Shown here in pieces: positions 1 to 64,000 of a stretch of DNA of 64,000 bases. Below the pieces are notes generated by a model that had not been told where the DNA came from, made no database searches, and was given only the letters and a program-made list of their open reading frames with translations. The translations under genes were made by a program, and so were the position numbers. Location: positions 8,991-72,990 of the forward strand of contig CANFZA010000001.1 in assembly GCA_947451235.1 (NCBI GenBank). The letters are read 5' to 3'. The stretch comes from Methylophilaceae bacterium (GTDB lineage Bacteria; Pseudomonadota; Gammaproteobacteria; Burkholderiales; Methylophilaceae). Numbering within the stretch: the stretch's first letter is position 1; every line of letters starts with the position of its first letter.

Positions 1-372
1 TTTTATCGTGATGACTATGAACAGCGCGGTTTAAAAGCAGAGAATCGCCCTAGCCAGATTCCTTTTGATGTTGAAAATAAGCATATTATTTTAATTGATG
101 ATGTGTTTTATACTGGTCGCACGACACGCGCCGCCATGAACGAGTTGTTTGATTATGGGCGACCTGCCAGCATTACTTTAGTAGCGCTAGTTAATCGCGG
201 CGGTCGCGAACTGCCAATTGCTCCGCAAATTACTGCAGCCGATATTGCATTAGATGCCGCACAAAATTTGCAGTTATCAAAAAACGCAGCCGGTAATTTG
301 AGCCTAACACTTCAACCTAGCAAGCCTAGCCAAGGCGCTACAGACAACACAGCAGGTAAAACTCCAGTATGA
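1..372 (+). CDS. pyrR: PyrR pyrimidine operon regulator / uracil phosphoribosyltransferase (5' end cut by window edge)
   Basis: Frame 1 open from nt 1; PRPP-binding loop [17 protein letters not shown]; ATGA overlap with pyrB start. Confidence 0.8.
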
Positions 373-1319
373 ATAACCCACAATTAGATGCTGACGGCCG
401 TTTACGACACCTACTCTCGATTGAAGGTTTACCCAAAAGAATATTGAATCAAATTTTAGACACCGCAGAATCGTTTGTGGGCGTTGCCGAGCGCGAAGTT
501 AAAAAAGTACCTTTGTTACGCGGCAAAACCGTGTGTAACTTGTTTTTTGAAAACAGCACTCGCACCCGCACTACTTTTGAAATTGCCGCCAAACGCTTAT
601 CTGCCGATGTGATTAGTTTAAATGTGAATACCTCATCGCAATCTAAAGGCGAAACCATTTTAGATACGGTGGATAACTTAATTGCCATGCATGCCGATAT
701 GTTTGTGGTGCGCCACGCTCAATCTGGCGCGGCACATTTTATTGCCAAACATGTGCCTGATCATATTCATGTGATTAACGCGGGTGATGGTCGCCATTCG
801 CACCCTACCCAAGGCTTGCTGGATACTTTTACTATCCGTAAATACAAACCAGATTTGCATAATTTAAGAGTGGCGATAGTCGGCGATGTTTTACATTCGC
901 GCGTAGCCAGATCTGAAATCCACGCGCTAACCACCCTTGGTGTGCCAGAAGTTCGCGTGATAGCGCCTAAAACATTATTACCCGCGCAAGTAGAAAAATT
1001 AGGCGTGCATGTGTATCACGACATGAAAGCCGGCTTGAAAGATGTTGATGTGGTGATGATGTTGCGCCTGCAAAACGAGCGTATGAATGGCGCGATGTTG
1101 CCTAGCGCCCAAGAATATTTTAAAACGTATGGCTTAACGCAAGAAAAATTGAGTTTGGCAAAACCTGATGCGATTGTATTGCACCCAGGCCCGATGAACC
1201 GTGGCGTAGAAATTGATTCTAGCGTTGCCGATGGCAGTCAATCGGTGATTCTGCCACAAGTCACTTACGGCATTGCCGTGCGCATGGCGGTGATGGCGAT
1301 ATTGGCTGGGGGCGGCTAA
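369..1319 (+). CDS. pyrB: Aspartate carbamoyltransferase catalytic subunit
   Basis: Motifs [32 protein letters not shown]; 316 aa; follows pyrR. Confidence 0.95.
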
Positions 1320-1381
1320 TTGACTAGCCAATCCAAACCTAAAAATTTTCCGTCTAGCCATCAAAACTCTGGAATATCCGC

Positions 1382-2659
1382 ATGAAAATCCACATTAAAA
1401 ATGGTCGCGTCATTGACCCGGCAAACAATATTGACCGTAATCTAGATTTATATATTGCGGCCGGTAAAATCGTCGCTTTAGGTCATGCGCCAGAAGGCTT
1501 TATTGCCAATCAAATTATAGATGCCAGCGGTTTAATTGTTTGCCCAGGCTTGGTCGATTTATCTGCCAGACTGCGCGAACCGGGCGAAGAATATAAAGCG
1601 ACTTTAGTGAGCGAATTACAAGCTGCCGTTGCTGGCGGCATCACCAGCCTTGCTTGTCAGCCAGATACAGATCCTGTGCTAGACGAACCGGGCTTAGTGG
1701 AAATGCTGAAACATCGCGCAAAGCAGCTCAACCTTGCACACGTTTATCCATTGGGCGCATTAACACGCCAACTGCAGGGAAAAGTACTGTCTGAAATGGG
1801 CGAATTACGCGAGGCCGGTTGCGTAGGCTTCTCGCAAGCCAATATTGCGATTACTGACACGCAAGTATTATGGCGCGCGATGGAATATGCGGCGACTTTT
1901 GGCTTTACTTTGTTTCTGCATGCTGAAGAACCATTTTTGGCGAAAGACGGTGTAGCGCACGATGGTGAAATTGCCAGCCGCTTAGGCCTAAAAGGCATTC
2001 CAAGTGCGGCTGAAGCATTGGCACTTGCCAGCATACTTCGCATCGCCAAAGAAACCTGTGCACGTGTCCACATTAGCCGTTTATCGACTGCTGAAGGCGT
2101 GGAAATGATACGCGAAGCAAAAGAACATAACGCTAATATTAGCTGCGATGTCAGCGCCAATCACTTGCATCTGACTGAGCATGATATTGGGTTTTTTGAT
2201 TCAAATTGCCATTTAAAACCACCTTTGCGCACGCAGCGAGACAAAGAAGCCTTAAGTGCAGGCCTAAAAGATGGCACCATAGATGCTATTTGCTCAGACC
2301 ATACGCCTGTTGATGATGATGCTAAGTTAGCACCTTTCGCAGAAGCTGAAATCGGCGCAACCGGCTTGGAATTACTACTGGCGCTCACGTTAAAATGGGC
2401 CCAACAAGAAAAAGTTGATTTACTAGCGGCAATGGCTTTAGTCAGCCAGTCTTCAGCGAAAATTTTAGGCATTCCGGCGGGTAACTTAAGCGCTAATAGC
2501 GATGCAGATATTTGTATTTTTGATGCAAACGAATATTGGAAAATCAGCCCAAGCGCACTAAAAAGCCAAGGTAAAAATACGCCATTTAATGGCTTAGAAA
2601 TGGCCGGTAAAGTTAAATTTACCTTGGTACATGGCCAAGTGGTTTTTAAAAGCGAGTAA
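1382..2659 (+). CDS. Dihydroorotase-like protein, probably the non-catalytic PyrC' partner of ATCase
   Basis: 425 aa amidohydrolase fold (LHAEE, ICSDHTP); the expected DxHxH dyad reads VDLSARLREPG; sits directly after pyrB. Confidence 0.8.
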   Translation: MKIHIKNGRVIDPANNIDRNLDLYIAAGKIVALGHAPEGFIANQIIDASGLIVCPGLVDLSARLREPGEEYKATLVSELQAAVAGGITSLACQPDTDPVLDEPGLVEMLKHRAKQLNLAHVYPLGALTRQLQGKVLSEMGELREAGCVGFSQANIAITDTQVLWRAMEYAATFGFTLFLHAEEPFLAKDGVAHDGEIASRLGLKGIPSAAEALALASILRIAKETCARVHISRLSTAEGVEMIREAKEHNANISCDVSANHLHLTEHDIGFFDSNCHLKPPLRTQRDKEALSAGLKDGTIDAICSDHTPVDDDAKLAPFAEAEIGATGLELLLALTLKWAQQEKVDLLAAMALVSQSSAKILGIPAGNLSANSDADICIFDANEYWKISPSALKSQGKNTPFNGLEMAGKVKFTLVHGQVVFKSE

Positions 2660-2737
2660 GCTTAAAGCACGTTTGGGAAAAGTACTTTCAAAAAAGGCTT
2701 ATGCCAAATTTTTTGGCTGAAGCATCAATATTGCAAT

Positions 2738-2763
2738 ACGCCTCGGCCTAAAAGCCGAGGCGT
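2738..2763. terminator. Hairpin between convergent pyrC' and pilU
   Basis: acgcctcggc-ctaaaa-gccgaggcgt, perfect 10-bp GC-rich stem; no strong T-run. Confidence 0.5.
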
Positions 2764-2774
2764 ATCGGCAAACA

Positions 2775-3911
2775 CTAAACTATTCCTAAATTATCCAAGC
2801 CTGCAGACACATCTTTGTTATGCGTCGCTTTACCATCTAATTTAATTTTCAAGCGTACATCATTCACAGAGTCGGCAAACCTTAGCGCATCTTCGTAGCT
2901 AATCACATCCGCCTCATGCAGATCAAACAATGACTGATCAAAAGTTTGCATGCCTAGCTCACGAGATTTAGCAATAATCGATTTAATCTCATGCACGTCA
3001 CCTTTAAAAATCAAATCTGAGATCAATGGCGAGTTCAGCATAATTTCGATGGCGGCGGCGCGACCTTTACCTTCTTTTCTAGGAATAAGACGCTGCGATA
3101 CAAAAGCGCGCGTATTGAGCGACAAATCCATGAGCAACTGATGGCGGCGCTCTTCAGGGAAAAAGTTAATGATGCGATCTAAGGCTTGATTGGTACTGTT
3201 GGCATGCAATGTTGCCAAGCATAAGTGGCCAGTTTCAGCAAAGGCGATGGCATAGTCCATCGTTTCACGATCTCGTATTTCACCAATCATAATCACATCT
3301 GGCGCTTGGCGTAAGGTGTTTTTCAAGGCGATTTGCCAACTATCGGTATCAACGCCAATTTCGCGTTGAGTAATAATGCAGTTGTTATGTTCATGCACAA
3401 ACTCAACCGGGTCTTCAATAGTAATAATGTGGCCGTAACTATTCTTATTACGATAACCGACCATAGCCGCGAGTGATGTAGATTTACCTGAACCAGTACC
3501 GCCGACGAAAATCACCAAGCCCCGCTTAGTCATGGCAATGTCTTTTAATACATCGGGCAATCCAAGCTCTTCAAAATCTGGAATTTTAGTGGTGATAGTT
3601 CTGAACACTAAACCGACTGAACCGCGCTGAACGAAGGCATTGACACGAAAACGCGCCACACTGGGCAGGCCAATCGCAAAATTACATTCGTTTGTGGCAT
3701 CAAACTCAGCGCTTTGCTTATCATTCATGATGGCGCGTGAAATTTCACGTGCTTGTTGTGCAGACAATACTTGGCTACTCACTGGCGTTAGCTTGCCATC
3801 GATCTTCATGGCAGGTGGAAAATCAGCCGTAATGAATAAGTCCGAGGCTTTCTTTGCCAACATCAACCGTAATAAATCAAAAACAAACTTTTCTGCCTGA
3901 CCTTTTTCCAT
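2775..3911 (-). CDS. pilU: Type IV pilus retraction-family ATPase PilU
   Basis: Walker A GGTGSGKST, GEIRDRET, His box TGHLCLATLHAN; lacks the PilT AIRNLIRE motif; downstream of pilT. Confidence 0.85.
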   Translation of the reverse strand: MEKGQAEKFVFDLLRLMLAKKASDLFITADFPPAMKIDGKLTPVSSQVLSAQQAREISRAIMNDKQSAEFDATNECNFAIGLPSVARFRVNAFVQRGSVGLVFRTITTKIPDFEELGLPDVLKDIAMTKRGLVIFVGGTGSGKSTSLAAMVGYRNKNSYGHIITIEDPVEFVHEHNNCIITQREIGVDTDSWQIALKNTLRQAPDVIMIGEIRDRETMDYAIAFAETGHLCLATLHANSTNQALDRIINFFPEERRHQLLMDLSLNTRAFVSQRLIPRKEGKGRAAAIEIMLNSPLISDLIFKGDVHEIKSIIAKSRELGMQTFDQSLFDLHEADVISYEDALRFADSVNDVRLKIKLDGKATHNKDVSAGLDNLGIV

Positions 3912-3968
3912 GCCTAATCCTTAATTTGGTACATTGCCGCTAATTTTTTAACTAAAATACATCTCCAG

Positions 3969-5012
3969 TTAGCCAACAATATTATCTTTATTCGCCGCTT
4001 TACTGCGCGCCTCATTAGCCGAAATAACGTTACGTTTGACCAAATCTTGTAGATTCTGATCTAGTGTTTGCATACCCACATTTTGCCCGGTCTGAATGGC
4101 AGAATACATTTGCGGAATTTTGGATTCGCGGATCAAGTTACGAATAGCTGGTGTACCAATCATGATTTCATGTGCGGCAACACGCCCCTGCTCATCTTTC
4201 GTTTTGCACAAAGTTTGTGAAATAACCGCACGTAAAGATTCAGACAACATAGAACGCACCATTTCTTTTTCAGCGGCTGGAAACACATCAATAATACGAT
4301 CGATTGTTTTAGCCGCCGAACTCGTGTGCAAAGTACCAAACACCATGTGGCCGGTTTCTGCTGCGGTTAGCGCTAGGCGTATCGTCTCAAGGTCACGCAA
4401 TTCACCGACTAAAATCACATCGGGATCTTCACGCAAGGCTGAGCGCAACGCGTTATTGAATGAAAGCGTATGCGGACCTACTTCACGTTGATTAATTAGG
4501 CATTTTTTGGAAGTATGGACAAACTCAATCGGATCTTCGACGGTCAGAATATGGCCGAATTCTTTATCGTTAATATAATCTATCATTGCCGCTAACGTGG
4601 TTGATTTACCTGAACCCGTTGGACCAGTCACCAAGCAAAGTCCACGTGGAGTATCGGCAATATCTTTAAAAATGGCTGGGCAGTTTAATTGTTCTAAGGT
4701 CAATATTTTTGACGGAATAGTACGAAATACCGCACCTGAGCCCCGCTGGTGATTGAAGGCATTGACCCGGAAACGTGCCAAATTAGGAATCTCAAAAGAG
4801 AAGTCACACTCTAAAGTCTCTTCATACACTTTACGTTGACCGTCACTCATAATGTCATACACCATATCATGCACTTCGCTATGGCTTAAAGAGGGTACGT
4901 TGATTTTTCGAATATCACCGTGCACGCGAATCATCGGTGGCAAACCGGCTGAAAGATGTAAATCTGAGGCTTTATTTTTAACTGAAAATGCGAGTAAATC
5001 TGAAATGTCCAA
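3969..5012 (-). CDS. pilT: Type IV pilus twitching motility ATPase PilT
   Basis: GPTGSGKSTT, GELRDLET, TGHMVFGTLHTSSA and the PilT signature AIRNLIRE; 347 aa. Confidence 0.95.
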   Translation of the reverse strand: MDISDLLAFSVKNKASDLHLSAGLPPMIRVHGDIRKINVPSLSHSEVHDMVYDIMSDGQRKVYEETLECDFSFEIPNLARFRVNAFNHQRGSGAVFRTIPSKILTLEQLNCPAIFKDIADTPRGLCLVTGPTGSGKSTTLAAMIDYINDKEFGHILTVEDPIEFVHTSKKCLINQREVGPHTLSFNNALRSALREDPDVILVGELRDLETIRLALTAAETGHMVFGTLHTSSAAKTIDRIIDVFPAAEKEMVRSMLSESLRAVISQTLCKTKDEQGRVAAHEIMIGTPAIRNLIRESKIPQMYSAIQTGQNVGMQTLDQNLQDLVKRNVISANEARSKAANKDNIVG

Positions 5013-5159
5013 AGCATGCTCCTGCTATAATTTACAAAAATGTCGCTTACGCGCTATTCCAACATTTGGCACTATGCTATATGTTAATTCAAGAACATAA
5101 TATTTTGATATTAACTATCATTATATTAAATGAAAACGTTAAATTAAGTTTAGTGAATT

Positions 5160-5852
5160 ATGTCCACAATTAGCCATCGCTTGCAAGATATTCTAGCTAC
5201 CATTCAAGCAACAAAGGCGGCTACGCACTGTTCACAAACGGTCAATCTGCTTGCCGTGAGCAAAACTCAAAAAGTGCAAGCCGTGCGTGAAGCTTATGCC
5301 GCAGGCCAAAGCATGTTTGGAGAAAACTATCTGCAAGAAGCCTTAGAAAAACAGGCTGAACTCACGGACTTGCCAATTGAATGGCATTTTATAGGACCGA
5401 TACAGAGCAATAAAACACAGTTGATTGCACAAAACTTTGCTTGGGTACATAGTGTGGATAGGCTAAAAATAGCACAGCGCTTAAATGATGCGCGTCTAGA
5501 AAGCCTACCGCCGTTGCAAGTATGCCTGCAAGTCAATGTGAGTAATGAAGAAAGTAAAAGTGGCGTCTCACAACTTGAGCTAGAAGCGCTCGCCACTGCA
5601 ATTGATAATCTGCCACGTTTGAAACTACGAGGTCTAATGGCAATTCCTGCGCCTACTAATGACAAGAATAAGCAGCGTATACAATTCAAACAAGTTCGAG
5701 AATGTTATGATGCCTTGTTGGCTAAGGGCTTTGCGCTAGATACGTTATCAATAGGCATGTCAGACGATTACCCAATAGCCATTGAACAAGGCGCGACTAT
5801 CGTGCGTATAGGTTCGGCTTTGTTTGGGGCAAGGCCAAGCACAAGGCTTTAG
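5160..5852 (+). CDS. yggS: YggS-family pyridoxal-phosphate homeostasis protein
   Basis: AVSKTQ (PLP lysine) and FGENYLQEA motifs; classical position divergent from pilT and upstream of proC. Confidence 0.9.
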   Translation: MSTISHRLQDILATIQATKAATHCSQTVNLLAVSKTQKVQAVREAYAAGQSMFGENYLQEALEKQAELTDLPIEWHFIGPIQSNKTQLIAQNFAWVHSVDRLKIAQRLNDARLESLPPLQVCLQVNVSNEESKSGVSQLELEALATAIDNLPRLKLRGLMAIPAPTNDKNKQRIQFKQVRECYDALLAKGFALDTLSIGMSDDYPIAIEQGATIVRIGSALFGARPSTRL

Positions 5853-5931
5853 TGCAATACATAAAAAATATAAAGATTTCAAGCGGCGTATTTTTAGCGT
5901 CGTTTAATATTACAGATAGGACTATCAGAAA

Positions 5932-6738
5932 ATGAATATTAGCTTTATTGGTGGCGGCAACATGGCTAAAGCCATTATCGGCGGCTTAAAAAACAATGGT
6001 TTTAATCCATCAGCGATTAAAGTAATTGAGCTGGATGCCGAAAAATGCATACAACTTAGTGCTGATTTTAATGTGCAAACAAGTGCAGACTACAGCGCCG
6101 TGAGCGACGCCAACGTCATTATTCTGGCAGTTAAGCCACAGCAATTACGTGAAGTTTGTAAGCAGTTACAACCATTATTAAACACTCAACTGGTTATTTC
6201 GATTGCCGCCGGCATTAGAAGCGCAGACATTTCACGCTGGTTAGATGGCTATAAATCCGTCGTCCGCGTGATGCCGAACACGCCAGCACAGATTCAAGCG
6301 GGGGTTTCAGCACTTTATGCCGATGCCAACATAAGCGAAGTACAACGCGACCAAGCGACCACTATTATGGCCGCTGTAGGCAAAACACTTTGGCTAGATG
6401 ATGAGACTAAAATGGACGCAGTGACCGCAATATCCGGCAGTGGCCCAGCTTATGTTTTTTATCTGATTGAAGCGCTGCAAGAAGCCGCGCTAAGCCTAGG
6501 CCTTAAGGCTGAAGATGCAAGGATGTTAGCTTTGCAAACCTTTGCTGGCGCAAGCTTATTGGCCGTGCAAAGCGAGGAAGATATCCAAACGCTACGTGCG
6601 CAAGTCACCTCAAAAGGCGGCACAACTGAACAAGGCATTTTAGCTTTAGAGGCTGCTAATGTAAAATGCGCCATGATGAATGCCGCTAAAGCTGCCGCTG
6701 AAAAATCAGCCATGCTTGGCGACCAACTGGGTGCTTAA
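5932..6738 (+). CDS. proC: Pyrroline-5-carboxylate reductase
   Basis: N-terminal FIGGGNMAKAIIGG dinucleotide fold, C-terminal TSKGGTTEQG. Confidence 0.95.
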   Translation: MNISFIGGGNMAKAIIGGLKNNGFNPSAIKVIELDAEKCIQLSADFNVQTSADYSAVSDANVIILAVKPQQLREVCKQLQPLLNTQLVISIAAGIRSADISRWLDGYKSVVRVMPNTPAQIQAGVSALYADANISEVQRDQATTIMAAVGKTLWLDDETKMDAVTAISGSGPAYVFYLIEALQEAALSLGLKAEDARMLALQTFAGASLLAVQSEEDIQTLRAQVTSKGGTTEQGILALEAANVKCAMMNAAKAAAEKSAMLGDQLGA

Positions 6739-6866
6739 TTTGGCTTTAAACTGAGTTAATAAGATGGTTAAATCGTTTCTAAGACCGTAAAAAAGACCGT
6801 GAAATAAAGCAGTGAAATAAGACCGTTAAAATACAGTCATGATTAAATTTGGGTGGAATGATTACT

Positions 6867-7463
6867 ATGCTAGTTAAAGCAATTACGTTTTTATTAGAGT
6901 CTGTACTGGGACTATTAACGCTAGCATTTTTGCTACGTTTTTATTTCCAACTCACAAAAGTTTCCTTCCAAAATCAGGCGGCACAAGCAATTGTCACACT
7001 CACTAATTTTGCTGTAAAACCCATGCGCAGACTGACCATGAGCCTAGGCAATTTAGGCATACCAAAAATAGACGTTTCGACATTATTGCTTGCTTACATC
7101 ACACAATTTATTCTAAAAGTTTCTACCTTATGGCTGAGTGAATTCCCACTACTCATTGCAGGCAATGGCATTTGGCCGGCTATTTTATTAGTCACCTTCA
7201 TTAGCATCATCAATCTCAGCATCACCATTTTTTTATACGCAGTGCTTATACAAGCGGTGTTGAGCTGGGTTAATCCACACACGCCTATCGCGCCAATTTT
7301 AAATAAGCTTACAGACCCTATATTGCGTTTATTTAGAAAGATTATCCCCTTAGCGGGCAATATAGACTTAAGCCCACTGGCTTTTATTCTTATGGCACAA
7401 CTATTACTGACTACCATATTAATTCCTTTGGAAAACAACTTATTAACTACTTTAGTCAAATAA
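6867..7463 (+). CDS. yggT: YggT-family integral membrane protein
   Basis: Multi-TM protein with LSWVNP motif; ORF opens at TTG 6849 but ATG 6867 has GGTGGA 9 nt upstream; yggS-proC-yggT order. Confidence 0.8.
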   Translation: MLVKAITFLLESVLGLLTLAFLLRFYFQLTKVSFQNQAAQAIVTLTNFAVKPMRRLTMSLGNLGIPKIDVSTLLLAYITQFILKVSTLWLSEFPLLIAGNGIWPAILLVTFISIINLSITIFLYAVLIQAVLSWVNPHTPIAPILNKLTDPILRLFRKIIPLAGNIDLSPLAFILMAQLLLTTILIPLENNLLTTLVK

Positions 7464-7477
7464 GATAGAATGAAACC

Positions 7478-9463
7478 ATGAGCACTGAATCTTCTGAGAG
7501 CAACACCACTGAACATACCCTTGTGGCCTCTAGCTTAGGCACAAAAATCACGGAGTATAGTGCCTGGCGTGAAAATCTGACCGCGACCATAGATGAATAT
7601 CTAGACTGGATTAGCCAAACAGAATCTTTGGATGCGATACAAGAACTGCGCCTCTACGACATAAAAGAGATTCTAAAAAAAGACCAATTAATCATGGCTT
7701 TTTTAGCGGAATTCTCTAGAGGCAAAACTGAAACCATCAATGCACTATTTTTCTCTGACTTTAATCAGCGTCTTTTACCCAGCGAGCCTGGTCGCACCAC
7801 AATGTGCCCAACAGAAATATTTTGGGATGCTAATGAAGAACCGTGCATTAAACTGCTTCCGATAGAAACGAGAAAGACCGACGACTCGCTTACTTATCTT
7901 AAAACCACGGCCAATGCTTGGCATAAAATTCGCTTGGATATTTCCGCGCCAAATGAAATGAAGGAAACCTTAAGGGCGCTAGTACAAAAAAGAGAAGTAG
8001 ATTTAGATACAGCAAAATCGCTAGGGTTTTGGAACGAAAATGACCCAACAATGCGAAAATCAATCGCAGAAAAAGGCACGGTTGAGATTCCGCTATGGCG
8101 ACATGCGCTAATCAACTATCCGCACCCCTTACTCAAAAATGGCCTTGTAGTGATTGACACCCCTGGACTTAACACCATGGGTGCCGAACCGGAACTTACC
8201 ATGAGCATTATACCGAATGCTCATGCGGTACTGTTTTTGACCGCTACTGACACAGGCATCACAAAGTCGGATATGCAAATTTGGTCAGAATATGTGCAAA
8301 AAAGGGCTGCTCATAAATTAGTTTTACTGAATAAAATTGATATTTTATGGGATGGACTCGAAACCGAAGAGGAAGTAGAAGCCCTGATTCAACGACAAAT
8401 TAAAAATACGGCACACGAATTAGGCTTAGATGTCAGCAATATTTTTGCCATGTCGGCACAAAAAGCCTTAGTTGCCAAAATCAGAAAAGATGCGGTGCTA
8501 CTTAAACGCAGCGGCATAGGCCTGCTTGAAGATGCACTAGCCAATCAACTGATTAACTCTAAACATGAGATTCTTGGCCGCGCAGTAGTGACAGAATGTG
8601 CAAATATGATGCGTGCATCACGCAAAGTCGCTCACATGCGTACCAGTCAAATTGAAAGCCAGTTAGCGGAACTGCAGGAAATTCAAAACAAAAGTCGAGA
8701 TGTCTCTAAAGAGATTTTAGGCAAAGTAGTTGCTGAGCGTAAGCGCTACGAAGCCTCAGTACTGACTTTTAATCAAGGTAGCGAGAGAATTAAAAGATTG
8801 GGTGAAAATCTTTTGCGCCACCTAAGTTTGGGCTATTTAGACACCACGCTAGAGCAAACCAAGCAAGATATGAGCGACAGCTGGACAACCGTTAGTTTAA
8901 ATAGAAGCATGCGCGCATTAACTAAACTGGCTAACAATCTGGCAGAAGATATTACCCTTGAAGGCGCAGAAATCAAGAGACAGACCGATGAGTTGTATCA
9001 CTTGTTTTGCACCAAGCATGGCTTTGAACAAACAGAGGTAATGCAGCTCAATATGAGCAGTTTTATTCAAAACATGCAGGCGCTAGAAAAGATTACCAAT
9101 GATTTTTGCGCTGATCCTATCAATGTATTGACTGAAAAGCGTTTTTTAATCCGTAAATTCTACCTAGGCTTAGGCGCGCAAATTCATGGCATTTTTGATC
9201 AAGCCCAATCAGATTGTAATGTATGGTTGAATTTTGTCATTGGCGAGTTGCAAGCACAAATCAGTGCGCATAAGAAATCTTTAGACAAGCGCGCAGGATC
9301 GCTAATGGAGTCTCACAACAGCACCGATAAGCTAATTAAGAATCTTGAGCTTACGAAAAAAGATTCCATTAAGCTGACGCATCAATCTAACGAGCTGGAT
9401 GCCATATTGTTAAAACTGATGCATAGCGCAAAGTTTGATACCGAGATTAAAAATATAAACTAG
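7478..9463 (+). CDS. Dynamin-family large GTPase (bacterial dynamin-like protein)
   Basis: G1 AEFSRGKTETINAL, G2 region GRTTMCPTE, G3 VVIDTPGLN, G4 LLNKID; long helical C-terminal half; starts 14 nt after yggT stop. Confidence 0.75.
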   Translation: MSTESSESNTTEHTLVASSLGTKITEYSAWRENLTATIDEYLDWISQTESLDAIQELRLYDIKEILKKDQLIMAFLAEFSRGKTETINALFFSDFNQRLLPSEPGRTTMCPTEIFWDANEEPCIKLLPIETRKTDDSLTYLKTTANAWHKIRLDISAPNEMKETLRALVQKREVDLDTAKSLGFWNENDPTMRKSIAEKGTVEIPLWRHALINYPHPLLKNGLVVIDTPGLNTMGAEPELTMSIIPNAHAVLFLTATDTGITKSDMQIWSEYVQKRAAHKLVLLNKIDILWDGLETEEEVEALIQRQIKNTAHELGLDVSNIFAMSAQKALVAKIRKDAVLLKRSGIGLLEDALANQLINSKHEILGRAVVTECANMMRASRKVAHMRTSQIESQLAELQEIQNKSRDVSKEILGKVVAERKRYEASVLTFNQGSERIKRLGENLLRHLSLGYLDTTLEQTKQDMSDSWTTVSLNRSMRALTKLANNLAEDITLEGAEIKRQTDELYHLFCTKHGFEQTEVMQLNMSSFIQNMQALEKITNDFCADPINVLTEKRFLIRKFYLGLGAQIHGIFDQAQSDCNVWLNFVIGELQAQISAHKKSLDKRAGSLMESHNSTDKLIKNLELTKKDSIKLTHQSNELDAILLKLMHSAKFDTEIKNIN

Positions 9464-9532
9464 CTTACGCTATCAAAAAAAAGCAAACGTTTGTTTATTT
9501 TCTCCAGTTTGCTTGCTAGTTTAAACAACACA

Positions 9533-10984
9533 CTACATCAGAATAATATCAAAAGACCGTTGGTTGTATTGCGTTTCCACCTGTAAAGAAATTGGCTTAC
9601 CGATAAAGTCAGATAAATTTGCTAGACTTTGCGATTCTTCATCCAGCAGCATATCAATCACTTTAGGCGCGGCCAATACGCGTAATTCTCGTGCGTTAAA
9701 CTGGCGCGCTTCTCTTAATAATTCACGTAGAATTTCATAACATACTGTTTGTGCAGTTTTTTGCTCACCACGACCTTGGCAAGCAGAACAAGGCTCGCAA
9801 AGCACATGCGCCAAGCTCTCACGTGTGCGTTTACGCGTCATTTCAACCAAGCCTAGCGGTGTAAAACCATTGACACCAGTGCGGGATCTATCGCTAGCCA
9901 CGGCTTTTTGTAACTCTTCAAGCACCGTCACGCGCTGAGTATCTTCGTCCATATCAATAAAGTCAATAATGATAATGCCGCCTAAGTTTCTCAGGCGTAA
10001 TTGACGGGCGATAGTCTGTGCGGCTTCTAAATTGGTTTTATAAATCGTGTCAGATAGATTTTTACCGCTGACAAAACTGCCGGTATTCACATCCACTGTA
10101 GTCAGCGCTTCGGTTTGATCAAAAATTAAATAACCGCCAGATTTAAGCTCTACCTTGCGCGACATGGCTTTTTCAATTTCTTGTTCGATATTATATAAAT
10201 CGAACAAAGGCCGCTCGCCTTGATAATGGACTAATTTATCCGCTGCGGTAATGGCATATAACTTTGCAAAATCGACTAATTTTTGAAAAGTTTCACTTGA
10301 GTCTATACGCACGACTTCTGTGTCTGCACACACCACATCGCGCAATACGCGCATTGGTAAACTTAAATCTTGAAAGATCAATGAGCGCTCAGGTACGGTA
10401 GTGCTTTTTGCACGAATATGCGCCCAAGTTTTAGTTAAATAATCAATGTCGGCCAGCAATTCTTCATCGGTCGCAGTTTCAGACATGGTTCTGATGATAT
10501 AACCACCCACACGGTTTTCCGGCAGCAAGCCTATCAAGCGCGCTCTTAATAATTCACGCTCAGACTCTTGCTCTATGCGCTGCGACACGCCAATATGATC
10601 TTGCTGCGGCAAATAAACCAAGAAACGCCCGGCAATACTAATATGCGTAGTCAGCCGCGCGCCTTTAGTGCCAATCGGCTCTTTAATCACTTGCACCATG
10701 AGCGACTGACCTTCATGTAGCACGCTTTGTATCGGCAATTGCGCAAGTGAATCGCCACATTCCAGCACGTCACCAGCATGTAAAAATGCCGCACGCTGCA
10801 AGCCCATTTCCACAAAGGCTGATTGCATACCCGGCAATACACGGCAAACTACACCACGATAGACATTGCCGACTAAGCCCAATGACGAGCTACGCTCAAT
10901 TTGCAACTCTTGCACCACGCCATTTTCCATAATGGCTATACGCGTTTCTTGCGGCGTAACGTTAATTAATATTTCTTCGCTCAC
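9533..10984 (-). CDS. rng: Ribonuclease G (RNase E/G family)
   Basis: 483 aa; N-terminal S1 domain GNVYRGVVCRVLPGMQSAFVEMG; catalytic-core layout; next to maf as in many proteobacteria. Confidence 0.9.
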   Translation of the reverse strand: MSEEILINVTPQETRIAIMENGVVQELQIERSSSLGLVGNVYRGVVCRVLPGMQSAFVEMGLQRAAFLHAGDVLECGDSLAQLPIQSVLHEGQSLMVQVIKEPIGTKGARLTTHISIAGRFLVYLPQQDHIGVSQRIEQESERELLRARLIGLLPENRVGGYIIRTMSETATDEELLADIDYLTKTWAHIRAKSTTVPERSLIFQDLSLPMRVLRDVVCADTEVVRIDSSETFQKLVDFAKLYAITAADKLVHYQGERPLFDLYNIEQEIEKAMSRKVELKSGGYLIFDQTEALTTVDVNTGSFVSGKNLSDTIYKTNLEAAQTIARQLRLRNLGGIIIIDFIDMDEDTQRVTVLEELQKAVASDRSRTGVNGFTPLGLVEMTRKRTRESLAHVLCEPCSACQGRGEQKTAQTVCYEILRELLREARQFNARELRVLAAPKVIDMLLDEESQSLANLSDFIGKPISLQVETQYNQRSFDIILM

Positions 10985-11120
10985 GTTTACTTCTCTTTTA
11001 ACTTAACATTTGAATTCTTTAGTTCTGGTGCTACTTATATATTTTTGCGCTTTATTGAATAGCTTTTTACTATTATTTTTATTTTGTGAAAAAAACACTC
11101 AGTCCAGCCATTAAATATCA

Positions 11121-11726
11121 CTACGCAGTCACAATACCGCGCTTTCTCAATAAAGCCGCCGTTTCATACAAAGGCAAACCCATCACACCAGTATAACTAC
11201 CTGCTATGCGCATAATCCACGCCCCTGCGGCACCTTGTATGCCATAACTACCAGCTTTATCGCGGTGGTCGCCACTTTTAATATAAGCCTCGATTTGCGC
11301 TTCAGACAAAACCATCATTTCCACCACGGTGGTAGATAATACCACTTCAATCTCATTGTTGAAGGCCAATGCAACGGCGGTATGCACTTCATGCACGCGA
11401 CCAGAAAGTGCGCCTAATATCTGCCGTGCATCGTTATCATCTTCCGGCTTCCCAAGTACTTTCCCAGCTAATACCACGGTAGTATCTGCTGCCAAAATTG
11501 GGATCAAACGTTGATCAACGCTTAAGGTTTGCAAGCAAGCTTCAGCTTTTTGGTGCGCCAAACGTGTTACATAATTAATGGCATTTTCGTTAAATATTTG
11601 TGTTTCATCAATGTCAGCCGGTAAGGTTTCGCATATGATGCCAATCTGCTTTAACAACTCCACGCGCCTTGGACTGCGCGAAGCTAGATAAATTACAGGC
11701 ATTGCAGAATTTTTATCATGTGTCAT
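11121..11726 (-). CDS. maf: Maf-like nucleoside triphosphate pyrophosphatase
   Basis: LASRSPRRVELLKQIGI N-terminus, GSYGIQG motif; start may instead be the internal ATG at 11702. Confidence 0.9.
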   Translation of the reverse strand: MTHDKNSAMPVIYLASRSPRRVELLKQIGIICETLPADIDETQIFNENAINYVTRLAHQKAEACLQTLSVDQRLIPILAADTTVVLAGKVLGKPEDDNDARQILGALSGRVHEVHTAVALAFNNEIEVVLSTTVVEMMVLSEAQIEAYIKSGDHRDKAGSYGIQGAAGAWIMRIAGSYTGVMGLPLYETAALLRKRGIVTA

Positions 11727-11935
11727 TTTATTACTCTACTTTTTACACTTTGAAATTTTACACGTTGATTTTTTTGCACTTTAAATTTGCGCTCACATAC
11801 ATTAACTTACTCATGCAGGCACTTTAATTTACTATATTGATATTATCAAAGCTTTAATTAAAAAAATTGATTGAGATTTACTTTTGCTAGGCTAGCTTAC
11901 TAGTGCATAGTCACTATTTTATATAAGGACATTAC

Positions 11936-12571
11936 ATGACCGAATGGGCTGTACTTTTTAAAATCACTATCGCTTTATTTGCCATTGTTAACCCCATAGG
12001 CAGCGTACCTATTTTTATTAGCGCTACCAATGGCTGGAGCAACCAAGACCGCGCCAGAACCGCTAAAACTGTGGCCATCACAGTGTTTACCGTGCTGGCC
12101 GTATCGGCTTTTTTTGGCGACAAAATTCTCAGCTTTTTTGGCATTAGCATTCCCTCTTTTCAGGTCGGTGGCGGGATTTTACTCATGCTTATCGCGATTT
12201 CTATGATGCACGCAAAACAAAGCGGCACGCGGCAAACGCCAGAAGAAGCGCAAACACTGGCCGAGCGCGAAGCCATTGCTATTGTGCCACTAAGTATTCC
12301 ACTATTAGCTGGCCCCGGCGCTATCAGCAATATGATTATTGCCGCGCAACAAAATAGTAGCTTTACCGGGCATTTGTCCTTGGTAGTGCCTATTTTTATT
12401 ATAGCGGTCATTATTTGGCTGGTGCTCAGATTAAGCGCCAGCATTTCTAGTAAGTTAGGCAGCATAGGCATCAATATTGTGACGCGTTTGATGGGCTTAA
12501 TTCTAGCCGCAATGGCGGTTGAGTTTGTAGCGCACGGCTTGATAGGCTTGTTTCCTAAATTATTAGGCTAG
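11936..12571 (+). CDS. MarC-family (UPF0056) integral membrane protein
   Basis: About 6 TM segments, NPIGSVPIF signature near N-terminus. Confidence 0.8.
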   Translation: MTEWAVLFKITIALFAIVNPIGSVPIFISATNGWSNQDRARTAKTVAITVFTVLAVSAFFGDKILSFFGISIPSFQVGGGILLMLIAISMMHAKQSGTRQTPEEAQTLAEREAIAIVPLSIPLLAGPGAISNMIIAAQQNSSFTGHLSLVVPIFIIAVIIWLVLRLSASISSKLGSIGINIVTRLMGLILAAMAVEFVAHGLIGLFPKLLG

Positions 12572-12631
12572 ATTGAGTTAAAATACATAGCAATAGATAG
12601 ATTATTAATCAGCAAATTAAAGACAAAAAAA

Positions 12632-13075
12632 ATGCAATGGAAGCCACATGCCACCGTCGCGGCAATCGTAGAAGATAACGGAAAATTCTTATTGGTTGAA
12701 GAAACCACAGATCGCGGCAATCGCTTTAATCAGCCAGCCGGTCATTTAGAAGACAATGAATCGTTAATTGAAGCGGTAATACGCGAAACCTTGGAAGAAA
12801 CTGCGTACACCTTTAAGCCAGCATCTTTACTGGGCGTTTACCATTGGAAACACGAACATAACGACACCACTTATTTGCGTTTTGCCTACATTGGCAGCGT
12901 AAGTAATCATCAAGAAAATTTAGCGCTTGATGAAGGCATTATTCGTGCGGTGTGGATGACGATAGATGAAATTCGTAGCCAAGCGCACCTCATGCGCAGC
13001 CCGCAAGTGCTTACTTGCATTGAAGATTATTTAAGTGGGCAACAATTTCCGCTATCTGTCATCACACATTTGTAA
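12632..13075 (+). CDS. NUDIX hydrolase
   Basis: Nudix box [22 protein letters not shown]; 147 aa; directly upstream of mnmA. Confidence 0.85.
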
Positions 13076-13086
13076 AAGTTAAAAGT

Positions 13087-14196
13087 ATGAACCTGAACAC
13101 ATTAAAAAAGAAAAAAGTAGTCGTTGGCTTATCTGGCGGCGTAGATTCGTCTGTGACGGCCTTATTGCTTAAACAGCAAGGCTATGAAGTCACCGGTCTT
13201 TTCATGAAAAACTGGGAAGATGACGACACCGATGAATACTGCTCAAGCAAGCAAGATTTGATTGATGCGGTTTCAGTGGCAGATAAAATTGGCATTGATA
13301 TTGAAGCAGTAAACTTTAGCGCTGAATATAAAGATCGTGTATTTGATAATTTTTTAAGTGAATACAAATCTGGTCGCACGCCTAATCCAGACATTCTATG
13401 TAACGCTGAAATTAAATTTAAAGCTTTTTTAGACCACGCCATGAGCTTGGGCGCGGATGTAATTGCCACTGGCCATTACGCGCAAGTGCGTGAAAACCCA
13501 CTTAAACCCGGCTTATTTCAGTTAATGAAAGCCGATGATGGTAGCAAAGATCAAAGCTACTTTTTGTACCGCTTAAATCAGGCTCAACTGTCTAAAACCT
13601 TATTCCCCTTAGGCCAAATGCTCAAGCGTGAAGTGCGTGAAATTGCGCGTAAAGCCGGTTTAATCAATGCCGATAAAAAAGATTCTACCGGCATTTGCTT
13701 TATTGGCGAGCGGCCTTTTCAGGAGTTTTTAAGCAAATATTTACCACGCGAACCTGGTGACATTAAAACACCGGATGGCAAAATCGTAGGCCGTCACGAA
13801 GGATTGATGTATTACACTTTAGGTCAGCGCCAAGGTTTAAAAATTGGTGGTAGTCGTGATAGCAATGGCGAACCTTGGTTTGTCGCAGCTAAAGATATGG
13901 CTGCAAATGTACTGATTGTGGTGCAAGGCCATGAACATCCCTTGTTGCTAAGTGATGGTTTAGTGGCAAGCCAACTTACTTGGATAGACAATGAAGCGCC
14001 CATGACCAACTGGGTTTACGCGGCTAAAACCCGCTATCGCCAGCCTGATGCGCCTTGTGAAATTGACCGTTTAACCGCAGAAGAAGTTGAGATTAAATTC
14101 GGCCAAAAACAATGGGCGGTAACGCCAGGGCAATCCGCTGTGGTTTATGAAAGCAATGTTTGCCTAGGTGGCGGCATTATTACTGCGGCTATTTAA
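13087..14196 (+). CDS. mnmA: tRNA 2-thiouridine(34) synthase MnmA
   Basis: PP-loop [13 protein letters not shown], catalytic Cys regions ([18 protein letters not shown]). Confidence 0.95.
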
Positions 14197-14454
14197 ATTA
14201 AGTTTTAAATCGGATTTTTCACGCCGTTTCAGCGAGGCAGATTTAATTGCACGACTAATCGATAGAGATGTGATTCGATTTACCGACTTTCCACACGCGG
14301 CACAAAAACGCCTAAACGACAGGCAATCGATGCGTAAGAAAACGTAACGCTTAAAACTGGTGGATGAGAGCCCTGACGTTGATTCACAAAGTCATTATTG
14401 ACCAAGCCATCATTTACTAAATCATTACTGTGAGTAATGATCTAGTAAAAATCG

Positions 14455-15084
14455 TTATGCAACCGGCAAACTGTCGATAAATGACTGGCGCTTCAGCAAG
14501 GCTGTTTGCAACGCGGCTAAATTTGGATAATCATGCACCAAATTAACCACCGCGCCAAATCTTAGGTTCACATAACCTAACATACAACCCACGGCAATAT
14601 CAGCCAAACTAAAAGCGCCATTCACGCACCATTTAGACTTACCCGTCTCGATATTTTTCGCTAAATCATCATTCAGCACTTGTAAACCACGGCTAACCTT
14701 GCCCATGTGACGCGCGATAAAGCTCGCATCTTGCATAGATTCGGCCTTACGCTGTTCTAACATAACCGCCACAGCTGCGTCGCAAACACCGTCCGCCAAG
14801 GCCTCCCAACGGCGCACTTTAATTTTGGCGCTAGAGTCAAGTGGCAACAAATGCGCCAGCGGTGTGCGGTTATCTAAATATTCCACAATTACGCGTGAAT
14901 CATACAAGCTATCGCCATCGTCTAAAATTAACACTGGTACTTTTCCCAAAGGGTTATACAGCTTGACTGGGCAATCAGGCGCGGCTAACACCACTTCCTC
15001 AAGTGTAATTTCAATGTGTTTTTCAGCTGCAACTATGCGTACTTTACGGGCGTAAGGGCTATTAATGGTATATAAAAGTTTCAT
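14455..15084 (-). CDS. Glutathione S-transferase family protein
   Basis: Thioredoxin-like N-domain: SPYARKVR, GKVPVL, DSRVIVEYL; 209 aa. Confidence 0.8.
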   Translation of the reverse strand: MKLLYTINSPYARKVRIVAAEKHIEITLEEVVLAAPDCPVKLYNPLGKVPVLILDDGDSLYDSRVIVEYLDNRTPLAHLLPLDSSAKIKVRRWEALADGVCDAAVAVMLEQRKAESMQDASFIARHMGKVSRGLQVLNDDLAKNIETGKSKWCVNGAFSLADIAVGCMLGYVNLRFGAVVNLVHDYPNLAALQTALLKRQSFIDSLPVA

Positions 15085-15270
15085 AATTAGGTCGTGCTCA
15101 AGTCCAAAATATTATAGGTACGTACACGAGATTATTCAGGCAAAATGTTACTCAATAAAAACATTATATTCAAGCTATGCCGTTCAAATGATGGCATTCA
15201 AGCTAAAAACATCGTAATTTTTACTGATTATTAATGATACCTAGCATTATAATTCATTCACTATCCAACG

Positions 15271-16185
15271 TTGACTGCTATGACATTATTTAACAAGATC
15301 GACCTCTACGCATCTAGCGAGTTTAACCAACTGATTAGCCATCAGGTACAAACCGCATTAGATGAAGATATTGGCACTGGCGACTTAACAGCGCAACTTG
15401 TGCCGGCAACGCAAATGGTTAACGCAACCATTATCGTGCGTGAATCTGCCATTATTTGCGGCATCGCTTGGGTCAACGCTTGCTTCAAAAAGGTTGATAC
15501 CAATGTCGAAATTATTTGGCACGTGGTTGAAGGCGAGCATGTATCGGCAAATCAACTATTATGTGAAATCAATGGCTCAGCACGTTCACTACTTACTGGC
15601 GAACGCTGCGCACTGAATTTTTTACAAACGCTATCGGCTACCGCCACTGAAACTGGCAAATATGTTGCGGCGATTGCCGGTACGCAGGCGCAAATTTTAG
15701 ATACGCGTAAAACCATTCCAAATTTACGCTTAGCGCAAAAGTATGCGGTCACCGTGGGTGGCGGGCATAATCAACGACTGGCCTTGTATGATGGCATTTT
15801 GATTAAAGAAAATCATATCGCCGCCGCCGGCAGCATTGCGGCGGTAATGGCGAAAGCATTTGCGCTTAACGCTGAATTGGGCGCGAATACGAGCGCGGCC
15901 ACGAGCATACAAATTGAAGTTGAAAATTTAAGCCAGTTACAAGAAGCTTTAATCGCAGGCGCCAGCAGCATTTTGTTGGATAACTTTAGTCTTGCCCTAT
16001 TGAGCGAAGCGGTAACACTTAATAAAAAATCTGAAAAACCTGCCATATTAGAAGCCTCAGGTGGCATCACCATAGACAACGTGCGAACCATCGCGCTCAC
16101 AGGCGTAGATAGAATTTCAATTGGCGCCATCACCAAAAACGTGCAAGCTGTTGATTTTTCTATGCGAATTAACGGTGCGAATTAA
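15271..16185 (+). CDS. nadC: Nicotinate-nucleotide pyrophosphorylase (quinolinate phosphoribosyltransferase)
   Basis: ALNFLQTLS, LDTRKTIPNLR, YAVTVGGGHNQR, LIKENH motifs; ORF opens at TTG 15271, first ATG at 15280. Confidence 0.92.
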   Translation: MTAMTLFNKIDLYASSEFNQLISHQVQTALDEDIGTGDLTAQLVPATQMVNATIIVRESAIICGIAWVNACFKKVDTNVEIIWHVVEGEHVSANQLLCEINGSARSLLTGERCALNFLQTLSATATETGKYVAAIAGTQAQILDTRKTIPNLRLAQKYAVTVGGGHNQRLALYDGILIKENHIAAAGSIAAVMAKAFALNAELGANTSAATSIQIEVENLSQLQEALIAGASSILLDNFSLALLSEAVTLNKKSEKPAILEASGGITIDNVRTIALTGVDRISIGAITKNVQAVDFSMRINGAN

Positions 16186-16259
16186 CACTAAAATTAACAG
16201 TGACAATTAGTGCGTGTTAAACTATTTCAAGGCAATAAGAAAAACAAAGGCATACGCTT

Positions 16260-18044
16260 ATGAGTAAACCAGCAACGTTAAGCAACCCAACAGGCCGCCT
16301 CACATTAGGCGACGTGTTACGTATGTTGGTGAACGATGGCATGCTGGATAAAACCCAAGCGGAAAAACTTTATAACGACCGTAAGCTCGATAGCTCTAAT
16401 CTGCACCCGTTAGTGGTGATTGGCGAGCAAAAATGGAAGAGCCTAAAACCGCCCTTCAAAACAATTACCGTAGAAGGCCTATCTACTTGGCTGGCAGAGC
16501 AAGCTGGTCTAGATTATCACCACATAGACCCACTTAAATTAGACTTTGGTTCTGCCGCAAAACTTGTTTCTCAAGCTTATGCAGAACGGTTAAAAATCAT
16601 GCCGATTTCAGCTAAAAATGGCGAGGCGATCATCGCCACTACCGAGCCATTTAGCACTGACTGGATTGCTGATCTTGAGCGCGTGCTCAATATGAAAATC
16701 AAGCTAGTAATGGCAAACCCTTTAGAACTCAGCCGTTATTTACCTGAAATCTACAGTTTAGCCGACTCTATGAATGCTGCCGATTTAGCTAAAGCTGGGC
16801 AAATTGTTGGCGTACAAAATTTTGAGCAATTAATCGAGTTAGGTAAAGACAAAAACCTAGATGCCAACGAGCAGCATGTCGTCAATATTGTAGATTGGTT
16901 GTTCAAGTATGCGTTTGAACAGCGCGCTAGTGACATTCACTTAGAGCCGCGCCGCAATATGGGCATGATGCGCTTTAGAATCGACGGCGTGTTACATCTG
17001 GTGTATCAACTGCCGCCCAATATTATGAATGCCATTACTAGCCGCATTAAGCTGTTAGGCCGTATGGATATGGTAGAAAAACGCCGCCCACAAGATGGCC
17101 GCATCAAAACCTTGTCCGCCGAAGGACAAGAAATTGAGTTGCGTTTATCGACCATGCCGACCGCTTTTGGTGAAAAAATGGTCATGCGTATTTTTGCGCC
17201 TGACGTTTCAGCCAAAGACTTTCTAGCGCTAGGATTCTCCAAAGCACAAGCAGACACTTGGAACACTTGGACCAAAGCACCGAATGGCATTATTTTAGTG
17301 ACAGGCCCAACAGGCTCAGGCAAAACCACTACTTTATACGCCACTTTACGCACGCTCGCCACGCCAGAAGTGAACGTTTGCACGGTAGAAGAACCGATAG
17401 AAATGGTAGAGCCGCTATTTAATCAAATGCAAGTGCAAACCAATATTGGGCTTAATTTTGCCGATTGCATACGCACATTAATGCGGCAAGATCCTGACAT
17501 TATCATGGTGGGCGAAATTCGCGATTTAGAAACTGCCGACATGGCGATTCAAGCCGCGCTGACTGGGCATTTAGTGTTATCTACACTGCACACTAACGAT
17601 GCGCCCTCAGCCGTAACGCGCTTATTAGATTTAGGCGTGCCATCCTACCTGATTCATTCCACTGTATTAGGCATCATGGCACAGCGATTAGTGCGTACGT
17701 TATGCACCAGTTGCAAAGCGCCAACATCTATCGCACAAAGCACTTGGGATGAATTGGTCGGTGCCTTTAAATTGCCAAAACCTGAGTATATTTACAAACC
17801 GGTGGGCTGCCTAGAATGCCGCAATACTGGCTTTAGAGGCCGCAGTGGTGTTTATGAAATGCTGACCATGACACCGGCCTTAAGGAAATTAATCACACCA
17901 GAAACAGATTTAGCGAAGCTCACAGAATTAGCCAGACAACAAGGCATGCAACCGTTAATTATTAATGGCGCAGAAAAAGTTGCCGCGGGGCTCACAACCA
18001 TTGAGGAATTATTGAAAGTCGTACCGCCATTACAGACGGATTAG
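16260..18044 (+). CDS. Orphan GspE/PilB-family secretion ATPase (594 aa)
   Basis: T2SSE_N-like N-domain, Walker A GPTGSGKTTT, Asp box DPDIIMVGEIRDLETA, His box TGHLVLSTLHTNDA, tetra-Cys CTSC...CLEC; no GspF/pilin partner adjacent. Confidence 0.85.
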   Translation: MSKPATLSNPTGRLTLGDVLRMLVNDGMLDKTQAEKLYNDRKLDSSNLHPLVVIGEQKWKSLKPPFKTITVEGLSTWLAEQAGLDYHHIDPLKLDFGSAAKLVSQAYAERLKIMPISAKNGEAIIATTEPFSTDWIADLERVLNMKIKLVMANPLELSRYLPEIYSLADSMNAADLAKAGQIVGVQNFEQLIELGKDKNLDANEQHVVNIVDWLFKYAFEQRASDIHLEPRRNMGMMRFRIDGVLHLVYQLPPNIMNAITSRIKLLGRMDMVEKRRPQDGRIKTLSAEGQEIELRLSTMPTAFGEKMVMRIFAPDVSAKDFLALGFSKAQADTWNTWTKAPNGIILVTGPTGSGKTTTLYATLRTLATPEVNVCTVEEPIEMVEPLFNQMQVQTNIGLNFADCIRTLMRQDPDIIMVGEIRDLETADMAIQAALTGHLVLSTLHTNDAPSAVTRLLDLGVPSYLIHSTVLGIMAQRLVRTLCTSCKAPTSIAQSTWDELVGAFKLPKPEYIYKPVGCLECRNTGFRGRSGVYEMLTMTPALRKLITPETDLAKLTELARQQGMQPLIINGAEKVAAGLTTIEELLKVVPPLQTD

Positions 18045-18051
18045 CTGCTTT

Positions 18052-18111
18052 TGTAGGAGCGGCGCTTCGTCGCGATTGCACCATTGCTTCGCGACGAAGC
18101 GTCGCTCCTAC
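18052..18111. repeat. REP family 1 inverted doublet (GTAGGAGCG...CGCGA arms)
   Basis: gtaggagcggcgcttcgtcgcga / 13-nt loop / tcgcgacgaagcgtcgctcctac; 23-bp arms with 1 mismatch. Confidence 0.85.
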
Positions 18112-18466
18112 CAAGTCATGATGATTTTTTTGATGTTTTTGTTAAAATTAAGCGATTCCACTTACTTCCCAACGCTTCCCCGCATAAAACTTTACAAGCT
18201 CACGTTTCACCTGCTCAGTTAGGCTATAAAGCGCGACATCTTGAATCTTTCCAAAACCACATTGTCATTAAACTATCATCCTTGACCAAATACGCTCAAA
18301 CCGTTATGGTGTAGGGTTGGTATATAAGCACTGAAAAACCCACTAAATCTAATAAAAACAAGCGTTAATTTAGTGGAAACACGCAAAATATGGCTAATTA
18401 AACGACCAGTCCTATTAAAAAGCTTAAAAATTTAAAGTAAAAAAAACCTAAAGTAAAAAAACTAGC

Positions 18467-20206
18467 ATGGACCCAAGCATGGAACAAAGTTCTAAACAAT
18501 ATACTGGCGCAGAAATTCTAATTCGTTGCCTGCATGAAGAAAACGTTGAATTTGTATTTGGCTACCCTGGCGGTGCCGTACTCAATATTTATGATGCCAT
18601 TTTCCATCAAGATAAATTCAAGCACATTTTAGTGCGCCACGAACAAGCTGCGCTTCACGCCGCTGATGCTTATTCTCGCTCTACTGGCAAAGTAGGCGTA
18701 GCGCTAGTGACTTCAGGCCCAGGCGCAACCAATGCTATTACCGGTATTGCTACGGCCTATATGGATTCAATCCCTATGGTCATTATCAGTGGACAAGTAC
18801 CAACATACGCCATTGGTGAAGATGCCTTTCAAGAATGCGACACGGTTGGCATTACCCGCCCATGTGTAAAACATAACTTTTTAGTTAAAGATGTTAAAGA
18901 CATAGCCGCGACCATGAAAAAAGCATTTTATGTGGCCAATAGCGGTCGTCCAGGTCCTGTATTAGTGGATATCCCTAAAGATATTACTGCGCATTTACAT
19001 GCATTTGAATATCCTGAAACAGTACAACTACGGTCTTACAACCCAGTGACTAAAGGCCATTTAGGCCAAATCAAAAAGGCACTTAAATTACTCGCTGAAG
19101 CGAAACGCCCTATGGTGTATTCAGGCGGCGGCGTAGTATTAGGCGATGCTTCTGAATATTTAATCAAATTAGTACAATCACTTAATGTGCCTATCACCAG
19201 CACGTTAATGGGCTTGGGTGGCTTTCCGGCTTCTGATAAAAACTTTTTAGGCATGTTAGGCATGCATGGTACTTACGAGGCTAATATGGCCATGCAAGAG
19301 TGCGATGTTTTGCTAGCGGTTGGCGCACGTTTTGATGACCGCGTGATTGGTAACACCGAGCATTTCTTGTCTAACCCACGTACTATTATCCATATTGATA
19401 TTGATCCATCTTCAATCTCAAAACGCGTAAAAATCGATGTGCCAATTGTCGGCGATGTTAAATCTGTACTTGCAGACATGAACGACCTGATTGCAGCAGA
19501 AAAGCCAGCGCAAAATACCGAAGCACTGGCGGCTTGGTTTAAACAAATTAACGAATGGCGCGGTAAAAAATGTTTAACTTACGTGCAAAGTACTGAGTTT
19601 ATTAAACCACAATACGTGATTCAAAAATTACATGAAGTCACCAAAGGCGATGCGTTTGTTACCTCTGACGTTGGCCAGCATCAAATGTGGGCTGCGCAAT
19701 ATTACCCGTTTGATAAACCGCGTCGCTGGATTAACTCTGGCGGCCTAGGCACGATGGGCGTTGGTTTGCCTTATGCTATGGGCGTACAGTTTGCCCACCC
19801 TGAGGCGCAAGTCGCTTGCGTGACGGGCGAAGGTAGTATTCAGATGAATATTCAAGAGCTTTCTACCTGCTTGCAATACAATCTGCCGATTAAAGTGATT
19901 TTGCTGAACAATCGCTACCTTGGTATGGTGCGTCAATGGCAAGAGTTTTTCTATGAGAACCGCTACGCTGAGTCTTACATGGAAAGCTTGCCTGATTTTG
20001 TTAAACTAGCCGAAGCTTATGGCCACGTTGGTATGCGCATTGAAAACCCTAGCGATGTTGAAGGCGCACTTGCTGAAGCATTTAGCCCAAAACTTAAAGA
20101 TAGGTTTGTGTTTATGAACTTTTTAACCGACCAAAAAGAAAATGTATTCCCAATGATTCCGGGTGGTAAGGGCTTGTCTGAAATGATTTTGGCGGAGAAT
20201 CTATAA
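18467..20206 (+). CDS. ilvI: Acetolactate synthase (AHAS) large subunit
   Basis: 579 aa; ThDP motif GGLGTMGVGLPYAMG...GEGSIQMNIQEL; followed by small subunit and ilvC. Confidence 0.93.
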   Translation: MDPSMEQSSKQYTGAEILIRCLHEENVEFVFGYPGGAVLNIYDAIFHQDKFKHILVRHEQAALHAADAYSRSTGKVGVALVTSGPGATNAITGIATAYMDSIPMVIISGQVPTYAIGEDAFQECDTVGITRPCVKHNFLVKDVKDIAATMKKAFYVANSGRPGPVLVDIPKDITAHLHAFEYPETVQLRSYNPVTKGHLGQIKKALKLLAEAKRPMVYSGGGVVLGDASEYLIKLVQSLNVPITSTLMGLGGFPASDKNFLGMLGMHGTYEANMAMQECDVLLAVGARFDDRVIGNTEHFLSNPRTIIHIDIDPSSISKRVKIDVPIVGDVKSVLADMNDLIAAEKPAQNTEALAAWFKQINEWRGKKCLTYVQSTEFIKPQYVIQKLHEVTKGDAFVTSDVGQHQMWAAQYYPFDKPRRWINSGGLGTMGVGLPYAMGVQFAHPEAQVACVTGEGSIQMNIQELSTCLQYNLPIKVILLNNRYLGMVRQWQEFFYENRYAESYMESLPDFVKLAEAYGHVGMRIENPSDVEGALAEAFSPKLKDRFVFMNFLTDQKENVFPMIPGGKGLSEMILAENL

Positions 20207-20697
20207 TGCGTCATATTATTTCACTATTAATGGAAAATGAAGCTGGCGCATTATCACGAGTAGCAGGCTTGTTTTCAGCGCGTGGTTACAACATTGAATC
20301 GCTGACTGTTGCGGTCACTGAAGATCCAACATTGTCACGCATGACCATCGTTACTTCAGGTTCTGAAGCGGTGATCGAGCAAATTATTAAGCAATTGAAC
20401 AAATTAATCGACGTAGTAAAAGTACTCGATTTAAACGATGGAAAATTTATCGAGCGTGAATTAATGCTTGTTAAAGTAAAAGCCACAGGCGCTTTCAGAG
20501 AAGAAATGAAACGTATGTGCGATATTTTCAGAGGCCGTATTATCGATGTGGCCGATGGCAGCTTTACCATTGAGCTTACCGGCTCGGGCAACAAGTTAGA
20601 TGCTTTTATCGAAAGCTTAGATAAGTCGGCAATCCTAGAAACAGTGCGCACAGGCGCTTCTGGCATAGGACGTGGCGACCGAATTCTAAAAGTTTAG
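20206..20697 (+). CDS. ilvH: Acetolactate synthase small (regulatory) subunit
   Basis: ACT domain HIISLLMENEAGALSRVAGLFSARGYNIESL; start overlaps ilvI stop (ATAATG). Confidence 0.93.
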   Translation: MRHIISLLMENEAGALSRVAGLFSARGYNIESLTVAVTEDPTLSRMTIVTSGSEAVIEQIIKQLNKLIDVVKVLDLNDGKFIERELMLVKVKATGAFREEMKRMCDIFRGRIIDVADGSFTIELTGSGNKLDAFIESLDKSAILETVRTGASGIGRGDRILKV

Positions 20698-20763
20698 GCG
20701 ACAAGTTAAGTTTTAGCAGCATATTAAAAAACCATATTTAACATTTAATTAGCATTTGCATAG

Positions 20764-21792
<1,029 letters not shown>

Positions 21793-21879
21793 TCTAAATT
21801 TAATAGATCAATCTAAAAACTAAATTTTGGTTTAGGAGAACTTTGCACGAGCGTATTAAAAACTAAAACCTATCAACAC

Positions 21880-21952
21880 CGTCATTCCCGCGTAGGCGGG
21901 AATCCAGTTAACTTGTTGATTCACCTAGATTCCCGCCTACGCGGGAATGACG
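21880..21952. repeat. REP family 2 inverted doublet (GTCATTCC-palindrome-GGAATC), resembles Neisseria ATTCCC-N8-GGGAAT repeats
   Basis: cgtcattcccgcgtaggcgggaatc / 23 nt / gattcccgcctacgcgggaatgacg; each arm is itself a hairpin. Confidence 0.85.
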
Positions 21953-22030
21953 ATAATTGTGGGTTTTATATTTAATTACGGTTGATTAAACTTTGTGCAA
22001 AGGTATATTTAGGTATTTAGTTGAAATTTA

Positions 22031-22062
22031 AAAAGGGCGAGATAACTTCTTGCCCTTTTTTT
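22031..22062. terminator. Bidirectional-looking intrinsic terminator upstream of psd
   Basis: aaaaagggc-13 nt loop-gcccttttttt; A-tract and T-tract flank the stem. Confidence 0.6.
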
Positions 22063-22102
22063 ATTATCCAAAGAAACATTTTATTAAAACAAAGGGTTAA
22101 GC

Positions 22103-22957
22103 ATGCAAGCCAATATTGCCGTACTTTTACAATATATTCTGCCAAAACAAGCCATTACCGCTCTTGCCGGGAAGTTAGCGCATTACCAAGGCGGCAACCT
22201 AACCACCACTGTAATCACTTGGTTTGTAAAACGCTACCAAGTAAACATGGCCGAAGCGGCTGAACCTAACATCAGCACTTATCAAACTTTTAACGATTTC
22301 TTTACACGCCCACTCAAGGCTGGCGCACGCCCACTAGCGCAGGCAGATTTCATTTGCCCTGTAGATGGTGCGATTAGTCAGTTTGGTAAAATTGAAGCCG
22401 ATCAGATTTTTCAGGCAAAAGGCCATGCATATTCCATTACCGCGTTAGTCGGTGGTGAAAAAAATATGGCCAAAAATTATGAAAATGGCCATTTTGCTTG
22501 TTTGTACTTAAGCCCTAAAGATTACCACCGCATACACATGCCTTGCGATGGCACCTTAAAAAGTATGACTTATGTGCCAGGCGCATTATTCTCAGTTAAC
22601 CCAACCACAGCACAAGGCGTACCAGGGCTATTTGCACGCAACGAGCGCGTGGTTTGTGAGTTTACGTCAGCTAAGCACGGAAACTTCGTGATGGTGCTGG
22701 TAGGCGCAACCATTGTAGGTAGCATGGCAACCGTTTGGCATGATACTAACAACGGCATTATTAACCCGCCACGCACCGGCAAAACCCGTACTTGGACTTA
22801 CGAACAGCAAAACATCAGCCTAAAACAAGGCGACGAAATGGGCAGATTTTTACTAGGCTCAACCGTAGTCATGTTATTTGAAAAAGAAGCACTGGAATTT
22901 AACCCAACTTGGCAAGCAACACGCCCGATAAAACTCGGCGAGATGATGGGGAAATAA
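22103..22957 (+). CDS. psd: Phosphatidylserine decarboxylase proenzyme
   Basis: 284 aa; autocleavage motif FLLGSTVV (Ser253 codon at 22859-22861). Confidence 0.93.
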   Translation: MQANIAVLLQYILPKQAITALAGKLAHYQGGNLTTTVITWFVKRYQVNMAEAAEPNISTYQTFNDFFTRPLKAGARPLAQADFICPVDGAISQFGKIEADQIFQAKGHAYSITALVGGEKNMAKNYENGHFACLYLSPKDYHRIHMPCDGTLKSMTYVPGALFSVNPTTAQGVPGLFARNERVVCEFTSAKHGNFVMVLVGATIVGSMATVWHDTNNGIINPPRTGKTRTWTYEQQNISLKQGDEMGRFLLGSTVVMLFEKEALEFNPTWQATRPIKLGEMMGK

Positions 22958-23567
22958 TTGTAGGAGCGGCGCCTCGCCGCGAAAAATGGCGCAACTTTCA
23001 CCATCGCTATCGCGGCGAGGGCGCCGCTCCTATCTATCAACCGTGGTGATGTTATTTGAAAAAGAAGTACTGGAGTTTAATCCAGCTTGGCAAGCTTCAT
23101 GCCCGATAAAACTCGGCGAGATGATGGGAAAATAACGGTAGGAGCGGCGCCTCGCCGCGAAAAATGGCGCAACTTTCACCGTCGCTATCGCGGCGAGGGC
23201 GCCGCCCCTACCTATCAACCGTGGTGATGCTATTTGAAAAAGAAGTACTGAAATTTAACCCAACTTGGCAAGCTGCACGCCCGATAAAACTAGGCGAGAT
23301 GATGGGGAAATAATTGTAGGAGCGGCGCCTCGCCGCGAAAAATGGCGCAACTTTCACCATCGCTATCGCGGCGAGGGCGCCGCTCCTACCTATCAACCGT
23401 GGTGATGCTATTTGAGAAAGAAGCACTGGAATTTAACCCAGCTTGGCAAGCTACACGCCCGATAAAACTAGGCGAGTTGATGGGGAAATAATTGTAGGAG
23501 CGGCGCCCCGCCGCGAAAAATGGCGCAATCTTCACCGTCGCTATCGCGGCGAGGGCGCCGCTCCTAC
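22859..23567 (+). repeat. 178-bp x4 tandem array: psd alpha-chain segment (32 codons + TAA) plus REP family 1 doublet
   Basis: Units start at 22859 (native), 23037, 23215, 23393; REP doublets at 22960-23032, 23138-23211, 23316-23389, 23494-23567. Confidence 0.95.
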
Positions 23568-23639
23568 ATACGACTTTTCAAGCGCTTTAGCGCTTAGAAA
23601 ATCGGAGTGCCCATGGTGCTGAATTATTTAACAACCTAG

Positions 23640-24125
23640 TTACTTTACAACCTTATGATGTAAATGTGGTGCCAACTCGTTTAACGCTGATTCATACACG
23701 GCGCGCTTAAACTCAATCACATCTTCTAGCGGCACCCAATATTCGCTCCAGCGCCAGGCATCAAACTCTGGATGTTCAGAAGCGCGTAGTGAAACATCAG
23801 AATCGCGCCCTACCATGCGTAGTAAATACCAAATCTGCTTTTGACCTTTATAGCTACCGCGATACTCGCGTTTTACCCAAGTAGTCGGCACTTCATATCT
23901 CAGCCAATCTTTAGTGCGACCCAAAATTTGCACGTGCTCAGGCTTTAAACCTACCTCTTCCATTAACTCACGATACATAGCCTGCTCTGGGCTTTCGCCA
24001 TGGTTAATACCACCTTGCGGAAACTGCCAAGCATGCTCACGGATACGCTTACCCCAAAAAACCTGATTGTTTGCATTACATATAATAATGCCAACATTCG
24101 GGCGAAACCCGTCACGATCTAACAT
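23640..24125 (-). CDS. rppH: RNA pyrophosphohydrolase RppH (NudH)
   Basis: [15 protein letters not shown]..., Nudix box [23 protein letters not shown]; 161 aa. Confidence 0.92.
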
Positions 24126-24213
24126 AGCCTTATACTGCCTTAATTATTTAGTGTAATTTTTTCATATTTTGAGCATTATTGAAAGCAACCATTTGCGTAT
24201 AATACATAAGCCT

Positions 24214-25206
24214 ATGAAAACACACTCAATTAAATCCTTGAAAATTAATCACTTTATTGTTTTTTTGCTCGCCTGCGCGGTAAATAGCATTTGCCATGCT
24301 GAAACCAAGCCGCTCAACCACAATTTTGCTTACATTACCAATCAAGGCGAAGATACGGTTTCGGTGATTGATACTGCATTAAATCAAGTCATTAACACCA
24401 TTAAAGTCGGAAAAGCACCGGTTGGCATTGCCGTTTCTAGCACCTTACAACGCGTGTATATTTCAAACGTTGAAAGCCAAGATATTAGCGTGATTGATGC
24501 AAGCAACAACACAGTTATCGACACCATTAAAATCAAAGGTTCACCGGTAGGCTTAGCCTTATCGCCAGATAGCAAAACGTTATATATCGCCGATTGGTTT
24601 GATAATCGCATATTGGCCATGAGCACAGCGCAAACGAATAGCATACGCGAAGTAAACGTAGGCGATGCGCCCGCTGGCTTAACGCTAAGCCCCGATAAAC
24701 AATGGCTCTATGTAGCCAACCGCGACAGCAACGACATTGCCATTATCGACACCGCAACACTCAGCATTAACAAACGCATTAAAGTGGGCAAGCATCCTTA
24801 TGGCGTGTTTATAAGCGCCACTGGCAAATACCTAGTAAGCGTCAATGTAAGAGATGACAGCGTGAGCATTATTAACACTAAAACCAATGCACAAAAGAAG
24901 ATAAAAGTCGGTTATCACCCTTATTGTGCGGCCATGAGTGCCGATGAAAAAACCCTATACGTGACCAACACCCAAGATGACAGCGTGACGGTGTTAAACA
25001 TTGCCACACAAAAACCCATCGCCACTATTGATGTTGGCAACACGCCTGAAGGCATTAGCATAGACGATGCTAATCACCGTGCCTATATCGCCAATTGGGG
25101 TAGTAACAGCGTTAGCGTGATAGATACCACGACCAATAAATTATTAACTACGATTAAAACAGGCGAAAAAAGCCGCGCTTTTGGCCAGTTTATTTTAGTT
25201 AAATAA
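24214..25206 (+). CDS. Secreted YVTN-family beta-propeller repeat protein
   Basis: Signal peptide ending CHA-ETKP; about 40-aa repeats with DTVSVID / DISVIDAS / DIAIIDTA / SVSIINT / SVTVLNIA / SVSVIDTT; ORF opens at 24169, likely start ATG 24214. Confidence 0.8.
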   Translation: MKTHSIKSLKINHFIVFLLACAVNSICHAETKPLNHNFAYITNQGEDTVSVIDTALNQVINTIKVGKAPVGIAVSSTLQRVYISNVESQDISVIDASNNTVIDTIKIKGSPVGLALSPDSKTLYIADWFDNRILAMSTAQTNSIREVNVGDAPAGLTLSPDKQWLYVANRDSNDIAIIDTATLSINKRIKVGKHPYGVFISATGKYLVSVNVRDDSVSIINTKTNAQKKIKVGYHPYCAAMSADEKTLYVTNTQDDSVTVLNIATQKPIATIDVGNTPEGISIDDANHRAYIANWGSNSVSVIDTTTNKLLTTIKTGEKSRAFGQFILVK

Positions 25207-25432
25207 TCACAGCAGTTAATTTTGCGCTGAACATAACGACGCTAGCAAGCCAGCCGTGTCAACCAAGGCAAAGCCGCTTCGTTATCACAGGTGCAAGTAA
25301 GCAAGCATTTTATAAGTCTTGATTCTAATTAATCACTGTTCTCATTTATAATGCCTACGTATTTTTGAATAACCCCTCTCATATTGAGAGTTTTAAAGCC
25401 TCTCAATCACTGAGAGTTTTGGAGAAAGTTAC

Positions 25433-25984
25433 ATGAAAAAGATTTTAGCAATCATCGCACTTGGTTTAAGCATCAGTTTAGTGCCGTACTCTGCATCAGC
25501 ACACGGTCCATCACCACAAAAAGTTGAAAAAAGCATCACTATCAAAGCAGACCCTGCAAAAGTTTGGGCAATTGTTAAAGATTTCGGTGGCATTCACAAA
25601 TGGCATCCGGGCGTAGCCAGCACTAAGTTAGAACAGAAAAAAGATGACAATGGCGACATGGCGACTTACAGAACATTGACGTTTAAAGACGGTGGCAATG
25701 TGTTTGAGAAATTACGCAGCGCAGACGATGCAACGATGAAACTTAAATATGAAATCGTAACAGGCACACTACCGTTAACAGACTACAACGCAGTAATGAC
25801 TGTCACTAAAGGTGAAAATGCTGGCGAAACTACGGTTACATGGGTAGGCCGCTTTTACCGTTTATACAAACTTAACCCACCAATTCCAGCGGGTCAAGAT
25901 GATGAAACAGCGATTAAAGCCATCACAGGTGTGTTTGATTCTGGTTTAGCTAACTTGAAAAAGGTAGCAGAAGGTTCAAAGTAG
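25433..25984 (+). CDS. Secreted SRPBCC (polyketide cyclase/dehydrase-fold) protein, MxaD-like
   Basis: Signal peptide ...YSASA-HGPSP; about 160-aa mature START/SRPBCC-like domain (KVWAIVKDFGGIHKWHPGV); MxaD assignment is from memory of the family, not a search. Confidence 0.6.
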   Translation: MKKILAIIALGLSISLVPYSASAHGPSPQKVEKSITIKADPAKVWAIVKDFGGIHKWHPGVASTKLEQKKDDNGDMATYRTLTFKDGGNVFEKLRSADDATMKLKYEIVTGTLPLTDYNAVMTVTKGENAGETTVTWVGRFYRLYKLNPPIPAGQDDETAIKAITGVFDSGLANLKKVAEGSK

Positions 25985-26005
25985 CAGACCGTAAAGAAGT
26001 GACTA

Positions 26006-26041
26006 AAAGGTCACTTTGGGAATTTTTAAGTGACCTTTTTT
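26006..26041 (+). terminator. Intrinsic terminator of the SRPBCC gene
   Basis: aaaggtcactt / 11-nt loop / aagtgaccttt followed by TTT; perfect 11-bp stem. Confidence 0.75.
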
Positions 26042-26074
26042 GACACTTTTTTGCGGTTGTAATAAAAAATATTA

Positions 26075-26136
26075 GTTTGAAACAGTCTTGAAATAAGTGC
26101 TCACTAAAAGGCGGAACTTAATGTTCCGCTTTTTTT
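26075..26136 (+). ncRNA. Candidate small RNA bounded by its own promoter-like element and an orphan terminator
   Basis: TTGACA (26040-26045), 17-nt spacer, TAAAAA; then gcggaac-ttaat-gttccgc + 7 T (26111-26136); no ORF in between. Confidence 0.25.
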
Positions 26137-26161
26137 ATTGTGCACTCACCGTAGTCTTTTA

Positions 26162-26222
26162 AGATGGGCGCGAATTTATTCGCGATTTTCAGGTGACAAA
26201 TCGCGAATACATTCGCTCCTAC
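26162..26222. repeat. Degenerate REP family 1 doublet
   Basis: Right arm tcgcgaatacattcgctcctac is intact; left arm (ggcgcgaatttattcgcga) has lost the GTAGGA flank. Confidence 0.6.
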
Positions 26223-26289
26223 AATTACAAAACCACAAAAAACACTGCTCTGCGAGGCAATAGACACGGGCTTCGCAGAGCAGTGTTTG

Positions 26290-26386
26290 GTAGGAGCGGC
26301 GCCCTCGCCGCGAAGCAATCGCGCTAGTTAAGGAAATGCAGCGGTAATAAGTGGGATAGCAATCGCGGCGAGGGCGCCGCTCCTAC
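26290..26386. repeat. REP family 1 inverted doublet with long (about 50 nt) spacer
   Basis: gtaggagcggcgccctcgccgcga ... tcgcggcgagggcgccgctcctac; arms match the right-hand arm of the psd-array REPs. Confidence 0.85.
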
Positions 26387-26448
26387 CAACAGCAATACGT
26401 GACTATTATTGCTAGGATTAACGATAATCGTGCGCTCTAAATAATAGT

Positions 26449-26464
26449 TGGCACAGCTATTGCA
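26449..26464 (+). promoter_or_regulatory. Sigma-54 (RpoN) -24/-12 promoter of the pilin gene
   Basis: TGGCAC-agcta-TTGCA, exact match to the TGGCAC-N5-TTGCA consensus, about 70 nt upstream of the pilA ATG. Confidence 0.85.
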
Positions 26465-26535
26465 TTGCAATAACCAAGCACTAAAATTTTTTACCCAGTG
26501 TGAGAACACTTAAAATTTATTTAAAGGATTTCAAA

Positions 26536-26877
26536 ATGAAACAAGTTCAAAAAGGTTTTACCTTGATTGAGTTGATGATTGTTGTTGCGATTATTGGTAT
26601 TTTGGCTGCTGTTGCGTTGCCTCAATATCAAACTTATACAAAAAAAGCTGCTGATACTGCATGTCTTGCTGAAGCTACAGGGATTGCACATGGTGCGGCA
26701 GCTGCAATAGCTAATAATGACGCAGCTTTATTATCACTAACACCTGCCAGTGCTTGTAATAAAGCTGGTCCGACTACTGTACCGACAACGTTTACTGATT
26801 CATATACAGCACCTAAAGGCAATAGTACTAAATCAATCAATTGCGACTACAATACCGGCACTTGCGTAATTAGCTAA
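26536..26877 (+). CDS. pilA: Type IVa major pilin
   Basis: Prepilin leader [32 protein letters not shown]; C-terminal disulfide loop C-DYNTGT-C then VIS-stop; ORF opens at 26500 but ATG 26536 gives the canonical short leader. Confidence 0.95.
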
Positions 26878-26903
26878 CTTTCCATTCTAGCTAATTGATT
26901 GAC

Positions 26904-26933
26904 AAAAAAAGAGGCCTAAGGCCTCTTTTTTTT
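26904..26933 (+). terminator. Strong intrinsic terminator after pilA
   Basis: aaaaaaagaggcc-taa-ggcctcttttttttt. Confidence 0.85.
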
Positions 26934-26991
26934 GATAATCTCACCAGTACCTGCTTAGCCGTCAATATGTGATTTATTTGAGGATGTCATT

Positions 26992-28443
26992 TTGAAAGAA
27001 ATTAAAAATCGAGAACTCATAATGACTCATCTAAAAACTTCAATCACATTTAAGTTCGTTATTTTTTTAGTATTTATTAGCCTAATCAGCTTATCGCCCA
27101 GCCTAAACATCATTCCAAAAATCCTAATTGAAACAAGCTTCCACGATAGCCAACGCTTACTAGAACTATTACTAATAGCTCTAATCTTGCTTCATAGCAT
27201 TATATTTAGAAGCCAAAACTCATATTTCACCGCAATCCCCAATATCCGTTACGCCTTTTATGTATTAATCACACTAGCCATTGCTTCAGCATATCTAGCC
27301 AAATCCCCCCGTCACGCCATCATCGAAGTCAGCCTATTTTCCGGTTTAAGTTACCTGACTTTATTTGTCGTCAATTTGTACCATGAAAATAATACGCGAT
27401 TAATCAAATGGCTGACTTACGCCTTTTGGGCGGGCATTTTGTTGTCTATGGTTTCGTTTTACGTGGGCTATATTACTGCCACTACTTTCAGCACCCCTTT
27501 GGTATGGCCTAACCCTTTAACCGGTTTCAGCAACATCCGATCATTTAATCAATACCAACTTTGGACTTTAGGCTTAATTACCTTACCGCTACTTACTTTA
27601 GATTTTAAAAGCGCACAAACGCGTCGCTACTTACATTTTGGCTTGGTTTGCTGGTGGGTGTTACTTTTTTATTCAGCTTCACGTGGCGCATTATTGGCTT
27701 GGTTGGTTGGCCTGTTAGCCACGGCTGTTATTTACCGAAAATTGGCTTGGCCGTTTATACGCTTACAGCTTATGCATATCACGGCAGGCTTTATCAGCTA
27801 TCAAATATTATTTAAATTTATACCAAACCTTAGAGGCTCGGCTTTAGTGACAGGTACGATTATGCGAGATACCTCTAGTGACCGACTCGAGTTATGGCGC
27901 TTATGTATTGCTATTATTCAAGACCACCCAATTTTTGGTGTTGGTCCTATGCATTTTGCTTGGGTTAGCCAGACCAGCGCGCATCCGCATAATAGCGTGT
28001 TGCAAATTATGGCTGAATTCGGCTTACCGGCAGCTTTAATCATATTAGCGATGGCATTCTATGGCTTACGCTGTTGGCTAAAGAGATTTAGCCTTAAAAA
28101 CCTGCAAGCTGACACAACACTAAACTCCACTTTGGCGATTGTATTGTTTTTCACAATAGTCACTAACGCGGCGTATTCCTTAGTAGATGGCGTAATCGTG
28201 ATGCCGATTAGCCAAGTAATGCTGTTTACTTTTATCGGGCTAATGATTGCTTTTTATAGTCACGGCCATGTGGTTGAAGTAAAAAGAAAGTCAGTCTTGA
28301 TGCCGATTATGGCTGGCGTTGTCTTAATTGCTTTAATCTCCTCAACTTTGCCGGAAATATTACAAAGTGCTTCCGGCAGCGAAAAAAGATTCTCCATGGC
28401 TTATACCGCAAGCGGGCCGCGTATTTGGTTAGAGCTTAAGTAA
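26992..28443 (+). CDS. O-antigen ligase (Wzy_C) family membrane protein, TfpO/PilO-like pilin glycosyl ligase
   Basis: More than 10 TM segments; Wzy_C-type loop HPHNSVLQIMAEFGLP; directly downstream of pilA; TTG start with GAGGA 7 nt upstream (alternative ATG 27022); visibly AT-richer than neighbours. Confidence 0.75.
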   Translation: MKEIKNRELIMTHLKTSITFKFVIFLVFISLISLSPSLNIIPKILIETSFHDSQRLLELLLIALILLHSIIFRSQNSYFTAIPNIRYAFYVLITLAIASAYLAKSPRHAIIEVSLFSGLSYLTLFVVNLYHENNTRLIKWLTYAFWAGILLSMVSFYVGYITATTFSTPLVWPNPLTGFSNIRSFNQYQLWTLGLITLPLLTLDFKSAQTRRYLHFGLVCWWVLLFYSASRGALLAWLVGLLATAVIYRKLAWPFIRLQLMHITAGFISYQILFKFIPNLRGSALVTGTIMRDTSSDRLELWRLCIAIIQDHPIFGVGPMHFAWVSQTSAHPHNSVLQIMAEFGLPAALIILAMAFYGLRCWLKRFSLKNLQADTTLNSTLAIVLFFTIVTNAAYSLVDGVIVMPISQVMLFTFIGLMIAFYSHGHVVEVKRKSVLMPIMAGVVLIALISSTLPEILQSASGSEKRFSMAYTASGPRIWLELK

Positions 28444-28592
28444 GTTCAATTACGATTAAGCCTAAGTACGATTTAGCTTAATTAACATCTATTTTTGCTC
28501 AAGATTAGCCTCAATGTAATAAAATTGAGACTAACAAATATAACGCTTTAGCAACTAAACCAAACACACCTCAACACATATCCATTCATTTA

Positions 28593-29288
28593 ATGACCAC
28601 AACCATGACCCAAACCACACCTAGCTATAAAACCCCATTAGAAATTAGCAGCAATTCACCATCGAACGAAGACCAAATCAACGCGAGCATTATCTGGCTA
28701 CATGGCTTGGGCTCAGATGGCTATGATTTTGAACCCATAGTGCAAAAACTAAATTTGCCTAATGTACGATTTATTTTGCCGCACGCGCCTGAGATGGCGG
28801 TGACGCGCAATAGTGGTTACATTATGCCGGCTTGGTATGATTTATATGGCGTCACTGGCAGCAGTCAAGAAGATGAAGCGGGCATAAAAACCAGTCAAAC
28901 TTATATTGAAGCCTTAATTCAAAAAGAGCTAGATCGCGGTATTCCAGCGAATAGAATCGCACTGGCGGGTTTTTCACAAGGCGGCGCCATTGCCTTGTAC
29001 ACGGCCTTACGTTATCCAAAAAAATTGGCTGGCGTATTAGCGCTATCAACTTATTTACCCATCAAAACCAAGCTGGCAGCGGAGGCGAACCCGGCCAATG
29101 CGGCGACACCTATTTTTATGGCGCATGGTGTTTACGACGATGTTATCAGCATGGATTTATGTAAAATTTCACTGCAAACCTTGCAAAGTAATCATTTAGT
29201 AGTCGATTGGCATGAATACAATATGGCGCATTCTGTTTGTGCTGAAGAGATTGTCGATATTCGCCATTTTTTACAGAAGATTTTGTAG
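28593..29288 (+). CDS. Phospholipase/carboxylesterase-family alpha/beta hydrolase
   Basis: Nucleophile elbow GFSQGGA; downstream Asp (HGVYDDV) and His (MAHSV) in the expected order. Confidence 0.85.
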   Translation: MTTTMTQTTPSYKTPLEISSNSPSNEDQINASIIWLHGLGSDGYDFEPIVQKLNLPNVRFILPHAPEMAVTRNSGYIMPAWYDLYGVTGSSQEDEAGIKTSQTYIEALIQKELDRGIPANRIALAGFSQGGAIALYTALRYPKKLAGVLALSTYLPIKTKLAAEANPANAATPIFMAHGVYDDVISMDLCKISLQTLQSNHLVVDWHEYNMAHSVCAEEIVDIRHFLQKIL

Positions 29289-29331
29289 CAGGATTTGGTA
29301 GAATAGCGGCTTAGAGAAATTAGTATATTTT

Positions 29332-29604
29332 ATGTGCGCAACGACTACAAAAAAACCATCAAAATCAACGGCTGAAGCTGATTCGCCATTGCCACAAAAC
29401 TTTGAGCAAGCGTATGCCGAATTGGAAGGTATCGTCGCGCAAATGGAATCTGGCCAAATGCAGCTGGAAGCGTCACTTAGCGCTTATACACGCGGTAATT
29501 TTCTATTGCAGTTTTGCCAAAAATCGCTTGCTGACGTTGAACAGCAAGTGCAAATCTTGAATGATAAAAATCAGTTAGTCGCATTTAAGTCTGAGAATGA
29601 CTAA
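29332..29604 (+). CDS. xseB: Exodeoxyribonuclease VII small subunit
   Basis: FEQAYAELEGIVAQMESGQMQLEASL core; xseB-ispA-dxs order. Confidence 0.9.
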   Translation: MCATTTKKPSKSTAEADSPLPQNFEQAYAELEGIVAQMESGQMQLEASLSAYTRGNFLLQFCQKSLADVEQQVQILNDKNQLVAFKSEND

Positions 29605-30505
29605 TCTGGCTGCTCTAGATTTTTCAGCTTGGGTAAGTGCTAAACAAGCGCATATTGAAGTTACACTTGCGCGCACATTACCAGCGGTTTCAATAACGCC
29701 AAATACCTTGCATGAGGCCATGCGCTACAGCGCCCTAGCGGGTGGCAAGCGTGTGCGCGCCCTACTTTGTTATGCTGCGGCTGAAATGTGCGACACGCCC
29801 ATTTTAATCGCCGATGCGGCCGCCAGCGCGGTGGAGTTGATTCACGCTTATTCCTTAGTGCATGACGATATGCCATGTATGGATGACGATGATTTACGCC
29901 GTGGCAAACCTAGCTGCCATAAACAATATGATGACGCGACCGCTCTTTTAGTCGGCGATGCGCTACAAAGTTTGGCGTTTCAGGTTTTATCTGAACCAGA
30001 GTTAACCTTAAATACAAACCTACAAGCGCATCAGCAAATTAGCCTGTTAAACATTTTAGCCAAAGCCTCGGGTTCTACTGGCATGGCGGGTGGTCAGGCG
30101 ATTGATTTAGCCTCCGTAGGCAAACCGCTTACGCAAGCTGAACTTGAAGCTATGCACAATTTGAAAACTGGCGCGCTGATAAAAGCCGCTGTTTTGCTGG
30201 GCGCTGTGTGTGGCTCTAGCGCGCAAATAACGGCGGTGAGCACTTATGCGGCCAATATTGGCCTAGCGTTTCAAGTGGTGGATGACATTTTGGATGTGGA
30301 AGCGGACACCGCAACATTAGGCAAAACAGCCGGCAAAGATGCGAACAGCAACAAACCCACTTACGTGACCATTTTGGGCTTGGATTTAGCCAAACAACAC
30401 GCGCAACAATTATATGAAGACGCGATTGCCGCAATTGCACCATTTGACGATAACACCCAGCGCCTGCGTGAATTAGCCGCTTTTATTATGCAGCGCAGCT
30501 TTTAG
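29597..30505 (+). CDS. ispA: Farnesyl diphosphate synthase
   Basis: First Asp-rich motif LVHDDMPCMDDDDLRRGKP, second FQVVDDILD. Confidence 0.93.
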   Translation: MTNLAALDFSAWVSAKQAHIEVTLARTLPAVSITPNTLHEAMRYSALAGGKRVRALLCYAAAEMCDTPILIADAAASAVELIHAYSLVHDDMPCMDDDDLRRGKPSCHKQYDDATALLVGDALQSLAFQVLSEPELTLNTNLQAHQQISLLNILAKASGSTGMAGGQAIDLASVGKPLTQAELEAMHNLKTGALIKAAVLLGAVCGSSAQITAVSTYAANIGLAFQVVDDILDVEADTATLGKTAGKDANSNKPTYVTILGLDLAKQHAQQLYEDAIAAIAPFDDNTQRLRELAAFIMQRSF

Positions 30506-30511
30506 AAACTT

Positions 30512-32398
30512 ATGACGCCATTACTCAGCACCATAGATTCACCTTTGCAACTTCGCCAGCTTGAGCGCAAACAGTTGGTTGAACTGGCACAAGAATTACG
30601 CTTATTTTTAATTGATAGCGTGGCTAAAACTGGCGGTCACTTAGCGTCTAATTTAGGCGTGGTTGAACTGACGATTGCACTGCATTATGTATTTAATACG
30701 CCTGACGACAGGCTGGTTTGGGATGTAGGCCACCAAACTTATCCGCATAAAATTCTAACTGGTCGCCGCGAATTAATGCAGTCACTACGCAAAGCCAAAG
30801 GCATCGCCGGCTTTCCACGTCGCTCTGAAAGTGAATACGACACTTTTGGCGCTGGCCATTCCAGCACATCAATATCAGCCGCATTAGGCATGGCGGTTGC
30901 TGCACAAAAAGCTGGTTTAGAAAGACGCGCCGTGGCGATTATTGGCGATGGCGCCATGACTGCGGGCATGGCGTTTGAAGCCTTAAACAATGCCGGCGAT
31001 ATGGATGCCAATTTGTTGGTAATATTGAACGACAACGACATGAGCATTTCAAACAATGTTGGTGCGCTGAATAATTACCTTACTAAATTATTATCTAGCC
31101 GCTTTTACGACAAAGTCAGATCGTCAGGCAAAAAAGTGCTTTCTGCCATGCCACCCATGATGGAATTTGCCAGACGCGCAGAAGAACACGTCAAAGGTAT
31201 GGTGTTGCCCGGCACGTTATTTGAAGAGTTTGGTTTTAATTATATAGGCCCAATTGATGGCCATGATTTAGACGCATTAGTTGATACTTTACGTAATATC
31301 AAGCAATTAAAAGGCCCGCAGTTTTTGCATATTGTGACGCAAAAAGGCAAAGGCTTTGAACCGGCCGAAGATAACCCGAATAAATTTCACGGTGTAGGCA
31401 AGTTTGATCCATTCAATGGCGATGCAATTAGCGTAGCGTCTAGCAATATTATTCCTAAAAAAACCTACACCCAAGTATTTGCCGATTGGTTGAGTGATAT
31501 GGCCGCGCTTGATGAACGCTTGATAGGCATTACGCCCGCCATGTGCGATGGTTCTGGCTTAAACGACTTTGCCGAAAAATATCCAACCCGCTATTTTGAC
31601 GTAGGCATTGCCGAACAACACGCGCTAACCTTTGCCGCCGGCATGGCGTGCGACGGCTTAAAGCCGGTAGTCGCTATTTACAGCACGTTTTTACAGCGCG
31701 CTTACGATCAGCTAATTCATGATATTGCCTTGCAAAACTTACCAGTATTATTGGCCATAGACCGAGCTGGCTTAGTCGGCGCAGATGGCCCAACGCATGC
31801 AGGCAGCTTTGATTTAAGTTTTTTACGCTGCATTCCAAACATCGTAATTATGGCGCCTAGCGATGAAAACGAATGTAGGCAAATGCTTTACACCGGCTTT
31901 CAATATAACGGCGTTGCGGCGGTGCGTTACCCACGTGGCACTGGCATTGGCGCGGTTATTGAGCAGAAAATGCAGGCGATACCGATTGGTACGGGTGAAA
32001 TTAAACGTACGATGACCAACACTGAAACACCGCAAAAAATTGCCATTTTAAGTTTTGGCAGCATGCTTAGCGCGAGCCTAGAAGCGGCTGAAAAACTAGA
32101 TGCAACCGTGGTGAATATGCGCTTTGTTAAACCTTTAGACCAAGCGCTGATAGAAAAGTTAGCGTTAGACCATAGCATTATCGTCACTGTGGAAGAAAAT
32201 GCGCTGATGGGCGGCGCCGGTTCTGCGGTCATGGAAGTGTTGCAAGCCATACAAAATAAATCTGCGCACGTGATTAAAACGCTATGTTTAGGCTTGCCAG
32301 ACCAGTTTATTGAACACGGCGTACACGAAACTATGCTGTCAGAATGCGGTCTAGATGCTGAAGGCATTACTCGCGCGATTGAAAAGGTAATAAGCTAG
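30512..32398 (+). CDS. dxs: 1-deoxy-D-xylulose-5-phosphate synthase
   Basis: 628 aa; [14 protein letters not shown], ThDP motif [19 protein letters not shown]...NDN. Confidence 0.96.
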
Positions 32399-32484
32399 TC
32401 ATAATTGCGAAGGCAATAACCTAGTGATATACTCAACTATAGCTTAACCATTGATAAAGTCAGGCAATTGCCAACGGAAAAAAA

Positions 32485-33291
32485 ATGAACCAACCAACTA
32501 CTGTAAATACCATTGAAGACGTACAAAACACGGTCGATACCCGTCACCTAGCCATCGATAAAGTGGGCATTAAAGCGATTCGCCACCCAGTGATTGTGAA
32601 AGATAAATCTGGTGGTGAGCAACATACGGTTGCCATGTTTAATATGTACGTGCATTTGCCGCAACAATTTAAAGGCACACACATGTCGCGTTTTGTTGAA
32701 ATTCTCAACATGAACGAACATGCTATTTCTATAGAATCTTTTGAAACCATTTTGCGCTTAATGGTAAGCCGTTTAGAGGCGGAATCTGGTCATGTAGAAA
32801 TGACTTTTCCATACTTTGTTAATAAAGCGGCGCCTATTTCTGGCGTAAAAAGTCTTTTAGATTATGAAGTTACATTTATTGGCGCAATCAGCCACGGTAA
32901 ATTTGAAATCACGGTAAAAGTATTAGTGCCTGTGACTAGCCTTTGCCCATGTAGCAAAAAAATATCTGACTACGGTGCGCATAATCAACGCTCACACGTC
33001 ACAGTAACTGCGCTAGTAAATGACTTTATCTGGATTGAAGATATTATTGATTTGGTTGAAAAACAAGCCTCTTGCGAGCTTTACGGTTTACTTAAACGCC
33101 CAGATGAAAAATACGTCACTGAGCGTGCCTATGATAATCCTAAGTTTGTGGAAGACATGGTGCGCGACGTGGCAGCGCAGCTTAATGCAGAAAAACGCAT
33201 CGTGGCGTACACCGTTGAAAGTGAAAACTTTGAGTCTATTCACAACCATTCAGCCTATGCTTTGATTGAAAATGACAAGCGCATTAAATAG
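32485..33291 (+). CDS. folE2: GTP cyclohydrolase FolE2 (type IB)
   Basis: 268 aa; [19 protein letters not shown] signature block. Confidence 0.88.
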
Positions 33292-33336
33292 GATTTGAAT
33301 CATTAGCCACTTGGAATAGCGGCTAATTCAATTTAT

Positions 33337-33367
33337 AAAAATGCCACTTTTTTAAAGTGGCATTTTT
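33337..33367 (+). terminator. Intrinsic terminator after folE2
   Basis: aaaaatgccacttt-tttaa-agtggcattttttat. Confidence 0.8.
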
Positions 33368-33427
33368 TATGTCTGAAACATGTTACCTAATGCAAATTTA
33401 GGAAATAATGACCTAGAATCGGCTTTT

Positions 33428-33483
33428 GTAGGAGCGGTCTGTGACCGCGAAAGAGATGGTTCGCGGTCACAGACCGCTCCTAC
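33428..33483. repeat. REP family 1 inverted doublet
   Basis: gtaggagcggtctgtgaccgcga / aagagatggt / tcgcggtcacagaccgctcctac; perfect 23-bp arms. Confidence 0.9.
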
Positions 33484-33555
33484 AAAAACATATAGGGGAC
33501 TAACATTATTGACGAGGCTAGCTATAGGCTCAAACTATAGACTCAAACTATAGCC

Positions 33556-34980
33556 TCAAGCCATCAAATTAGCATTTTCAGAAAATATCACTTTTACCGT
33601 TGTACCTTGCGATTTTTGCATATTAGTGAAACCAAGCTCAACCCGCGCATGGTGCTGATGCGCAATTTCACGCACGATGGCAAGGCCTAAGCCGCAACCA
33701 CTTTGCGCAGTGCCTAAAACACGATAAAACCGCTCAAAGACCTTCTGCTGCTCTTGCGTAGCAATGCCGAGGCCGTTATCTTGCACCGCCAACACGGTTT
33801 CGTGATGCTCAAGACTCAAACACACTGTGACCTTTGCGCCGGCTTGGTTATAGCGAATAGCATTGTCGAGCAAATTGTTTAGCAACTCTTGTAGCAATAC
33901 CGAATTACCACTTATTTTAAATTGTTGAAGTTGGCAACTCACGCCCAAATCAATATTTTTTTCTAAGGCTATTGGCACCCATTCTGCTGTCACTTCATGA
34001 ATAAGCGGCACTAAATCTACCGTTACAAATGATTGCGCTAAATTAGCTTCTGGCTCTGCCCTGGCAAGGCTTAACAACTGGTTTGCTAATCGCGCAAGAT
34101 TATCGCTACCTGCGCTAATCTGCTTTAGCGCATGCTGTATGCTAGCCAAATCACTCTCTCTTAGCGCGGCTTCTGCCTGAATTTTAAGCCCGGCCAATGG
34201 CGTTTTAAGCTGATGTGCGGCATTGGCTAAAAAATGTCGGCGTTCGTCTACTGCGGCCTTCTCTTTCACTAGTAATTCATTCATTGCATGTAGCAAGGGC
34301 TGCAATTCTTCTGGCGCATTTTTTTCTTCTAAGGGATGTGTATCTGTGGGCAACCTTTTTAGGATTAAATTCTTTAGTTTATCCAATGAAATCAAGCCGC
34401 GCTGTATGCCTAAATTGACTAATAAAATCACTAAAATAATCAATACGATTTGCGGCACCAGCATAATGGCAATAATCTCATGGGCCATTTTGTCGCGCTT
34501 GGTGGTGGTTTCACCAATTAAGATGGTGGCATTACCTTTTCCGTGCAGATCTGCTAGAGGTAAATTAAAGGCTACCATGTGCAAAGCCCTATTACCTAGC
34601 TTAGTTTCATAATAAACAGATTCACGAGGCTTAGGCATCACTTTGGGCAACACCAAACCCTCGTCACCAAAGACAATATTATGCTTAGGATCTTGTATTT
34701 GGTAGTAAACCCAGTCTTCAGGGTCATATTCAATTAAATTCAACGTGCTATCAGGCAAATCCACTACCATCACGCCGGCCTTCACTTCCACTTGGTCTGC
34801 CAGCGCTAAAGCGACTCTAAACAGCGCTCTATCGTAGGCTAAATTAGCAAAATAATTGGCTAAGTAATAAGCTGAAATTGTGCCCAGAAATAGCGATGGA
34901 ATGAGTAGAATCAGCAGCCAATTCAACAACTTTTGACGGATGGAGTTGGTTTTAACATGTATCATTTGCTTTAATTTCAT
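33556..34980 (-). CDS. Two-component sensor histidine kinase (periplasmic sensing domain, 2 TM)
   Basis: H-box FLANAAHQLKTPLAGL, N-box LLNNLLDNAIRY, G-boxes QDNGLGI and GCGLGLAIV. Confidence 0.9.
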   Translation of the reverse strand: MKLKQMIHVKTNSIRQKLLNWLLILLIPSLFLGTISAYYLANYFANLAYDRALFRVALALADQVEVKAGVMVVDLPDSTLNLIEYDPEDWVYYQIQDPKHNIVFGDEGLVLPKVMPKPRESVYYETKLGNRALHMVAFNLPLADLHGKGNATILIGETTTKRDKMAHEIIAIMLVPQIVLIILVILLVNLGIQRGLISLDKLKNLILKRLPTDTHPLEEKNAPEELQPLLHAMNELLVKEKAAVDERRHFLANAAHQLKTPLAGLKIQAEAALRESDLASIQHALKQISAGSDNLARLANQLLSLARAEPEANLAQSFVTVDLVPLIHEVTAEWVPIALEKNIDLGVSCQLQQFKISGNSVLLQELLNNLLDNAIRYNQAGAKVTVCLSLEHHETVLAVQDNGLGIATQEQQKVFERFYRVLGTAQSGCGLGLAIVREIAHQHHARVELGFTNMQKSQGTTVKVIFSENANLMA

Positions 34981-35051
34981 TTAAAGCTTCAACTTAAGAT
35001 TAATGTTTAGATTTAGATTAATGTGCATAATTTTGATGGCTTGCTGAAAAG

Positions 35052-35729
35052 TTATACTTTATTTTCTAGGCTAGCTAATAAATAACCTAAACCACGAATG
35101 GTACGAATTTCTATACCAAATACGTTCAACTTTTTACGCAAGCGCGATATATTGACCTCTACCGCGTTTTCACTCATTTCCTCATCCCAGCTACATAAAT
35201 GTTCTAATATTTTAGCTTTACTCACCACTTTGGTGGCTTTAAGCATCAACAATTCCATCAAGGCCACTTCTCGCTGAGACAATGAAAGTGGCACGTTTTG
35301 AAACAAACATTGACGATTACTGGTATCAAACACCAAATCACCAAAGGTTATTTTGGCACTGCCGCCAGAAATACCACGGCGAATTAGCGCCCTCACTCTA
35401 GCTTCTAATTCGTCAAGTTCAAAAGGCTTGGTTAAGTAATCATCCGCGCCCAAGTCTAGTCCTTTAACGCGATTCCGCGTATCTTCTAGCGCCGTTAAAA
35501 TAAGTACAGGCGTTTTATTGCCACGCGCACGTAGCCGTTTCAGCACCTCAAAACCGTCCAATTTTGGCAAACCTAAATCCAGCACAATGACATCATATTC
35601 CTGATACGTAAGTAATTTATTGGCGCTATCGCCATCGCTCATCACGTCAACGGCATAACCAGACTTGCTGAAGGCACGCTCCAGTCCGTCTTTAAGAATC
35701 AAATCATCTTCAACTAATAGTAATCTCAA
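35052..35729 (-). CDS. OmpR/PhoB-family response regulator
   Basis: MRLLLVEDD, phospho-acceptor DVIVLDLGLPKLDG, LTKPF, winged-helix C-terminus TIRGLGYLL. Confidence 0.93.
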   Translation of the reverse strand: MRLLLVEDDLILKDGLERAFSKSGYAVDVMSDGDSANKLLTYQEYDVIVLDLGLPKLDGFEVLKRLRARGNKTPVLILTALEDTRNRVKGLDLGADDYLTKPFELDELEARVRALIRRGISGGSAKITFGDLVFDTSNRQCLFQNVPLSLSQREVALMELLMLKATKVVSKAKILEHLCSWDEEMSENAVEVNISRLRKKLNVFGIEIRTIRGLGYLLASLENKV

Positions 35730-35916
35730 CGTTGCAATCTCAATTTAGCTTATTTGGGGTTCAAATGAATACATAACACCCGACCATTTTAACCACTTTC
35801 GCAAATAGATTAAAAATAGATTCGCGTGTCGATTGTTGTCAGCTTGATGTCAGCTTGCTGCTGTAAATTACATTTCATGGTTGCAGAGTAAGCATTTAGC
35901 AGATCACAGCCAAATA

Positions 35917-36006
35917 TAGTTTTACTAATATAGTTTTATATTGACTTAGTTTTATATTGACTTAGTTTTATATTGACCCAGTTTCATAAGCCTAGTTTTA
36001 ACAAAC
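35917..36006 (+). promoter_or_regulatory. Six iterated TAGTTTTA boxes (three full 16-bp units tagttttatattgacY) in the divergent RR / asr-like intergenic region
   Basis: Boxes at 35917, 35931, 35947, 35963, 35979 (variant cagtttca), 35993; TTGACT/TTGACT/TTGACC hexamers at 35941, 35957, 35973. Confidence 0.6.
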
Positions 36007-36030
36007 ATTACTTTAATTTTGGAGATTGAA

Positions 36031-36303
36031 ATGAACAAATTCTTAGCAACACTTTTAGCTGGCGCATTTGCATTAACATTAGGTGCTTCAGCATTTGCAG
36101 CAGACGCAGCAAAAACCACTAAAGCAGTAGAACCAGCTAAAGTTGAAGCGCCAGTTGCTGTTGAAGCAGCAAAAACTGAAGCTACAACAGAAGCGGCTAA
36201 ACCAGCAAAAAAACATCACCGTAAAGACCATGCAAAAAAACCAGCTGCACCTGCCGCTGAAGCTACACCGGCAGCACCAGTAGCCGCGCCAGCAGCAAAA
36301 TAA
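36031..36303 (+). CDS. Secreted Ala/Lys/Pro/Thr-rich low-complexity protein, Asr (acid-shock protein)-like in composition
   Basis: Signal peptide MNKFLATLLAGAFALTLGASAFA-ADAAK; KKHHRKDHAKKPAAPAAEA; GGAG 6 nt before ATG 36031 (ORF opens at TTG 36019). Confidence 0.65.
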   Translation: MNKFLATLLAGAFALTLGASAFAADAAKTTKAVEPAKVEAPVAVEAAKTEATTEAAKPAKKHHRKDHAKKPAAPAAEATPAAPVAAPAAK

Positions 36304-36370
36304 TTCAGCAAGTAATCTTTTGAAATTAAGAGTTCAAAAGTAAGCATTTTTTGCTGAATACTAGTTAAAC

Positions 36371-36402
36371 AAAAAGGGACAGATTATTCTGTCCCTTTTT
36401 TT
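36371..36402. terminator. Bidirectional intrinsic terminator
   Basis: aaaaagggacag-attatt-ctgtcccttttttt between convergent genes. Confidence 0.85.
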
Positions 36403-36423
36403 AAAAAAATATTGCTGGCTGAT

Positions 36424-37083
36424 CTAGTACTTTTTTGTCAGCGTCAGCGCAATATCTTGCCGCTTCATCTCTAGCCTATTTAACGCGCTCATGCCTAACA
36501 ACACCACAGATGGCGAACCGCCCTCCAGCACACTAGCCTCAACTTGACTAAGCGTAATGCTACCAATTTTAAGATTATCGATGGTTACGCGATAGGCGGT
36601 CACCACGCCATTAGCGGTGCCAATTTGCACGGGTTGGCCGCGCTTGTAGTCAATATTGGCAAACTTGGCATCACCACTATTTAGCGCAACGGTAGTGGCG
36701 CCAGTATCTAATAAAAACTTAAGCGAGGCACCGTTAATCAGGCAATCTGAAATAAAATGGCCCTGCGTATCGGCGTACAAAGTGACACTAGAGGTAGCGT
36801 TATCGGCATTGCCAGCTACGGATGCTGCTTGGCCCATTTCCAGCTGTTTTGTTTTGCCGGAAATTTGCAAAGTAGCGGTTTTACTATCAGCAGCAATCAG
36901 CTTAACGCCATCTATCGTTTGGCCTACGCTCAAGGTTTTAGGTTTTCCACCATTCACCATAATAATGGCTTTATTGGTGAACAGCCCAACCACGTTTACG
37001 CTGGTATCTGCAATGCTCAAATGGCTGGTTAGCATGCTTATGGCAAAGACAAAGACTTTGCTTAAACCGTGACTTAATTTCAT
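36424..37083 (-). CDS. Retropepsin-like (clan AA) aspartic protease with N-terminal signal/anchor
   Basis: Active-site block FLLDTGATTVAL; 219 aa; start overlaps stop of upstream MFS gene by 4 nt. Confidence 0.75.
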   Translation of the reverse strand: MKLSHGLSKVFVFAISMLTSHLSIADTSVNVVGLFTNKAIIMVNGGKPKTLSVGQTIDGVKLIAADSKTATLQISGKTKQLEMGQAASVAGNADNATSSVTLYADTQGHFISDCLINGASLKFLLDTGATTVALNSGDAKFANIDYKRGQPVQIGTANGVVTAYRVTIDNLKIGSITLSQVEASVLEGGSPSVVLLGMSALNRLEMKRQDIALTLTKKY

Positions 37084-38258
37084 TTAAACATACCCTCGCT
37101 AGTTGCCTGATTTTTACTAAACTGCAATCCTAAGCCTATCACTAGCAAACCAATCAGCGGAAAAATAGACGCCAACATAAATGTTTTTTGCCCACCCAGA
37201 TATTGTAGTGCATAACCACCTGCAACACCGCCAATGGTGCCGCCTATGCCGTAAGCGACGCTGTTATAAATAGCCTGACCTTTAGCTTGATGGCGACCGT
37301 TAAAAAACTGCGTAATCACTTCAACTGAAGCCGCATGAAAGCTACCAAAAGTGGCCGCGTGTAAAGTTTGCGCCAGTATTAACAGCCAAATATTATCAAT
37401 AGCAAAGCCTATTAAACTAAACCTAAATACGGCCAACGCTAGGCTAATCAGCATAATGGTTTTTAAACTATAGTGCTGCATAATTTTTGGCATCAGCATA
37501 AATATGCCGATTTCGCAGATGACGCCGACCGACCACAGCAAACCGATTAAGCCTTTACTATAACCGTGGTCACTTAAATAGATAGAATAAAAGTTATACA
37601 GCACGCCATGTGCGGTGACCATCAGCGAGCAGCCAACTAACAAAGCGATCACATTAGGTTGTTTGATGACTTGCCAAATTGAAAACTGGTCGTGTGCATG
37701 CGGAACGATTTTAGGGTCAGGTAAGGTGCGTGAAAGCAGCAATAACAACATTTGCACTGCTAGCAAAAACCACAGCAAACTTCTGATGCCGGCAAAGTCG
37801 ATGAAAAAGCCTAAAGTGACGGATGCCACAATAAACCCTAGCGAACCCCACATGCGAATGCGGCTGTAATGGCCATTAGTGGTGGCTAAATGCGCTAAGG
37901 TCAGCGATTCTGCCAGCGGCAAAGTCGAGCTAGTAAAGAGACTTAAAGCCGCCATTACGAAGAATAGCCAGAAAAAGCTATGCGCCCAAAACACTGCGGT
38001 AAAACCACATAAACCTAAAAAAGCCGTTAGCTGAATCCACTGCGCGCGTTTGCCAGTATGGTCGGCCAACCAGCCCCAAAAATTGGGCGCAAAAATGCGG
38101 CTGATTTGAAATAAAGACATCAAAATGCCGATGTCGGCCGCAGAAAATTGTTCAGACTTTAAATATAAGCCCCAGTACGGAACAAACGCCCCAACAAAGA
38201 AGTAATAAACAAAGTAAAAATTTGAGAGGCGCTGATGGAGTTTTGTATGCATATTCAA
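37080..38258 (-). CDS. MFS transporter (12 TM)
   Basis: 392 aa, 12 hydrophobic segments, MFS_1_like-type layout; substrate unknown. Confidence 0.75.
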   Translation of the reverse strand: MNMHTKLHQRLSNFYFVYYFFVGAFVPYWGLYLKSEQFSAADIGILMSLFQISRIFAPNFWGWLADHTGKRAQWIQLTAFLGLCGFTAVFWAHSFFWLFFVMAALSLFTSSTLPLAESLTLAHLATTNGHYSRIRMWGSLGFIVASVTLGFFIDFAGIRSLLWFLLAVQMLLLLLSRTLPDPKIVPHAHDQFSIWQVIKQPNVIALLVGCSLMVTAHGVLYNFYSIYLSDHGYSKGLIGLLWSVGVICEIGIFMLMPKIMQHYSLKTIMLISLALAVFRFSLIGFAIDNIWLLILAQTLHAATFGSFHAASVEVITQFFNGRHQAKGQAIYNSVAYGIGGTIGGVAGGYALQYLGGQKTFMLASIFPLIGLLVIGLGLQFSKNQATSEGMFK

Positions 38259-38288
38259 GTTTAGTGCGTCTCTATTAATTGGGCCGAC

Positions 38289-38315
38289 AAAAAAGTCGGC
38301 ATTAGCCGACTTTTT
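38289..38315 (-). terminator. Intrinsic terminator after the DUF465 gene
   Basis: aaaaaagtcggc-atta-gccgacttttt; symmetric A/T tracts. Confidence 0.7.
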
Positions 38316-38352
38316 ATCAATGAATCGCTTACGGGTATTTTAAGCTACTATT

Positions 38353-38589
38353 TTAAGCAACTATCATTGAATAAAGCTGATCTTTAAGTAGCGCACGTTT
38401 TTTCTTTTGCTCTTCAAAAGTTTCGTCAGATACGGGAACGCCTTCGCCTTCCAAGCGCTCAACCTCTTTTGAAACCACATGATATTCGTCGGCCAACTTA
38501 ACAAAATGGGCATTTTCCATTTTTAAAGCATGAATCTTTTCGCGATGCTCAGGAAATTCGCCCGCTAAATCGTGATGCTCAATCTTCAT
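38353..38589 (-). CDS. YdcH/DUF465-family small protein
   Basis: 78 aa; EFPEHREKIHALKMENAHFVKLADEYHVVSKEVERLE pattern typical of DUF465. Confidence 0.75.
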   Translation of the reverse strand: MKIEHHDLAGEFPEHREKIHALKMENAHFVKLADEYHVVSKEVERLEGEGVPVSDETFEEQKKKRALLKDQLYSMIVA

Positions 38590-38777
38590 AGTATTTCCTT
38601 ATAAAATAAAAAAGTAGACTTAAATTACGCGCTCAACACTTAAGTATTAACACGCATCAAGCTATACCTTCATTATCAAACGGCATCTGCAAGTTGGCTA
38701 TGATATACGTCAATCATGGCTGGAATTTTATCCATAATTACGCCGTAGAATATTATTCTAATTTACTGCGGGAAAAA

Positions 38778-39872
38778 CTAAACAATTTTAGGCGTAGCGC
38801 ACACCACATCTGCGTTTTGCGCACGGTGGCGCAAAGCGTGATCCATCAGCACCATCGCCATCATTGCCTCAGCGATTGGCGTAGCGCGCACACCTACGCA
38901 AGGGTCATGTCGGCCTGTGGTTTGCATAGTCACCGCATTACCAAATTTATCAATAGAACGGCGTTCTTGCGGAATGCTTGAAGTGGGTTTTAACGCCACA
39001 TTTACGCGGATTTCTTGGCCAGTAGAAATACCGCCCAAAATACCGCCGGCATGATTAGTCACAAAACCTGCCGGTGTCATTTCATCACTATGTACACTAC
39101 CGCGTTGCGCAATGCTGGCAAAACCAGCGCCTACTTCCACGCCTTTCACTGCGTTAATGCTCATCATCGCGTAGGCGATTTCTGCGTCTAAGCGATCAAA
39201 CACCGGTTCCCCCCAACCCACAGGCACGCCTTCTGCCACTACGGTAATGCGTGCACCAACTGAATCACGCTCGGCACGAATGCTGTCTAAGTAATTCGCC
39301 AATTGTGGCAACACGTCTAGATTTGGTGAGAAGAAATCATTGTCTTCGTGATTAAGCGCATCCCAACTTTGAAATGGAATATCAATTTCGCCCATTTGGC
39401 TCATATAGCCACGCACGGTAATGCCAAAACGCTCGTTTAACCATTTTTTAGCAATGGCACCAGCGGCCACGCGCACCGCTGTTTCACGCGCGCTAGAACG
39501 ACCACCGCCACGGTAATCGCGCACACCGTATTTTTGGCTATAAGTATAATCCGCATGACCGGGGCGAAAAGTATCCATGATTTTGCCGTAATCTTGGCTG
39601 CGCTGATCGGTATTGCGTATCAACAAACCAATAGGCGCGCCGGTGGTTTTACCTTCAAACACACCAGATAAAATCTCCACCGAATCCGCTTCTTGGCGCT
39701 GCGTAACATGGCGCGAAGTGCCCGGTTTACGACGATCTAAATCAATCTGCAAATCTTCTGCACATAATGATAAACCCGGCGGACAGCCATCAACCACGCC
39801 TCCGATAGCCGCGCCGTGTGATTCACCAAATGAGGTGAGCGTAAAAAGTGTTCCTAGTGTGTTGCCAGACAT
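38778..39872 (-). CDS. aroC: Chorismate synthase
   Basis: [20 protein letters not shown]..., [10 protein letters not shown], 364 aa. Confidence 0.96.
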
Positions 39873-40023
39873 GATGCTGTTCTCATATAGAATTTGTTTA
39901 ATTTTAACATATCGCCACGTTTTTTTAATTTCAGACTGAATTTGCCAAGATCTTGATTGGCAAGCTGGCTAATTTAAATGCCGCCTATTGCGCAAGGACT
40001 AGATTGCCTAAATAATAGATTCC

Positions 40024-40731
40024 TTAAACGCTTAAGCCTTTAATCCACTGACCATACACTTGATCCGCCACTTTTTTCAAGAAAAAGCAGTGTAAAGGTA
40101 AGTTTTCTTGCATCACATCAGCAGCTTGTACCGCAGGGCTAGAAGCAGATTCAGCCAGTTCATCCGCACCTTCTACACACCAGTTCTGCACCATTTCTAC
40201 GTTGACTTCAATGTGTGTTTGCAAGGCCAAATGCTTACCTAAAGCATAAGCTTGGTTTTGGCAATATTCATTAGATAATAAATGCGTCGCACCTTCTGGC
40301 AAGCTAAACGTTTCGCCATGCCAATGAAAACTATTGAAGCTTTCAATTTCACCGAACCAATCCTTAGCCACTTCATTTTGAGTCACGTTCACAGCTCCCC
40401 AACCGATTTCTTTAACAGGGTTTTGTGTCACCACACCACCAAACGCCTTGCAGATCAGTTGCCCACCTAAACAATGTCCAAGTAGCGGAATATCAGCTTG
40501 ACGCGCCTCTTGAATCAAGGCTAAAACTGGCGCTATCCACGGCAAATCATCATTCACGCTCATCGGCCCGCCCATCAAAACCATGCCACTAAAGCCAAGT
40601 ATCGAGCTTGGCAAAGTCTCTATTTGATTGGTATTAACAATTTGCCAAGGAATATTTTTCTGTGTTAAAAAATCACCTAAATAGCCTGGGCCTTCATGTG
40701 CCACATTCTTAAAAATTACCACAGGTTTCAT
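40024..40731 (-). CDS. Class I glutamine amidotransferase-like protein
   Basis: Nucleophile elbow LLGHCLGGQL; His-Glu pair in LALQTHIEV; start overlaps rluE stop by 4 nt. Confidence 0.8.
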   Translation of the reverse strand: MKPVVIFKNVAHEGPGYLGDFLTQKNIPWQIVNTNQIETLPSSILGFSGMVLMGGPMSVNDDLPWIAPVLALIQEARQADIPLLGHCLGGQLICKAFGGVVTQNPVKEIGWGAVNVTQNEVAKDWFGEIESFNSFHWHGETFSLPEGATHLLSNEYCQNQAYALGKHLALQTHIEVNVEMVQNWCVEGADELAESASSPAVQAADVMQENLPLHCFFLKKVADQVYGQWIKGLSV

Positions 40732-41264
40732 TCTTCAATCACCTTAAATTGGCCAACTTCAATATCATCAATCGTATAACTGCCTATAGCGTAGCGAATT
40801 AATCTTAAGGTAGGAAAACCGATTTTTGCCGTCATACGCCTTACTTGGCGATTTTTACCTTCGCAAATTTTAATTTCTAGCCAACTAGTAGGAATGGCTT
40901 TACGCTCACGAATCGGTGGGTTTCGTAACCATAAATTTTCCGGCTCAGCCATCAGCCGAACCTGGGCAGGTTTTGCTATAAAATCACTCAAATCTATACC
41001 AAGTCGCAGGGGAATCAAGTCATCATCGGAAGGCGCGCCTTCTACTTGCACCCAATAAGTTTTAATTTCTTTGTGTTTTGGATCACTTAAACGGTGTTGT
41101 AACATGCCATCATCGGTTAAAATGAGCAATCCCTCGCTATCTGTATCTAACCGCCCAGCGGCGTAGACATCTGGAATGTGGATAAAATCTTTTAACGTAG
41201 CATGCTTTTCATGTGGGCTAAACTGGCACACTACATTAAAGGGTTTATTAAACAAAATGATCAT
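40728..41264 (-). CDS. rluE: RsuA/RluE-family rRNA pseudouridine synthase (no S4 domain)
   Basis: Catalytic motif AAGRLDTDSEGLLILTDDG; MIILFNKPF start at 41264 preferred over the low-complexity extension to 41345. Confidence 0.8.
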   Translation of the reverse strand: MIILFNKPFNVVCQFSPHEKHATLKDFIHIPDVYAAGRLDTDSEGLLILTDDGMLQHRLSDPKHKEIKTYWVQVEGAPSDDDLIPLRLGIDLSDFIAKPAQVRLMAEPENLWLRNPPIRERKAIPTSWLEIKICEGKNRQVRRMTAKIGFPTLRLIRYAIGSYTIDDIEVGQFKVIEE

Positions 41265-41406
41265 AAGTTGACAATTTAAAGTTGATGATTGAAAACTAAA
41301 ATTAATATTAAAAATAAAAATAAAACGACAATTACAAAACGACAAGAAAATTGTCCAGATTAGACCAGATTAAAATCGTAACATTAGGGAATACATTAGG
41401 AACAAT

Positions 41407-42663
41407 ATGACTTCAAAAGATAAAATCACCGGCAAAATAGCCATTCCAAGCACTGGCGAAAAAATCACCGTTAACGCAGATAACTCGCTGAATGTCCCTA
41501 ATCATCCCATTATCCCATTTATTGAGGGTGATGGCATAGGCGCAGACATTACACCGCCAATGATTAAAGTGGTCGATGCTGCAGTGAATAAAGCGTATGC
41601 CGGCACGCGTAAAATTTCATGGATGGAAGTTTATGCAGGCGAAAAAGCGACGACCGTATATGGCGAAAATGATTGGCTACCAGCTGAAACCATGAACGCG
41701 CTGCGCGAATATGTGGTTTCTATTAAAGGCCCGCTAACTACACCAGTGGGTGGCGGCATACGTTCACTCAACGTATCTATGCGCCAAGAACTTGATTTAT
41801 ATGTATGTTTGCGTCCAGTGCAATATTTTACCGGCGTGCCTAGCCCGCTTAAGCACCCAGAAAAAACCAATATGGTGATTTTCCGCGAAAATACTGAAGA
41901 CATTTATGCCGGTATCGAGTGGGCTGCCGGTACAGATGAAGTCGCAAAAGTGATTAGCTTTTTAAGCGATATGGGTATGCGTAAAAAAATTCGCTTCCCA
42001 GAATCTTCAGCCATTGGCATCAAGCCCGTGTCTAAAGAAGGCAGCCAGCGTTTAGTGCGTAAAGCCATTCAGTACGCCATTGATAACAATCGTAAATCGC
42101 TAACTATTGCCCATAAAGGCAATATTATGAAGTTTACTGAAGGCGGCTTTAGAGACTGGGGCTATGAAATTGCCAAACAAGAATTTGGCGCGGTTGAAAT
42201 TGATGGCGGTCCATGGTGCAAACTGCCTAACGGCATCATCATTAAAGATTGTATTGCCGATGCTTTCTTGCAAGAAATTTTACTACACCCGCAAGATTAC
42301 GATGTCGTTGCAACGCTTAATTTAAATGGCGATTACATGAGTGACGCGCTTGCGGCACAGGTTGGCGGCATTGGTATTGCACCAGGCGCAAATTTAAGTG
42401 ACACCGTAGCAATATTTGAAGCAACACACGGCACCGCGCCTAAAATTGCTGGCAAAGGCTTGGCTAACCCTAGCTCAATTATTCTTTCAGCTGAAATGAT
42501 GTTGCGCCATTTAGGCTGGCTAGAAGCGGCAGATTTAGTCATTAACGGCGTTGCCAAAGCGATTTTAGCCAAGCGTGTCACCAGTGACTTTTTTAGCGAA
42601 ATGGACAGCGCAACACAAGTGAGCACAGCACAATTTGGTGATGAAATTATTGCCAATATGTAA
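41407..42663 (+). CDS. icd: NADP-dependent isocitrate dehydrogenase (homodimeric type)
   Basis: 418 aa; [24 protein letters not shown] block, near-identical to the E. coli Icd region holding the phospho-Ser. Confidence 0.95.
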
Positions 42664-42693
42664 GGCTAGTCATTTATCGGTCATCAAGCTATT

Positions 42694-42750
42694 GGTGATT
42701 AAACATCAGTGATTAAATATCGGTGATTAAATATCAGTAATTAAATAAGC
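42694..42750 (+). repeat. 14-bp tandem repeat x4 (GTGATTAAATATCR)
   Basis: ggtgattaaacatca gtgattaaatatcg gtgattaaatatca gtaattaaataagc, between icd stop and its terminator. Confidence 0.85.
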
Positions 42751-42761
42751 TCAGCAATAAA

Positions 42762-42789
42762 AAACGGCTCGTAACATTACGGGCCGTTT
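42762..42789 (+). terminator. icd terminator hairpin
   Basis: aaacggctcgtaa-cat-tacgggccgttt (1 mismatch) followed by gtat. Confidence 0.6.
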
Positions 42790-43011
42790 GTATACCTATT
42801 AACACAATGATAACTAATGTGAAGGCCTTAACGAGCTAAAATCTTCTGAATATTGACAGCTAGCTAGTCTTTTAGCCCATCAATGGCTACATTGTATGAT
42901 TGATTTTCATACACAAATACACGTAAAGTCTTTACAAAAAAAAGTCTTAAGGGCATTATTGGTACGATAGAACGTAATAAGGAAGCGTCTCGCTCATTTA
43001 ATGTCATTTTT

Positions 43012-44730
43012 ATGTCAACTGTTACCACATCCAATAAACTGAGCGGACTAGCCCGCACGCTAATTCAAGAAAGATTACTCTCTGAAGATGAGGCAAATGC
43101 TATTCAAATGCAGGCGAACTCAATTAAAGCGCCGTTTATTACACAACTTATTCTAAGCAGAAAATTAACGGCAAAAACCGTTGCAGAAACCTCAGCAAAA
43201 GCCTTTGGATTTCCCTACTTTAACTTAGATGCATTCAATGCAGATTATCTGCCTGCGAAAAAGATAGACGCAAAATTAATGCAGACTAATCGAGTGATGG
43301 CACTGCAAGTTCGCAATAATTTACTGTTTGTTGCCATTTCAGACCCGACAAATCTTCACGCGCTAGATAGCGTGCAGTTTCAAATGGGCATGGCGTTATC
43401 GCCAGTAGTGGTTGAAGATGATAAGTTAGGCCGCTGGATAGATAAAATCATTGAATCTAACGATGTCAGCATGAAGTCGCTGGATACCAATGATGACTTT
43501 GATTTGGGCGGAGACCTTACCGAACAAGTTGAAGATGAAGTGCAATCGCAGGAAGTTGACGATGCGCCTGTGGTTAGATTTTTAAACAAAATGTTGATAG
43601 ATGCCATCAATATGGGCGCCTCTGATTTGCATTTTGAACCCTATGAAAAATTTTACCGTGTTAGATACCGCGTAGACGGCATTTTGCGTGAAATCACCCA
43701 ACCACCACTCGCGATTAAAGAAAAGTTAGCGTCTAGAATTAAAGTAATTTCCAGTATGGACATCTCAGAAAAGCGCATACCGCAAGATGGGCGCATGAAG
43801 TTGGTGTTATCCAAAACACGCACTATTGATTTTCGGGTAAGCACGTTACCGCTGATTAATGGCGAAAAAATCGTGATGCGGATTTTAGATCCAACCAGCG
43901 CAACCTTAGGTATTGAGGCTTTAGGTTACGAAGTTGAACAAAAAGAAGCTTTATTAGGCGCGATTAGCCGTCCTTATGGCCTAGTGCTGGTCACAGGGCC
44001 AACTGGTTCAGGTAAAACGGTGTCGCTTTACACCTGCCTGAATATATTAAATAACCCTGGCGTTAATATTGCAACGGCAGAAGATCCTTGTGAAATACCG
44101 CTGGCCGGCATCAACCAAGTGAACGTAAACGACAAACAAGGGCTGACTTTTGCCGCTGCGTTAAAATCGTTCTTACGGCAAGATCCTGACATTATTATGA
44201 TTGGTGAAATTCGTGATTTAGAAACGGCTGACATGGCGATTAAAGCTGCTTCTACAGGCCACATGGTGCTTTCTACCTTACATACTAATGATGCCCCTTC
44301 TACACTTACGCGCTTATTAAATATGGGTGTAGCACCATTCAACATCGCATCGGCAGTATCGCTCATTACCGCTCAACGTTTAGCCAGACGTTTATGTAAA
44401 AGCTGTAAAATACCAATTGATGTCCCAAAAGAAGCGCTACTTGGCGTAGGTTTTACTGAAGAAGATTTGGATGGATCTTGGCAGCTATATGGTCCTAAAG
44501 AAGATGGCTGTGAAATGTGTAACAATGGCTATAAAGGCCGCGTAGGTATTTATCAAGTAATGCCGATTACCGATGCCATTAGTCGCATTATTATGAAAAG
44601 TGGCACCGCGCACGACATTGCTGATCAGGCAAAACTTGAAGGCGTTAAAGACTTACGGCAATCTGGGCTACTTAAAGTAAAACAAGGTCTAACCTCAATT
44701 GAAGAAGTTGAATCTTGTACCAATGAATAA
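43012..44730 (+). CDS. pilB: Type IV pilus assembly ATPase PilB
   Basis: 572 aa; GPTGSGKTVS, DPDIIMIGEIRDLETA, TGHMVLSTLHTNDA, tetra-Cys CKSC...CEMC; followed by pilC. Confidence 0.93.
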   Translation: MSTVTTSNKLSGLARTLIQERLLSEDEANAIQMQANSIKAPFITQLILSRKLTAKTVAETSAKAFGFPYFNLDAFNADYLPAKKIDAKLMQTNRVMALQVRNNLLFVAISDPTNLHALDSVQFQMGMALSPVVVEDDKLGRWIDKIIESNDVSMKSLDTNDDFDLGGDLTEQVEDEVQSQEVDDAPVVRFLNKMLIDAINMGASDLHFEPYEKFYRVRYRVDGILREITQPPLAIKEKLASRIKVISSMDISEKRIPQDGRMKLVLSKTRTIDFRVSTLPLINGEKIVMRILDPTSATLGIEALGYEVEQKEALLGAISRPYGLVLVTGPTGSGKTVSLYTCLNILNNPGVNIATAEDPCEIPLAGINQVNVNDKQGLTFAAALKSFLRQDPDIIMIGEIRDLETADMAIKAASTGHMVLSTLHTNDAPSTLTRLLNMGVAPFNIASAVSLITAQRLARRLCKSCKIPIDVPKEALLGVGFTEEDLDGSWQLYGPKEDGCEMCNNGYKGRVGIYQVMPITDAISRIIMKSGTAHDIADQAKLEGVKDLRQSGLLKVKQGLTSIEEVESCTNE

Positions 44731-44770
44731 TCAGGCTAAAATGCAATGCTAACGATGACAGGGATTAGAA

Positions 44771-45994
44771 ATGGCAGTTAATGCTAAAGCCACTAAAGAG
44801 GTGACCTACTCTTGGGAAGGCAAAGACAAAAAAGGAAAAATCATTAAAGGCGAAATGCGCGCCACGGGTGATTCTTTTGTTAACGCCACCCTGCGCCGCC
44901 AAGGCATTATTGTCACTAAAGTAAAGAAAAAGAGTAGCTTTGAAAGTAAAGGAAGCATCTCAGATAAAGACATTACGCTTTTTACCAGACAGTTAGCCAC
45001 CATGATGAAGGCCGGCGTGCCTTTATTAATGTCATTTGATATTGTTGGCAAAGGCCATAGCAACCCAGCCGTTGCCAAGCTATTAATGGACATTAAATCC
45101 GATGTAGAAACCGGTAGCAGCATGAGTGCTGCGTTCCGAAAATATCCGCTATATTTTGACGCGCTTTTTTGCAATTTGATTGGCGCGGGTGAACAAGCCG
45201 GTATTTTGGATACGCTACTAGACCGCCTTGCTACCTATAAAGAAAAAATCCAAGCAATTAAATCTAAAATTAAATCTGCGCTATTTTATCCAATTTCAAT
45301 TGTCGTCGTTGCCTTTGTCATTGTTGCTGTGATCATGATTTTTGTCATTCCAGCATTTAAAGATTTGTTTGATGGTTTTGGTGCTGAATTACCAGCGCCT
45401 ACCTTGATAGTCATGGCGATTTCTGAAATATTTGTGCAGTGGTGGTGGGCTATTTTTGGTGCTATCGGTGGCGCCATTTGGTTTTTCTTCTACACATGGA
45501 AGCGCTCTTTAACCATGCAAGCAACTATGGATAGATTGATCCTTAAAGTGCCAGTTTTTGGCGCTTTAGTACGTAAAGCCACTATTGCGCGTTGGTCACG
45601 CACGCTAGCCACCATGTTTTCTGCCGGTGTTCCGCTGGTAGAAGCCTTAGACTCTGTCGCCGGTGCAGCTGGAAACAGAGTTTATTATGATGCGACAAAA
45701 AAAATACAGAGTGAAATTAGTACCGGCACCAGTTTGACTGTTGCTATGCAAAATACCAATGTTTTCCCTAACATGGTCATACAGATGACGTCTATTGGCG
45801 AAGAGTCAGGTTCTCTAGATTCTATGCTGAGTAAAGTAGCGGACTTCTTTGAAGCTGAAGTAGATGATGCGGTTGATGCACTGGCCAGCTTGATGGAGCC
45901 AGTGATTATGGTGGTGCTGGGCACTATCATCGGCGGCTTGGTCGTTGCAATGTATCTGCCGATATTCAAAATGGGGTCAGTCATTACTGGCTAG
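44771..45994 (+). CDS. pilC: Type IV pilus platform protein PilC (GspF family)
   Basis: 407 aa, two T2SSF repeats, 3 TM, FPNMVIQMTSIGEESGSLD. Confidence 0.93.
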   Translation: MAVNAKATKEVTYSWEGKDKKGKIIKGEMRATGDSFVNATLRRQGIIVTKVKKKSSFESKGSISDKDITLFTRQLATMMKAGVPLLMSFDIVGKGHSNPAVAKLLMDIKSDVETGSSMSAAFRKYPLYFDALFCNLIGAGEQAGILDTLLDRLATYKEKIQAIKSKIKSALFYPISIVVVAFVIVAVIMIFVIPAFKDLFDGFGAELPAPTLIVMAISEIFVQWWWAIFGAIGGAIWFFFYTWKRSLTMQATMDRLILKVPVFGALVRKATIARWSRTLATMFSAGVPLVEALDSVAGAAGNRVYYDATKKIQSEISTGTSLTVAMQNTNVFPNMVIQMTSIGEESGSLDSMLSKVADFFEAEVDDAVDALASLMEPVIMVVLGTIIGGLVVAMYLPIFKMGSVITG

Positions 45995-46040
45995 AAGTCA
46001 GCGATTAAATAGTTAACTACACTGTAATTGTAAATTTTAC

Positions 46041-46068
46041 AAAAAAAGCGACTATTGTCGCTTTTTTT
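46041..46068. terminator. Bidirectional intrinsic terminator between pilC and dsbC
   Basis: aaaaaaagcgac-tatt-gtcgcttttttt. Confidence 0.85.
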
Positions 46069-46110
46069 GTAACTAACACATCTTAAGTAGCTGCTCGTTC
46101 AAGCAATCAA

Positions 46111-46830
46111 TTACTTTTTAACGGCAACTGTCATCGCACGCTCAATTTCTTTATAAGGTTGCGCACCCAGCATACGTTTACCATCCGCAAAAATCAGCGT
46201 TGGCGTGCTTGTTACGCCTAGTTTTTTTGCAAGCGCACCGATTTTTTCTAATGGCACGTCACAATTACCAGTTGTTTTTGGCAATTGATTACTCAAAATC
46301 CAATCTTGCCAAGCTTTTACACGGTTAGTCGCACACCAAATTGATTTAGATTTGGCAGCAGAATCAGGATGCAATTGCGCGATTGGGTATAAAAAAGTAT
46401 AAACCGTTACGTCAGTAATATTCGCCAGTTCATTTTGCTCTAGGCGTTGGCAATACGGGCAATCCACATCAGAAAAAACCACTAATTTACGGCTACCATT
46501 GCCTTTTACCACCTTAATCGCTTGATCTAGCGGCAAGCTAGAGAAATCAATTTTAGTTAACTCTTCTATGCGCTCGCCAGTGATGTCTTTTTTAGTTTTA
46601 GGATCAACCAAACGGCCTTCAGCGATTAAAAAAGTCATTTTTTCATCGGTGTAAATAATTTGCCCGCCCATAAATACTTCGTACAAACCTGCATAAGGCG
46701 TTTTAGTTACACTATCTACCTTGAACTTTGGATAGGTAGCTTCAACAGCCTTCTTAACGCTCGCTTCATCGGCCATTGCAAATGTTGCAAACGCACTTAG
46801 CAAGCTGATGCCAATTAATTTCTTAAACAT
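46111..46830 (-). CDS. dsbC: Periplasmic thiol:disulfide isomerase DsbC/DsbG family
   Basis: Signal peptide, dimerisation N-domain, thioredoxin fold with DCPYC active site. Confidence 0.85.
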   Translation of the reverse strand: MFKKLIGISLLSAFATFAMADEASVKKAVEATYPKFKVDSVTKTPYAGLYEVFMGGQIIYTDEKMTFLIAEGRLVDPKTKKDITGERIEELTKIDFSSLPLDQAIKVVKGNGSRKLVVFSDVDCPYCQRLEQNELANITDVTVYTFLYPIAQLHPDSAAKSKSIWCATNRVKAWQDWILSNQLPKTTGNCDVPLEKIGALAKKLGVTSTPTLIFADGKRMLGAQPYKEIERAMTVAVKK

Positions 46831-46933
46831 GAATATTCCTTAAACTGATTTGATTTTTAAACTGCTGTGATTTTAAACTGGGGCGCTTTTTAATACAGTA
46901 CGACTGAACAATTGGCCATCATAATATCGCGCA

Positions 46934-48130
46934 TTAAAGTGAAATAGCTTGTTTGAGTAATATTTTTTTAACCGCCTGATGCTTAGTCGCGGCTAAACCC
47001 CAATGCCTTACTTTTTTCACTATATTATTATTGCTTTCAAATAAACGATAAAGACCATCGGTCAGCACCCGCATATTTAAAAAATCAGCTTTTCGGCTAC
47101 GCGTATATTGCTTGAGTAAATTATGGTCATTAATGGTCTGATATTGATTTTTTTTCTTTAAAATTTCTAGCAAATCCACCACATCTCTAAAACCTAAGTT
47201 CACGCCTTGGCCGGCCATTGGGTGAAATTGATGGGCGGCATCGCCCACTAGCACCACACAATCTTGCACCAAGGTATCGGTTTTTTGCAAACTTAAAGGA
47301 AAGGCCGCCGCCGAGCCTATCAGTGTTAGCGCGCCTAATACGTGATTACCTGCACTTGAAACTTGCGCAGTGAATTCGTCTTCGCTTAATTTCAGCATAG
47401 AATCAGCCAATTTAGTTGGCACTGACCACACGATGGAAATTGTATTATTGGGTAAGGGCAACCAAGCTAAAATATGGCTTCCGGCGGATTCATTCGGTGC
47501 AAACCATTGCCGCGCGATATTTCCGTGGGATTTTTCAACGGTGAAGTTCGCCACTATCGCGGTTTGGCCGTATGATTTTTGCTGCATAGGCATATTTAAT
47601 TGCTGGCGCACCCATGAGTGGCTACCATCAGCGGCTAGCAATAAACTAGCTTCTACAACTTTATTATCAGCAAAATGTAATGTCGCTTTACTGGGCGCAG
47701 CGTTTACCGCTAAACAAGGGTGGTTAAATAAAGTTTGAATACCTAATGTTTTGACTTGCGTAAGCAACGCTTGTAGCAAAGCGCTGGCTTCGACTATAAA
47801 ACCCAAATTATCCGCATTGGCATCACTGGCTAATAAAGCAATGGGCGCTTGCGTGTGATCGGCAAATATTTCCATAGCCTGCATTTCACCGATACGCGCA
47901 GGATTTAATAGTTGCCATACGCCTAAATTTTTTAGCCATGCGGCATTTTTTGGACTAATGGCGTAAATTCGGCTATCCCAAACATCATTAACATTGGCCA
48001 TTTGCGTTGGGTCTTTGCTATCTACCAGTAATACAGAAAAACCCGCCTCATGCATGGCTAGCGCGGCAGAAACACCGACTAAGCCTGCACCCACGATGGC
48101 AACATCAGCGCGTAAAATTTCAGTAGTCAT
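46934..48130 (-). CDS. UbiH/UbiF/VisC/COQ6-family FAD-dependent ubiquinone hydroxylase (VisC/UbiI position)
   Basis: VAIVGAGLVG FAD fold, GDAAHQFHPMAGQGVNLGFRD; third gene of a pepP-ubiH-visC-like operon. Confidence 0.85.
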   Translation of the reverse strand: MTTEILRADVAIVGAGLVGVSAALAMHEAGFSVLLVDSKDPTQMANVNDVWDSRIYAISPKNAAWLKNLGVWQLLNPARIGEMQAMEIFADHTQAPIALLASDANADNLGFIVEASALLQALLTQVKTLGIQTLFNHPCLAVNAAPSKATLHFADNKVVEASLLLAADGSHSWVRQQLNMPMQQKSYGQTAIVANFTVEKSHGNIARQWFAPNESAGSHILAWLPLPNNTISIVWSVPTKLADSMLKLSEDEFTAQVSSAGNHVLGALTLIGSAAAFPLSLQKTDTLVQDCVVLVGDAAHQFHPMAGQGVNLGFRDVVDLLEILKKKNQYQTINDHNLLKQYTRSRKADFLNMRVLTDGLYRLFESNNNIVKKVRHWGLAATKHQAVKKILLKQAISL

Positions 48131-48150
48131 TGAACATTACTCAAAATTAA

Positions 48151-49311
48151 TTATTTTCCAAAACTCATTTTTCGCACCAAATGTTGCTTAACCGGTTTAA
48201 TTACATCAAACAAACCTAAGCCTGCGCTTCTTAAGCCAGAAACACCGAGCAAGTCATTAGAGAAAATATTCACCAAAAAATCGGTAAACAGCAAGCCGCC
48301 TTTGGTGTCCGATTTGCGGCTGGCTTGATACGCAGTCAGCATTTCTGTGCTACCTAATTTTTCTGGCGTTGCAGCAACCACAGTTTGCGCCAGCGATTCT
48401 GCATCGCGCAAACCTACATTAAAGCCCTGCCCAGCGACCGGATGCATAGTTTGCGCGGCGTTGCCGATTACCACCAAATGCGCGGTTTCTACCGTTTTTA
48501 ATTGTGATAGTTTTAACGGAAAAGCCATGCGTTTTTCTACACTTAAAAACTGCCCCACTCTATCGCCAAACTGTTCATGAAATTGCCTTAAAAAATCAGC
48601 ATCGCTTAAGCTCAGCATGGGCGTGATATATTCTTTTTTGCCAGTCCAAACTAAGGAAAAATCCTGCGCGCCATTCGGCAATAAAGCCATAGGGCCATGC
48701 GGAGTAAAGCGTTCGTAGGCGACATTATTATGCGGCAACTCGGCACGCACTTTAGTAATCAAAGCATCGTGGCCGTATTCTTTAGTTTCTTTGGTCAAGC
48801 CGGCAATTTCATCTAGACTACGGCCGCCATCGGCAAGCACTACTAAGGTGCTACTTAAAGTATGCGATTCGCCTTGATGCTGATAAGTCACGCTTGCGGT
48901 ATTTTCTGTGTGGCTAATATTTTCTGCGCTGGCTTCAAAAATGAAACTGACCGTCGCTTGCTGGCTAAGCGCCTCGTCCAATGACGCACTTAAGTCGCCA
49001 TAAGATAAAACATAGCCGAGTGCTTCTTGCTGATAATCGTGCGCGTGCAATTGCGAGCGGCCAAAACTGCCTTTTTGTGACACGTGTATGGTGTTAATTG
49101 CCGTGGCTTTTGTGGCTAAATTAGCCCAAACGCCTAATTTTTCAAGAATACGTTTGCTACCGTAAGACAAAGCCAGCGCACGGCTTTCAGTATAAGCCGC
49201 GCCTTGCTTGCGCGCTTCTAAAACGGTGACAGCTAAGCCTTGTTTGGCTAACAACAGCGCCAAAGTTGCGCCTACCGGACCGCCGCCTACGATAATAATT
49301 GGCTTATTCAT
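48151..49311 (-). CDS. ubiH: UbiH/UbiF-family FAD-dependent ubiquinone hydroxylase (UbiH position)
   Basis: IIIVGGGPVG, GNAAQTMHPVAGQGFNVGLRD; ATG 49311 preferred (the ORF to 49350 would abut the pepP stop). Confidence 0.7.
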   Translation of the reverse strand: MNKPIIIVGGGPVGATLALLLAKQGLAVTVLEARKQGAAYTESRALALSYGSKRILEKLGVWANLATKATAINTIHVSQKGSFGRSQLHAHDYQQEALGYVLSYGDLSASLDEALSQQATVSFIFEASAENISHTENTASVTYQHQGESHTLSSTLVVLADGGRSLDEIAGLTKETKEYGHDALITKVRAELPHNNVAYERFTPHGPMALLPNGAQDFSLVWTGKKEYITPMLSLSDADFLRQFHEQFGDRVGQFLSVEKRMAFPLKLSQLKTVETAHLVVIGNAAQTMHPVAGQGFNVGLRDAESLAQTVVAATPEKLGSTEMLTAYQASRKSDTKGGLLFTDFLVNIFSNDLLGVSGLRSAGLGLFDVIKPVKQHLVRKMSFGK

Positions 49312-49350
49312 GGCGCATTTTTCATTTAGGTTTTCGCTTAGGCCTTTCAT

Positions 49351-50688
49351 TTAAGCGTTCATTAACACTTCAATATCAGCCACACTTTTTACCGCTTTGG
49401 CGGTCAGCACTTCACAGCCATCTTGCGTCACTAGCACGTCGTCTTCAATCCGAATACCAATATTCCAAAACGCTTCTGGCACATTATCGGCTGGGCGAAT
49501 ATAGCAGCCTGGCTCTACGGTTAGCGTCATGCCGGGCTCTAGCGCTCGCCAATTATCTGACTGGCTTTTTAATTCAGAACTTATAGATTTAGGGTATTTA
49601 TACTCGCCCGCATCATGCACATCCAAGCCCAACCAATGACCAGTACGGTGCATGTAAAACTGACGATAATCGCCGCTTTCTAGCACCGCTTCTTTGCTAC
49701 CTTTACAAAGTTTTAAATCAATAAACCCTTGAATCAGCACGTCTAGCGCGGCCTCATGTGGTGCGTTCCAATGGTTTGAGGTATTCACTTTAGCGATGGC
49801 GGCAAGTTGCGAGGCCAACACTAACTCATAAACATCTTTTTGCGCGCCGCTAAATTTGCCATTGACGGGAAAAGTGCGGGTAATGTCAGACGCATAACCA
49901 TCTAGTTCGCAACCAGCGTCTATGAGCAATAAATCGCCAGCATTTAACACACAATTATTGGCGTTGTAATGCAAAGTGCATGCATTGGCGCCACCAGCAA
50001 CAATGCTGGTATAAGCCGGCGCTTGCGCACCTTTGCGATAAAATTCATGTAAAAATTCAGCCTCAACTTCATATTCCATCATGTTGGGTTTGGCAAACTG
50101 CATGGCGCGATTATGCGCGGCAGCGGCGATATTCGCCGATTGACGCATGATTTCCTGCTCAAATGGCGATTTATACAAACGCATTTCATCAACTAATTTA
50201 CGAATATCACTAATGTCATCAGGCACGCTCACACCAGTGCGCGCTTGACTGCGCAAGGTATTCAACCAGCCAGTGACACGGGTATCCCAAACTGCGCTTT
50301 CACCTAAACTAAAATACAATTTAGGCTGATTTGCTAGCAATTTTAAAACCACAGTATCTAGCTCATTGATTGAGTAGGCTTCATCAAAACCAAACTGTTC
50401 TCTTGCCGCATCGGCACCGTAGCGAAAACCATCCCAAATTTCGCGCTCTATATCTTTATCGCGGCAAAAAAGGATGGATTTAGGCTGATCTCCGCCTAGT
50501 AAAACCAGCACAGATTCTGGCTCTTTAAAGCCAGTCAAATAATAAAAATAGCTATCAAAACGGTAGGGGTAATGGCTGTCGCGATTGCGAATGACTTCAG
50601 GCGAAGTGGGTATAATCGCTAAGCTAGCGCCCATATTTGCCATGAGCTTTTGTCGTCTTGCTATAAATTCTGAGAGTTTTTTTTGCAT
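49351..50688 (-). CDS. pepP: Xaa-Pro aminopeptidase
   Basis: 445 aa; metal ligands in DAGCELDGYASDITR, HRTGHWLGLDVHD, EPG...RIED. Confidence 0.92.
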   Translation of the reverse strand: MQKKLSEFIARRQKLMANMGASLAIIPTSPEVIRNRDSHYPYRFDSYFYYLTGFKEPESVLVLLGGDQPKSILFCRDKDIEREIWDGFRYGADAAREQFGFDEAYSINELDTVVLKLLANQPKLYFSLGESAVWDTRVTGWLNTLRSQARTGVSVPDDISDIRKLVDEMRLYKSPFEQEIMRQSANIAAAAHNRAMQFAKPNMMEYEVEAEFLHEFYRKGAQAPAYTSIVAGGANACTLHYNANNCVLNAGDLLLIDAGCELDGYASDITRTFPVNGKFSGAQKDVYELVLASQLAAIAKVNTSNHWNAPHEAALDVLIQGFIDLKLCKGSKEAVLESGDYRQFYMHRTGHWLGLDVHDAGEYKYPKSISSELKSQSDNWRALEPGMTLTVEPGCYIRPADNVPEAFWNIGIRIEDDVLVTQDGCEVLTAKAVKSVADIEVLMNA

Positions 50689-50871
50689 TGAAAGCTTAGT
50701 CTGAGTTTACGGGTGGAAGAATGCAGATTATTTTAACCATTTACATACAAAATTATCTCTTAATTTGTGGCTTATTTAGTCAATTGGTTCAATTTTTAAG
50801 TGTGGGCTTTATGGTTGGTTGGCAGGTTTATTGGTTATTTGTAGACTTGCAGGTTTATTGGTAAGCTTGCT

Positions 50872-50904
50872 GGTGTGCAAATAAAATCGATTTGCACACC
50901 CTAC
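50872..50904. repeat. 33-nt hairpin element, copy 1 (GGTGTGCAAATAAAAYCRWTTTGCACACCCTAC)
   Basis: ggtgtgcaaataaaatcgatttgcacaccctac; its last bases contain the murU stop codon (cta, 50901-50903). Confidence 0.8.
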
Positions 50905-51572
50905 AACATCGCTTTGCTTAATTGCACATCTAAATCATGCAATCTTTCTGGCGTTCCAATATCATGCCAAACACCTTGATAATGCTCAGCGCTAGCTAGG
51001 TTTTGTGCTATCGCTAGGCGTAATAAAGGCGCTAGTTTGGCCGGTTCTCCGCGCACAATGCCGGCAAATAAGTCTGGATGATAAATGCCTACGCCAGAAA
51101 ATGTTAGCTTAGCTTCACCGTCATTTTTCAGCAGGCCATTTTGAATCGCAAAGTCGCCCTGCGGGTGTTGCTCAGGATTATCAACTAAGACCAAATGCGC
51201 TAAATGGTTCTGAGGTAGTGTTAGCGTTGCAAAATCAATGTCAGTAAAAGTATCGCCATTAACCACTAAAAATGGCGCATCCCCCAACAAAGGTAATGCA
51301 TTGGCAATACCACCGGCGGTTTCCAGCGCAATTCCTTCAGCACTATATTGAATCTGCACACCCCACAAACTGCCATCGCCTAAGGCTTGTTCAATTTGTG
51401 CACCTAAATGCGCATGATTAATCACTATTTGTTTAAAACCAGCTTTAGCCAAACGTATCAGATGCCAAACAATGAGCGGCTTTCCGCCCACAGTTAACAA
51501 TGGTTTTGGCGTGTGGTCAGTCAGTGGACGCATACGTTCACCGCGCCCAGCAGCTAATATCATGGCTTTCAT
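50901..51572 (-). CDS. murU: MurNAc-alpha-1-phosphate uridylyltransferase MurU-like nucleotidyltransferase
   Basis: MKAMILAAGRGERMRPLT nucleotidyl-transferase N-terminus; paired with amgK; ATG 51572 preferred over 51653. Confidence 0.8.
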   Translation of the reverse strand: MKAMILAAGRGERMRPLTDHTPKPLLTVGGKPLIVWHLIRLAKAGFKQIVINHAHLGAQIEQALGDGSLWGVQIQYSAEGIALETAGGIANALPLLGDAPFLVVNGDTFTDIDFATLTLPQNHLAHLVLVDNPEQHPQGDFAIQNGLLKNDGEAKLTFSGVGIYHPDLFAGIVRGEPAKLAPLLRLAIAQNLASAEHYQGVWHDIGTPERLHDLDVQLSKAML

Positions 51573-51615
51573 TGCCGTGCTTTCTGCATAAATATTAGCT
51601 GTAAAAGCAGCTGCA

Positions 51616-52629
51616 TTAAAAAGTAAACCCTTCTTTAGCCTGCACATTTTCAAGCTGATTCAGCAAGCGCAACATCGGTCTTAATTCCACATAACGCTCA
51701 CACACTTTGCGTAAATGCGCCATGACGATAGGCATGTCATTTAAATAGCTATCTTTGCCATCCCTATGGCTAAGTCTGGCGAATATGCCCAGCACTTTAA
51801 TGTGCCTTTGCACGCCCATCCATTCAAAATCGCGATAAAACTCGCTAAAATCATCCGGCACCGGCAAGCCAGCTTTTTTGGCGGGTTGCCAATAACGCAC
51901 CGCCCAATCAATAATTTGTTCTTCATCCCAGCTAATATAAGCATCTTTTAACAATGACACTAAATCGTAAGTAATGGGGCCAAATACCGCATCTTGAAAA
52001 TCTAAAACACCAGGGTTATTTTCTTGCGTAATCATCAAGTTGCGTGAATGAAAATCTCTATGCACGTAAACTTGCGCTTGCGCTGATATGTTTTCATTGA
52101 GCACTTTGAAAGTATTCGTTAATACCGCTTGTTGGTCGCTATTTAAACTGGTGTTTAAGTGTTTCGCCACATACCAATCTGGGAACAGTTGCATTTCGCG
52201 CGTGAGTAAGGCTTCATCATAAGCTGGCAACACTTGCGGTTTACTGGCAAGTTGCATTTTAATCAACGTGTTAGTGGCATCTTGATATAGTTTAGGCGCA
52301 GTTTTTGCATCAAGTTTACTCAAATAAGTATCGTCGCCCAAATCACTTAACAACAAAAAACCCTGCGTTAAGTCTTGCGATAACACGTTTGGCACGTTAA
52401 GGCCTGAAGCCAAAAGCAACGTAGCAATATTCACAAATGGCGTGCAGTCCTCTTGTGGCGGCGGTGCATCCATCGCAATTAAGGTATTGTGACCTAAGTA
52501 CGGGCTAGTCAAATGCACTCTAAAATAACGCCTGAAACTGGCATCTGATGAGGCGGTCGTTAAGGTGAAGGCCGCTTGTTGCAATGCATTTGCTAACCAA
52601 GCTTCAAGTTGTTGTTGTCTATCGTCCAC
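51616..52629 (-). CDS. amgK: Anomeric MurNAc/GlcNAc kinase AmgK-like phosphotransferase
   Basis: APH-fold motifs VHRDFHSRNLM and LDFQDA; divergent from lptD as in Pseudomonas. Confidence 0.8.
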   Translation of the reverse strand: MDDRQQQLEAWLANALQQAAFTLTTASSDASFRRYFRVHLTSPYLGHNTLIAMDAPPPQEDCTPFVNIATLLLASGLNVPNVLSQDLTQGFLLLSDLGDDTYLSKLDAKTAPKLYQDATNTLIKMQLASKPQVLPAYDEALLTREMQLFPDWYVAKHLNTSLNSDQQAVLTNTFKVLNENISAQAQVYVHRDFHSRNLMITQENNPGVLDFQDAVFGPITYDLVSLLKDAYISWDEEQIIDWAVRYWQPAKKAGLPVPDDFSEFYRDFEWMGVQRHIKVLGIFARLSHRDGKDSYLNDMPIVMAHLRKVCERYVELRPMLRLLNQLENVQAKEGFTF

Positions 52630-52853
52630 GACTATCTATCCAATATTATAAAATTATTTTGCTGTAATTTAGATGCGGTTAAAGTTTCAGTTTTATGTGA
52701 AAATTATCTTGTTAACCGGCTGAAATGTGATTTATTCATTGCCAAAAGGCCAGATTTATGAGATTTTATCACTGATAAAATAAAATCGTCTGCCTATATA
52801 AACGTGCCGTCTACTCCACCACACATAGTCCTATTAGTTTCAGTGAAAATTTC

Positions 52854-55247
52854 ATGCTAAAAAGCCGTTTTTTAACTGGCTTCGCAGCTGTAATTTTGGC
52901 CTTTAGCATGCGCGCGCAAGCTGAAGCCGAAATCATCACTAACGAGACAACCACCTTAGGCGAGCAAGCGAGCAATTCAACAATCGCAGAAGAGGGTAAG
53001 ACGCTAGACAGTGATCAAATTACTGCCGATTCAATTGTAATTGACGGTGATAAGCTTGAGCTACATCTTGACAGACAAATGCGTGCGCTTGGCAACGCCT
53101 CAATTAGCCGTGGTAAACAAACGATTCTGGGTGATGAAATTGACTACGATGTGCAAAACGACAGCTTGCACGTCCAAGGCAACGTGCGTATTGAGCTTGG
53201 CGATGCCCGATTATCTGGTCCAGAACTGCACATGCGCCTCTCAGAGAACATTGGCGAAATGCGTGATGCATCTATTAGCATCATCAAAGAAACTCCAAGG
53301 CAATTAAAAAATAGCGCACAAATTGCCACCCAAAATTTAGCCACCCAAGTAAATGACACATCAACAAACTTTTCAACTGGTGCAGATGAAGATAATGCTA
53401 CGCGCATGCCACAGCAATCTAGAGGTGATGCAAAAGCAATCTTTTTTGATGGCCAAGATAAAAAACGCCTTAAAGATGCGCGCTATACCACTTGTGCCGC
53501 TGGCGTTGATGATTGGTACATTAAGGCCGGTGAATTAGCACTCAATGACTTTACTGAATCTGGTGTTGGTAAAAATGCTTATATTGAATTTAAAAAAATC
53601 CCGATTCTTTACACGCCGTGGATTAGCTTTTCATACAGCGGCCAACGCAAAAGCGGCTTACTTGCACCCTCTTTTGGTAGCACCACTAACACCGGTTTTG
53701 AATTAGCGGCTCCCTATTATTGGAATATTGCGCCCAATATGGATGCTACGCTAACCGTGCGTGAAATGAGTAAGCGTGGCATACAGCTACAAGGTGACTT
53801 CAGGTACTTAACAGAGAATTTTTCTGGTAAAGATGCTTTAGAGTATTTGCCTAACGATAACCAGACTAGCCAAACTCGTTATTACGCAAATCTAAAACAT
53901 CAACAAAATTTTGGCAATGGCTGGTCTGCCGGCTATAGCCTTGAAAAAACTTCTGATAATAAGTATTTTTCGGAGTTATCTACACGCATTGTCACTACCA
54001 GCCAAATTATTCTGCCCCAGCAATTTAATGTAGATTATGCAGATGAAAACTGGCGCTTTAATGCCTTGGCACAAAAGTTTCAAACGCTAGATGACAAAAC
54101 CTATCCTTATGAGCGCCTGCCGCAGATGACGCTTAACGGCAACAAATACTTTGGCGACACCAATGCCAATTTATATACGCAACTTGTCGCTTTTGATACC
54201 AATAAAAATGCCCCTAGCCTACCTCTTTTACCTACAGGCACACGGCTAACCTTATATCCAAGCATTAGCTTGCCTATGAGTCGGCCTTACGGTTATATCA
54301 CGCCAAAATTAGGCATTCATTACACCAATTACGCACTTAACAATGTTGCCAATAATTTAGAATCGCAACAACGTACATTGCCGATATTTAGTCTAGATAG
54401 TGGTTTGTATTTTGACCGCGCCTTGAAAGTTGGGCCAAGAGACTACACGCAAACACTAGAACCTAGGATTTTTTACGCTTACATTCCCTATAAAAATCAA
54501 TCTAATATTCCAGTATTCGATACCGGTGAAGCAGATTTAAACTTCAGCACGCTATTTCGTGAAAATCGCTTTACCGGCAATGACTTAATCAATGATGCGA
54601 ATCAGCTAAGCTATGCACTCACCACACGTTTAATTGAAACCGATACTGGCGCCCAACGCCTTTCTGCCACCATTGGCCAGCGTTATTATTTTAATAGCCC
54701 CAAAGTCACGCTACCCGGCGCTGCGTTAAATCAAAGTAATAGCTCAGATATTGTTGCCGGCCTTAGTGCTAATTTAAGAAGCAGTTGGAGAGTCGATACT
54801 TTCCTGCAATACAGCACACAAAACTCCAATGCCGTGCGCACTACATTGGCTAGCCGCTATAATCCAGAGCCAGGCAAAACGCTTAATCTTAGTTATAGCT
54901 ATAAGCCAGACTTAGTAGGTGAACTTGTACCTAGCGGTATCAATCAGTTTGATGCTTCTGGCCAATGGCCACTAGGGCAAGGTTGGTATGGTGTTGGACG
55001 CGTGAACTATTCATTAAAAGAAAATCAAATTATCGAAACTTTAGCAGGTGTAGAATATAATGCGGGTTGCTGGCAAACAAGATCCGTCATTCAGCGTGTA
55101 AGTACGGCAACCGCGCAGGCTAACTATGCCTTATTTTTCCAGCTTGAACTTGGTGGGCTTGCCTCTATAGGCACCAATCCGCTTAGTATTATAAAACGCA
55201 GTATCCCAGGTTATGCCAGTTCAGGCCTGACTCCTGACGCTTATTAA
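52854..55247 (+). CDS. lptD: LPS assembly outer-membrane protein LptD
   Basis: 797 aa, signal peptide, OstA N-domain, large beta-barrel; lptD-surA-pdxA-rsmA order. Confidence 0.93.
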   Translation: MLKSRFLTGFAAVILAFSMRAQAEAEIITNETTTLGEQASNSTIAEEGKTLDSDQITADSIVIDGDKLELHLDRQMRALGNASISRGKQTILGDEIDYDVQNDSLHVQGNVRIELGDARLSGPELHMRLSENIGEMRDASISIIKETPRQLKNSAQIATQNLATQVNDTSTNFSTGADEDNATRMPQQSRGDAKAIFFDGQDKKRLKDARYTTCAAGVDDWYIKAGELALNDFTESGVGKNAYIEFKKIPILYTPWISFSYSGQRKSGLLAPSFGSTTNTGFELAAPYYWNIAPNMDATLTVREMSKRGIQLQGDFRYLTENFSGKDALEYLPNDNQTSQTRYYANLKHQQNFGNGWSAGYSLEKTSDNKYFSELSTRIVTTSQIILPQQFNVDYADENWRFNALAQKFQTLDDKTYPYERLPQMTLNGNKYFGDTNANLYTQLVAFDTNKNAPSLPLLPTGTRLTLYPSISLPMSRPYGYITPKLGIHYTNYALNNVANNLESQQRTLPIFSLDSGLYFDRALKVGPRDYTQTLEPRIFYAYIPYKNQSNIPVFDTGEADLNFSTLFRENRFTGNDLINDANQLSYALTTRLIETDTGAQRLSATIGQRYYFNSPKVTLPGAALNQSNSSDIVAGLSANLRSSWRVDTFLQYSTQNSNAVRTTLASRYNPEPGKTLNLSYSYKPDLVGELVPSGINQFDASGQWPLGQGWYGVGRVNYSLKENQIIETLAGVEYNAGCWQTRSVIQRVSTATAQANYALFFQLELGGLASIGTNPLSIIKRSIPGYASSGLTPDAY

Positions 55248-55268
55248 CAAATTATACGAGTAATCATT

Positions 55269-56588
55269 TTGCGCCATTTAAAAAATATTTTATTACTAGC
55301 CTCAGCCGCTATCACACTCGCTTACATGCCTATCGCTAACCTGAGCGCACAAGCGGCAGAAGTAGTTAAGTTAGACCGAATTGTGGCCATTGTTGACCAA
55401 ACTGTAGTCACTGAACAAGAGTTAGAAAGCCGCATTCGCACCGTGACCGCACAGTTTAAAAAACAAGGTACCGAGCTGCCTGCAGACAATATTTTGCGTA
55501 AGCAAATTTTAGAGCGCCTAATTTCCGACACTTTGCAATTGCAATACGCGGCGCAAACTGGCCTTAAAGTAGATGATAACCAACTAGATAAAACAGTTGA
55601 ACGTATCGCCGAACAAAATCAAATGTCACTGACTGAGTTTACTGAGGCCTTGGCAAAAGATGGCGTGAGTATGCGCAAATTCAGAGCGGATATTCGTAGC
55701 GAAATTACTATTGCGCGCCTACGCGAGCGTGAAGTAGATAGCCGCGTGAATGTCAGTGAATCAGAAATTGATAACTTTTTAACTACGCAAGCGGCTACCA
55801 ATCAAAATCAGGATGAATTTGAAATTTCTCATATTTTAATTCGCACCCCAGAAGAAGGCGCAACTGAAGACATTCAAAAAGCAAAAGCAAAAGTGGATGA
55901 AGCAATGAAGGCTTTACAAGCCGGCACCAGCTTTGCCAAAGTATCAGCCAGTTTTTCAGACGCACCAAATGCGCTTGAGGGTGGAAACTTAGGTTGGAAA
56001 AGTGGTCAACAAATACCTGCACTATTTTTAGATGCTTTAAAAACACTACAAGTGGGCGAGCTTTCACAGGCTTTGCGTAGCCCAAACGGCTTTCATATAT
56101 TGAAGCTTACCAACAAGCGTGGCGGCAATTCTCCGCTAGTAATTGAGCAAACGCATGCGCGCCATATCCTCATTAAACTTTCAGAAGTCACCACTGAAAA
56201 AGAGGGTAAAGCCAAAATGGACGGCATTAAAGAGCGTTTAGATAATGGCGAGAAATTTGAAGTGTTGGCACGCCAATTTTCAGAAGATACTACAGCTTCA
56301 AATGGCGGCGATTTAGGCTGGGTAAACCCTGGCGATACTGTACCGCAGTTTGAAAAAGCCATGAACGAGCTTAAGTACAACGAAATTAGCGCGCCTGTTC
56401 GTAGCCAATTTGGTTGGCACATTATTCAGGTGCTAGAACGCCGCAAGCAAGATATGAGTAAAGAAGCGGCGCGCTTAAAGGCACGCCAGGAAATTCGCAC
56501 TAGAAAAGCCGATGAAGCTTATCAAGACTGGGTACGTGAATTACGTGATCGTGCTTATGTAGAATTGAAACTTGAAGACAAATTTTAA
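55269..56588 (+). CDS. surA: Periplasmic chaperone/PPIase SurA
   Basis: Signal peptide; two parvulin domains (HILI...GGNLGW and HILIK...GGDLGWV); TTG start. Confidence 0.93.
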   Translation: MRHLKNILLLASAAITLAYMPIANLSAQAAEVVKLDRIVAIVDQTVVTEQELESRIRTVTAQFKKQGTELPADNILRKQILERLISDTLQLQYAAQTGLKVDDNQLDKTVERIAEQNQMSLTEFTEALAKDGVSMRKFRADIRSEITIARLREREVDSRVNVSESEIDNFLTTQAATNQNQDEFEISHILIRTPEEGATEDIQKAKAKVDEAMKALQAGTSFAKVSASFSDAPNALEGGNLGWKSGQQIPALFLDALKTLQVGELSQALRSPNGFHILKLTNKRGGNSPLVIEQTHARHILIKLSEVTTEKEGKAKMDGIKERLDNGEKFEVLARQFSEDTTASNGGDLGWVNPGDTVPQFEKAMNELKYNEISAPVRSQFGWHIIQVLERRKQDMSKEAARLKARQEIRTRKADEAYQDWVRELRDRAYVELKLEDKF

Positions 56589-56603
56589 TATAATATTATT
56601 CAA

Positions 56604-57611
56604 GTGAGCACAAAATTACCTAGCATCGCCATCACCGCAGGTGAACCTGCTGGCATAGGCCCAGATTTATGCGTAATGCTGGCCTACAAACCACTAAACG
56701 CAAAAGTAGTGGTTATTGCCGATGCAGACATGCTTAAAGCGCGCGCCGCCCAGCTTAAATTACCATTAAAAATCAACCCTTACGTTGAAGGTGTAATCGC
56801 ACAACATCTTGGCGATGGCGAATTGACAGTTATGCATCAGGCACTAAATGAACCTGTTGTGGCGGGTAAACTTAGTGCGCTAAATAGCCAATATGTATTG
56901 GATACTTTAACGACCGCTGGCTTAGGTTGCCTTAGCAATCAATTTGATGCGATGGTAACCGCCCCAGTACACAAGGGTATTATCAACGATGCAGGCATTG
57001 CCTTTAGTGGCCATACCGAATTTTTAGCAGAACTGACCAATACTGAACAAGTCGTCATGATGCTAGTTGGCGGTGGCATGCGCGTTGCACTCGCCACCAC
57101 ACATTTAGCGCTTAAAGACGTGCCAGCCGCTATTACAAAAAATAGCCTAACAACCACTATTCGTATTCTGCATCACGATTTAGTACATAAATTTGGCATA
57201 ACGCATCCACGTATTTTGGTGGCGGGCTTAAATCCGCACGCCGGTGAAGATGGTTATTTAGGCCGTGAAGAAATTGATATCATCAACCCAGTGTTAGAAA
57301 AATTACGTGCCGAAGGTATGAATTTGGTCGGCGCTTTACCTGCCGATACGCTATTCGCCAAACATCATTTGGCTAAGGCCGACGCTGTATTGGCGATGTA
57401 TCACGACCAAGGTTTACCCGTGCTTAAACATGCCAGTTTTGGCGAAGGCGTCAATGTGACGCTGGGCTTACCTGTTATTCGCACCTCGGTTGATCACGGA
57501 ACGGCCTTAGATTTAACTGGCACCGGCAATATTGAAATTGGCAGTATGCTGGCAGCTATTGAGTTGGCAGTTACATTGGCGGACAATAAATTGAAAAACA
57601 TAAATAACTAA
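56604..57611 (+). CDS. pdxA: 4-hydroxythreonine-4-phosphate dehydrogenase
   Basis: ITAGEPAGIGPD, GHTEFLAE, TSVDHGTA motifs; GTG start. Confidence 0.94.
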   Translation: MSTKLPSIAITAGEPAGIGPDLCVMLAYKPLNAKVVVIADADMLKARAAQLKLPLKINPYVEGVIAQHLGDGELTVMHQALNEPVVAGKLSALNSQYVLDTLTTAGLGCLSNQFDAMVTAPVHKGIINDAGIAFSGHTEFLAELTNTEQVVMMLVGGGMRVALATTHLALKDVPAAITKNSLTTTIRILHHDLVHKFGITHPRILVAGLNPHAGEDGYLGREEIDIINPVLEKLRAEGMNLVGALPADTLFAKHHLAKADAVLAMYHDQGLPVLKHASFGEGVNVTLGLPVIRTSVDHGTALDLTGTGNIEIGSMLAAIELAVTLADNKLKNINN

Positions 57612-57652
57612 TGAAACAAACCGTATGAAACAAACCGTATGAAACACATCGC
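57611..57652 (+). repeat. 14-bp tandem repeat (ATGAAACAAACCGT x2 plus diverged third copy) spanning the rsmA start
   Basis: ATGs at 57611, 57625, 57639; the first two open 5-codon ORFs MKQTV-stop, the third is rsmA. Confidence 0.9.
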
Positions 57653-58430
57653 AAAAAAACGCTTCGGCCAAAATTTTCTAACAGATCAAGGTGTTATTAC
57701 CAGTTTAGTAGAAGCTATTTCACCCAGAATGGACGACCTGTTAGTTGAAATTGGCCCAGGTTTAGGTGCGCTGACCAAGCCTTTATTGCAACGCTTAAAA
57801 CTGTTGCATGTGGTTGAAGTTGACCGTGACATCATCGCTTGGATGCAAACCGAGTATAGCAAGCCAGCCTATAGCAACAACGCCATTGAAATTCACAATG
57901 CCGATGCGCTGAAATTTGATTTCACCAGCTTAGGTGATAATTTGCGCGTAACCGGTAATTTACCTTATAACATTTCAACGCCCATTTTATTCCACCTTCT
58001 CGATAACGTGTCACACATTACCGACATGCATTTTATGCTGCAAAAAGAAGTAGTAGAACGCATGGTAGCGCATCCATCAACGCCAGCCTACGGCCGCTTG
58101 AGCGTGATGCTGCAATACCGCTTAAAAATGGATTATTTAATCACTGTGCCGCCAGAAGCGTTTGAGCCAGCACCAAAAGTTGAATCCGCCTTTGTACGTT
58201 GCGTACCGCATGCTGCATTGCCATTTGTCGCAAAAGATGAAGCGCTGTTTGCCAAAGTAGTACTAGCCGCCTTTGGTCAGCGTCGTAAAACCTTACGCAA
58301 CACGCTAAAAGGCTTGCTTGAAGATGATGGATTTATCGCGCTGAATATTAATTCGCAACTTCGGGCTGAGAATTTAAGCGTGGCGGATTTTGTTTCTATT
58401 GCAAATTACTTAAGCGAAATTAACGCTTAA
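57639..58430 (+). CDS. rsmA: 16S rRNA (adenine1518/1519-N6)-dimethyltransferase
   Basis: KKRFGQNFL and SAM motif EIGPGLGALT. Confidence 0.95.
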   Translation: MKHIAKKRFGQNFLTDQGVITSLVEAISPRMDDLLVEIGPGLGALTKPLLQRLKLLHVVEVDRDIIAWMQTEYSKPAYSNNAIEIHNADALKFDFTSLGDNLRVTGNLPYNISTPILFHLLDNVSHITDMHFMLQKEVVERMVAHPSTPAYGRLSVMLQYRLKMDYLITVPPEAFEPAPKVESAFVRCVPHAALPFVAKDEALFAKVVLAAFGQRRKTLRNTLKGLLEDDGFIALNINSQLRAENLSVADFVSIANYLSEINA

Positions 58431-58509
58431 CTTAGAATCTAAAAAAAAGCTTAAGGCCACTTTTAAAACAGGCGCTAAGTAGCATTTAAAACAAGTAATA
58501 AACAAACCC

Positions 58510-58537
58510 CGTCATTCCGATGAAAATCGGTATGACG
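58510..58537. repeat. REP family 2-related single hairpin
   Basis: cgtcattccgat-gaaa-atcggtatgacg (12-bp stem, 1 mismatch). Confidence 0.7.
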
Positions 58538-58593
58538 AGATTAACGGCAAAATGAGCGCTACTGCATACAGAAATGCAATATATCGCATCTGA

Positions 58594-59298
<705 letters not shown>

Positions 59299-59311
59299 TT
59301 AAGCATGGTTC

Positions 59312-59344
59312 GGTGTGCAAATAAAACCATTTTGCACACCCTAC
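59312..59344. repeat. 33-nt hairpin element, copy 2
   Basis: ggtgtgcaaataaaaccattttgcacaccctac; 30/33 identical to copy at 50872; 14 nt after adk stop. Confidence 0.8.
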
Positions 59345-59760
59345 TTACTAAAATGCATTGCACCCGCGCTTGCTACTTCTTATTCGGAGTTTTACGCTAA
59401 ACTAATACGCCCTACTTCCAAATCCCCTGCTGTCACGCGGAGTAGCGCAGACTTAATGGGAGGTTTTGGTAATCGGCTGTTTGAGCGTAGCGAGTTTCCG
59501 ATTGCCACCCATCAAGACGAGTAACGCAGGGAACAGCGACAGGGGGTAGCCTTCCACAACCGACTTAGTGCTTTAGCACTTAGCGAGGTTGGGGATGCCA
59601 CCTGCCGGTATTCTTTGGTGACTTTCTTTTGGCTAAGCAAAAGAAAGTCACTCGCAAAACTAATTCGCAGGTAGCGCGAAAGCGACAAACCACCAATACG
59701 CTCCAACCTAAAATTCAAAGCCACTAGATTCCGACTTTCGTCGGAATGACTGGCTGTTCC
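59345..59760. other. Hairpin-rich orphan intergenic segment (possible ncRNA, MITE or REP mosaic)
   Basis: 13-bp perfect hairpin gtgactttctttt/aaaagaaagtcac (59618-59651); REP family 2 unit at 59727-59750; iterated (G/T)AGCG motifs; no credible ORF. Confidence 0.4.
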
Positions 59761-59796
59761 ATCTGAAACTCAACATTACGCACAAGCTGACAAACC

Positions 59797-59825
59797 ATGA
59801 CGTAAACAATGCTTCACGGTATAAT
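59797..59825 (+). promoter_or_regulatory. Sigma-70-type promoter candidate for leuS
   Basis: ATGACG, 17-nt spacer, TATAAT (perfect -10), about 35 nt upstream of leuS ATG. Confidence 0.5.
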
Positions 59826-59854
59826 CCAGCTATCCAAAAAATTCTCAAGAATAG

Positions 59855-62326
<2,472 letters not shown>

Positions 62327-62376
62327 TATTGTGAATATCAGCACTGTTTTCAACAATGCTATCGAGGAAATTAACG

Positions 62377-62916
62377 ATGCAAAATAGATTAACTGGGTCA
62401 AACAGATTAACTGGGCAAAGCAGATTCACCAAACCAGCACTAGCTTTGGTATTATTGCTAAGCTTCACCCTTGCCGCGTGCGGATTCCAGCTACGCGGCG
62501 TGGCTGATTTGTCATTCAAAACGCTTTATATCCAAGGCGGCAATTTAAGTATTTCTAGAGAGCTAAACCAGTCATTAAAAACCAATGGTATTCAAGTAGT
62601 CAAAGAAGTCGCAGATGCTGAACTATTGCTAGAAATGCTGGGGGAGATCAACGAGAAACGCATTTTATCCTTAAGCGGCGGTGGTGTAGTACGTGAATAT
62701 GAGCTGAATTACAGTGTTAAATTTAGAACACGCGCGCCAGCAAACCCAATCTGGAGCCAAGTACAAACAGTACAAGCGCGTCGTGATTTTTCGTACAACG
62801 ACAATGCTTTGCTAGGGAAATTGGATGAAGAAGCCAACTTAGTGATTGATATGCGCCGCGATGCGGTGCGCGAAGTGTTGCGTCGCTTAACGGCTATTAA
62901 GCCAGCAAATCAATAA
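62377..62916 (+). CDS. lptE: LPS assembly lipoprotein LptE
   Basis: Lipobox LAAC; leuS-lptE-holA order; GAGGA 8 nt before ATG 62377 (ORF opens at 62356). Confidence 0.85.
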   Translation: MQNRLTGSNRLTGQSRFTKPALALVLLLSFTLAACGFQLRGVADLSFKTLYIQGGNLSISRELNQSLKTNGIQVVKEVADAELLLEMLGEINEKRILSLSGGGVVREYELNYSVKFRTRAPANPIWSQVQTVQARRDFSYNDNALLGKLDEEANLVIDMRRDAVREVLRRLTAIKPANQ

Positions 62917-62922
62917 CTGCAA

Positions 62923-63936
62923 ATGCGCCTCGCAACCACTCAACTAGCAAGCCATCTCAAACAAGGCTTACAGGCGTTATATGTTTTAGTGGGCGACGAA
63001 CCGCTGGCGCAGCGCGAAAGTTTAGATGCGATTCGTGCAGCAGCGCGCGCGCAAGGCTATGATGAACGTAATAGTTTGATGGTTGAGCGTTATTTTAATT
63101 GGCAGCAAATTCAATCTTACGGCCAAGCAATTTCGCTGTTTGCCAGTTTGCGCTTGTTAGAAATTAACATTCCAAATGGCAAACCCGGTATTGATGGCGG
63201 TAAAGCTTTACAGGCCATAGCCAGCAAACCGATTGCGGATACTTGCGTGGTGATTATTCTGCCAAAACTAGAGCGTGAAGCTAAAAGTAGCGCTTGGTTT
63301 ACTGCCTTAGAGAAACAAGCTGTAACAATTGCGCTGGATGAAGTAGAAGCTACGCATTTACCAAAATGGATCGCCAGCCGCCTTGCGCTTCAAGGTCAGA
63401 AAACCAGTCAGCAAACACTAGAGTTTTTAGCCCACCAAGTAGAAGGTAATCTACTGGCAGCCGATCAAGAAGTACAAAAATTAGGCTTGCTGTATCCGCA
63501 AGGCGAATTAAGTGATGCGATTGTGCGTGAGGCTGTGCTAAATGTGTCGCGCTATGACGCTTTTCAGCTAGGCGAAGCGGTGCTGGCAGGCGATGCTGAA
63601 CGCACAGTACGTATTTTGCAAGGTTTGCAAGACGAAGGTGAAAACGCAGTAGCGGTGATGAACCCGTTAATGTGGGCACTACGACCGTTGGTGCGCATTA
63701 AACAAGCAGAAGCGCGTGGTGAAAATATGGCCACAGCCATGACTAACGCACGCATTTATGGTGATAAACAAGCGTTAGTCAAACGAGCATTAGCTAGATT
63801 AAATTTGCGCCAACTAGAAGCTGCCTTGCAAAAACTGGCCGATATTGATAGAACCGCTAAAGGTGTGATGATAGGCGATGCTTGGCTGGAAATTTCTAGG
63901 CTTTGTTTTGGCTTGGCTAAAGTACGCGGGCGCTAG
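62923..63936 (+). CDS. holA: DNA polymerase III delta subunit
   Basis: 337 aa, position after lptE, N-terminal LYVLVGDEPL pattern. Confidence 0.88.
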   Translation: MRLATTQLASHLKQGLQALYVLVGDEPLAQRESLDAIRAAARAQGYDERNSLMVERYFNWQQIQSYGQAISLFASLRLLEINIPNGKPGIDGGKALQAIASKPIADTCVVIILPKLEREAKSSAWFTALEKQAVTIALDEVEATHLPKWIASRLALQGQKTSQQTLEFLAHQVEGNLLAADQEVQKLGLLYPQGELSDAIVREAVLNVSRYDAFQLGEAVLAGDAERTVRILQGLQDEGENAVAVMNPLMWALRPLVRIKQAEARGENMATAMTNARIYGDKQALVKRALARLNLRQLEAALQKLADIDRTAKGVMIGDAWLEISRLCFGLAKVRGR

Positions 63937-64000
63937 GGTTTACTCAAATTACAATATTTACAGCTAAAAATTAATCAAACATTGATATAAGCATCATGGA

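Follow-up and report, generated by a model that had tools for sequence, protein, structure and literature searches.

A tandem REPIN cluster that probably took in the last 32 codons of psd in a Methylotenera lineage

Results

A four-copy array begins inside psd

The window (the whole 64-kb stretch of DNA that was analysed) carries psd, the gene for the phosphatidylserine decarboxylase proenzyme, whose product matches the Pfam family PS_Dcarbxylase (PF02666; 1.6e-63, residues 63-283) and has 7938 homologues with E<=1e-100. The pyruvoyl group of the Psd alpha chain arises only through self-cleavage (serinolysis) within the folded proenzyme, and the LGST motif lies here at residues 251-254 of 284. 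TRF reported a single array at the 3’ end of this gene (22859-23567; period 178, 4.0 copies, 92% matches, indels 0, score 1215), and unit extraction showed that four head-to-tail copies of a 178-bp unit fill 22859-23570, about 712 bp (Table 1). Each unit consists of 99 nt of psd (STVVMLF...MMGK and the TAA stop), more than half of its length (99/178 nt), followed by TT or CG, a 74-nt inverted-repeat REPIN and three terminal nucleotides, which are CTA in units 1-3 and ATA in the last unit. As the earlier note on this DNA had described, the repeat starts at Ser253, with its left boundary falling exactly at GGC|TCA (Gly252|Ser253), and the reading frame and terminal TAA are kept in each of the three extra cassettes. 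The boundary meets the alpha chain's opening codon in frame, a coincidence that calls for explanation; the frame by itself has a chance of 1 in 3.

Table 1. Features of the psd locus and REPINs elsewhere in the window
Feature	Position	Strand	Basis
psd, phosphatidylserine decarboxylase proenzyme, 284 aa; LGST Ser253 at 22859-22861	22103..22957	+	ORF list, Pfam
Repeat unit 1: native tail 22859-22957 including TAA, REPIN 1 22960-23033, CTA	22859..23036	+	TRF, unit extraction, RNA fold
Repeat unit 2: silent cassette c2 (STVVMLFEKEVLEFNPAWQASCPIKLGEMMGK*), REPIN 2 23138-23211	23037..23214	+	Unit extraction
Repeat unit 3: silent cassette c3 (…EVLKFNPTWQAARP…), REPIN 3 23316-23389	23215..23392	+	Unit extraction
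Repeat unit 4: silent cassette c4 (…NPAWQATRPIKLGELMGK*), REPIN 4 23494-23567, then ATA	23393..23570	+	Unit extraction
Unique spacer, array to stop codon of convergent rppH	23568..23639	+	23568-23619 copied with distal unit to second locus (L091)
rppH-like NUDIX hydrolase gene, convergent with psd	23640..24125	-	Pfam NUDIX 7.3e-24
REPIN, same REP subtype, perfect 27-nt arms, different 49-nt loop	26287..26389	.	Arm matches
REPIN, sister subtype (GTAGGAGCGGCGCTTCGTCGCGA)	18050..18114	.	
REPIN, further sister subtype	33424-33487		

The three internal junctions are identical (CTA-TCAACC), and copy 1 is the only one joined to the body of psd. The copies are 6-10% diverged, with 24 of 178 positions variable and on average one difference every ~7 nt; the longest identical stretch between any two is 96 bases, and unit 2 is the most diverged, with 8 private changes. 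The array, with these same diverged copies, recurs in two further assemblies, which bears out the four-copy structure first noted. A 100-kb ENA contig (L082) matches window positions 21930-27125 with 1 mismatch, a contig of an NCBI MAG (L083) covers 23012-27125 with 7 mismatches, none of them in the array, and the array sequence agrees base for base in the three assemblies (in L083 from 23012), which may come from related samples. Given these differences and the 96-base limit on shared sequence, the junction between a REPIN end and a cassette start must exist in the reads; the array is real and not an artefact.

The psd-rppH arrangement is kept in relatives, with the same neighbour in L001-L018 and L087. 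The dS of rppH to relatives (0.31-0.34) is similar to that of psd (0.36-0.47), leaving no obvious recombination boundary between the two genes. An Rfam scan of 21700-24300 returned no family at threshold, a scan for consensus promoters and terminators gave counts not above those in shuffles, with no canonical terminator in the array, and the unique right flank of the array is not a repeat family in the data examined.

The spacers are REPINs of a dispersed GTAG family

Each spacer holds GTAGGAGCGGCGCC(C)TCGCCGCGA and an inverted partner ending in CTCCTAC, such that the REPIN runs GTAGGAGCGGCGCC-TCGCCGCGA ... TCGCGGCGAGGGCGCCGCTCCTAC, and the array REP falls within the GTAG super-family as defined by Di Nocera et al. 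(PMC3733652). The predicted hairpin has arms of 23 and 24 nt, one bulged G and a 27-nt loop, with an RNA folding energy of -56.2 kcal/mol (z=-6.7) that none of 200 shuffles equalled. The family is dispersed: the arm has 6 matches in the window against 0 expected, the subtype recurs in the REPIN at 26287-26389, sister subtypes occur besides, and the same REP subtype with the same loop as in the array is found at a second locus (L091). Among 46 window ORFs scanned with Pfam we found no Y1_Tnp (RAYT) domain and no integrase or transposase.

The array is confined to one lineage, with a decayed copy at a second locus

We collected 91 related psd loci, 87 of which include sequence past the stop codon, the other four lying on contigs that end too early; an extra cassette was present in 0 of the 87. 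In addition, a tblastn search of 80 psd loci (GTDB species representatives) with the 34-aa tail detected no second copy, TRF on all fetched loci gave no other REP-containing long-period array, and a scan of JGI metagenomes for STVVMLF coding sequence behind a REP end returned two hits, both unrelated chance matches. In this sample, the array is confined to one Methylotenera lineage. Relatives L001-L004 and L087-L090 carry a single REP or REPIN directly after the psd stop, and in L088 and L090 the hairpin is followed by ...CTAC/CTCC-ATACGA, pointing to ATACGA as the ancestral flank and to the ATA after unit 4 as its retained ancestral state.

At locus L091, a hemL-like gene and a large gene enclose a degenerate version of the distal unit. 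Its cassette is flanked by two REPINs and matches window positions 23313-23619 at 84.6%, including an array-type junction, and the copy extends past the right REPIN for ~52 nt into the unique psd-rppH spacer. This clearly dead copy has 4 synonymous to 4 non-synonymous changes. A further variant cassette, on a 653-nt contig of another assembly (P0122, GCA_041443065.1), has a +1 frameshift and has lost its stop codon.

The synonymous excess traces to the expressed copy

The cassettes differ from the native copy at 10 (c2), 8 (c3) and 8 (c4) positions, of which 6, 5 and 6 are synonymous, an exact match to counts previously made by hand. For the spacers, previously given as 1-5 differences of about 79, our recount is 5, 1 and 6 of 79, and the accompanying statement that the coding part is more diverged than the spacer is not significant (variable sites 15/99 versus 9/79, p=0.51), with only the c1-c3 pair reaching p=0.045. 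Taking all coding changes together, 9 are synonymous and 7 are not, an excess over the neutral fraction of 0.22-0.30 (p=0.003-0.026), although the synonymous tests rest on 8 to 16 changes and have little power either way.

We polarised these changes against four close psd alleles. The silent copies share the state of all four alleles at sites 9 and 60, and that of three alleles at site 12, which places three synonymous changes on the branch of the expressed copy. Changes private to the silent cassettes are 4 synonymous to 4 non-synonymous (p=0.08-0.19 versus neutral), and their density is the same in coding sequence (8/297, 2.7%) and spacer (7/237, 3.0%; p=1). With the copy-1 changes removed, the ratio is 6 to 7, above the neutral 22-30% (p=0.05-0.17). 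The excess that had been read as a departure from neutral decay is therefore nominally present, yet it depends on substitutions in the expressed copy. For the silent cassettes, the 4:4 private changes do not bear out selection, the dead copy at L091 has this same ratio, and neutral decay would account for private changes equally dense in coding sequence and spacer.

True psd alleles show similar ratios in the same tail (5:5, 5:3, 4:3 and 8:5), and among the close alleles pN/pS of the tail is ~0.17-0.27 as compared with an omega of ~0.05 in the gene body, suggesting that the psd tail is weakly constrained and that the cassettes have the same synonymous to non-synonymous ratios as true alleles. 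Each cassette departs from the native tail at 2-4 residues, where species also vary freely, and the close alleles themselves carry most of these variants (V, K, A, A, L) as natural polymorphisms; c2 has a private Arg-to-Cys change. At this divergence, a 32-codon frame kept without indels in three copies is expected by chance. In the tail, copy 1 is separated from the others by a pS of 0.24-0.29, the level seen between species-level alleles. Copy 1 also has 3 private synonymous changes in ~20 synonymous sites, more than the ~3% rate of the silent copies predicts, implying that another allele may have supplied its first 60 nt.

Copies have probably exchanged sequence, the expressed one included

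Five sites at which the copies split 2:2 yield all three possible partitions. Copies 1 and 3, which differ at 7 of the first 61 unit positions, are identical over positions 79-174 (96 nt; run test p=0.04), and a derived Thr codon at site 49 is common to the expressed copy and silent c3. Such mosaic copies point to gene conversion, and exchange that includes the expressed end, one of the possibilities raised earlier, is likely on the strength of the partitions and the c1-c3 tract. Taken together, the extra copies look like drifting, occasionally recombining leftovers and not like a working cassette system.

Discussion

A REPIN cluster whose unit includes a gene end

Our preferred reading, to which we assign a probability of about 0.7, is that the array is a tandemly repeated REPIN cluster in which the final 32 codons of psd happen to serve as the repeated 5’ flank. 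The starting point would have been the arrangement seen in relatives, a psd stop codon with a GTAG-type REPIN two bases on, then ATACGAC... and the convergent rppH. One illegitimate join may then have linked the base after the REPIN (…CTCCTAC-ATA) to the psd-internal GGC|TCA, duplicating 178 bp; the join lacks microhomology, and its trigger could have been a hairpin that stalls replication or that is nicked by a REP-associated transposase or by gyrase. Unequal homologous crossing-over would subsequently have brought the array to four copies. Both the exact, indel-free period and the sameness of the junctions argue for one founding join followed by such crossing-over.

Copy 1 alone would then be fused to the psd body and translated, leaving copies 2-4 in 3’ untranslated or intergenic DNA, and the substitution pattern could have three sources: purifying selection on copy 1, possibly with allelic replacement of its 5’ part; conversion or unequal exchange including copy 1, which would spread variants once screened in the expressed position; and neutral decay of the silent copies, with ~3% private change in coding sequence and spacer alike. 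The somewhat better conservation of the REPIN part may reflect that REPINs are conserved as such.

The earlier note knew of no described system of this kind, but tandem REPIN clusters with flanking DNA in the unit have been described (PMC3116915, PMC3733652). The clusters of Pseudomonas fluorescens SBW25 consist of head-to-tail units of f1, a REPIN and a short f2, the largest having four REPINs over more than 700 bp with copies that are "nearly identical" (Bertels & Rainey 2011, PMC3116915, text and Fig. S7). The psd array likewise consists of f1-REPIN-f2 units with four REPINs over 712 bp, extragenic and downstream of a gene. It differs in that its f1 is coding and comprises the complete psd alpha-chain part, in frame from the self-cleavage serine, in that its copies are 6-10% diverged and mosaic, and in its host, Methylotenera (Betaproteobacteria). 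GTAG palindromes favour sites after convergent or co-directional genes and often touch stop codons, and REP clusters consist of dimers repeated head to tail together with adjoining DNA that varies in length (Di Nocera et al. 2013, PMC3733652). The array shares this placement, the GTAG tag and the tandem units that include flanking DNA with enterobacterial REP clusters and BIMEs, although BIME arrays repeat mainly REPs and short linker motifs, whereas 99 of 178 nt in the psd unit are a gene fragment. In its layout, the array is a described kind of REPIN cluster and not a new psd-related system.

Other systems resemble the array in part. Like Neisseria pilE/pilS, it has promoterless partial copies in tandem beside the expressed gene, separated by repeats and with signs of non-reciprocal exchange; unlike pilE/pilS, it concerns a housekeeping enzyme and not a surface antigen, its cassette diversity is minimal and within allelic variation, the cassettes bear no sign of selection, and it is confined to one lineage. 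Integron arrays, too, are series of short ORF pieces that lack promoters, with an imperfect hairpin carrying one extrahelical base behind each piece, but all psd "cassettes" are the same gene fragment, and we rejected an attC reading because the hairpin is a genome-wide REP with feet GTAGGAGCGG / CCGCTCCTAC in place of RYYYAAC … GTTRRRY cores, the junction is CTA|TCAACC and there is no integrase among the 46 window ORFs. The 3’-end duplications at attL/attR similarly leave a displaced gene end downstream of an intact gene; in contrast to these, no element lies between the psd copies, the units are 178 bp with identical junctions, and no integrase was found in the window.

Alternative origins and functions

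An alternative that we consider unlikely is mobilisation by a RAYT, in which the unit, or a composite of REPIN, cassette and REPIN, was cut as ssDNA at CT or CA near the hairpins and was re-inserted beside a REPIN. Were this true, it would account for both the tandem and the second-locus copies, and REPINs would carry passenger host DNA. TnpA-REP enzymes cut at CT or CA on the 5’ or the 3’ side of GTAG REPs, and in vitro they carry out strand transfer (PMC8266576). A CT dinucleotide spans the left boundary GGC|TCA, the missing microhomology fits an enzyme-made break, and the L091 cassette with its array-type junction sits between two REPINs. However, the right boundary ATA|CGA has no CT, CT dinucleotides are too common to be diagnostic, and no RAYT is encoded among the 46 ORFs scanned. 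Moreover, the right side of the L091 copy is not bounded by a REPIN, and the spacer beyond it fits better with a segmental ectopic copy anchored in REP homology. A broader version, which we regard as distinctly unlikely, is that in this lineage REPINs are carriers of host DNA: a RAYT or REP-anchored recombination would copy a gene 3’ end and the REPIN behind it, in tandem as well as to remote REPIN sites such as L091, with stored tails occasionally converted back into the expressed psd. In that case, REPINs would shuffle and replace gene ends.

It is very unlikely that the silent-cassette reservoir suggested earlier is a functional one, with the tails kept as conversion donors of useful Psd alpha-chain variants. 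The mosaic pattern, the tract shared by c1 and c3 and the Thr codon at site 49 speak for it, the cassette variants equal natural polymorphisms, frame and stop are kept in all three window cassettes, and P0122 is yet another mosaic of the same states. Selection on the cassettes is not supported, their private changes being half non-synonymous and of spacer-like density. Psd is a housekeeping inner-membrane enzyme, and we know of no benefit from its variation. Furthermore, the few residue differences fall where species vary, c2 has its private Arg-to-Cys, P0122 is frame-shifted, three indel-free frames are expected by chance, and arrays occur in none of the 87 related loci that extend past the psd stop.

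Serial displacement, in which the units are former functional psd ends pushed downstream by separate events that each brought a new end and REPIN (from other strains, for example), we hold to be very improbable. It draws on copy 1, which differs from copies 2-4 at three synonymous sites in the first 60 nt, equals copy 3 in the last 100 nt and is separated from the others by a tail pS typical of species-level alleles, a pattern consistent with import of psd sequence from another allele as far as a point within the cassette; type IV pilus genes also occur, so that natural transformation is conceivable. But allelic replacement in copy 1 is ordinary homologous recombination, which fits the REPIN-cluster explanation without serial insertion. 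Independent events would not arrive three times at one 178-nt period with zero indels, one GGC|TCA start and one CTA junction, single-copy donors lack the array junction, and the window has no integrase or transposase; the repeated insertions proposed before are thus not supported.

An assembly artefact, or a chimeric tandem chaining of co-existing strain alleles, is extremely improbable. Every source is a metagenome-derived assembly, short contigs break at the psd array locus (L081, L083, L089), and the variant cassette of P0122 lies on a separate contig; against this, the junction of REPIN end, CTA and TCAACC cannot be made from single-copy loci, a difference every ~7 nt with at most 96 shared bases leaves a k=141 graph unambiguous, three assemblies agree across the array, and artefactual repeats would be identical.

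Finally, the probability that the cassettes are translated as free alpha-chain peptides is practically negligible: each cassette is indeed spanned by a 49-aa in-frame ORF that opens at an ATG in a REPIN loop, and GTG-GTG-ATG occurs near each cassette start, but no Shine-Dalgarno-like sequence precedes GTGGTGATG, GTG-GTG-ATG or the loop ATG, the start region is buried in the -56 kcal/mol hairpin, an exact look-up of the unit 3 ORF (23164-23313) gave no called gene on record, the cassette ORFs have no Pfam match, and a separately made peptide would be inert, as the pyruvoyl group forms by self-cleavage only within the folded proenzyme.

The array offers a clean, datable case of a REPIN cluster capturing coding sequence. 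It illustrates how silent fragments beside an expressed gene can look "selected" simply through exchange with the expressed copy and through a comparison in which the filtered changes of that copy itself are counted, which calls for caution in dN/dS readings on tiny repeats. The copy at L091 suggests a role for REPIN homology in spreading the host DNA next to it, and bears on how REPIN clusters form.

Structure and authenticity of the psd array

A single array was detected at the 3' end of the phosphatidylserine decarboxylase gene psd by Tandem Repeats Finder (period 178, 4.0 copies, 92% matches, no indels, score 1215). Each unit opens with the 99 nt that end psd (STVVMLF…MMGK and the TAA stop) and two further bases, continues with a 74-nt inverted repeat (GTAGGAGCGGCGCC-TCGCCGCGA, a 27-nt loop and TCGCGGCGAGGGCGCCGCTCCTAC), and closes with three bases that read CTA at each of the three junctions inside the array and ATA at its right end. 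The left boundary falls exactly at GGC|TCA, between Gly252 and Ser253 of the LGST self-cleavage motif, and the three extra tails all remain in frame and keep the TAA stop. As the earlier note counted, they depart from the native tail at 10, 8 and 8 positions (6, 5 and 6 of them synonymous); out of 79 spacer positions, 5, 1 and 6 differ from the native unit. Only the placing of the boundary, in frame and at the cleavage serine, is left without explanation, and it is best read as a coincidence.

The four-copy arrangement was borne out by several lines of evidence. The copies vary at 24 of 178 positions and share identical stretches of at most 96 bases, and the junction, in which a REPIN end is followed by CTA and TCAACC, is a sequence that a single-copy locus cannot yield. 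Two further contigs agree: a 100-kb ENA contig (L082) has one mismatch to window positions 21930-27125, in the psd body, and NCBI MAG contig CANEXM010000033.1 (L083) has seven mismatches to positions 23012-27125. We therefore regard the four copies as real and their number as a minimum, because any further copies identical to these would be merged during assembly; the strains assembled are near-identical and thus uninformative on copy-number variation. All seven differences from L083 are packed into 91 nt of a beta-propeller gene, a pattern suggestive of one short recombined patch in strains that are identical elsewhere.

Features of the window discussed in the text
Feature	Position	Strand	Remarks
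Type IV pilus genes	2775-5012, 26500-26877, 43012-45994
Sister REP subtypes	18050-18114, 33424-33487
CGTC-tagged inverted repeat pair	21880-21952		between ilvC and psd
psd	22103-22957	+	284 aa; Pfam PS_Dcarbxylase 1.6e-63
Tandem array	22859-23567
psd stop to REPIN start	22955-22962		TAA TT GTAGG
rppH-like NUDIX gene	23640-24125	-	convergent with psd
Differences from L083	24864-24954
Recurrence of array hairpin arms	26287-26389
Response-regulator gene	35052-35729	-
16-nt tandem copies	35920-35983		upstream of the response-regulator gene

The array hairpin has a folding energy of -56.2 kcal/mol (z=-6.7) and its arms recur elsewhere, with six arm matches in the window against none expected, identifying it as a GTAG-type REP doublet, or REPIN (two inverted REPs forming one hairpin); sister REP subtypes are also present. 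Only two bases separate the psd stop from the REPIN, and in E. coli, REPs so near a stop codon are reported to influence how translation terminates and how the upstream gene is expressed. A CGTC-tagged pair (CGTCATTCCCGCGTAGGCGGGAATC … GATTCCCGCCTACGCGGGAATGACG), similar to Neisseria-type ATTCCC…GGGAAT repeats, lies between ilvC and psd, so that GTAG- and CGTC-type REP families co-exist in this genome; a like element occurs downstream of psd in one relative (L017), and L082 begins within it (window 21930). Elsewhere in the window, a 16-nt unit (TTATATTGACTTAGTT) is present in three to four tandem copies, which may form an array of regulatory binding sites.

Ancestral state of the locus

The best psd matches came from MAGs of Methylotenera (Methylophilaceae). 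None of 80 species-level psd loci had a second psd tail, nor was an extra copy found in any of the 87 related loci with sequence past the psd stop (91 fetched: L001-L080, L087-L090), and a JGI metagenome scan for the array junction returned two chance matches only. In relatives (L001-L004), the psd stop is followed directly, within the psd-rppH spacer, by one REP or REPIN, whose subtype varies. Four closer alleles, 92-95% identical in amino acids to the window psd and at dS 0.31-0.59 from the window, were compared individually. L087 is single-copy with a REPIN of a different subtype; L088 carries a different short hairpin (GTAGGCGCAAATATTTTCGCACCTAC, 950-985) and then ATACGATTTT; L090 carries a collapsed single hairpin of the array REP (TTAGGAGCGGCGAGGCGCCGCTCC, 1006-1031) and then ATACGACTTTTCAAGCGCTTTAGCGCTTA, which is the window's right flank; and L089 starts the same REPIN as the array, where its contig stops. 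These flanks indicate the ancestral order psd, one REPIN, ATACGAC…, rppH. The L090 hairpin is consistent with deletion between GGCG repeats of the REPIN, and REPIN decay at this site is seen in both L090 and L088.

Substitution pattern and exchange between copies

The earlier note took an excess of synonymous changes as a sign that the cassettes are not simply decaying neutrally. The neutral synonymous fraction for the array tail is 0.22-0.30, depending on transition bias, a level that the observed changes, 9 synonymous against 7 non-synonymous, surpass at face value (p=0.003-0.026). However, the close alleles carry the silent-copy state (GTG GTG … GCT) at sites 9 and 60 in 4/4 cases and at site 12 in 3/4 (L089 has A), so the three shared synonymous differences are changes of the expressed gene, where selection is expected. 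Without them the counts are 6 to 7 (p=0.05-0.17), and among changes confined to a single silent cassette they are 4 to 4 (p=0.08-0.19). True psd alleles gave tail ratios of 5:5, 5:3, 4:3 and 8:5, with pN/pS of ~0.17-0.27 in the tail compared with an omega of ~0.05 in the gene body, placing the cassette ratios within ordinary allelic variation of a weakly constrained tail; most of the supposed signal is thereby removed. Most amino-acid variants of the cassettes (Ala>Val, Glu>Lys, Thr>Ala twice and Met>Leu) also occur naturally as polymorphisms among close alleles, leaving only Ser and Cys of copy 2 private. The proposed greater divergence of the coding part was not significant overall (variable sites 15/99 vs 9/79, p=0.51), and private changes are equally dense in both parts (coding 8/297 vs spacer 7/237, p=1).

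The suggested exchange with the expressed 3' end fared better. Five sites split the copies 2:2 in all three possible partitions (16 and 78; 32; 49 and 145), and copies 1 and 3 are identical over positions 79-174 yet differ at 7 of the first 61 (run test p=0.04), making gene conversion or unequal exchange likely, with the expressed copy involved. The three synonymous changes private to copy 1 all lie within its first 60 nt, a segment that, judging from very few sites, may have arrived by allelic psd replacement through ordinary homologous recombination. The window contains type IV pilus genes (for two T2SSE ATPases, one T2SSF platform protein and a pilin bearing an N-methylation motif), which makes transformation-borne DNA uptake conceivable and bears on such replacement.

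Array-type sequences elsewhere

Searching with an out-of-frame ORF that spans cassette, REPIN and junction matched two further sequences. The first (P0122), a 58-aa called ORF on a 653-nt contig of NCBI GCA_041443065.1, reads MLFEKETLEFNPTWQASRPIKLGELMG, runs on through the REPIN in the +1 frame and into the CTA-TCAA junction as TYQ, and by its sequence is another array-type unit, a new mosaic of the variable states seen in the array. A one-base insertion has cost its cassette the stop codon, indicating that silent cassettes are not always intact.

Through the second (P0123) we reached a 58-kb contig, L091 (ERZ27280210, k141_2800287), which shares its ENA sample with L082. Positions 2826-3131 of this contig match window 23313-23619 at 84.6% and are flanked by a hemL-like aminotransferase gene on one side and a gene for 1530 aa on the other. 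Its order is REPIN_A (perfect arms, different loop), ATA, a degenerate psd tail ((S)IVVMLFEKEVLEFNPAWQATHPIKLGGMMEK and stop, lacking one base at the junction), REPIN_B with the loop and one-base arm deletion of the array REPINs, and ~52 nt homologous to the psd-rppH spacer at 23568-23619. The element is the distal array unit copied to an ectopic site, junction and unique right flank included; since it extends beyond REPIN_B into that spacer, a clean REPIN-bounded transposition is ruled out. Its ATA is the ancestral flank state, supporting a founding join …CTAC-ATA|(T)CAACC in which A>C would have followed later, before amplification. Between L091 and the array, the cassettes show 13-15 coding differences but the REPINs only 3-5; REPINs are thus conserved in their own right, which accounts for the mildly lower spacer divergence. 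The tail's private changes are 4 synonymous and 4 non-synonymous though it is plainly dead, and some match other natural alleles.

A model for the origin of the array

Ordered REPIN clusters, 16 per genome, were described in P. fluorescens SBW25, where the largest holds four REPINs in >700 bp and the unit is a REPIN between two flanks, of which the 3' one is the shorter (Bertels & Rainey, PMC3116915); REPs also often adjoin stop codons (Di Nocera et al., PMC3733652). Every structural feature of these clusters is found in the psd array. We consider it probable (roughly 70%) that the array is a tandem REPIN cluster, of a kind already known, whose repeated flank happens to be the psd alpha-chain tail. 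The array was probably founded by one illegitimate join, which the hairpin may have provoked, with unequal crossing-over thereafter.

In vitro, TnpA-REP enzymes cut close to GTAG REPs, at CT or CA dinucleotides (PMC8266576), and the left boundary of the array falls in a CT dinucleotide, which we dismissed as evidence of such cleavage because CT is too common. No Y1 transposase, integrase or other transposase was found among the 46 ORFs scanned in the 64-kb window. Overall, of the interpretation first proposed, exchange between copies is likely, whereas selection on the cassettes, their serial insertion as replacement 3' ends and their translation are not supported.

The significance of the tandem REPIN cluster lies mainly in the dispersed second copy, and in the caution it advises on dN/dS drawn from a handful of sites.
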